Assembly: GCA_964585605.1 (NCBI GenBank)
Contig: CAZPEQ010000001.1
Span: 1 to 26,490, forward strand
Source of the DNA: an uncultured Weeksellaceae bacterium
Lineage (GTDB): Bacteria; Bacteroidota; Bacteroidia; Flavobacteriales_F; PHOS-HE28
DNA: 26,490 bases
Reading direction: 5' to 3'
Program-made: the position numbers and the translations under genes
In this document: piece after piece, positions 1 through 26,490 of the stretch
Layout of the letters: the number at the start of each line of letters is the position of its first letter
Position numbering within the stretch: the first letter of the stretch is position 1
The notes under the pieces: generated by a model
What the model was told of the DNA's origin: nothing
Database searches by the model: none
The model's input: only the letters and a program-made list of their open reading frames with translations

Positions 1-8355: not shown

Positions 8356-10800
8356 TTAATCTTGCTGGCTTTTTTCAGCTTCGTCTCCTTTCTTCCGCTT
8401 CCGACGGCCGTAACCGTAGCCGTAACCATAGCCATACCCGTAGCCACTGCCGTAACCATAAGCATAGCGGTATCCATAACCGTAGTTGGTATTGTAATAG
8501 TATTTTGATTTCTTGATGCGCACCCCGTTCAGTATAAAGCCAAAGTTCTGCACCGGGTTTTGCTCAAACACTTCTAGGGCATTCTTCAAATGATCCTTGC
8601 TGGCGAAACGCGTATTGAGAACGAACATGGTCGCATCAGCATGTTTCATCATGATCAACGCGTCTGTTATCAAACCTACAGGAGGGGTATCGATGATCAC
8701 GTAATCATACACTCCCACGCCGTACTCGAATATTTCCTCTAAGTGCTTACTCAAAACCAATTCAGACGCATTCGGGGGAGTTGGTCCTGACAACATCACA
8801 TCGAAATTCTCAATATGTGTGTTTTGGATACCACTTTCGATAGAAGCCTTACCGACCAGAATACTGCTTAGCCCTTTTTCAGCCGTCATATTCAACCCTT
8901 TACTCACCTTGGGCTTATGTAAGTCTAACTCAAGCAACAAGACCTTCTTTCCTGCTTTAGCAAGGATGGCACTTAGGTTTACTGAACAGAAGGTTTTTCC
9001 TTCATTCGGTCTATAGGAGGTTACGAGTACCACCTTTCCACGCGACCGATCGGTTGGGATATACTCCAAATTTGTGCGGATCGTCCTGAAGGATTCTGTA
9101 ATGGCGGCCTTGGGGTCACTGTCCACAACAATGTAATTCTGCTCAGCTTTTTCAGAGGCTATCACTTCTCCAAACAACGGCACATTTGACAGTTCTTTCA
9201 ACTGATCGCCATTCTCAATCCGCTCATAGAACATGACCCGAATGAAAATAAAGATGAGTGATAGAAGCAAACCTCCTATTGCAAACGTGTAGATGATTTT
9301 TACGCGATCCGGTCTTACCACACCAACAGAACGTGCAGATTCGATCACTTTCGTCTGTGGAATGATACCTGCTCGTGCAATGACTGTATTCGCACGCTTC
9401 TCAAGTAGAAATAGGTACAACCGCTCATTCACCTGCACCTTACGCTGTATCTCTAAGATATCACGTTGTGATTTAGGCACTCTTCGAATCAGTCCCTCAT
9501 AATCAGATATCTGTCCAATTAAGTCACCGATCTTCGCATTAATGGCAATTCTAGAATTGTTGATATACACCAACAAATTGGTCTTATTAAGATCCAATGT
9601 TTCGTCCAGCACATGAATAGCTGGGTTCTCTTCCTTCGCATCGAACAACAGCCGATTACGCTCCAATTGCATAGCGTACAGGTCATTCAACGTTGTCTTC
9701 AGGAACACGTCGTCGTCGAGGATATAGGCTGAAGGTGGTAACAACTTTTCATCCACGTTATTGGTCAAGTATTCTTCCAACGAATTGAGCGAGGCTATTT
9801 TTAGTTCTTCCCTACGCTTCTCGTTATCAAAACGCACGAGTTCTCCAAAGTACCGGTTCTCCTCTCGGTCTAGGTCGAGGATATCCTCGCTCTCTTTGTA
9901 TGACTGCAATTCATCTTCAAAATCATTCAAGATGATACTGACCTCATCGATCTGTTTGTTGATATAGACCAAGGTATTTTCGTTGATATCGAACTCACTC
10001 TGCAAAGTGTAGTCGATGTAAACCTTGGAGAGCGAATCCAGAAAAGTCTTCGCCCTGCTCGCAAGCTCATCTTCAACGGTAATTTCAAGGATAGTTGTAT
10101 AGTCTATGTTCTCCACAAGCAACCGCTGCTTGAATTTATTCACTAGCCATCCGCGGTTATGCGCGACGAACTGGTAGTCCGCTTTGGACAGCTCTTCCAT
10201 CGTAGAGGGAGAGATCTGCTCGCTTGGGGTCACCCTCAGTTTAAAGTCCCTTTCTACTATGTCTTGGTTAAACGGATAAACTTTATTGATCACGCCATTC
10301 CCTTTGTCATAACTCAACTCGAAATGATTCACATCCTTTATTTTCAGGTCGAATGGCTTCTGGTACAAGCCGCCATTCAGTCGCTCTACTTGAACTTTGA
10401 AGGGCAAGGATGAATTTTTCTCCTCATACATCTCGGTCGTTTTGAACCGACCGATGTTGTAATAAGCCACATCAAAATTCAGTTTGGCCAACGTAGCCCC
10501 GATAAGGTCATGGCTGGTTAGCACCCTTTTTTGGTTAACGATATCGCCATAAGCACCGATATAACCAATGTTCTGATAAACTTGGCTCTGGTAATTATAC
10601 GTATCTCTATCCTTCAACAGAATCTGAGTGCGAGCACCGTAAACCTCAGGAAGTTTATAGGAATACAACAGACTTAGCACAATGGCCAATATGATCGCAA
10701 TGACCACGAAATACCAATTTTTCGAAAAAATCCGAAAAAAGTACCTCAGGTCACCTGCATCTATGATCGCGCCTTTGGAGCGGTTACTTTTCTTTGCCAT
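8356..10800 (-). CDS. wzc: Wzc-type polysaccharide co-polymerase / BY tyrosine kinase (814 aa)
   Basis: Two TM segments (WYFVVIAIILAIVLSLLY; IIYTFAIGGLLLSLIFIFI) flank a coiled-coil periplasmic region. Also ESFRTIRTNL, Walker A TSYRPNEGKT, Walker A' LELDLHKP, Walker B VIIDTPP and a C-terminal Tyr cluster. Start moved to ATG 10800 (MAKKSN) because the track's TTG at 10848 falls inside a -7 promoter box. Confidence 0.93.
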   Translation of the reverse strand: MAKKSNRSKGAIIDAGDLRYFFRIFSKNWYFVVIAIILAIVLSLLYSYKLPEVYGARTQILLKDRDTYNYQSQVYQNIGYIGAYGDIVNQKRVLTSHDLIGATLAKLNFDVAYYNIGRFKTTEMYEEKNSSLPFKVQVERLNGGLYQKPFDLKIKDVNHFELSYDKGNGVINKVYPFNQDIVERDFKLRVTPSEQISPSTMEELSKADYQFVAHNRGWLVNKFKQRLLVENIDYTTILEITVEDELASRAKTFLDSLSKVYIDYTLQSEFDINENTLVYINKQIDEVSIILNDFEDELQSYKESEDILDLDREENRYFGELVRFDNEKRREELKIASLNSLEEYLTNNVDEKLLPPSAYILDDDVFLKTTLNDLYAMQLERNRLLFDAKEENPAIHVLDETLDLNKTNLLVYINNSRIAINAKIGDLIGQISDYEGLIRRVPKSQRDILEIQRKVQVNERLYLFLLEKRANTVIARAGIIPQTKVIESARSVGVVRPDRVKIIYTFAIGGLLLSLIFIFIRVMFYERIENGDQLKELSNVPLFGEVIASEKAEQNYIVVDSDPKAAITESFRTIRTNLEYIPTDRSRGKVVLVTSYRPNEGKTFCSVNLSAILAKAGKKVLLLELDLHKPKVSKGLNMTAEKGLSSILVGKASIESGIQNTHIENFDVMLSGPTPPNASELVLSKHLEEIFEYGVGVYDYVIIDTPPVGLITDALIMMKHADATMFVLNTRFASKDHLKNALEVFEQNPVQNFGFILNGVRIKKSKYYYNTNYGYGYRYAYGYGSGYGYGYGYGYGYGRRKRKKGDEAEKSQQD
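8407..8502 (-). repeat. (Tyr-Gly)n low-complexity tail of Wzc
   Basis: Encodes YYYNTNYGYGYRYAYGYGSGYGYGYGYGYGYG, 15 Tyr in 32 codons. The DNA is an imperfect 6-bp repeat (TAY GGN). Confidence 0.95.
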
Positions 10801-10845
10801 GCAGTTGAAAAGAAAGCCGAGCTCATAGTAGAACCCGGCAGCGTG

Positions 10846-10853
10846 CAAATATA
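10846..10853 (-). promoter_or_regulatory. Bacteroidetes -7 box (TATATTTG) for the wzc-wzm-wzt-sulfotransferase operon
   Basis: Plus-strand CAAATATA is an exact TAnnTTTG on the minus strand, 45 bp upstream of ATG 10800. Confidence 0.6.
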
Positions 10854-10943
10854 CGTTTCTTCATATGTTTTGCCCCTAAAGTGACCCTTGAATGGAATCT
10901 TCGTCTTAAACTTGTTTCCAACCTACAGATGAAATGGCGAATT

Positions 10944-10981
10944 TGTAGAAATTCCAACCTTGCTTCAGCAAAATTTCTACA
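10944..10981. repeat. Perfect 10-bp inverted repeat (TGTAGAAATT-N18-AATTTCTACA); candidate operator
   Basis: Arms at 10944-10953 and 10972-10981. The right arm overlaps the -7 box at 10978-10985. Confidence 0.55.
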
Positions 10982-10985
10982 TTTG
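10978..10985 (+). promoter_or_regulatory. Bacteroidetes -7 box (TACATTTG) for the PID-CTERM/exosortase cassette
   Basis: Exact TAnnTTTG 18 bp upstream of ATG 11004, which supports that start over the track's 10881. Confidence 0.65.
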
Positions 10986-11003
10986 CCCCCTGAGTGCGCT
11001 AAC

Positions 11004-11225
11004 ATGAACAGGAAAAGTAAGCTTTTAGCTTTAGTAGCAATGCTAATAGCTCCTGCTACGTACATAGCTACAATGGCCCAAGGAGGCCCTCCTGTAGGAG
11101 GAACACCGCCTTGCTGGCCACCGCCTTGTATACCTATTGATGGGGGATTGGGCTTCTTGCTGGTAGCGGGCGCTGCTTTTGGTGCTAAAAAAGTGATGGA
11201 CCTGAAGAAAGGGTCAACCAAATAG
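11004..11225 (+). CDS. Small secreted protein with a PID-CTERM-type sorting signal (73 aa)
   Basis: MNRKSKLLALVAMLIAPATYIATMA|QGGPPVGGTPPCWPPPCIPIDGG-LGFLLVAGAAFGA-KKVMDLKK: signal peptide, Pro-rich spacer, PIDGG motif, TM helix and basic tail. This is the tripartite PEP-CTERM-like layout, and it lies 8 bp upstream of an exosortase. Confidence 0.85.
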   Translation: MNRKSKLLALVAMLIAPATYIATMAQGGPPVGGTPPCWPPPCIPIDGGLGFLLVAGAAFGAKKVMDLKKGSTK

Positions 11226-11233
11226 GTCTGGAG

Positions 11234-11770
11234 GTGCTCCGTGACCCTCTGTCTAGATTTCTTTTTTACCTAGGAGCGTTCGTGCTCCTCTGGTTTCTAC
11301 TATACAAATTTGTGCTTGACCCGTCGGGTAGATTGGATTTGTGGCTTATTGACAGAATCAAGGCACAATCAGAATGGCTACTTCAGTTTTTAGGTTATCA
11401 GCTACTACCTGAATCATCTAATGTAGAAGGCGACCGCTATATTGGTATACAGGGAGGGCATTACCTGTGGATTGGAAATTCATGCAATGGCCTGAGCATT
11501 TTCGCATACTTCTCTGCTTTTATCTTGGCCTTCCCTGGCAGCTGGAAGCATAAACTGTGGTTCATGCCACTCGGCATTCTCCTTATTCATGGTGTGAACG
11601 TTATTCGAGTGGCCGCGTTGTGCATTGTTGTGAAAGTGGATCCGGATCTGCTGAGTTTAAACCACGACGCCATCTTCTACATCGTCGTATATAGCTTTGT
11701 TATTGGGCTTTGGTTCTGGTGGGTAAAGCAATACGGCAACCTGAAAGCCGAGTTACGCGATGAAACGTAA
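11234..11770 (+). CDS. Exosortase-family protein (Bacteroidetes XrtF/XrtX-like)
   Basis: Multi-TM protein with the exosortase/archaeosortase catalytic pattern: WIGNSCNGL (Cys), VNVIRVAAL (Arg) and NHDAIFY (His). The exact subfamily cannot be assigned without HMMs. Confidence 0.88.
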   Translation: MLRDPLSRFLFYLGAFVLLWFLLYKFVLDPSGRLDLWLIDRIKAQSEWLLQFLGYQLLPESSNVEGDRYIGIQGGHYLWIGNSCNGLSIFAYFSAFILAFPGSWKHKLWFMPLGILLIHGVNVIRVAALCIVVKVDPDLLSLNHDAIFYIVVYSFVIGLWFWWVKQYGNLKAELRDET

Positions 11771-12224
11771 TATTCAATTAGCGGGGTTGTTGATAGCAGG
11801 CTTTTTATTGGGCCACGCTAGGGAGTTTTTAGCGTACAACGTCAATTACCAGATCGATCACGTTTCGCGCAACACCCCTTTTTCGTACGCGCACTCAAAA
11901 TTCCAAGCTGTATTCGGCTCATTGAACATAACTCAACTTACTGGCCTAAAGTGGTTCATCGCTGGAGTCGTGGTTCTGGGTATGCTGTCGTTGACTGTAA
12001 TATTGGGCCGCGTATTGTTCAACGGTGGCAAATACACTAAAATGTTAGTCGCTGGCTATTCGTTGACCGCATTTACCGCTTTATTACTGCACCTACTGAC
12101 CAATTACAATGAAGGGTTCAAAATGGCAGGGGTACAACTACTACACGCCTTGCAATACCCTGTTTTGATGTTCGTGTTGATATTGGCTTCCCCGCTGGCG
12201 AAGTTCAGTCGACCCACAACCTAA
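11760..12224 (+). CDS. Exosortase-associated 4-TM membrane protein
   Basis: Start overlaps the exosortase 3' end by 11 nt. Four hydrophobic segments, including [16 protein letters not shown]. Small membrane partners commonly follow Bacteroidetes exosortases; function unknown. Confidence 0.7.
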
Positions 12225-12229
12225 TTTCG
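12222..12229 (+). promoter_or_regulatory. Possible variant -7 box (TAATTTCG) for glyA
   Basis: One mismatch to TAnnTTTG, 18 bp before the glyA ATG. The same 8-mer recurs upstream of lptD. Confidence 0.35.
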
Positions 12230-12247
12230 CATCCAGAGCAAACAACA

Positions 12248-13522
12248 ATGAGCAGAGACACTACGATTTTCAACCTGATCGAGCAGGAACGACATCGTCA
12301 AACGGTTGGCGTAGAGCTAATTGCATCGGAGAACTACGTTTCTGACCAAGTTATGGAAGCCATGGGTTCCGTGTTAACCAACAAATATGCCGAAGGGCTT
12401 CCCAACAAACGCTATTACGGTGGCTGTCAAATAGTTGACCAAGTGGAGCAACTCGCCATTGATCGAATCAAAGAATTGTTCAATGCCGATTGGGCCAATG
12501 TGCAACCTCATAGCGGTGCGCAGGCGAATGCCGCAGTCATGTTAGGTTTCCTTAACCCGGGAGACACCATTTTAGGCTTTGACCTCAGCCATGGCGGACA
12601 CTTAACCCATGGATCTACGGTGAACTTCAGCGGCAAGTTGTATCGGCCAACCTTCTACGGCGTAGAAAAAGACACGGGGTTGATCGACATGGATCGAGTT
12701 GAGGCCATTGCCAAGCAGGAGAATCCGCGGATGATAATTTGCGGAGCTAGTGCCTATTCCAGAGATTGGGATTATGAACGGTTCCGGAGCATTGCCGATG
12801 AAGTGGGAGCCGTATTGTTAGCCGATATCAGTCATCCCGCAGGGTTGATCGCTGGAGGTATTTTGAAAGACCCTCTTCCGCATTGTCATGTGGTCACAAC
12901 CACAACACATAAAACCTTACGCGGGCCTAGAGGAGGCCTGATCATGGTTGGAAAAGATGGGCAGAACAGTTGGGGCATCAAAACGGCAAAGGGTACTGTG
13001 CGCAAGATATCATCGATACTAGACAGTGCCGTTTTTCCTGGGACTCAAGGAGGACCCTTGGAGCATGTAATAGCAGCCAAAGCCGTGGCGTTTGGAGAAG
13101 CGCTAACACCTGCCTACCGCGCCTATTGTGTACGTGTGATCGCCAATGCACAAGCCATGACCAAGGCATTCGTTGCAAAAGGTTATCACGTGATCAGCGG
13201 TGGAACGGATAACCATTGCATGCTGATTGATCTGCGCAATAAAGGAATCACGGGCAAGGAAGCTGAAACTGCACTTGTGGCGGCAGACTTGACCGTTAAC
13301 AAGAACATGGTTCCGTTCGATGACCAGAGTCCTTTTGTGACAAGCGGTATACGTATTGGAACTCCTGCTATAACCACCCGCGGGGTGAATGAAGCGGAGT
13401 GTGAGCAGATCGTAGATATGATCGACCGTGTTGTGGTAGATCATACGAATGAATCTGCAATAGCGGCCATACGGGAGGAAGCGAACCAATTGATGAAGGA
13501 CAAACCCCTGTTCCTGCCTTGA
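12248..13522 (+). CDS. glyA: Serine hydroxymethyltransferase
   Basis: [41 protein letters not shown] and [14 protein letters not shown] (PLP Lys), plus [17 protein letters not shown] and SGIRIGTPA. Confidence 0.98.
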
Positions 13523-13902
13523 GAGACATTGAATCCAGAGAAGACCTCACCCACGTTCTGACCGCATTCTATGCCAGAGCCTTTGAAGATGACCTGATCG
13601 GCCCATTCTTCACGGAGGTGGCGCAACTCGACCTTGACGCACACCTTCCTGTTATCACAGATTTTTGGGAGTCGATACTATTCGGATCCGTCCGTTACCA
13701 AGGCAACGTCATGCACAAGCATTTGGTAATGGATAAAACGAAGATCATGAAGCAGGCCCACTTCGACCGATGGCTAGATCTATTCTCTAATGCGCTAACA
13801 GCGCATCATGCGGGTATGAAAACAGACGAAATGTTGGAGCGCGCAAAACTCATTGCCGTGACAATGGCCTATAAAATCGAAGCTTTTCGGAACACCAACT
13901 GA
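13519..13902 (+). CDS. Group III truncated hemoglobin
   Basis: [38 protein letters not shown] and HFDRWLDLF match the 2/2 hemoglobin group III pattern. TTG start overlaps the glyA stop. Confidence 0.88.
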
Positions 13903-14686
13903 CCAACTGACCCAGTTTTGCCAATGTCCTCTCCGACATCCAAATGGTGTAGCAAGCCATGAAGGCCAAGGCCATATCGGGAATTTCCACTGCATAAGCT
14001 GTTCCCAAATGGAAGCACACCCCAATCAGCAACACGGCGTTCCTGATTGCTTTGAACCAGATCCCGACAACAAAAAACAACTGAAAGCCTAGTGACACAT
14101 AGGTCAGTATGATTGCTAAAGTGGGTAGCTCTTGTAGAAATCCTAAATGAAAGGTAGGATCTGAAGCCAGCACGGAAAGCGCTTTTCCGCTGAGCCAATC
14201 CTCGCCTTGTAGTTTATGCAGGAACGTGCTTAAATAGACAAGCACCAGCTGCAACCGGGCTGCCCATGATGCGAATTGTCTTATTCTTACATGTTCATTT
14301 TGACGAAGGGAAAGTGGAATGCACCACAACAGCATGATCGCTACCAACTGCTGCCCTCCGGTGCTTACCATCCATCCTCTCGCGATCAAAATCACGTAAG
14401 CGCCCCATATCAGAACCGAGGTCCAGACCATTGGTTTCCGCAAGGCCGAATACCCAGCAGCAGCAATACCACAAAACGGCAGGGCAATCCAAAATCCCAA
14501 AGGCATGCTGTAAGCGAGATCCACCAGCCACGAAATCGGCCCTCCTGAAAACTGTAAGCGCGGTGAAACGGGATCAAACCACAGTTTACCCGAAACGGTC
14601 AAACAATAACTCAAGAACAACGCGGTCCACAAATGCAAGGCCCTAACGAAGAGTTTCTGTGCCTGTATGCTTACCTGAGGAATCAT
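13850..14686 (-). CDS. HTTM-domain membrane protein (SdpB / vitamin K-dependent carboxylase TM-domain homolog)
   Basis: About seven hydrophobic segments. RLQLVLVYLSTFLHKLQGEDWLSGKAL and GVCFHLG follow the HTTM Q...Y......K...W..G and FH pattern. Start overlaps the upstream stop (ATGA). Confidence 0.82.
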   Translation of the reverse strand: MIPQVSIQAQKLFVRALHLWTALFLSYCLTVSGKLWFDPVSPRLQFSGGPISWLVDLAYSMPLGFWIALPFCGIAAAGYSALRKPMVWTSVLIWGAYVILIARGWMVSTGGQQLVAIMLLWCIPLSLRQNEHVRIRQFASWAARLQLVLVYLSTFLHKLQGEDWLSGKALSVLASDPTFHLGFLQELPTLAIILTYVSLGFQLFFVVGIWFKAIRNAVLLIGVCFHLGTAYAVEIPDMALAFMACYTIWMSERTLAKLGQLVSWCSEKLRFYRPLSRQ

Positions 14687-15138
14687 TCCTGATCGAGCGC
14701 ATCAATCCAAAGAACACGCTGACCATCTATTTCATCAAAACAGGTCCTGCGCACGTGAACTTCAGGTCTCTCCTGCTCTGTTAAGGCACGTATGTAATCT
14801 TGAAACCCTGGCCACGCCTTAAGATCAGCTTCTCCTTTGGCAGAGTCACGATAATTAGACATGCTTCTGCACCCCCATTTTACAATACGCCTGCCCAGCA
14901 GATTCTCTCCTTCTGCAAGATCTCGGGTAACACCTTCCTCATCTGTAATCGTCAAAGTGCATCCACATGGCGGAACATCTGGCGCAAATAAATTCCATTG
15001 CTGATGAAATAAGGGTCGTGTATAGCTTGTTGACCAGAACTGTAGCCGTGCAGGAATCAATTCTTGTGGCAAGGCATAACACGCTAAGATCAGCGTATGT
15101 ACCAATGCCAAGATGAACGGCCAATTCTTCTTCCACAT
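14683..15138 (-). CDS. DUF5819-like / SdpA-like small membrane-anchored protein
   Basis: N-terminal hydrophobic segment then YTRPLFHQQWNLFAPDVP. The QxWxLFAP motif is recalled for small partners that precede HTTM genes. Translationally coupled to the HTTM gene. Confidence 0.72.
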   Translation of the reverse strand: MWKKNWPFILALVHTLILACYALPQELIPARLQFWSTSYTRPLFHQQWNLFAPDVPPCGCTLTITDEEGVTRDLAEGENLLGRRIVKWGCRSMSNYRDSAKGEADLKAWPGFQDYIRALTEQERPEVHVRRTCFDEIDGQRVLWIDALDQE

Positions 15139-15183
15139 TCAATCTCCTTTGAGAGTTCGTTCCGCTATGCGACCTTTGCCACA

Positions 15184-16464
15184 ATGAGCACCAATATAGC
15201 CGCAAATAACCCTTCACTTAAGTCTTGGGTCAACATTCCCGCAGATAGTGATTTTCCCATACAGAATATCCCTTTCGGTATATTCAGCACATCAAGTAAA
15301 ACCGCTAGAACGGGTGTTCGCATTGGCGATACGGTCGTTGACCTTTCAGAGCTTGCGCAAGCAGGGCTTCTTCAGGTAGACGGTGTGGATCAAACGCACT
15401 ATTCCAACAATACCTTAAATGCGCTTATGGGAGCGGGCAAACAGGGCATGCGCGATCTGCGCAATCGCCTAAGTAGCTTACTGCAATTGGGAAATGCCGA
15501 ATTGCAGGGCAATGCAGACCTTCTGGCTGTAGCTATGATACCTGTGGCAGATGCGAATATGCATATGCCAGTGCACGTTGGAGATTACACTGACTTCTAC
15601 AGCAGTCGCGAGCATGCAACAAATGTGGGTACCATGTTCCGCGATCCAGACAATGCCTTGCTTCCTAATTGGTTGCACTTGCCCGTTGGCTACCACGGCA
15701 GGAGCTCTTCCATCATTGTTTCAGGAGAACCCGTGCGCAGGCCTTCAGGCCAGACCAAGGCTGATGATGCCGCGGCACCTTCGTTCGGGGCAAGTCGTTT
15801 ACTTGATTTCGAATTGGAAATGGCCTTCGTGACCTTTGAGGGCAAACCCATGGGCGAGCGCATAACAACGGCAGAAGCAGATGACCACATCTTCGGCATG
15901 GTGCTGTTCAATGATTGGAGTGCGCGCGATATCCAAAAATGGGAGTATGTTCCCTTAGGCCCTTTCCTAGCGAAGAACTTTGCCAGTAGCATCAGCCCTT
16001 GGATCGTAACGTTGGATGCATTGGAACCTTTTCGCACCAGCGGCTATACACAAGAGCCGGAGGTTCTTCCATATCTAAAATATGAAGGAGACAAGAATAT
16101 CGACATTAACCTACAGGTAGCGATCCAACCAAACGGAGCCGAAGAAAATGTTGTCTGTAATAGTAATTACAAGCATATGTACTGGACAGCAGAACAACAG
16201 CTTACCCACCACTCCGTTGGGGGATGCAACATTCGCTGTGGCGATATGATGGCAAGTGGCACCATAAGTGGACCAACACCTGATAGCTACGGCAGTATGC
16301 TAGAGCTTTCTTGGCGCGGAACCAAACCACTTACGCTTGCAGATGGTAGCGAACGCAAATTCATTGCGGACGGAGATACGGTGATCATGCGCGGGCATGC
16401 GTCAAAAGACGGTGTGCGTGTTGGATTTGGAGAAGTACGTTCAAAAGTGCTTCCTGCCCTCTGA
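15184..16464 (+). CDS. fahA: Fumarylacetoacetase
   Basis: SDFPIQNIPFG, GDYTDFYSSREHATNVG, HLPVGYHGRSSS, LDFELEMA, NDWSARDIQKWEYVPLGPFLAKNF and ASGTISG. Start moved to ATG 15184 because the track's 15097 overlaps the divergent gene. Confidence 0.96.
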   Translation: MSTNIAANNPSLKSWVNIPADSDFPIQNIPFGIFSTSSKTARTGVRIGDTVVDLSELAQAGLLQVDGVDQTHYSNNTLNALMGAGKQGMRDLRNRLSSLLQLGNAELQGNADLLAVAMIPVADANMHMPVHVGDYTDFYSSREHATNVGTMFRDPDNALLPNWLHLPVGYHGRSSSIIVSGEPVRRPSGQTKADDAAAPSFGASRLLDFELEMAFVTFEGKPMGERITTAEADDHIFGMVLFNDWSARDIQKWEYVPLGPFLAKNFASSISPWIVTLDALEPFRTSGYTQEPEVLPYLKYEGDKNIDINLQVAIQPNGAEENVVCNSNYKHMYWTAEQQLTHHSVGGCNIRCGDMMASGTISGPTPDSYGSMLELSWRGTKPLTLADGSERKFIADGDTVIMRGHASKDGVRVGFGEVRSKVLPAL

Positions 16465-16495
16465 TCATATGCAGCACATTGCTAACTTTAAGTAA

Positions 16496-18739
16496 ATGAC
16501 AAGCAAGGGCGCTAAGGACGAGTCGGTTTTATCCTTGAAGGAAGAGCAAGAGAATAAGGCGATCCTTGGTGCCTACCGTGGTTTACTAAGAACCCTGAAG
16601 ACACGTGACAAAGAAGAGACACGTAAGATCCGAAGGGCCTTCAACTTAGCCGTAGAGGCGCATAAGGAGCAGCGTAGGCGATCAGGGGAGCCTTACATAC
16701 TGCACCCGATAGCCGTTGCACGTATTTGTTCCGAAGAGATCGGGCTAGGCCCCACAAGTGTTATCTGCGCCTTGCTTCACGATACGGTAGAGGACACCGA
16801 CATCACGCTTGAGGACATTGACCAACTCTTTGGGAAGTCAGAAATGACCATCGTGGATGGGCTTACCAAGATCAGTGGTATGAAGATCCAGCCTGAAAGT
16901 ATGCAGGCTGAAAATTTCAGAAAGATCCTGCTTACCATGTCGCAAGACGTTCGGGTCATTCTGATCAAGATCGCGGATCGCCTGCACAACATGCGCACAT
17001 TGGCTGGAATGCGTAGAGACAAGCAATTGAAGATAGCCAGTGAAACCTTGTTCTTGTACGCTCCCTTGGCCCATCGCCTAGGTTTATACAACATTAAGAG
17101 CGAGCTAGAGGATCTCTCTTTTAGATACAAGAGCCCTACCCTCTTCAATGACATTCAATCTAAGGTTGATGCCGGCGAAGCCGATCGAAAGCGCTTTATC
17201 AAGCAGTTCATTGCACCTATTCGTCAGACACTGAAGCGAGAAGGGCTTAAGTTCAAGATCAAAGGCAGAACGAAAAGCATTTACAGCATTTGGCGTAAGA
17301 TGCAGGCAAAGCGTGTTGAATTTGAAGAGGTCTACGATCTTTTTGCTATTCGCATAATCATCGATACCCCCCCTGATCAGGAGAAAGCTGATAGCTGGAA
17401 GGCTTATTCGGTTGTTACAGACAGCTATCAACCCAACCCTGATCGGCTGCGGGATTGGATTAGTATACCCAAGAGCAGTGGTTATGAAAGCCTGCACACG
17501 ACGGTCATGAGCCATACCGGGCGGTGGGTTGAAGTGCAGATCCGCAGCAAGCGTATGGACGAGCAAGCGGAGAAAGGATATGCAGCGCACTGGCGGTACA
17601 AGGAAGACGGCACCATTAAGGAAATATCGCAGTTAGAATCTTGGATGAACCGCATCCGAGATGTTCTGGAAGACCCGGGATCAAGCGCACTTGATTTCGT
17701 GTACGACTTCAAATTGAACCTCGTGAATGATGAGATCTACTTGTTCACGCCAGATGGGGAAATGCGAGCTATGCCCAGTAAATCCACAGCCTTGGACTTT
17801 GCCTTTGAGATCCACAGTCAACTCGGCGAACGCTGTATCGGTGCCAAGGTCAACCATAAGTTGGTACCCCTCAGTCACGCCTTGTCTTCGGGAGACCAGG
17901 TTGAGATCATCACTTCCAAAAAGCAGAGTCCTAAGGAAGATTGGTTGAAATATGTGGTAACAGGTAAGGCCAGAACCAAGATCAAGCAACTACTTCGCAC
18001 CCAGAAACGAAAACTCGCTTCGGTAGGAAAGGAAAGTGTTCAACGCAGGTTCCGTAAATGGGGCATCAAGATGGATGAGCAAAACATTCAATCCTTGCTT
18101 ACTTTCTTCCGCTCGCCCTCGGAGCTGGACCTATACTACAATATTGCTCGCGGCAAATTCGACCTAGATGATCTGGGAGAGATAAAAACGCGTGCAGGTA
18201 AACTTGTACTTGAAAAAGAGGTCAAAAATTCCAAAGACGAACGTTCTCTGGAAGAGATCGTTAAAGAGATCCGCGGTTCGAAGGCCGAAGCATTGTTCAT
18301 CGGCGATGATTTACAACGATTTGACTATCAACTAGCTACATGCTGCAACCCGATTCCAGGAGATGACGTTTTCGGGTTCGTTACAGTATCGGAGGGCCTG
18401 AAAATCCATCGACTTACGTGCCCTAATGCCACTTCCTTAATGAGTAATTTTGCTTACCGAATCGTGAATGCGCGGTGGAAGGGTGAAGATGTGGTGGAGT
18501 TCTTGGCAGCTATCAAATTCAGTGGTATTGACGACGTTGGCCTTGTAAATAAAATCACCAACATCATCTCGCATGAGCATCATGTGAACATGCGATCCAT
18601 AAGCTTTGAGAGCAACGACGGCATCTTTGAAGGAAAGGTCATGGCCTACGTGCATGATACCAACCATTTGCAAGGATTGATGGATAAGTTGAAACGGGTC
18701 AATGGCGTTCGCAACGTTGAGCGCATAGATCAGGGATAA
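16496..18739 (+). CDS. rel: Long RelA/SpoT homolog, bifunctional (p)ppGpp synthetase/hydrolase
   Basis: RRSGEPYILHP, intact hydrolase ALLHDTVEDT, synthetase GRTKS/YDLFAIR/YESLHTTV/EVQIR, TGS domain FAFEIHS, CCNPIPGD and a C-terminal ACT domain. Confidence 0.96.
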   Translation: MTSKGAKDESVLSLKEEQENKAILGAYRGLLRTLKTRDKEETRKIRRAFNLAVEAHKEQRRRSGEPYILHPIAVARICSEEIGLGPTSVICALLHDTVEDTDITLEDIDQLFGKSEMTIVDGLTKISGMKIQPESMQAENFRKILLTMSQDVRVILIKIADRLHNMRTLAGMRRDKQLKIASETLFLYAPLAHRLGLYNIKSELEDLSFRYKSPTLFNDIQSKVDAGEADRKRFIKQFIAPIRQTLKREGLKFKIKGRTKSIYSIWRKMQAKRVEFEEVYDLFAIRIIIDTPPDQEKADSWKAYSVVTDSYQPNPDRLRDWISIPKSSGYESLHTTVMSHTGRWVEVQIRSKRMDEQAEKGYAAHWRYKEDGTIKEISQLESWMNRIRDVLEDPGSSALDFVYDFKLNLVNDEIYLFTPDGEMRAMPSKSTALDFAFEIHSQLGERCIGAKVNHKLVPLSHALSSGDQVEIITSKKQSPKEDWLKYVVTGKARTKIKQLLRTQKRKLASVGKESVQRRFRKWGIKMDEQNIQSLLTFFRSPSELDLYYNIARGKFDLDDLGEIKTRAGKLVLEKEVKNSKDERSLEEIVKEIRGSKAEALFIGDDLQRFDYQLATCCNPIPGDDVFGFVTVSEGLKIHRLTCPNATSLMSNFAYRIVNARWKGEDVVEFLAAIKFSGIDDVGLVNKITNIISHEHHVNMRSISFESNDGIFEGKVMAYVHDTNHLQGLMDKLKRVNGVRNVERIDQG

Positions 18740-18767
18740 CTTCTCGTTCTCCGTATTGGTCAAATCG

Positions 18768-18775
18768 TAAATTTG
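18768..18775 (+). promoter_or_regulatory. Bacteroidetes -7 box (TAAATTTG) for fur-STAS-purA
   Basis: Exact TAnnTTTG in the 45-bp gap, 9 bp before the fur ATG, implying a very short 5' leader. Confidence 0.6.
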
Positions 18776-18784
18776 TACGTCTAA

Positions 18785-19264
18785 ATGCCAACCGGAGATC
18801 ATCAACAACAAGTGACCGAACTCTTCTCTAGTTACCTAGAGAACAATGGTCATAGGAAAACTCCAGAGCGCTTTGCTATACTGAGTGAGATTTACGACCA
18901 ACAAGGGCATTTTGATATTGAGCACCTATATGCTCGTATGAAAAAGAAAAACTATCGGGTAAGTAGGGCCACGCTTTACAATACGATGGACCTCCTTATG
19001 GACTGTGATCTGGTGCGCAAACACCAGTTTGCTAATGCACCTTCTCAATACGAGCGCTCACATGCCTTCAAGCAGCACGATCATTTCATATGCACGAACT
19101 GCAATGAGGTACTAGAATTTTGCGATCCACGCATCCAGCAGATAAGACAGACACTTGCTGTTCATATGGATGTTGATGTTCACCACCACTCGCTTCACCT
19201 TTACGGCACTTGCTCGAAGTGCAAAAAAACAGCAACTCAAAATGACAGCAACACAAAGCTTTGA
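18785..19264 (+). CDS. fur: Fur-family transcriptional regulator
   Basis: [36 protein letters not shown] and YGTCSKC. Metal specificity (Fur/Zur/PerR) not determined. Confidence 0.92.
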
Positions 19265-19601
19265 ACTTGAAGAAGCGGCTATCGATGATATCCACACATT
19301 TAAATTAAGTGGCCGCCTTATGGACCAGGCTCAATCTGAGGAGTTGATCGAACACTTAGAAAAGGCCATTGGCGAAGGGAAGAAAAAGATAATCCTTGAT
19401 CTGGAAGGGTTGAATTACATGAACTCCACTGGTCTAAACACCGTTATCGCGGTAATGAATAAAGTGAAGCAAGGGGAAAGTTCAGCAGTGATCTGCAATT
19501 TGAACGCTACCGTACAAACCTTGTTCATGGTGACCAAACTCGATTCAGTCTACACGATCGTAAAGACACACGAAGAAGCCGTAAATAAATTGAACGGCTG
19601 A
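19242..19601 (+). CDS. STAS-domain anti-sigma-factor antagonist
   Basis: [23 protein letters not shown] (phosphorylatable Ser motif) and [11 protein letters not shown]. Start moved to ATG 19242, overlapping the fur end by 23 nt. Confidence 0.88.
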
Positions 19602-19612
19602 AATACCATTCT

Positions 19613-20884
19613 ATGAACGATACAACAGGAGTTGATGTCCTCCTCGGCGCGCAATGGGGTGACGAAGGAAAAGGAAAAATCGTTGACGTTATCACGCCTG
19701 AATACGATGTGATAGCGCGCTTTCAAGGTGGGCCGAATGCTGGGCATACCCTCATTTTCGACGGCCATAAACACGTCCTTCACACCATACCGAGTGGTAT
19801 TTTTCGAAAGAACACCATGAACTTGGTGGGGAACGGTGTGGTAATTGACCCGATCATCTTCATGAAAGAGATCGACGCCTTGGTAGAATTAGGCGTAGAC
19901 GTCAAAAACAACCTCCTGATCTCACGTCGTGCGCACATGATACTGCCCTCTCACCGTGCTTTGGATGCTGCTAGCGAGCATGCTAAAGGAAAAAAGAAGA
20001 TCGGTAGCACGCTGAAAGGAATCGGTCCTACCTATATGGATAAGACCGGGCGAAATGGTTTCCGAATCGGCGATTTGGAGCTACCTGATATGATGGCCCG
20101 CTTCAATGAATTGAAAAGTAAGCACCATCGTCTCCTTTCTCTATACGACAATGCGCCGGACAATTCCGAAATGGAAGCTGAGTGGCTGGCTGCTTGCGAG
20201 CGGGTCAAAGAGCTCACCTTTGTTGATAGCGAGCATTACATTAACGAGCAACTGCAAGCAGGCAAGCGTGTGTTAGCAGAGGGTGCGCAAGGCACTTTGC
20301 TTGACATTGACTTTGGCACGTATCCTTTTGTCACCTCTTCGAATACCATCTCAGCCGGAGCCTGCACAGGGCTTGGCATAGCTCCTGGCCGTATTGGTCG
20401 GGTCATCGGCATTTTCAAAGCTTACTGCACGCGGGTGGGCAGCGGCCCGTTCGCTACAGAGTTAGAAGATGAATACGGCGAGAAAATGCGCGCGCAAGGA
20501 CATGAATTTGGCAGCACAACAGGTCGGCCGAGGCGTTGTGGTTGGCTAGACCTTCCTGCATTGCGCTATGCATGTATGATCAATGGAGTCACTGAACTAT
20601 CCATGATGAAAGCCGATGTACTCTCTGGGTTTGATACGATTCAAGTATGCACATCTTACAAGTTGAATGGGCAAGAGTATGTAGATCTACCTTATGACCC
20701 TTCAGGTGCAGAACCCGTATACAAGGAATGTCCGGGATGGGGCGATCTCTCCGATGGCTCAATTCCCACCTCCTTAGAGCAATACATTGAAATGATCGAA
20801 CATGCTGTTGGCATTCCTGTAACCATGGTCTCCTACGGCCCTGACCGGAAAGAGCTAACACTAAGAGAAGTAGCTGTTAGTTGA
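19613..20884 (+). CDS. purA: Adenylosuccinate synthetase
   Basis: GAQWGDEGKGK, RFQGGPNAGHT, EGAQGTLLDIDFGTYPFVTSS, YCTRVGSGPF and GSTTGRPRRCGWLD. Confidence 0.98.
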   Translation: MNDTTGVDVLLGAQWGDEGKGKIVDVITPEYDVIARFQGGPNAGHTLIFDGHKHVLHTIPSGIFRKNTMNLVGNGVVIDPIIFMKEIDALVELGVDVKNNLLISRRAHMILPSHRALDAASEHAKGKKKIGSTLKGIGPTYMDKTGRNGFRIGDLELPDMMARFNELKSKHHRLLSLYDNAPDNSEMEAEWLAACERVKELTFVDSEHYINEQLQAGKRVLAEGAQGTLLDIDFGTYPFVTSSNTISAGACTGLGIAPGRIGRVIGIFKAYCTRVGSGPFATELEDEYGEKMRAQGHEFGSTTGRPRRCGWLDLPALRYACMINGVTELSMMKADVLSGFDTIQVCTSYKLNGQEYVDLPYDPSGAEPVYKECPGWGDLSDGSIPTSLEQYIEMIEHAVGIPVTMVSYGPDRKELTLREVAVS

Positions 20885-20897
20885 ACAGCCTGGAGCC

Positions 20898-21467
20898 GTG
20901 TCCTTGTTGATCCTTGATAATTACGATTCCTTCACATTCAACCTGTTCCATATTCTGGAACCCTTGGTGGATCAAATCGTTGTACGGCGGAATGACGAAA
21001 TCGAAATAAGCGAGGTAGAGCAATTCGACCAGATCGTATTATCGCCAGGTCCCGGCTTGCCTCGTGAAGCGGGCATCATGCCTCAACTGTTACGCGTGTA
21101 CCACAGCAGCAAGCCTATACTAGGCGTATGCCTGGGAATGCAGGCAATCGCAGAGCATTTCGATACGCCTCTGATCAATATGCCTGCTGTGCGCCATGGC
21201 CGTATCCGATCCATCACTTTTGAAAACGCTCATCCTCTATTCACAGGTGTATCGGAACCCATGACAGTTGGGCTTTACCATAGCTGGGCAGTGGATCATG
21301 GCCAATTGAGTACTGAACTAGAAGCACTTGCTTTTAGTGAAGAAGGTTGGCTTATGGCAATGGCTCATAAACAATTGCCTATTGCGGGTATACAGTTTCA
21401 CCCTGAGAGTATTATGACCACACAGGGTGGCCAAATCCTAACCAACTGGCTTCGATCCGTTACTTAG
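20898..21467 (+). CDS. Class I glutamine amidotransferase (TrpG/PabA type)
   Basis: LDNYDSFTFNL, LSPGPG, LGVCLG (catalytic Cys), YHSW and QFHPES (His-Glu). TrpG and PabA cannot be told apart from sequence alone. Confidence 0.93.
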   Translation: MSLLILDNYDSFTFNLFHILEPLVDQIVVRRNDEIEISEVEQFDQIVLSPGPGLPREAGIMPQLLRVYHSSKPILGVCLGMQAIAEHFDTPLINMPAVRHGRIRSITFENAHPLFTGVSEPMTVGLYHSWAVDHGQLSTELEALAFSEEGWLMAMAHKQLPIAGIQFHPESIMTTQGGQILTNWLRSVT

Positions 21468-23992
21468 AAAAGGAAATTGCCGTCGTTATTGATCGGTCTC
21501 CTTTGCTCGTACTTCAGGTCACTGAGTATACTTGCTTTCACGTTAATGCGAAAGCTGATGCTCTGTCGGAAACCATTGGGAATGTAGTTGACATTAAACT
21601 CCCAGCAATGCAGATCATAAAAGAGGTTAAGTGAAGTGGGCGTATACGCTTGACTGATCAAATCGTAACCAGAGGTAACTCCTAGCTTCAACTGTTTTGT
21701 GACGTTCACATCGCCATTCACCAACACACTGTGTGAAATGTCATCTGGTGCCGCTACCAATTTCTCAACACCGTAACTATAGTTCAGGTTTACTCGCCAC
21801 GGCAAACGCAGATCAATACGCGCCCCCTTGTCTGGATTATCCTCTCCAACAACGGTATCATCGTCTTGATCGTTCAAGGACTGCCCGGTTTCACCGTAAC
21901 GCTTACTCTTAAAATTCACCCCCACCGCAATGTTCGCATTCGTCAATCGAGCGATACGTCGGTTCTGTTTCCATTCTGAAATACTCAACCTAGTGCCACT
22001 ATCGGTCGTGGCATAAGGATCAAAGGAGCTATTAAAATTCACATTGAACTTCTCTAGCAAGGTAGTTCTTGCGGAAACGCTGATATTGGACCAGTTCAGT
22101 GAATCTCTTATCCAATCCCAATTAGAATTCACGCCTAAAAACTCCAGGAGTCTCACTTTTTTGTACTTGATTTCATCTTCCGAACTTGCGGACTTATCCC
22201 GCATCTTGGCTTCCAAATTCTGCACAATGCCAAAATTCACACGTCCAGATTCTCCCGATGGGGGTCTTCCGAAAATGCCAATATCGAAAGGCGAGAATGA
22301 ACTTAAACTCCCTCCAGGGCCAAACGGCCCTTCGATCTCCGTGCTCTGATCAGGTTGGTAGCTAACCCCTACTGACGGTGTGATCACATGTCTGATCGCC
22401 TTGATATGCTTTCCGTTCAACTGAAATGTACCATACAGCTTACTAGTCAAATTAACACTGCTGTTCCAACTCCCAGCCCGCTCAAACCCGGGTATTGTGT
22501 CGGTTATGACCGAATCATTCACGGCATCAAAACGCTTATCAATTGTTCTGAAATACCATAGATCCGTGAAGGTTACCCGAGGATTTACTGAAAAGAACTT
22601 GGTCTTGTAGGAGCTCGTCAAATTCACATTGTGCCGAATCCCATTGTTGAAGTCATCCAGCAAGTTGCTCAAGTTGTTGAAGCGTAGTTGATCTTCGGTC
22701 GTACTTAAACGGTTGTCGAAATTGGTGGAATAGGTGATTGCAAAATCATCGTAAAAATGTTTGTTGATCGCATTCTCCCTACCAAATATCTGCGAAACGA
22801 GCATACGCGACATATTGAAATTCAAAGAAGGAAGGGTCACATCGAATGTCCTGTTCAAGGTATTCTGGCTATGCCTGAAATTGACTCCGAGCGTCCCAAG
22901 CTCAGGAAATGACAAGGTCCAGGCCACGTTGCTTTGAAACGTATTGCTCAAAAAGTCAAAAGTGCTACTGTTAATCGTATTCGAGAAGTTATTGCTGGAA
23001 CCAGCATTCACATTCGCACTGAACCGAGTTCTCAGAGACGCCTTCGTATCAACCTGATGATTCCACCGTAGGAAAAAGCTGCGACTACGGGTAAAACCTG
23101 GAATCTCCGGATCTCCTGTAAGGCGTGTATTAGAACTAAAATCAAGCGAGCCTGCATAACGGTACCTTGTCTTATATCGACTTAATGCTCTTGCTCCCCA
23201 GCTACCTCGGCTATATATATCTCCCGTGAGCTGCAGGTCCATGCGATCTCCTAAAGGCGTGTAAAAACCACCATTCAACAGGTAAAAGCCAAGCGCATCA
23301 GACTCTCCCCATGCAGGAATAAGAATCCCTGATGTACCGTTGTTTTGATTGGGAAAAAAGCCAAATGGGATCCCCAAGGGCAGCGGCACGTTACCAACCT
23401 TCAATAGAGCCGGTCCTACGATGATCTTGTCATCAGGTATCACCATCATCTTACCTACCCCGAAATGATAATGCGGATTCGGACGGTCACAGGTAGTGAA
23501 TCGCCCCCCTTTATTATGGATCTCTCCTGTATAATGCCTTTTACTGCGATCGGCCAGAACATAGCTTTCCCCTTCATTCGTGCGCACATTCTTAATCACC
23601 CCGGTTTCCGATTGAATGTTGTACCGAATACTATCTGCCTCAAAGCTGTTACCCCCTTGATCCATTAGGGGTTTACCAACAGGCAAGCCAAGGGAATCAG
23701 TCGTCCCATGCGCTACAACAATCTGATTATCAAAATCATATGCAATATATGCTGCCTTCAGGCTAACATCCTCATACTCCACCAACGCCTGCCCATATAA
23801 GTACACGACTTGATCCTTTACATTGAAGCGAATACTGTCATTGGCAAAGTATTTGACCTCATTCTCTAAGAACTCCTCCTGCTGATCCGCAACAAGGACT
23901 GTATCCTGAGCGTTTGTTACGATGGAACACATCAACAAGGCAATGAGGATAATTGCGTACTGAGAAAAACCCGTGCTGCCTGACCTAACCAT
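21464..23992 (-). CDS. lptD: Putative LPS assembly protein LptD (Bacteroidetes type)
   Basis: N-terminal beta-jellyroll (YFANDSIRF, LYGQALVEYED), FTTCD..PHY, GFFPNQ..SGILIP.WGE, a long amphipathic beta-strand barrel region and DLHCWEF. Confidence 0.88.
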   Translation of the reverse strand: MVRSGSTGFSQYAIILIALLMCSIVTNAQDTVLVADQQEEFLENEVKYFANDSIRFNVKDQVVYLYGQALVEYEDVSLKAAYIAYDFDNQIVVAHGTTDSLGLPVGKPLMDQGGNSFEADSIRYNIQSETGVIKNVRTNEGESYVLADRSKRHYTGEIHNKGGRFTTCDRPNPHYHFGVGKMMVIPDDKIIVGPALLKVGNVPLPLGIPFGFFPNQNNGTSGILIPAWGESDALGFYLLNGGFYTPLGDRMDLQLTGDIYSRGSWGARALSRYKTRYRYAGSLDFSSNTRLTGDPEIPGFTRSRSFFLRWNHQVDTKASLRTRFSANVNAGSSNNFSNTINSSTFDFLSNTFQSNVAWTLSFPELGTLGVNFRHSQNTLNRTFDVTLPSLNFNMSRMLVSQIFGRENAINKHFYDDFAITYSTNFDNRLSTTEDQLRFNNLSNLLDDFNNGIRHNVNLTSSYKTKFFSVNPRVTFTDLWYFRTIDKRFDAVNDSVITDTIPGFERAGSWNSSVNLTSKLYGTFQLNGKHIKAIRHVITPSVGVSYQPDQSTEIEGPFGPGGSLSSFSPFDIGIFGRPPSGESGRVNFGIVQNLEAKMRDKSASSEDEIKYKKVRLLEFLGVNSNWDWIRDSLNWSNISVSARTTLLEKFNVNFNSSFDPYATTDSGTRLSISEWKQNRRIARLTNANIAVGVNFKSKRYGETGQSLNDQDDDTVVGEDNPDKGARIDLRLPWRVNLNYSYGVEKLVAAPDDISHSVLVNGDVNVTKQLKLGVTSGYDLISQAYTPTSLNLFYDLHCWEFNVNYIPNGFRQSISFRINVKASILSDLKYEQRRPINNDGNFLF

Positions 23993-24038
23993 AATTTCAC
24001 CTGCTACAAAGCCGAAAGACGGTGTAGTTGCTATCGGG

Positions 24039-24046
24039 CGAAATTA
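24039..24046 (-). promoter_or_regulatory. Possible variant -7 box (TAATTTCG) for lptD
   Basis: Plus-strand CGAAATTA lies 46 bp upstream of the lptD ATG; same 8-mer as before glyA. Confidence 0.33.
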
Positions 24047-24086
24047 AGCGATGCAAGCTGCCATAAACGATCGGAACATGTGTTGT

Positions 24087-25178
24087 ATGAAACATTACCT
24101 AGCGATAACGGTTTTATTCTTTGCCTGTTGTGCAACGATAAGCGCACAGGACAATGATCCTAACAAAATCCGAACCGTTGTGTTAGACGCGGGCCATGGA
24201 GGCAAGGATCCTGGCAATTTGGGCACCAAAACCTTAAAAAAGAGTGAGAAAGACGTTACTCTGGCGGTTACCAAACAGGTTGGCGCTTACATAAATGAGC
24301 ATTTCCCCAATGTTAAAGTGATCTACACCCGGGAAACGGACATATTCATTGGCTTAAAGGAGCGTACGAAGATCGCCAACGATGCTAACGCCGATCTCTT
24401 CATCAGCATTCACTGCAACGCGAGCGATAATAAGAAGGCCGTTGGGGCGGACACTTGGGTAATGGGCCTGCACAAGACACAAGCCAATTTGCGCACCGCA
24501 CAGCGTGAAAACGCTACTATTTTACTGGAAGAAGGGCATGATCAAAAGTATGCGGGGTTTGATCCGACTTCCCCGGAAAGCTTAATACACTTAAGTATTC
24601 AACAAAATGCTTACATGAGTCATAGTTTGTCACTTGGCGCTCTTGTACAAGATGAATTCAAACAAAAAGCAAAGCGCGTAGATCGTGGTGTGAAGCAAGC
24701 CGGGTTTTATGTGATCAGTTATACAACCATGCCTAGCGTACTTATTGAGCTGGGTTTTCTGACCAACAAGACAGAAGAGACTTTTCTTCAAAGCGATCAT
24801 GGGCAGGACTTAATGTCTTCCGCTGTTTTTAGAGCTTTTCGTAGCTATAAGGAGCAAATAGAAGGTGTTCAAACAACTGTTGGTACTGCAGATGCACCAC
24901 CTATCGACAGTACCCTTCAATTCAAAGTGCAGATCGCTACGTCAAGCAAAGCGATAAACTTGAAACCAAAGAATTTTAAAGGAATTAAAGGCGTGAGCGT
25001 TTACGAGAACAACGGCCTCTACAAATACACGGTCGGCGGTTCGGCGTCCTTAGACGAAACCAACAAGGTGCTGGCGCATTGCCGTGAAAAAGGATATGAA
25101 CAGGCCTTTATAGTTGCTTTCAAAAATGGCGAACGTATTGGTCTTCAAGAAGCAATTAACTTAGCGCAAGTTCCATAA
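24087..25178 (+). CDS. N-acetylmuramoyl-L-alanine amidase (Amidase_3) with a C-terminal SPOR-like domain
   Basis: Signal peptide MKHYLAITVLFFACCATISA|Q (start moved to ATG 24087). Zn-ligand motifs VLDAGHGGKDPG, EKDVTL, FISIHCN and VLIELGF. C-terminal FKVQIAT...YKYTVG...AFIVAF. Confidence 0.93.
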   Translation: MKHYLAITVLFFACCATISAQDNDPNKIRTVVLDAGHGGKDPGNLGTKTLKKSEKDVTLAVTKQVGAYINEHFPNVKVIYTRETDIFIGLKERTKIANDANADLFISIHCNASDNKKAVGADTWVMGLHKTQANLRTAQRENATILLEEGHDQKYAGFDPTSPESLIHLSIQQNAYMSHSLSLGALVQDEFKQKAKRVDRGVKQAGFYVISYTTMPSVLIELGFLTNKTEETFLQSDHGQDLMSSAVFRAFRSYKEQIEGVQTTVGTADAPPIDSTLQFKVQIATSSKAINLKPKNFKGIKGVSVYENNGLYKYTVGGSASLDETNKVLAHCREKGYEQAFIVAFKNGERIGLQEAINLAQVP

Positions 25179-25189
25179 GCCACAGCGAT

Positions 25190-26218
25190 TTGAAACTATC
25201 AAGGCAGCATAAAACTGGGATCCTGGTCATCGTAGGATTGGGAATACTCTATTTCGGGAGCAACTACCTCAAAGGCTTTGGGCTCTTTGAACAAGGTCAT
25301 AGTTATGTAGCCGTGTATGAACGGGTTGACGGGCTGTCCGAAGCCAGTCCACTTTTCCTGAATGGTTATAAAGTAGGTCAAGTGGCTAGCACGAAAATGA
25401 TCCATCAAGGTTCTGACGTGGGAAAAATCGCAGTTACATTCCAAATCACCGAAAAGGAATTGTTCGTTCCAAATGATGCTGAAATTCAGATCTTCAGTGC
25501 TGATCTCTTCACCAAAGCAGCTCGATTCGATATCGGTACGAGCACAATTTCTGCCCAATCAGGAGACACGCTAGAGGGTTCATCACAACTCAGCGTAACA
25601 GAAATGTTCAGCCAAGAGTTGGATCCGATCAAAAGGCGGGCCGAAACCTTGATGGCTTCAGTGGACACAGTACTTGGTGCATTTCAAAAAATCATGGATG
25701 AAGGCACGCAAAGTGATATTGCAGTAAGCTTCGCCACGATACGTTCTTCTTTGGAGTCGTTCAGTAACACCGCCGCACGACTCGATAAACTGATTCAAAG
25801 AGAGAGCCCGGCTATTGAAAATAGCTTAGACAATTTTGCGGATATTTCTGACACGCTGAACTCCCATACCCAGGACATGGGTAAGATCATCAGCAATATG
25901 GCAGCGATCAGTGATACGCTGGCCAATGGCGGAATTGCGGACTTAATGGGTTCCCTAGGAGAGACTTCCATACGTATGGAATCCATACTCAATAAGATCG
26001 ATCAAGGGGAAGGCAGCTTAGGCTTATTAGCGAATGACGATAGTTTGTACATCAACATGAACCGAGCCGCCGAAGAATTAGCGGTTCTTCTTGATGATTT
26101 CGAGAAACATCCTGAACGTTATGTGCAGGTAAGCGTATTCGGTAGAAAGAACAAAAAGCCAGCGATATCCGACAAGGATATTGACGACATCAAAAGCCGT
26201 TTAAACTGTTGCCCCTAG
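25190..26218 (+). CDS. MlaD/MCE-family protein
   Basis: N-terminal TM anchor, MCE domain (VDGLSEASPLFLNGYKVGQV), a helical region and GEGSLGLLANDDSLYINM...LLDDFEKHPERYV. TTG start. Confidence 0.9.
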   Translation: MKLSRQHKTGILVIVGLGILYFGSNYLKGFGLFEQGHSYVAVYERVDGLSEASPLFLNGYKVGQVASTKMIHQGSDVGKIAVTFQITEKELFVPNDAEIQIFSADLFTKAARFDIGTSTISAQSGDTLEGSSQLSVTEMFSQELDPIKRRAETLMASVDTVLGAFQKIMDEGTQSDIAVSFATIRSSLESFSNTAARLDKLIQRESPAIENSLDNFADISDTLNSHTQDMGKIISNMAAISDTLANGGIADLMGSLGETSIRMESILNKIDQGEGSLGLLANDDSLYINMNRAAEELAVLLDDFEKHPERYVQVSVFGRKNKKPAISDKDIDDIKSRLNCCP

Positions 26219-26221
26219 TCC

Positions 26222-26490
26222 ATGGGTATCTCTAACATTGTATTCATCCTTATTCTAGTAACAAGCCTTGGCTTATTCGCTCGGAACCTTATGCGGATCG
26301 TTGCCAACATCAGACTTGGCCGAGATACCGACAGAAGCGATCAGGCTGGTTTGCGGTGGGCAACGATGGCTCGAGTAGCCTTGGGACAAGGCAAAATGGT
26401 GGCTAGGCCAATAGCAGGCATCTTGCATATAGTCGTATACATCGGTTTCGTACTGATAAATATTGAAGTACTAGAAATTGTAATTGATGG
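26222..26490 (+). CDS. Membrane-bound (Fe-S)-binding oxidoreductase, N-terminal part only (truncated at the right edge)
   Basis: Not in the ORF track. ATG 26222 opens MGISNIVFILILVTSLGLFARNLMRIVANIRLGRD...MARVALGQGKMVARPIAGILHIVVYIGFVLINIEVLEIVIDG, recalled as the N-terminus of the Bacteroidetes Fe-S protein that follows amidase-MlaD. The Fe-S motifs are outside the window. Confidence 0.72.
   Translation, partial: MGISNIVFILILVTSLGLFARNLMRIVANIRLGRDTDRSDQAGLRWATMARVALGQGKMVARPIAGILHIVVYIGFVLINIEVLEIVID

What the first reader, a model, noticed from the sequence alone, without database searches (positions are those of the whole stretch)
11004..11225. A sorting-signal protein with almost no passenger: a candidate RiPP-like anchored micro-peptide
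Seen: removing the signal peptide (..TMA|Q) and the PIDGG-TM-basic tail leaves about 19 residues, QGGPPVGGTPPCWPPPCIP, with 8 Pro and a CWPPPC pair. Known: Bacteroidota secreted proteins often start with Gln that cyclises to pyroglutamate, and exosortase-family enzymes cut near the motif, with lipid attachment shown for archaeosortase substrates. Inferred: the product may be an N-blocked, disulfide-looped, possibly lipid-anchored peptide that is too small to be an enzyme. It could be a glycan carrier (one Thr), a priming or dedicated substrate for the exosortase, or a signal. The ORF track hides it behind a false 41-aa N-terminal extension.
Basis: partly seen in the sequence, partly recalled or inferred. 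Interest (0 to 1): 0.8.

Follow-up and report, generated by a model that had tools for sequence, protein, structure and literature searches.

The report
Cargo-less PID-CTERM peptide beside exosortase X
This is a real 73-residue gene whose product is little more than a secretion signal, a short proline-rich stretch with two invariant cysteines, and a membrane "sorting tail". It sits directly before the exosortase that should cut that tail. It belongs to a catalogued but unstudied Bacteroidota family that could serve as a minimal model for how exosortases work.

Summary
Window 11004-11225 (+) encodes a 73-aa protein with four parts: a signal peptide (1-25), a Pro/Gly spacer starting with Gln26, CWPPPC (37-42), and IPIDGG plus a TM helix and a Lys-rich tail. 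The 114-aa ORF call is a false extension.

It is not uncatalogued. It matches NCBIfam NF046080 (PID-CTERM; Pfam PF28310). The next gene is exosortase X (NF046081), followed by the XrtX-associated membrane protein. I found no paper on the system.

In 77 XrtX loci found through XrtX alone, 73 have the intact micro-gene directly upstream. Every top-scoring relative is tiny: 150 cluster representatives measure 53-130 aa, and none carries a passenger domain. CWPPPC is invariant at the amino-acid level while all synonymous codons are used. Across the wider family the cysteines occur as a pair (136) or not at all (12), and almost never singly (1). That pattern fits a disulfide loop.

The cassette lies divergent to a Wzc-like kinase in a polysaccharide locus with an ABC exporter. 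The best reading is a dedicated, cargo-less XrtX substrate. The cleavage, the acceptor and the disulfide are all inferred. The Thr/glycan idea fails because the Thr is not conserved.

The parts
10978..10985 (+). TACATTTG, a Bacteroidota-type -7 promoter box (TAnnTTTG) 26 nt upstream of the ATG, in the divergent intergenic region between the Wzc-like gene and the micro-gene
   Evidence: Sequence. TAnnTTTG lies 12-60 nt upstream of the short start in 57/76 related loci, median 35 nt. Function as a promoter is inferred.
11004..11225 (+). Micro-protein gene: 73 aa plus stop, a PID-CTERM protein with no passenger domain
   Evidence: NF046080 38.3 bits versus cutoff 26. 88 small homologues. Codon-level purifying selection.
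11004..11078 (+). Signal peptide, residues 1-25: n-region MNRKSK, h-region LLALVAMLIAPA, c-region TYIATMA. Predicted signal peptidase I cut after Ala25 exposes Gln26.
   Evidence: Sequence inspection. AF2 helix 3-24. An [AGSC]-Q junction occurs in 90/149 family representatives. Q-rule: PMC5837995. Cleavage is not tested.
11079..11111 (+). Variable Pro/Gly spacer, QGGPPVGGTPP (residues 26-36)
   Evidence: Length and sequence vary between homologues. Composition is P 36% and G 19%. Thr34 is not conserved.
11112..11129 (+). CWPPPC (residues 37-42): invariant Cys pair flanking WPPP, a candidate disulfide loop that is part of an extended recognition signature
   Evidence: Invariant in 79/80 distinct nucleotide cores, the exception being CIPPPC, with all synonymous codons used. 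Cys pair both-or-none: 136 vs 12 vs 1.
11130..11147 (+). IPIDGG (residues 43-48): the PID signature motif, directly abutting the TM helix
   Evidence: NF046080 alignment covers residues 44-64. P and D are invariant; I/V alternate.
11148..11186 (+). Gly/Ala-rich transmembrane helix, LGFLLVAGAAFGA (residues 49-61)
   Evidence: Hydrophobicity. AF2 helix 46-72 with pLDDT about 91. NF046080 match.
11187..11222 (+). Basic cytoplasmic tail, KKVMDLKKGSTK (5 Lys, 1 Asp)
   Evidence: Sequence. A conserved K/R cluster is present in all homologues.
11234..11770 (+). Exosortase X (XrtX), 178 aa. The GTG start lies 8 nt after the micro-gene stop. Invariant Cys84 (11483-11485), Arg125 (11606-11608) and His144 (11663-11665).
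   Evidence: NF046081 174.5 bits versus cutoff 170; XrtF model 92.8 bits. Invariant C/R/H in alignment A1.
11760..12224 (+). XrtX-associated membrane protein, 154 aa, overlapping the XrtX end by 11 nt. Six-helix protein with invariant polar residues (R21, N27, N29, Y30, Q31, D33, H45, K64, W65, H129, Q132) and no Cys.
   Evidence: NF046082 gives only 20 bits against a cutoff of 75, but the gene is positionally conserved in 59/80 loci. 52 homologues. AF2 pLDDT 94. No PDB fold match.
8356..10848 (-). Divergently transcribed Wzc-like chain-length determinant / tyrosine autokinase with a Tyr-rich C-terminus (probable true start ATG at 10800), followed by Wzm (7467-8342) and Wzt (6211-7470)
   Evidence: A Wzc-like gene lies within 4 kb upstream in 69/80 XrtX-seeded loci.

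Best explanation
The gene encodes the dedicated, cargo-less substrate of the exosortase encoded 8 nt downstream, i.e. the PID-CTERM/XrtX system.

Shown here: it is a conserved protein-coding gene. It has a signal peptide, a variable Pro/Gly spacer, an invariant C-[W/F/Y/I]-P-P-P-C immediately followed by [IV]-P-[IV]-D-G-G, a short TM helix and a basic tail. It is almost always the gene directly before XrtX and a third small membrane protein, next to a Wzc-like kinase in a polysaccharide-export locus. No high-scoring relative carries a passenger domain.

Inferred steps. (1) Sec export, then signal peptidase I cleavage after Ala25, and probably cyclisation of Gln26. (2) The peptide stays tethered in the inner membrane by its C-terminal helix, with the Lys tail in the cytoplasm. 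(3) The two cysteines form a 6-residue disulfide loop at the periplasmic membrane face. (4) XrtX has its Cys84/Arg125/His144 predicted, from hydropathy and the positive-inside rule, to sit at that same face. It recognises the extended CWPPPC-IPID-GG signature, removes the helix and tail, and passes the roughly 20-residue peptide through a thioester to an acceptor. The acceptor is unknown. By analogy it would be a membrane lipid (as for ArtA) or an amino sugar of the polysaccharide made next door (as PorU does for T9SS cargo in the same phylum).

Because there is no cargo, the short looped peptide itself must be the functional product. The likeliest role is a cap, primer or anchor for the exported polysaccharide, or a part of its export machine.
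For: Family and neighbours: NF046080 38.3/26 bits and NF046081 174.5/170 bits; PF28310 PID_CTERM on all homologues.
Adjacency without bias: XrtX-seeded scan gave 73/77 loci with the intact micro-gene directly upstream, one frameshifted and one inverted nearby. All 6 of 6 micro-gene-seeded loci show the same cassette.
No cargo: the best 150 of 1820 cluster representatives are 53-130 aa. The best 120 of 6162 hits to a tail-weighted profile are 56-74 aa. No other ORF with this tail exists in 821 kb of flanks.
Protein-level selection on CWPPPCIPIDGG. Paired-Cys pattern 136/12/1.
Catalytic C/R/H invariant in XrtX.
Operon-like packing: 8-nt gap and 11-nt overlap.
EPS context: WbqC, DegT aminotransferase, formyltransferase, GT2, two sulfotransferases, Wzt, Wzm, Wzc; Wzc-like gene in 69/80 loci.
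Precedents: ArtA-dependent tail removal plus lipid attachment, and a Cys-Arg-His triad (bioRxiv 10.1101/2023.06.07.544157). XrtF and its partner are required for biofilm formation (PMC10936215).
Against: Nothing here shows expression, cleavage, a disulfide, pyroglutamate or any attachment. All mechanistic steps rest on analogy.
I could not scan whole genomes, so large proteins carrying only a PID tail would score below the listed hits and cannot be excluded.
Two XrtX loci (L078, L087) have no micro-gene within 4 kb.
About 8% of family representatives lack both cysteines, so the loop is not essential for the whole family.
The third gene matches its NCBIfam model only weakly, 20 vs 75 bits.
Confidence: 0.6

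Rival explanations
1. The micro-protein is not cut. It would be a permanent single-pass membrane subunit or pseudo-substrate that occupies the XrtX active site, or bridges XrtX, the third protein and Wzc. In that role it would regulate or scaffold the polysaccharide export machine.
For: One-to-one adjacency and tight operon packing, as for enzyme subunits. No cargo to deliver. A Gly/Ala-rich helix with small-xxx-small spacing suited to helix packing. The highest AF2 confidence lies on the C-terminal helix.
Against: It keeps every element of a cleavable tripartite sorting signal and passes the curated PID-CTERM cutoff. XrtX keeps its full catalytic Cys/Arg/His, which a pure scaffold partner would not require. 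The strongest conservation lies on the periplasmic side of the helix, where cleavage is expected.
Confidence: 0.15
2. XrtX simply hydrolyses the tail and releases a free, disulfide-looped, Pro-rich peptide of about 20 residues. The peptide would act as a diffusible signal or bioactive molecule, i.e. a RiPP in the broad sense.
For: The small size, an N-terminal Gln that could be blocked, a CX4C loop like those in many stable secreted peptides, and the absence of a passenger.
Against: The conserved cassette contains no receptor, dedicated exporter, immunity gene or RiPP-type modifying enzyme. A peptide released in the periplasm would still need to cross the outer membrane. An invariant core across thousands of lineages is atypical for signals or antimicrobials, which usually diversify. 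The conserved partner is a polysaccharide co-polymerase/kinase.
Confidence: 0.1
3. The ORF acts mainly as a translational-arrest leader. WPPP is a known strong EF-P-dependent stalling motif. Stalling, possibly relieved by Sec-dependent pulling on the signal peptide, would tune expression of the translationally coupled xrtX.
For: WPPP clusters with the strong stalling XPPP motifs and is used as an arrest peptide in E. coli (PMC4176338; PMC11669330). The ORF has a Sec signal peptide and lies 8 nt upstream of xrtX, resembling the SecM/MifM layout.
Against: Arrest does not explain the invariant cysteines, the PID motif, the TM helix or the basic tail. Distant members keep the Cys pair but lose PPP, e.g. 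CWEPEC and CGGPFGPVC. The stall site is about 95 nt from the xrtX start. It could be a secondary property rather than the function.
Confidence: 0.05
4. PID-CTERM is an ordinary many-target sorting signal, and this gene is merely the shortest or a degenerate member. The real substrates of XrtX would be large proteins elsewhere in the genome.
For: NCBIfam classes NF046080 as a generic 'domain' model whose span excludes CWPPPC. My searches list only the top-scoring hits, so tail-only matches on large proteins would be hidden.
Against: No large protein appears among the 88 word-sharing candidates, the 150 best cluster representatives or the 120 best tail-profile hits. None appears in 821 kb around XrtX genes. 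The micro-gene itself is positionally fixed and under strong purifying selection, so it is not a remnant.
Confidence: 0.07

Closest known systems
PID-CTERM / exosortase X (XrtX) system: NCBIfam NF046080 (PID_CTERM), NF046081 (exosort_XrtX), NF046082 (XrtX-associated membrane protein); Pfam PF28310
   Same: This locus is a member. The tail passes NF046080, the next gene passes NF046081, and the third gene is the weakly matching positional equivalent of NF046082. GenBank already gives this name to 72-73-aa relatives.
   Different: The curated tail model starts at [IV]PID and does not include the CWPPPC pair. I found no paper on the system and could not read the curators' notes. I therefore cannot say whether the absence of cargo and the paired cysteines are already recorded.
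PEP-CTERM / exosortase A (EpsH/XrtA) system of EPS-producing Gram-negative bacteria
   Same: Tripartite C-terminal signal (a Pro-containing motif abutting a TM helix, then basic residues). A polytopic Cys-Arg-His exosortase. Location in an EPS locus with a Wzc-like chain-length determinant/tyrosine kinase. The window's Wzc partly matches the XrtA-associated kinase and chain-length models.
   Different: The motif is PID, not PEP, and the PEP-CTERM model is not matched. PEP-CTERM marks many proteins per genome, often large and Ser/Thr-rich. Here one tiny cargo-less protein accompanies each exosortase. XrtX is about 180 aa, smaller than XrtA.
PGF-CTERM / archaeosortase A (ArtA) of Haloferax volcanii
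   Same: A homologous enzyme family with the same catalytic triad. ArtA is required both for removal of the C-terminal helix and for attachment of a lipid (bioRxiv 10.1101/2023.06.07.544157). It is the only experimental model for what XrtX may do.
   Different: It is archaeal, its substrates are large S-layer glycoproteins, and the lipid is prenyl-derived. No evidence for lipidation exists here.
[quoted passage not shown]
   Same: It is the closest named relative: the window's XrtX also scores 92.8 bits on the XrtF model (cutoff 90). It is in the same phylum and has the same two-gene core of a small exosortase plus a small membrane partner. Both genes are needed for biofilm formation and surface colonisation (PMC10936215).
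   Different: XrtF substrates are still unknown (PMC12188702). XrtX has an obvious candidate substrate encoded immediately upstream.
[quoted passage not shown]
   Same: One or two conserved, non-adjacent cysteines lie in the signature directly before the TM helix. This raises the alternative that the cysteines are modified rather than disulfide-bonded.
   Different: Those signals pair with CPBP/Rce1-like proteases and mark many large proteins. Here the partner is an exosortase, and no CPBP protease is in the cassette.
T9SS C-terminal-domain cargo and the PorU sortase (Bacteroidota)
   Same: It is a same-phylum precedent for a C-terminal transpeptidation that joins a new protein C-terminus to an amino sugar of a surface polysaccharide (PMC7468200, listed). 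The neighbouring locus here makes amino sugars (DegT, formyltransferase, WbqC).
   Different: The enzyme, the signal (an Ig-like domain of about 80 aa) and the membrane (outer) are all unrelated. This is an analogy only.
RiPP precursor peptides
   Same: A ribosomal peptide of tens of residues, probably proteolytically matured and cross-linked (disulfide), encoded next to its processing enzyme.
   Different: It uses a Sec signal peptide rather than a leader recognised by cytoplasmic enzymes. The conserved cassette has no radical-SAM, YcaO, lanthionine or similar tailoring enzyme and no dedicated exporter. The core is invariant rather than hypervariable.

Membership tests
PID-CTERM protein-sorting domain (NCBIfam NF046080 / Pfam PF28310) | C-terminal tripartite domain (P-I-D signature, hydrophobic helix, basic cluster) scoring above the curated cutoff | tested here: met
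   38.3 bits versus cutoff 26, residues 44-64 on model positions 2-22 of 25. PF28310 is precomputed for this exact protein, P0001. The local Pfam copy lacks this model.
PID-CTERM protein-sorting domain (NCBIfam NF046080 / Pfam PF28310) | N-terminal Sec signal peptide, so that the tail ends up as a type I membrane anchor | tested here: inconclusive
   The n/h/c regions and an A-x-A-like site (TMA|Q) are evident in the sequence and conserved in homologues, and AF2 gives helix 3-24. No dedicated signal-peptide predictor was available.
PID-CTERM / XrtX system | Co-occurrence with exosortase X (NF046081) | tested here: met
   The next gene scores 174.5 bits versus cutoff 170. Adjacency holds in 73/77 XrtX-seeded loci.
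PID-CTERM / XrtX system | XrtX-associated membrane protein (NF046082) in the cassette | tested here: inconclusive
   Only 20 bits versus cutoff 75. The same weak match recurs for the positional equivalents in other loci, and the gene is conserved downstream of XrtX in 59/80 loci.
Exosortase/archaeosortase cysteine transpeptidases | Conserved catalytic Cys, Arg and His in the partner enzyme | tested here: met
   C84, R125 and H144 are invariant in 7 diverse XrtX sequences. TIGR04178 signature 54.7 bits versus cutoff 23. Activity was not tested.
Exosortase substrates in general | Exosortase-dependent removal of the C-terminal helix, with or without attachment to an acceptor | not testable with these tools
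   Requires MS or blots in wild type versus an xrtX mutant.
PEP-CTERM (TIGR02595) / XrtA | PEP signature motif matching the PEP-CTERM model | tested here: not met
   NF046080 was the only NCBIfam family matched at E <= 1. The motif is PID.
RiPP precursor | Leader or follower peptide plus dedicated tailoring enzymes in a conserved gene cluster | tested here: not met
   The conserved neighbours are XrtX, a 150-aa membrane protein, Wzc/Wzm/Wzt and often SHMT. No RiPP enzyme family was found.
Bacterial lipoprotein (Lgt/Lsp pathway) | Lipobox with Cys at +1 of a signal peptidase II site | tested here: not met
   The first Cys is residue 37, 12 residues past the predicted cleavage site, and the signal peptide end has no L-x-x-C lipobox.
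Invariant-Cys sorting signals / myxosortase | Pairing with a CPBP-family (Rce1-like) intramembrane protease | tested here: not met
   No such protease is present in the window or in the conserved cassette. The adjacent enzyme is an exosortase.

The most novel reading that the evidence does not exclude
XrtX would be an exosortase whose only job is to mature one cargo-less peptide. It would cut the CWPPPC-IPID signature and covalently join the roughly 20-residue, disulfide-looped, Pro-rich peptide to an acceptor. That acceptor could be an amino sugar of the ABC-exported polysaccharide or a membrane lipid, creating a peptide cap or anchor for a surface glycan. A further option is the peptide's own N-terminus, in members lacking the blocking Gln, which would give a macrocycle. 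Either outcome would be a new class of exosortase-made peptide conjugate. It would also give the first system in which an exosortase cleavage site and acceptor could be read directly by mass spectrometry.
Probability: 0.3. Interest if true: 0.8.

Novelty: new member of a known kind. Interest (0 to 1): 0.55.

Why it matters
Exosortases were predicted in 2006, yet their cleavage site, chemistry and acceptor are still unknown for any bacterial member. The substrates of XrtF, the Bacteroidota relative required for Flavobacterium biofilms, are also unknown.

The XrtX cassette offers the simplest possible test case: one enzyme and one invariant substrate of about 48 mature residues with no cargo. 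The product is small enough for intact-mass analysis. It could show whether exosortases are true transpeptidases and what they attach their substrates to.

The family is also large. It yields thousands of 90%-identity clusters and at least 246 species-level genomes, all seen here in uncultured Bacteroidota from environmental metagenomes. It is tied to polysaccharide export, so its product may be a common but unrecognised component of Bacteroidota surface glycans.

Tried and rejected
1. A seven-sequence XrtX alignment (A1) had no stretch conserved enough for the genome scan. A three-sequence alignment (A2) worked.
The 42-column substitute (A6) was flooded by small proteins and only 120 hits are listed. 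The question of large tail-only proteins stays open.
3. My first regex pass called seven loci 'no small ORF'. Rechecking showed motif variants (D-K, D-N), a greater distance, a frameshift or an inversion in five of them.
4. My first crude start and cleavage pickers mis-set several starts and cut sites. I rely only on the motif-distance and [AGSC]-Q counts.
5. I first mis-indexed the ATG as 11005.
6. I considered the third gene as a DsbB/VKOR-like thiol oxidase. I rejected this because it has no cysteine and no fold match in the PDB (best E 2.5).
7. PDB sequence searches for XrtX and the third gene found nothing.
8. Sigma-70 promoter and terminator scans, Rfam and tRNA scans gave nothing relevant.
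9. Haft et al. 2012 (PMC3256604) is not held in the library.
10. A spurious ORF, or a real gene on the antisense strand, is rejected by the codon analysis.

Full report
**Observation.** ATG 11004 to TAG 11225 encodes 73 residues: MNRKSKLLALVAMLIAPATYIATMA-QGGPPVGGTPP-CWPPPC-IPIDGG-LGFLLVAGAAFGA-KKVMDLKKGSTK. The mechanical ORF list shows it as a 114-aa GTG-initiated frame from 10881. That is 41 residues longer than every homologue, which are 66-75 aa and start at the equivalent Met.

A Bacteroidota-type -7 promoter box (TAnnTTTG; here TACATTTG at 10978-10985) lies 26 nt upstream of the short start and inside the supposed extension. The same box lies 12-60 nt upstream of the short start in 57 of 76 related loci. 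A six-base motif would appear in such an interval in roughly 1% of cases by chance. The extension is therefore false.

**Is it a gene?** Yes. A word-indexed search returned 88 proteins, all small, with PPCWPPPCIPIDGG essentially invariant. That search favours shared words, so I also sampled independently through the neighbouring enzyme, as described below.

In 80 distinct nucleotide versions of the core, both Cys, the three Pro, the Pro and Asp of PID are invariant. Meanwhile TGC/TGT, all four Pro codons and GAT/GAC are freely used. That is selection on the protein in this frame. It also disposes of the antisense ORF 10823-11221.

**What family?** The C-terminus scores 38.3 bits on NCBIfam NF046080, 'PID-CTERM protein-sorting domain' (cutoff 26). 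The gene 8 nt downstream (11234-11770) scores 174.5 bits on NF046081, 'exosortase X' (cutoff 170), and 92.8 bits on the XrtF model. The next gene (11760-12224, overlapping by 11 nt) weakly matches NF046082, 'XrtX-associated membrane protein'.

Precomputed annotations show Pfam PF28310, named PID_CTERM, on this protein and its relatives. GenBank already names some 72-73-aa relatives 'PID-CTERM protein-sorting domain-containing protein'. So the system is catalogued. A full-text search found no paper mentioning PID-CTERM or XrtX in this sense.

**Unbiased neighbourhood test.** I took XrtX proteins from six loci reached via diverse micro-protein hits. All six showed the same cassette. I aligned them and scanned one genome per species of GTDB with XrtX alone. 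This gave 246 relatives, of which 80 loci were fetched. All are Bacteroidota MAGs (Flavobacteriales, Cryomorphaceae, Salibacteraceae, Bacteroidia).

Of the 77 loci with enough upstream sequence:
- 73 have an intact micro-gene with C-x-PPP-C-x-P-[IV]-D directly upstream on the same strand, a median of 32 nt before the XrtX match.
- One (L070) has a copy frameshifted within the C-rich run of a polished long-read contig.
- One (L088) has it inverted about 0.6 kb downstream.
- Two (L078, L087) have none within 4 kb, although their enzyme is XrtX by NCBIfam.

**Family-wide anatomy.** A profile of 63 members was searched with HMMER against 1.84 billion cluster representatives. It found 1820 hits at E <= 1e-3 and 131 at E <= 1e-10. 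The best 150 are all 53-130 aa, and the longer ones are mis-called starts or ends. A second profile, weighted toward the tail and including Cys-less members, gave 6162 hits. The best 120 are all 56-74 aa, and 115 of 117 new ones carry CWPPPC. A tail-only HMM run over all ORFs in 821 kb of fetched flanks hit nothing but the micro-genes. Within what I could see, no member carries a passenger domain.

The cysteines behave as a pair. Of the 150 representatives, 136 have two or more Cys within 18 residues before PID, 12 have none and only one has a single Cys. The spacing is mostly 4 residues but ranges from 3 to 8 (CFPPPC, CIPPPC, CWEPEC, CGGPFGPVC and others). Both-or-none with flexible spacing is the signature of a disulfide loop rather than of a fixed metal site. 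This remains an inference.

About 60% of representatives have an [AGSC]-Q junction after the hydrophobic core. That is consistent with the Bacteroidetes Q-rule (PMC5837995; PMC10653852). The spacer is 36% Pro and 19% Gly, and only 55 of 90 spacers contain any Ser or Thr. The window's single Thr34 is Pro in most relatives, so the glycan-carrier idea is not supported. AlphaFold2 on the family alignment gives helix 3-24, coil 25-45 and helix 46-72.

**Context.** To the left, divergently transcribed, lies a Wzc-like chain-length determinant/tyrosine autokinase with a Tyr-rich tail (8356-10848). Beyond it are Wzm and Wzt ABC-exporter genes, two sulfotransferases, a GT2, a formyltransferase, a DegT aminotransferase and WbqC. 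To the right are SHMT and housekeeping genes. A Wzc-like gene lies within 4 kb upstream of XrtX in 69 of 80 loci, the third gene follows in 59 of 80, and SHMT follows in 43 of 80. Exosortases in general sit in EPS loci with such kinases (Haft 2006 and 2012, as cited).

**How it most likely works.** The following is shown: the tripartite tail, the adjacent exosortase with invariant Cys84/Arg125/His144, the operon-like packing, the lack of cargo, and the extended invariant signature.

The following is inferred. From hydropathy and the positive-inside rule, XrtX runs N-in, with Cys84 at the periplasmic start of its second helix, Arg125 near the periplasmic end of the third, and His144 in the following periplasmic loop. 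That is the same membrane face where CWPPPC-IPID-GG of the tethered substrate must lie.

By analogy with ArtA, which is required for tail removal and lipid attachment and has the same triad, XrtX would cut at the signature and transfer the roughly 20-residue looped peptide to an acceptor. Candidate acceptors are a membrane lipid or an amino sugar of the neighbouring polysaccharide. The latter has a same-phylum precedent in PorU-mediated attachment of T9SS cargo (PMC7468200). With no passenger domain, the peptide itself must be the product.

The third protein folds confidently (pLDDT 94) into six helices with an invariant polar cluster. It has no cysteine and no PDB analogue. Its role is open.

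**Rivals.**
- A non-cleaved subunit or pseudo-substrate. This is plausible, but it is hard to square with a fully catalytic XrtX and a complete cleavable signal.
- A released signal or bioactive peptide. No receptor, exporter or tailoring genes are present, and the core is invariant rather than diversifying.
- A WPPP translational-arrest leader. WPPP is a documented strong stalling motif (PMC4176338, PMC11669330). But distant members keep the Cys pair and not PPP, and arrest explains none of the tail.
- A general sorting signal with large substrates elsewhere. This is not excluded, because only top hits are listed and whole genomes could not be scanned, but nothing seen supports it.

**Known versus new.** This locus is an ordinary member of the curated PID-CTERM/XrtX family, hence 'new member of a known kind'. 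This analysis adds four points. Top-scoring members are uniformly cargo-less micro-proteins. An invariant paired-Cys element directly precedes the PID motif and lies outside the curated model's span. The micro-gene is almost obligatorily the gene before xrtX. The cassette is tied to a Wzc-type polysaccharide export locus. I could not read the curators' notes, so some of this may already be recorded there. No experimental work exists in the searchable literature.

**Limits.** There is no expression, cleavage, disulfide or attachment data. No signal-peptide predictor was available. No whole-genome census of PID tails was possible. All relatives seen are from MAGs or metagenomes.

Noticed in passing
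window 11115-11126 (W38-P41): The invariant WPPP inside CWPPPC is a documented strong EF-P-dependent ribosome-stalling motif in E. coli (PMC4176338, PMC11669330). Translating this micro-gene, and perhaps the coupled xrtX, may therefore depend on EF-P.
   Followed up: partly
window 12248-13522; L094 6708-7982; L095 2881-4155: Serine hydroxymethyltransferase (glyA) follows the cassette in 43/80 XrtX loci. In the Cys-less variant it sits inside the cassette, in the order micro-gene, membrane protein, SHMT, exosortase. It is unexplained whether this is functional linkage or just old synteny.
   Followed up: partly
L090, L093, L094, L095 (proteins P0206, P0232, P0222): A Cys-less subfamily of PID-CTERM micro-proteins exists, with an acidic Pro-rich spacer then [IV]P[IL]DGG. 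It scores higher on NF046080 than the window protein does (44.8 bits). It follows a large DUF8202 or LTD protein with a T9SS tail, and it pairs with a divergent XrtX-like enzyme that scores 144 bits, below the cutoff.
   Followed up: partly
L064, L068, L073-L086 about 600-3750; L078 1879-3936; L087 769-3867: In the more distant XrtX loci, an 880-1030-aa protein sits between the Wzc-like gene and the micro-gene. Four of the six such proteins I scanned match the T9SS Por_Secre_tail model; L073's matched no family and L082's matched only G8. In L078 and L087 a large protein directly precedes XrtX and the micro-gene is absent; these two proteins matched no Pfam family, though the L087 protein ends in a T9SS-like C-terminal sequence by eye.
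   Followed up: partly
window 11760-12224: The XrtX-associated membrane protein gives a very confident AF2 model (pLDDT 94.2, six helices). It has an invariant polar cluster (R21, N27, N29, Y30, Q31, D33, H45, K64, W65, H129, Q132) but no sequence or fold relative in the PDB. It may be an uncharacterised membrane enzyme or binding partner.
   Followed up: partly
window 861-8342 (- strand mostly): The adjacent polysaccharide locus encodes two sulfotransferases, a formyltransferase, a DegT aminotransferase, WbqC, a GT2 and a Wzm/Wzt ABC exporter. This suggests a sulfated, N-formylated amino-sugar polymer exported by the ABC-transporter route yet paired with a Wzc-type kinase.
   Followed up: no
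window 8356-8480 (C-terminus of the Wzc-like protein): The Wzc-like protein ends in an unusually long Tyr/Gly repeat (YYYNTNYGYGYRYAYGYGSGYGYGYGYGYGYG) followed by RRKRKK. This is a very extended tyrosine cluster for a BY-kinase.
   Followed up: no
window 13850-15138 (-): An HTTM-domain membrane protein (30.9 bits, above cutoff) lies next to a small ORF with a sub-threshold DUF5819 match. Both sit between SHMT and the FAA-hydrolase gene, and the pair is absent from the syntenic loci L007 and L008.
   Followed up: no
P0088; L070 3536-3755: Two broken or variant copies were seen. P0088 lacks exactly CWPPP (PPPCIPIDGG), as expected from slippage between the two PPPC repeats. L070 is frameshifted in the same C-rich run of a polished long-read contig. 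Both may be assembly artefacts.
   Followed up: partly
L023 and L032 (contigs JADKFY010000018 and JADKFY010000020): One MAG carries two complete cassettes with different micro-proteins, each next to its own Wzc-like gene. This is either two EPS loci in one genome or a mixed bin.
   Followed up: no

Follow-up and report, generated by a model that had tools for sequence, protein, structure and literature searches.

A putative, divergent PID-CTERM/exosortase X cassette facing a Wzc-type glycan-export operon in an uncultured Weeksellaceae bacterium

Exosortases are widespread. Those of the PEP-CTERM/XrtA (EpsH) type are typically embedded in exopolysaccharide loci, where they adjoin polysaccharide export genes including those for a chain-length determinant and a tyrosine kinase (PMC1569441), and a Cys/Arg/His triad has been proposed for the exosortases (PMC1569441; bioRxiv 10.1101/2023.06.07.544157). 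Genomes with this system encode tens of diverse substrates carrying the PEP signature within a tripartite C-terminal signal. The homologous archaeal enzyme of the PGF-CTERM system in Haloferax volcanii, archaeosortase A (ArtA), has a large S-layer glycoprotein as its substrate and, according to the summary given in 10.1101/2023.06.07.544157, is the only family member with experimentally supported C-terminal cleavage coupled to lipid attachment. A sequence-only reading of the DNA described here had taken Bacteroidota exosortases to be defined mainly by bioinformatics, but this understates what is known, as deletion in Flavobacterium johnsoniae of either xrtF or the gene for its partner Fjoh_1449 (TIGR04128 and TIGR04127 respectively) gives the same loss of biofilm, zorbs and colonisation (PMC10936215). 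For XrtF neither a sorting signal nor a substrate is known. A further system, in which a PID-CTERM protein, exosortase X (XrtX) and an XrtX-associated membrane protein occur together, is curated in NCBIfam (NF046080, NF046081 and NF046082; PF28310 in Pfam), and our literature search found no paper mentioning PID-CTERM.

Look-ups with the partner and glyA proteins described below traced the DNA to an algal-surface metagenome. The window (the whole stretch of DNA that was analysed, 26,490 nucleotides) carries at 11004-12224, on the + strand, three tightly linked genes which, judged by their sequences, are a divergent copy of this catalogued PID-CTERM, exosortase X and partner sorting system. They are a PID-CTERM miniprotein gene (11004..11225, 73 aa from an ATG), the exosortase gene xrtX (11234..11770, 178 aa from a GTG) and the gene for the XrtX-associated membrane protein, here called the partner (11760..12224, 154 aa from an ATG); as originally described, an 8-bp gap lies between the first two and the last two overlap by 11 nt. 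The same three families occur in the same order in the curated system, and the order miniprotein, XrtX, partner is conserved in related loci. The long GTG start of xrtX is backed by an NCBIfam alignment that starts at residue 5 and by an N-terminal P-x-x-R-F motif conserved among homologues; the JGI gene call also gives 178 aa, and one other gene caller chose the start giving 162 aa. The earlier description stands in so far as the cassette is an exosortase system of Bacteroidota, its substrate is of the PID-CTERM type and its partner has about four transmembrane helices. It is not a new analogue, however, as NCBIfam already curates the triplet and two of the three genes have curated names.

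Subfamily assignment with exosortase HMMs, a check suggested by the sequence-only reading, identified the enzyme as exosortase X (NF046081, 174.5 bits against a cut-off of 170), with residues 5-170 aligned to positions 3-165 of the 168 in the model. It also scored above the cut-offs of the superfamily models shared with XrtA (TIGR04178, 54.7 bits against 23; PF09721, 32.8 against 25.7). The XrtF model gave 92.8 bits, just over its cut-off of 90 and well below the XrtX score, while the EpsH/XrtA model TIGR02602 gave only 15.8 bits against 105.6 (105.55). The exosortases of relatives, across all three miniprotein subtypes, likewise score as XrtX (177-233 bits), Hymenobacter members reaching 233 bits compared to 174.5 in the window, and we place the cassette by sequence in a divergent, mainly Flavobacteriales branch of the curated XrtX family. 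An alignment of 31 sequences shows no variation at Cys84, Asn122, Arg125 or His144, so the Cys/Arg/His set that had been reported as intact, and which XrtX has in common with XrtA, is indeed so (codons at 11483-11485, 11606-11608 and 11663-11665 on the + strand for Cys84, Arg125 and His144). An AF2 model (pLDDT 93.7) shows about 5 helices in the 178-aa protein, in contrast to XrtA with its approximately 8 transmembrane helices and more than 280 aa. A homologue search among protein representatives returned 1506 matches, the best at 43% identity, and PDB searches by sequence and by fold found no solved exosortase relative.

The miniprotein matches the PID_CTERM model NF046080 at residues 44-64 (38.3 bits, cut-off 26) and was annotated by JGI as PF28310 (PID_CTERM). 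Its predicted signal peptide occupies residues 1-25 (..ATMA|Q), the cleavage site being predicted by rule only, and is followed by a Gly/Pro-rich mature peptide of about 18 residues (Q26-I43) which holds Cys37-x4-Cys42 (CWPPPC). The P44-I45-D46-G47-G48 signature begins at 11133, and a transmembrane helix (approximately 49-61) and a Lys-rich tail (62-73) complete the protein, so that with PIDGG, then LGFLLVAGAAFGA, then KKVMDLKKGSTK, and a hydrophobic N-terminal signal the PID-CTERM tripartite layout is present in full, with PID in place of the PEP of the XrtA substrates. Gln is found at the predicted +1 position in about 24 of 39 miniproteins, which fits the Bacteroidetes Q-rule (PMC5837995, PMC10653852). 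A lipoprotein signal was considered for the miniprotein of the window and rejected because its signal region has no Cys, and a RiPP-like reading was dropped because modifying enzymes are absent in and near the cassette.

Related loci were collected with a degenerate DNA pattern spanning C84 to H144; the match may sit anywhere within each of the 120 blocks (8 kb) so obtained, with the result that flank coverage is uneven and an absent neighbour is weak evidence. The layout of signal peptide, short G/P spacer, P[IVL]DGG, transmembrane helix and basic tail recurs in 41 of 116 related genome loci (38 directly upstream of the exosortase and 3 elsewhere in the block) and in 21 metagenome loci. The CWPPPC Cys pair of the window is absent from Hymenobacter-type miniproteins. 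Inspection of the surroundings of XrtX genes and a motif search yielded 62 PID-type ORFs, every one of them encoding a protein of 51-97 aa, and no large PID-CTERM protein was seen near XrtX in the 8-20 kb inspected around each exosortase; larger ones may exist elsewhere in these genomes. The adjacent miniprotein is probably the dedicated substrate of XrtX, and it may have no other. The window, in which this one miniprotein was seen, differs here from PEP-CTERM genomes, and the “sorted proteins” that had been thought to anchor or carry the glycan are not what this cassette encodes next to the enzyme, the mature part of the miniprotein being so short. That shortness and low complexity could also suit a regulatory or structural subunit of XrtX (a pseudo-substrate or an assembly factor) or the precursor of a released peptide, with the real substrates being larger PID-CTERM proteins encoded elsewhere; NCBIfam does treat PID-CTERM as a “domain” that could in principle sit on any protein, and a small part of each genome was inspected. 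We consider this quite unlikely, since every PID-type ORF is a miniprotein, a protein with both the full tripartite sorting signal and a Sec signal peptide is built like a substrate, and the strictly conserved Cys pair beside the cleavage motif suggests selection on the peptide itself.

The partner gave only 20 bits (E = 4e-4) with NF046082, for which the cut-off is 75, but the alignment is full-length (1-143 of 147), and the gene lies immediately after xrtX. In type A relatives, too, the partners reach no more than 23-47 bits with this model, compared to 153 for Hymenobacter, and an iterative HMM profile linked the window partner to the ORF directly after the exosortase in 55 loci. The gene is present in 15 of 16 assessable type A loci, while none adjoins the exosortase in the CGGPFPPC XrtX subtype. 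Four long hydrophobic helices are predicted from the hydropathy profile and from a low-confidence AF2 single-sequence model (pLDDT 67.7). This weak but full-length match suggests that the partner is a divergent member of the XrtX-associated membrane protein family which the curated model misses at its cut-off. Its family is homologous to that of the XrtF-associated protein, and the F. johnsoniae system similarly has a small exosortase whose gene overlaps the next one, which encodes a membrane protein of approximately 140-150 aa; the window partner itself, however, had no match to TIGR04127 at E ≤ 0.1, XrtF is not the best-scoring model for the exosortase, and XrtF loci lack an upstream miniprotein gene. 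By analogy, the xrtF and partner phenotypes in F. johnsoniae would support the idea that the partner is a required component.

As had been stated, the cassette diverges from wzc and faces a Wzc/Wzm/Wzt/sulfotransferase operon. The first gene of this operon, wzc, encodes a Wzc-like polysaccharide co-polymerase and tyrosine autokinase with a (YG)n tail (8356..10800, - strand; TIGR01007 at 173.7 bits against 108; Pfam Wzz, GNVR and AAA_31), and Pfam matches on the same strand identify a Wzm ABC-2 permease (7467-8342), a Wzt ABC ATPase (6211-7470) and two genes of the sulfotransferase family (5438-6268 and 4509-5435; the second encodes a PRSGTT PAPS-binding motif). Together with GT2, formyltransferase, DegT and WbqC genes these fill 861-10800, as expected of an exopolysaccharide locus. 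Between the wzc ATG at 10800 and the miniprotein ATG lie 203 bp, with a candidate -7 box for each side. That of the cassette is a match to the Bacteroidota-type TAnnTTTG (TAcaTTTG, 10978..10985, + strand) with its first base 26 nt 5' of the miniprotein ATG; that of the wzc operon (TAtaTTTG, 10846..10853, - strand), 53 nt 5' of the wzc ATG, is a pattern match only. Over the whole window the count of TAnnTTTG is not above chance (11 compared to 16.3 expected), and the cassette box is supported because its position recurs among relatives: in 38 related loci, the 100-nt stretches that precede the miniprotein gene contain 18 matches against about 1.9 expected, and 11 of these begin 25-37 nt before the miniprotein ATG where about 0.25 would be expected.

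The frequency with which the cassette neighbours wzc, wzm and wzt, which the sequence-only reading had singled out for checking, bears on its model that the XrtX product is attached to, anchors, primes or terminates the exported sulfated glycan, as a Bacteroidota counterpart of PEP-CTERM/XrtA. Wzc lies in the same 8-kb block in 13 of 18 CWPPPC-type and 3 of 7 CGGPF-type loci, compared to 1 of 16 type C loci (Hymenobacter, Pontibacter, Bacteroidales) and 3 of 75 for the rest; for the Flavobacteriales Cys-pair subtypes this amounts to 16/25 against 4/91 elsewhere (Fisher p = 4e-10, uncorrected for phylogeny). It was also found in 8 of 12 assessable metagenome loci. Wzm and Wzt recur alongside in six loci (L023, L089, L114, L126, L143, L145), and the wzc link persists despite a 3-kb gene inserted between wzc and the miniprotein gene. 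An aminoacyl-sugar acceptor has moreover been proposed for exosortases (PMC7468200). The head-to-head arrangement is therefore recurrent, but it is confined to one mostly Flavobacteriales group, and a housekeeping gene on the other side does as well: glyA (serine hydroxymethyltransferase, 12248..13522, + strand; NF000586, 605 bits), which starts 23 bp past the partner gene, follows the cassette in 12 of 18 type A loci, and the synteny further downstream (HTTM, FAH, relA, fur, purA) is kept in L133 and L039. As glyA synteny is about as conserved as that of Wzc, the Wzc adjacency could be inherited gene order within one lineage. Its wzc and glyA flanks set the window cassette apart from the curated system, the type C XrtX loci lack Wzc with the one exception given above, and nothing in the miniprotein, such as a Ser/Thr-rich stretch, is recognisable as a glycosylation segment. 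A link of the cassette to the glycan is plausible; the model in which the two are functionally coupled we regard as possible but on the unlikely side.

Across the XrtX family as a whole the commonest neighbour is not Wzc but a large protein with a T9SS tail. These proteins of 800-1500 aa are homologous to each other, and carry TIGR04183 tails (33.8-37.8 bits, cut-off 23). In 20 of 41 loci, drawn from all three subtypes, the gene for one of them directly precedes the miniprotein gene on its strand; a family member is present in 6 of 21 metagenome loci, and it stays beside the miniprotein gene even where the latter is displaced from XrtX (L058, L084). It could be that the system serves such a secreted surface protein and not the glycan, that the peptide or XrtX helps to attach or mature a conserved large T9SS type A cargo, that the cargo gene has moved away in the lineage of the window and that wzc is an accidental neighbour. 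In line with this, deletions of xrtF, its partner, porU, porZ and a DegT aminotransferase in F. johnsoniae fall into one phenotype class (PMC10936215, Table 2). However, the 26.5-kb window encodes no family member, nor do the blocks of its three closest relatives (L021, L025, L039), PorU processes T9SS cargo at the outer membrane (PMC7468200) while exosortases are in the inner membrane, and no mechanism connecting the two is known, and we hold this explanation to be unlikely.

The best explanation, which we consider probable, is that the miniprotein is sorted by XrtX, with its partner, and that the product acts at the cell surface. The miniprotein would be exported by Sec and cut by signal peptidase I after Ala25, exposing Gln26, which would probably be cyclised to pyroglutamate under the Q-rule, and the C-terminal helix and Lys-rich tail of the product would keep it fixed to the inner membrane. 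XrtX, as a small polytopic cysteine protease or transpeptidase probably acting with the four-helix partner, would then cut at the P-I-D-G-G signature or close to it, on the side of the inner membrane that faces outwards, and pass a Gly/Pro-rich peptide of approximately 2 kDa, its CWPPPC pair probably forming a disulphide loop, to an acceptor in the envelope. For cleavage, acceptor and partner role we infer these steps by analogy with ArtA, which serves as the model for the mechanism, and XrtA. Because the cassette shares its 203-bp divergent promoter region with the Wzc-Wzm-Wzt-sulfotransferase operon, the product most likely acts at the surface, with polysaccharide and/or a T9SS-secreted protein.

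A more specific form of this, which we offer as a speculation with little chance of being right, is that XrtX makes a new kind of envelope conjugate, in which transpeptidation joins the C-terminus of the N-terminally blocked, disulphide-looped Pro/Gly peptide to a sugar or lipid from the surface polysaccharide pathway, the peptide serving as a linker or anchor that joins the glycan, the large T9SS protein, or both, to the cell. If true, exosortases, Wzc-type export and T9SS attachment would belong to a single Bacteroidota pathway. The XrtX system is unusually simple, comprising an enzyme, its partner and just one substrate, which is of peptide size and should be easy to tag and follow by mass spectrometry. 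Finding the attachment partner of the peptide could reveal the exosortase acceptor, and from this it would also become clear whether the XrtX peptide is needed for capsule export (Wzc/Wzm/Wzt) or for surface attachment by the T9SS. For the window itself the gain is mostly one of annotation, with the third gene recognised as a probable divergent member missed by the curated model.

Scans of the window for sigma-70 promoters and terminators gave nothing above shuffled controls, and a search of RNA runs found none containing the sequence. The cassette had been described as lying under one -7 box; that box is present and its position is conserved, but a second TAnnTTTG lies inside xrtX at 11692-11699, 61 nt before the partner ATG. 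No terminator-like site was found between 12224 and 12248, in the gap between the partner gene and glyA, and glyA may be co-transcribed with the cassette.

The three cassette genes all lie on the + strand, and ORFs for the miniprotein (11004-11225, 73 aa, ATG start), the exosortase XrtX (11234-11770, 178 aa, GTG start) and its partner membrane protein (11760-12224, 154 aa, ATG start) agree exactly with the tight linkage described in a sequence-only reading, with an 8-bp gap between miniprotein gene and xrtX and an 11-nt overlap between xrtX and the partner gene. The long GTG start of xrtX was preferred because the HMM alignment begins at residue 5 of the 178-aa version, the N-terminal segment is kept among aligned homologues and JGI also calls a 178-aa gene on the source contig; a second gene caller gave a 162-aa start. 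NCBIfam curates all three families, and the miniprotein scored 38.3 bits against PID_CTERM (NF046080, cut-off 26), the exosortase 174.5 bits against Exosortase X (NF046081, cut-off 170), giving the subfamily assignment by HMM that the same reading had proposed as a check, and the partner 20 bits against XrtX-associated membrane protein (NF046082, cut-off 75), in an alignment spanning 1-143 of 147 positions. JGI annotates the miniprotein as Pfam PF28310 (PID_CTERM), and XrtX also scores above the cut-off of the general exosortase/archaeosortase signature and, by a narrower margin, of the XrtF model, and falls short of the EpsH/XrtA model. The three genes are almost certainly an XrtX/PID-CTERM cassette, a kind of system already named in curated databases, to which the window adds a divergent Flavobacteriales member.

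Among 31 aligned homologues no residues other than C84, N122, R125, L129 and H144 are invariant, and C84, R125 and H144, rightly noted as intact from the window alone, are the counterparts of the Cys/Arg/His set proposed as the exosortase catalytic triad (PMC1569441; 10.1101/2023.06.07.544157). An AlphaFold2 model of XrtX is a confident all-helical membrane protein (pLDDT 93.7), and no solved structure resembling it was found by sequence or fold. No mention of PID-CTERM was found in the literature searched, where the few matches for 'XrtX' or 'exosortase X' concern unrelated things; the system is known as database models only and is experimentally untouched.

The miniprotein carries a complete sorting signal, being laid out as a Sec signal peptide (cleavage predicted between ATMA and Q), 18 residues QGGPPVGGTPPCWPPPCI, the PIDGG signature, one TM helix and a Lys-rich tail. 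A genome scan with a degenerate DNA pattern over C84..H144, using one genome per species, yielded 120 blocks (8 kb each), of which 116 code for an exosortase homologue; 38 of these 116 have an ORF of the same design (65-90 aa) immediately ahead of the exosortase gene, and 3 more have one elsewhere in the block. The gene order is also conserved in 21 metagenome loci, retrieved independently with the miniprotein as query, all with miniproteins of 51-97 aa, where XrtX and partner genes come next wherever the contig runs on. No large protein with a PID tail was seen among the genome blocks and metagenome loci inspected, and the present work adds that the miniprotein, as the probable dedicated substrate, is no larger than a peptide and has a Cys pair specific to certain lineages. 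Gln is at the predicted +1 position in about 24 of 39 miniproteins, which fits the Bacteroidetes Q-rule (pyroglutamate formation; PMC5837995; PMC10653852).

Type A miniproteins have CW[PEQD]P[PEN]C immediately before P[IV]DGG (18 genome loci and the window; mainly Flavobacteriales such as Crocinitomix, Putridiphycobacter, Salibacteraceae and Vicingaceae), type B have CGGPF..C (7 genome loci; mainly Flavobacteriales and unclassified Bacteroidota MAGs) and type C have no Cys pair (16 genome loci; mainly Hymenobacter, Pontibacter, Marinoscillum, Bacteroidales). The exosortases of all three types score as XrtX, and type C comes closest to the curated models (Hymenobacter XrtX 233 bits, partner 153 bits), so that type A is a divergent branch whose partner is missed at the cut-off; this under-detection by the curated partner model is a further addition of the present work. 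Two MAG contigs labelled as Proteobacteria, Hydrocarboniphaga daqingensis (L067, CALRIU020000002.1) and Janthinobacterium lividum (L113, JBPBPH010000087.1), carry typical Bacteroidota XrtX cassettes and are probably mis-binned or mislabelled; glyA of the former is Flavobacteriales-like, 73% identical to that of the window.

An HMM iterated from the window partner matched the ORF right after the exosortase in 55 loci, namely 24 of the 39 miniprotein-bearing loci (window counted) and 31 XrtF-type loci, and one Pontibacter partner matches both NF046082 and the XrtF-associated TIGR04127, which makes the two partner families one superfamily. Hydropathy and a low-confidence single-sequence model give the partner four long hydrophobic helices and one short. 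It adjoins XrtX in 15 of 16 assessable type A loci and 1 of 5 type B; in the CGGPFPPC subtype (loci L005, L008, L074, L089) opposite-strand genes follow the exosortase and no partner gene does, so it is not universally adjacent. That the partner may be functionally required has its best available support by analogy only, from Flavobacterium johnsoniae, where an in-frame xrtF deletion has the phenotype of a partner deletion (lower sand colonisation, much reduced biofilm, zorbs lost; PMC10936215). In XrtF-type loci lacking a miniprotein gene (Cyclobacteriaceae, other Cytophagales) the gene immediately after that of the partner encodes a DegT-family aminotransferase in 11 of 75 blocks (including L006, L011, L050, L056, L068, L078 and L119), at ~+800 to +2000 relative to the start of the exosortase.

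A -7 box, TAcaTTTG, is at 10978-10985 (+), 26 nt before the miniprotein ATG, and a motif match for wzc, TAtaTTTG, is at 10853-10846 (-). The window as a whole has no excess of TAnnTTTG (11 found, 16.3 expected), and a lone match therefore means little. In 38 related loci the 100 nt ahead of the miniprotein gene contained 18 matches against ~1.9 expected, 11 of them starting 25-37 nt before the ATG, the window's included, and this conserved position supports the box at 10978-10985 as a real promoter of the cassette, as judged from sequence comparison. The box is missing from loci where another same-strand gene precedes the miniprotein gene. The description of the cassette as under one -7 box stands for this upstream box and is otherwise only approximately right, because xrtX itself contains a second match, TAGCTTTG, at 11692-11699 (+), 61 nt before the partner ATG, which may be an internal promoter or have arisen by chance.

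As previously read, the cassette is divergent from wzc, which starts with an ATG at 10800 on the - strand and encodes an 815-aa Wzc-like tyrosine autokinase ending in a (YG)n tail; at the C-terminus (8356-8500, -) Tyr-Gly is repeated with unusual regularity, YGYGYRYAYGYGSGYGYGYGYGYGYG, before a final stretch rich in Lys/Arg. Beyond wzc on that strand are an ABC-2 permease, an ABC ATPase and two sulfotransferase-family genes; farther out lie GT2, formyltransferase, DegT aminotransferase and WbqC genes, and from these annotations a putative sulfated-glycan export operon is a reasonable reading; no Wza-type outer-membrane export gene was found anywhere within the 26.5-kb window. In loci L126, L143 and L145 small conserved genes (~177 aa, ~165 aa; - strand, 2.5-4.5 kb upstream of the miniprotein gene) lie between wzc and wzm/wzt, the ~165-aa product looking by eye like a NusG/UpxY-type antiterminator; both are missing from the window, where wzm directly follows wzc.

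A Wzc homologue was in the same 8-kb block in 13/18 type A, 3/7 type B and 1/16 type C loci and in 3/75 without a miniprotein gene (types A and B versus the rest, Fisher P = 4e-10, in a test assuming independent loci, which these are not). It was also present in 8 of the 12 centred metagenome loci having at least 1.5 kb upstream, usually head-to-head with the miniprotein gene at 80-300 bp, often with Wzm/Wzt beyond. The expected linkage to glycan loci thus recurs in the window's lineage and not in type C: the adjacency is real, lineage-restricted and confounded by synteny. Inheritance of gene order would suffice to explain it, since housekeeping glyA is conserved to the same degree as Wzc, following the cassette in 12/18 type A loci, with farther downstream genes also syntenic in some relatives; against this, the Wzc link holds in type B loci without glyA and where a 3-kb gene sits between wzc and the miniprotein gene. 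Coupling of cassette function to the facing polysaccharide is a tentative possibility.

The commonest neighbour across the whole XrtX family is T9SS cargo, not Wzc, and this too is added here. Genes of one family, whose products measure 800-1500 aa and bear a T9SS type A sorting tail (TIGR04183, 33.8-37.8 bits, cut-off 23), immediately precede the miniprotein gene in the same orientation in 20 of 41 miniprotein-bearing genome blocks (type A 9/18, type B 5/7, type C 6/16: L005, L008, L019, L020, L022, L023, L028, L053, L058, L074, L084, L089, L092, L104, L106, L109, L113, L115, L121, L122) and in 6 of 21 metagenome loci (L125, L129, L131, L133, L134, L140), ending ~250-580 bp ahead of the exosortase start. 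The members are mutually homologous (E-values 1e-18 to 1e-44), and their conserved core matched no other family model. The gene adjoins the miniprotein gene even where XrtX is apart (L058, L084), and the family is absent from the window and its three closest relatives; coupling of cassette function to T9SS cargo is slightly less probable than coupling to the polysaccharide, and the two are not mutually exclusive. F. johnsoniae mutants of xrtF, its partner, porU, porZ and DegT (Fjoh_0334) share one phenotype class (PMC10936215), which would fit a shared pathway of surface attachment. The T9SS-tailed family also has members 5-7 kb downstream in XrtF-type loci L011, L050, L078 and L105.

By analogy with ArtA and XrtA, Sec would export the miniprotein with removal of its signal peptide, the C-terminal helix would retain it, Cys84 would cleave near PIDGG at the outer face of the inner membrane, and the short peptide would then be passed to an acceptor. 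On balance we favour the adjacent miniprotein as an XrtX substrate processed in this way. An amino-acid-modified sugar has been suggested as exosortase acceptor (PMC7468200), and the facing operon could supply such an acceptor glycan. The exosortase acceptor has long been sought, and the XrtX system is an appealing place to look for it; the window as such is mainly a case of annotation.

Downstream, glyA (12248-13522) begins 23 bp past the partner gene with no terminator-like site between them in the window, and ordinary housekeeping genes follow. It lies within a few tens of bp of the partner gene in most type A loci (glyA loci: L019, L032, L039, L047, L067, L104, L107, L116, L121, L126, L128, L139, L141, L143, L145) and may be co-transcribed with the cassette or simply reflect conserved synteny. 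A 127-aa ORF (13519-13902, +) overlaps the glyA stop by 4 nt, has no Pfam match and is among the gene calls of three independent assemblies (L001, L002, L003). On the - strand (13850-15138) an HTTM-domain membrane protein (278 aa) is paired with a weakly DUF5819-like protein (151 aa), a pair also kept near the cassette in L039, L131 and L133. The contig matching the window comes from an algal-surface metagenome.

Follow-up and report, generated by a model that had tools for sequence, protein, structure and literature searches.

Two HTTM activities are reported in the cited literature, those of the animal vitamin K-dependent carboxylase and of MloH, and HTTM proteins are widespread in bacteria. 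In the human carboxylase (GGCX), Lys218 is the catalytic residue, Trp223 stacks on Lys218, and Phe286 stacks under the naphthoquinone ring (PMC12647623). MloH, from the malonomycin pathway of Streptomyces, is a fused HTTM and DUF5819-like carboxylase (PMC12647623; bioRxiv 10.64898/2026.08.19.745780) that acts on an aspartyl residue, the CO2-fixing mechanism being conserved in bacterial orthologues (PMC12647623), and it provides a precedent for non-Glu substrates with enzymes of this type. A two-gene arrangement is found in Melghirimyces thermohalophilus, where a preprint of August 2026 models a DUF5819/HTTM pair as a split vitamin K-dependent carboxylase, with the DUF5819 protein at the position of the carboxylase clamp domain in an AlphaFold 3 model, and its Leu-Phe residues touching a modelled menaquinol beside the conserved Lys, Trp, and Phe (bioRxiv 10.64898/2026.08.19.745780). 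In Bacillus subtilis, maturation of SdpC to the SDP toxin depends on SdpA and SdpB (PMC6818787).

We describe here a pair of genes of this general kind in a 26,490-nt stretch of DNA (the window) from an uncultured Weeksellaceae bacterium. The original prediction, made from the sequence, described an orphan SdpAB-like pair whose HTTM subunit keeps the carboxylase catalytic lysine and is partnered by a small Cys-rich protein. The layout that it gave, with two overlapping minus-strand genes joined at an ATGA, plus-strand neighbours, and no adjacent precursor, agrees with the open reading frames of the window, in which all of the called neighbours between 11234 and 21467 are on the plus strand and the pair lies on the minus strand among housekeeping genes. 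The features are as follows.

13519-13902, plus strand: globin-like ORF, with a Pfam Bac_globin score below threshold
13850-13902, both strands: 53-nt convergent overlap of the HTTM gene 3' end and the globin-like ORF
13850-14686, minus strand: HTTM-subunit gene (ORF, 278 aa)
14683-14686, minus strand: ATGA stop/start overlap of the small and HTTM genes, translational coupling
14683-15138, minus strand: small-subunit gene, DUF5819-like (ORF, 151 aa)
15139-15183, no strand: divergent 45-nt spacer separating the small gene from that of fumarylacetoacetase, containing an AAGGAG box

Because the junction reads ATGA, the small-gene stop codon and the HTTM-gene start codon share bases, and the AAGGAG box is positioned 5 nt upstream of the small-gene ATG. 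The fumarylacetoacetase start is most likely at 15184, as judged from a 426-aa homologue in a related locus (L001) and a Pfam match. With 45 nt to that start on one side and the 53-nt overlap with the globin-like ORF on the other, the pair leaves no space in which a neighbouring precursor could be encoded; among related loci the 53-nt overlap recurs only in L001 and L002. Both genes are real, with paired homologues in about 50 further genomes. Even composition across the window and conserved synteny led to the rejection of chance ORFs and of a mobile island. A search for expression data found the pair sequence only in DNA runs of an algae metagenome.

The arrangement is strongly conserved. A genome scan with a 22-sequence DUF5819 subset alignment identified 52 related loci, and in 47 of these the HTTM gene is directly downstream of the DUF5819-like gene; the pair occurs in 47 Bacteroidota genomes at species level, nearly all carrying a Flavobacteriales label, and mostly at the same position. 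The equivalent scan with an HTTM alignment found no loci. Among the paired homologues the best E-values are 1e-63 for the HTTM protein and 1e-23 for the small protein, and 39 of 45 related loci retain the 4-nt stop/start overlap; the small protein is a constant partner of the HTTM protein and, in line with the original prediction, a coupled one. The conserved order is RelA, fumarylacetoacetase, the DUF5819/HTTM pair, SHMT, and an XrtX-associated protein. These comparisons show that the pair forms a single translationally coupled bicistron at the same chromosomal place across a Bacteroidota lineage. The term orphan is therefore apt only in part: no precursor is adjacent, but this is a vertically conserved module with a fixed housekeeping position throughout the lineage. 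Clustering of ORFs in the gaps of about 47 loci for a third conserved gene, either substrate or precursor, recovered only variable and partly spurious high-GC ORFs. The fixed housekeeping context, lacking a precursor and an immunity gene alike, points to a constitutive envelope function and away from a toxin or natural-product pathway.

The large protein scores 30.9 bits against Pfam HTTM (PF05090; gathering score 27.7), although the match covers residues 130-250 only, and hhalign of the HTTM family profile with an annotated Streptomyces HTTM gives a probability of 99.2%; on these profile matches the 278-aa protein is assigned, as originally proposed, to the HTTM-domain proteins. When compared with the PDB, a profile of 50 HTTM partners has human GGCX as its sole match (E 1.5e-8), and a 3-sequence HTTM profile had no match to PDB sequences. 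The segments relevant to catalysis are listed here.

14345-14374, minus strand: loop WMVSTGGQQL (residues 105-114), replacing the WNNH glutamate-binding loop of the carboxylase
14186-14257, minus strand: segment RLQLVLVYLSTFLHKLQGEDWLSG (residues 144-167), with Lys158 at 14213-14215 and Trp164 at 14195-14197
14009-14014, minus strand: Phe225-His226, equivalents of GGCX Phe286-His287 by profile alignment
13973-13987, minus strand: EIPDM (residues 234-238), with Met238 at the position of the CO2-stacking GGCX Phe299

The motifs quoted in the original prediction are all present, with CFHLG at residues 224-228 and STGGQQL at 108-114 in addition to the 144-167 segment, and the human carboxylase motif that it gave is exact (residues 204-226 of the full-length chain), placing Lys217/Lys218 where it said. 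The profile alignment puts Lys158 on GGCX Lys218 and Trp164 on Trp223 with high posterior probability, and Gln146, Tyr151, Lys158, Trp164, and Gly167 are invariant in all 50 HTTM sequences, in accord with the proposed equivalence of the catalytic lysine. The later FH motif also falls as anticipated, with Phe225/His226 on GGCX Phe286/His287, and these positions are Phe in 47 and His in 49 of the 50. Retention of the lysine is not peculiar to the window protein, as had been implied, but is general to the HTTMs compared, actinobacterial ones included.

The glutamate- and CO2-handling positions have a different character. The WMVSTGGQQL loop aligns to GGCX Trp157-Tyr162 with a 3-residue insertion, so that Asn159/His160 are lost, with STGGQQ at their position as had been noted from the sequence; Gly110, Gly111, and Leu114 of this loop are found in 49 of the 50 sequences. 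The Met238 position is Met in 46 of the 50 and is Phe only in the four most distant HTTMs, and also in the Streptomyces HTTM, and at the site of GGCX Asp263, which partners the catalytic Lys in the human enzyme, the HTTM sequences have Gln or Met. The large lumenal C-terminal domain of the carboxylase is missing from the HTTM protein, again as predicted, and there is no conserved cysteine in this subunit among the 50 sequences. A positive-inside reading of the sequence suggests that the conserved loops would all face the periplasm. An AF2 model of the HTTM subunit built from a 3-sequence alignment is unreliable (pLDDT 51.5), and although a Foldseek search with this poor model put GGCX in the top 13 places, the values are non-significant (E 0.13-0.7, TM about 0.25) and do not constitute evidence.

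The small protein is recognized less directly. It scores only 20.4 bits against Pfam DUF5819 (PF19136), below the gathering score of 27.1 and with a match limited to residues 37-54, but DUF5819 is matched by 75 of its 76 HMMER relatives (E <= 0.01; best E 7.8e-17), and hhalign of the small-protein family with a PGAP "DUF5819 family protein" encoded on a Streptomyces plasmid gives a probability of 85.7% (E 5.5e-6). Linked through these intermediates and by a shared membrane helix and QxWxLFAP motif, it is classified as a divergent DUF5819 member. The AF2 model (pLDDT 87.9) has an N-terminal membrane helix followed by an alpha/beta domain predicted to be periplasmic, with the following features.

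15070-15123, minus strand: membrane anchor (residues 6-23; AF2 helix 6-22; hydropathy peak 7-23)
14980-15024, minus strand: signature motif YTRPLFHQQWNLFAP (residues 39-53), proposed quinone-pocket cap
14959-14967, minus strand: Cys58-Gly-Cys60, in the first beta strand of the predicted periplasmic domain
14869-14871 and 14740-14742, minus strand: Cys90 and Cys133, suggested partners of Cys58/Cys60

Conservation across the 76 sequences is concentrated in the membrane helix and the LFAP loop. Within the anchor, 74 of the 76 relatives have His14 and 69 have Tyr21, and within the signature motif Phe51 and Pro53 are invariant, with Tyr39, Phe44, Gln46, Trp48, Leu50, and Ala52 each conserved in at least 90%. 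The Leu/Phe pair at the corresponding place in the Melghirimyces model is reported to touch the predicted vitamin K pocket (bioRxiv 10.64898/2026.08.19.745780). Homology of DUF5819 to the lumenal part of GGCX is not demonstrable by either sequence or fold search: Foldseek of the well-modelled small subunit against the PDB including GGCX gave no structural match (best E 0.38), a DUF5819 profile HMM search against GGCX gave none, and hhalign of DUF5819 with GGCX 357-523 falls short of significance (E 0.094, probability 0.6%). The register of this non-significant alignment, which is suggestive only, would place Phe44 with Tyr395, Trp48 with Trp399, and Leu50 and Phe51 with Met401 and Met402.

Taking these features together, the pair most likely corresponds to a two-subunit enzyme that depends on quinol and O2 and is situated at the periplasmic face of the membrane, and we consider the chances about even that its members are two subunits of one inner-membrane enzyme resembling a split vitamin K-dependent carboxylase. 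For the Melghirimyces pair, the preprint independently arrived at a quinone-dependent enzyme built of two subunits, the small one standing in for the lumenal part (bioRxiv 10.64898/2026.08.19.745780). In the mechanism we propose, the small subunit would be oriented N-in with its single helix packing against the HTTM helix bundle, its FHQxWxLFAP loop would cap the active site from the periplasmic side, and its disulfide-stabilised alpha/beta domain would substitute for the lumenal domain of the carboxylase. The HTTM subunit would hold host menaquinol on Phe225, and the quinol would be deprotonated by Lys158, itself held by Trp164; O2 would then turn the deprotonated quinol into a strongly basic oxygenated intermediate, which would deprotonate a substrate bound at the membrane interface on the periplasmic side.

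The nature of the substrate and reaction leaves several models to consider. Because Asn159/His160 and Phe299 are replaced by the conserved S/T-G-G-Q-Q loop and Met, the reaction is probably not classical glutamate gamma-carboxylation. The fullest version of our model, a constitutive envelope enzyme of the Flavobacteriales-labelled lineage that uses menaquinol/O2 strong-base chemistry for a non-carboxylation reaction, is put forward tentatively and is doubtful as a whole, but if true no earlier case of this carboxylase chemistry serving a reaction other than carboxylation would precede it, the target being a protein of the envelope, a lipid, or the quinone. To our knowledge, no HTTM/DUF5819 pair has a biochemically shown activity.

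It is unlikely that the pair is instead a true vitamin K-dependent carboxylase, acting on Glu (or on Asp, like MloH) in proteins or peptides that are exported and encoded elsewhere in the genome. The conserved quinol-activating Lys, Trp, and Phe are what such an enzyme would have, bacterial orthologues keep the CO2-fixing mechanism and MloH carboxylates an aspartyl residue (PMC12647623), and HTTM proteins of this kind are given the GO term "peptidyl-glutamic acid carboxylation" by PGAP. These points are countered by the prevalence of Met in 46 of the 50 sequences where more distant HTTMs retain the Phe299 equivalent, by the exchange of the Glu-holding Asn159/His160 for another conserved loop, and by the lack of a linked substrate gene in any of the about 47 loci.

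A role in modifying a membrane small molecule, whether a lipid or the quinone itself, rather than a protein is quite unlikely, even though the active site is predicted to lie at the membrane interface and the pair has no linked protein substrate. It draws on a SAM-dependent methyltransferase gene of the Methyltransf_11/23 type, located after the HTTM gene and in its orientation in four of the about 47 loci, and fused to it in-frame in one of these (L007). However, four loci are a small part of the whole, the L007 fusion could be an assembly artefact, the window has no such methyltransferase gene, and biochemical precedent for such an HTTM role is absent.

The cysteines of the small subunit raise the prospect of a thiol/disulfide-quinone oxidoreductase similar to DsbB or VKOR, in which they would pass electrons from periplasmic substrates to the HTTM-bound quinone. 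The CxC directly follows the pocket-capping loop, neither of its cysteines varies in the closest DUF5819 subfamily (where Cys133 is nearly invariant), and HTTM is fused or adjacent to DCC/DUF393 putative thiol-disulfide oxidoreductase domains in Melghirimyces (bioRxiv 10.64898/2026.08.19.745780) and Streptomyces. The cysteines had been correctly noted in the original prediction (CGC at 58-60 plus Cys20, Cys90, and Cys133), but a Cys-rich character is not a feature of the family, as all four of Cys58, Cys60, Cys90, and Cys133 are missing in 29 of the 76 DUF5819 relatives; family-wide, Cys58 co-occurs with Cys133, as is expected for a structural disulfide. This co-occurrence, together with the 29 relatives lacking all four, indicates that the cysteines are probably structural disulfides, and with no conserved Cys in the HTTM subunit and neither a DCC domain nor a DCC neighbour at the window pair, we regard the oxidoreductase model as very unlikely.

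The SdpAB-like label does not hold. SdpB (NCBIfam TIGR04033) is the nearest NCBIfam model for the HTTM family and is matched by 45 of the 50 members (best E 1.7e-32), but all are far below the cut-off (23.7 bits against 178.4 for the window protein), and the Pfam and NCBIfam SdpA models match neither the window small protein (E <= 1) nor any of its 76 relatives, 75 of which match DUF5819. An SdpAB-type machine for maturation or export of a secreted toxin peptide, as when SdpA and SdpB process SdpC in Bacillus subtilis (PMC6818787), is thus highly improbable, there being no SdpC-like precursor and no SdpI/SdpR-like immunity or regulator gene beside the pair, and a fixed housekeeping site in about 47 species where sdp toxin loci are strain-variable (PMC6818787).

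Returning to the two-subunit quinol- and O2-dependent model, it is the combination of invariant quinol-activating residues with systematic replacement of the residues handling CO2 and glutamate that yields a testable prediction of repurposed chemistry. At 151 and 278 aa this is a minimal form of the pair, which would lend itself well to structural work and to an assay for quinone epoxide. For the DUF5819 partner the only proposal is one from structure prediction, in the August 2026 preprint, and the window locus extends the pair beyond accessory and biosynthetic-cluster settings to a stable, coupled module of the core genome in a Bacteroidota lineage. Finding its function would reveal a role for the carboxylase catalytic core in bacteria.

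The relationships to the known systems differ in kind. SdpA and SdpB share with the window pair a small-protein gene ahead of one for an HTTM-type membrane protein, but the window pair is lineage-wide and syntenic and the sdp loci are strain-variable (PMC6818787). GGCX is a single 758-aa chain with a large lumenal domain, whereas the window has a 278-aa core and a separate 151-aa protein; Lys218, Trp223, Phe286, and His287 of GGCX are conserved as Lys158, Trp164, Phe225, and His226, but Asn159/His160 (which bind the Glu carboxylate), Asp263, and the CO2-stacking Phe299 are not, the lumenal domain that carries the clamp residues Tyr395, Met401, and Met402 is absent from the 278-aa chain, and no propeptide-bearing substrate is encoded near the pair. 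MloH, compared by description only, has the same two modules, but fused and in a biosynthetic gene cluster, whereas the window pair is split and has no such cluster. The closest comparison is with the DUF5819/HTTM pairs, and in particular that of Streptomyces parvus plasmid pG-2_2 (RNL97_RS00215/RS00220), in which the small gene is also first and the overlap is also 4 nt, and which shares the membrane helix and QxWxLFAP of the small protein and the Lys, Trp, and Phe-His of the HTTM. The known pairs are longer, at 212 aa for the small protein and 347-447 aa for the HTTM, and are located on a plasmid or in an accessory region rather than at a fixed housekeeping chromosomal site; the DCC/DUF393 domains or neighbours seen with the Melghirimyces and Streptomyces HTTMs have no counterpart in the window, and the window HTTM has Met where the Streptomyces HTTM has Phe at the GGCX Phe299 position. 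The window small protein also differs from those of the known pairs in its CxC subfamily signature and sub-threshold Pfam DUF5819 score. The DUF5819-then-HTTM pair is a type already annotated in other bacteria, of which the window pair is a divergent copy.

We have followed up here a pair of overlapping minus-strand genes that the original prediction had described as lying against plus-strand neighbours, an arrangement that the ORF listing and the ATGA junction bear out.

14683..15138, minus strand: small-subunit gene, 151 aa
13850..14686, minus strand: HTTM-subunit gene, 278 aa
13519-13902, plus strand: globin-like ORF (Pfam Bac_globin, 18.7 bits, below threshold)

The ATGA joins the stop of the small gene to the start of the HTTM gene in the window sequence, and all of the motifs cited in the prediction are present in the translated proteins. 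The larger protein clears the threshold of Pfam HTTM (30.9 versus 27.7 bits, with the match limited to residues 130-250), so that this assignment stands. The smaller protein scores below threshold with Pfam DUF5819 (20.4 versus 27.1 bits; residues 37-54), and when the small-protein alignment was run exhaustively with HMMER against 1.84 billion representatives it found 85 proteins; of the 76 that were aligned, 75 match DUF5819 with E <= 0.01. The window protein wholly retains the signature of these proteins, a membrane helix that carries His14 and Tyr21, and the motif Y-x-x-P-x-F-H-Q-x-W-x-L-F-A-P. Near relatives of the pair are rare: among 5.8 billion proteins, a word-indexed search with both proteins returned just two further HTTM proteins and four small proteins.

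Apart from the pair, ORF and domain calls place all genes between 11234 and 21467 on the plus strand, encoding an exosortase, an XrtX-associated membrane protein, serine hydroxymethyltransferase, the globin-like ORF and fumarylacetoacetase, together with RelA/SpoT, Fur, a STAS protein, adenylosuccinate synthetase and a glutamine amidotransferase. The fumarylacetoacetase ORF as mechanically listed begins at 15097, within the small gene, and its start is most likely the ATG at 15184, giving 426 aa, because a homologue has this length and because of the Pfam match. With this start the divergent spacer is 45 nt, and at least one promoter must therefore sit within an adjoining coding region. On the other side, the 3' ends of the HTTM gene and the globin-like ORF overlap convergently by 53 nt, and this overlap and the short spacer leave no space for a precursor gene next to the pair. 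The listed TTG start of the globin-like ORF shares 4 nt with the serine hydroxymethyltransferase stop; the ORF and its overlap with the HTTM gene are kept in the two closest related loci, and neither was seen in the GTDB loci. A protein that may bind O2 adjoins a putatively O2-dependent enzyme. Base composition is uniform over the region, and the DNA derives from an algae-associated metagenome.

Shine-Dalgarno-like AAGGAG sites are unusual in the Bacteroidota, a phylum that mostly does not use them; one lies at 15144-15149 (minus strand), 5 nt 5' of the small gene's ATG. We also note a polysaccharide synthesis and export cluster at 861-12224 (WbqC-like, DegT aminotransferase, formyltransferase, GT2 glycosyltransferase, two sulfotransferases, ABC-2 transporter, Wzz/tyrosine-kinase), followed by the exosortase and XrtX-associated genes; one of the two closest loci (L001) additionally encodes a PID-CTERM protein at the place matching this region.

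Those two loci, on metagenome contigs with proteins of 53-61% identity, have the gene order of the window. A scan with the motif of the small protein, covering a single genome for each GTDB species, yielded 52 loci, nearly all in MAGs labelled Flavobacteriales or Bacteroidetes; in 47 of these the next gene downstream, on the strand of the small gene, encodes an HTTM homologue (E down to 1e-63). Most loci keep RelA and fumarylacetoacetase divergent on one side of the pair and serine hydroxymethyltransferase and the XrtX-associated protein convergent on the other, with variable insertions of 0-4 kb on either side. The 4-nt overlap, ATGA or GTGA, occurs in 39/45 loci, and in most of the others the overlap is shorter or the genes lie 0-3 nt apart; because the overlap persists at 25-40% protein identity, it is strong evidence that synthesis of the two proteins is coupled and stoichiometric. 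Comparison of the gaps in related loci identified no third gene conserved beside the pair. The pair is thus an orphan, as had been proposed, in having no linked substrate, but it is not stray: it is a stable core-genome feature. The G+C content is 55-68% in most GTDB loci versus 47-50% in the window and its two closest relatives, and the window belongs to a lower-GC, more divergent branch unrepresented among the GTDB species genomes scanned.

The prediction had also proposed that the HTTM protein keeps the catalytic Lys of human vitamin K-dependent carboxylase (GGCX), and the carboxylase motif quoted for it is exact on the GGCX chain (residues 204-226, with Lys217 and Lys218 as given). A three-sequence HTTM profile had zero matches in the PDB, and with 50 HTTM partners GGCX is the sole match (E 1.5e-8), profile positions 65-266 aligning with GGCX 119-326. 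The Lys158/Lys218 correspondence is taken from this profile alignment, in place of structural superposition.

Correspondence of HTTM and GGCX residues in the profile alignment (n=50), with GGCX roles from a cryo-EM paper (PMC12647623).
Lys158: Lys218, general base deprotonating the quinol, also hydrogen-bonds the quinone; invariant, 50/50
Trp164: Trp223, stacks on Lys218; invariant, 50/50
Phe225 / His226: Phe286 / His287, Phe286 stacking beneath the naphthoquinone ring; 47/50 and 49/50
Gln202: Asp263, hydrogen-bonds the quinone; Gln in 39, Met in 11
Met238 (window 13973-13975): Phe299, stacks on CO2; Met in 46/50
Ser108 / Thr109 plus a G-G-Q insertion: Asn159 / His160, hold the glutamate carboxylate; Gly110 and Gly111 in 49/50

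The catalytic Lys is thus retained, and in the alignment conservation covers the half of the active site that binds and activates the quinol but not the half that handles CO2 and glutamate. At the Phe299 position, Phe is kept by the four HTTMs of the set that are most distant and by a Streptomyces HTTM, so that Met is a derived feature of this Bacteroidota family.

An AF2 model of the small subunit from 76 sequences (pLDDT 87.9) has a membrane helix (6-22), a second helix (30-44), a conserved loop and an alpha/beta domain. Judging from the Lys-Lys at its N terminus and from its cysteines, the protein would be anchored N-in with its domain in the periplasm, and the near-invariance of His14 and Tyr21 inside the helix argues for a functional anchor rather than a cleaved signal. 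No PDB structure, that of GGCX included, is significantly similar to the model, and the DUF5819 profile does not match GGCX. Direct hhalign comparison with GGCX 357-523, a stretch verified against the PDB, is not significant (E 0.094, probability 0.6%); it pairs Tyr21 with Tyr370, Pro29 with Pro378, Phe44 with Tyr395, Trp48 with Trp399 and Leu50/Phe51 with Met401/Met402, the last three GGCX positions being contacts to glutamate, quinone and CO2. As a lead only, this register agrees with a preprint (10.64898/2026.08.19.745780) in which a DUF5819/HTTM pair from Melghirimyces was modelled with AlphaFold 3: there the DUF5819 helix falls on a transmembrane helix of GGCX, the domain takes the clamp position and Leu59/Phe60 lie against a modelled menaquinol. 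The same preprint describes MloH as a natural fusion of the DUF5819 and HTTM parts.

The best reading is that the two proteins would form a heterodimeric inner-membrane enzyme, and the two-subunit idea of the prediction draws support from the conserved downstream HTTM gene, the 4-nt overlap and the preprint model of another pair. The HTTM subunit would bind menaquinol and activate it with Lys158 and O2, as in the carboxylase, and the DUF5819 subunit would seal the site from the periplasm and help to bind a substrate, encoded elsewhere, that loses a proton at the periplasmic membrane face. The analysis establishes the identity of the two proteins, their coupling, their conservation and the correspondence of residues; that they form a complex, bind quinone and depend on O2, as well as their topology and substrate, is inferred. 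Among the alternatives, a small-molecule modifying enzyme is hinted at by a SAM-dependent methyltransferase (Methyltransf_23/11) near the HTTM gene in four related loci (L007:6465-8060; L025:7335-8075; L048:7320-8060; L005:7359-8153), directly 3' on the same strand in three and fused in frame in L007, which could be an assembly artefact; the window lacks this gene. A thiol-quinone oxidoreductase would fit the CxC motif of the small subunit and the DCC/DUF393 association in other phyla. Throughout the family Cys58 and Cys133 occur together, Cys60 is often found without Cys90, and since 29/76 relatives lack all four, the cysteines are probably structural disulfides of a subfamily and not the family's catalytic feature. 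A true carboxylase with unlinked substrates would share the quinol chemistry, and classical glutamate carboxylation is unlikely because the CO2 and glutamate residues are swapped for other conserved residues. An SdpAB-type toxin maturation factor (PMC6818787) is a very unlikely alternative, and the SdpAB label does not hold: SdpB, the nearest NCBIfam model of the HTTM protein, scores 23.7 bits versus a cut-off of 178.4, and neither the small protein (Pfam, NCBIfam) nor any of its 76 aligned relatives matches SdpA. We consider two features of the pair worth pursuing, its housekeeping conservation throughout the lineage and the fact that residues for CO2 and glutamate are systematically lost but the quinol-activating ones stay.

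A PGAP-annotated DUF5819/HTTM pair on a Streptomyces parvus plasmid (NZ_CP135078, 3904-6849) offers a comparison, with a 4-nt gene overlap as in the window. In hhalign its RefSeq 'DUF5819 family protein' aligns with the subfamily of the window protein (probability 85.7%, E 5.5e-6) and its 'HTTM domain-containing protein' with the HTTM family (99.2%, E 6e-20), and these alignments and the shared overlap identify the window pair as a divergent member of a DUF5819/HTTM gene-pair type that is already annotated and functionally uncharacterised. A DUF393 gene (DCC-type putative thiol-disulfide oxidoreductase) lies 0.9 kb downstream of the Streptomyces pair, which recalls the HTTM-DCC fusion described in 10.64898/2026.08.19.745780.
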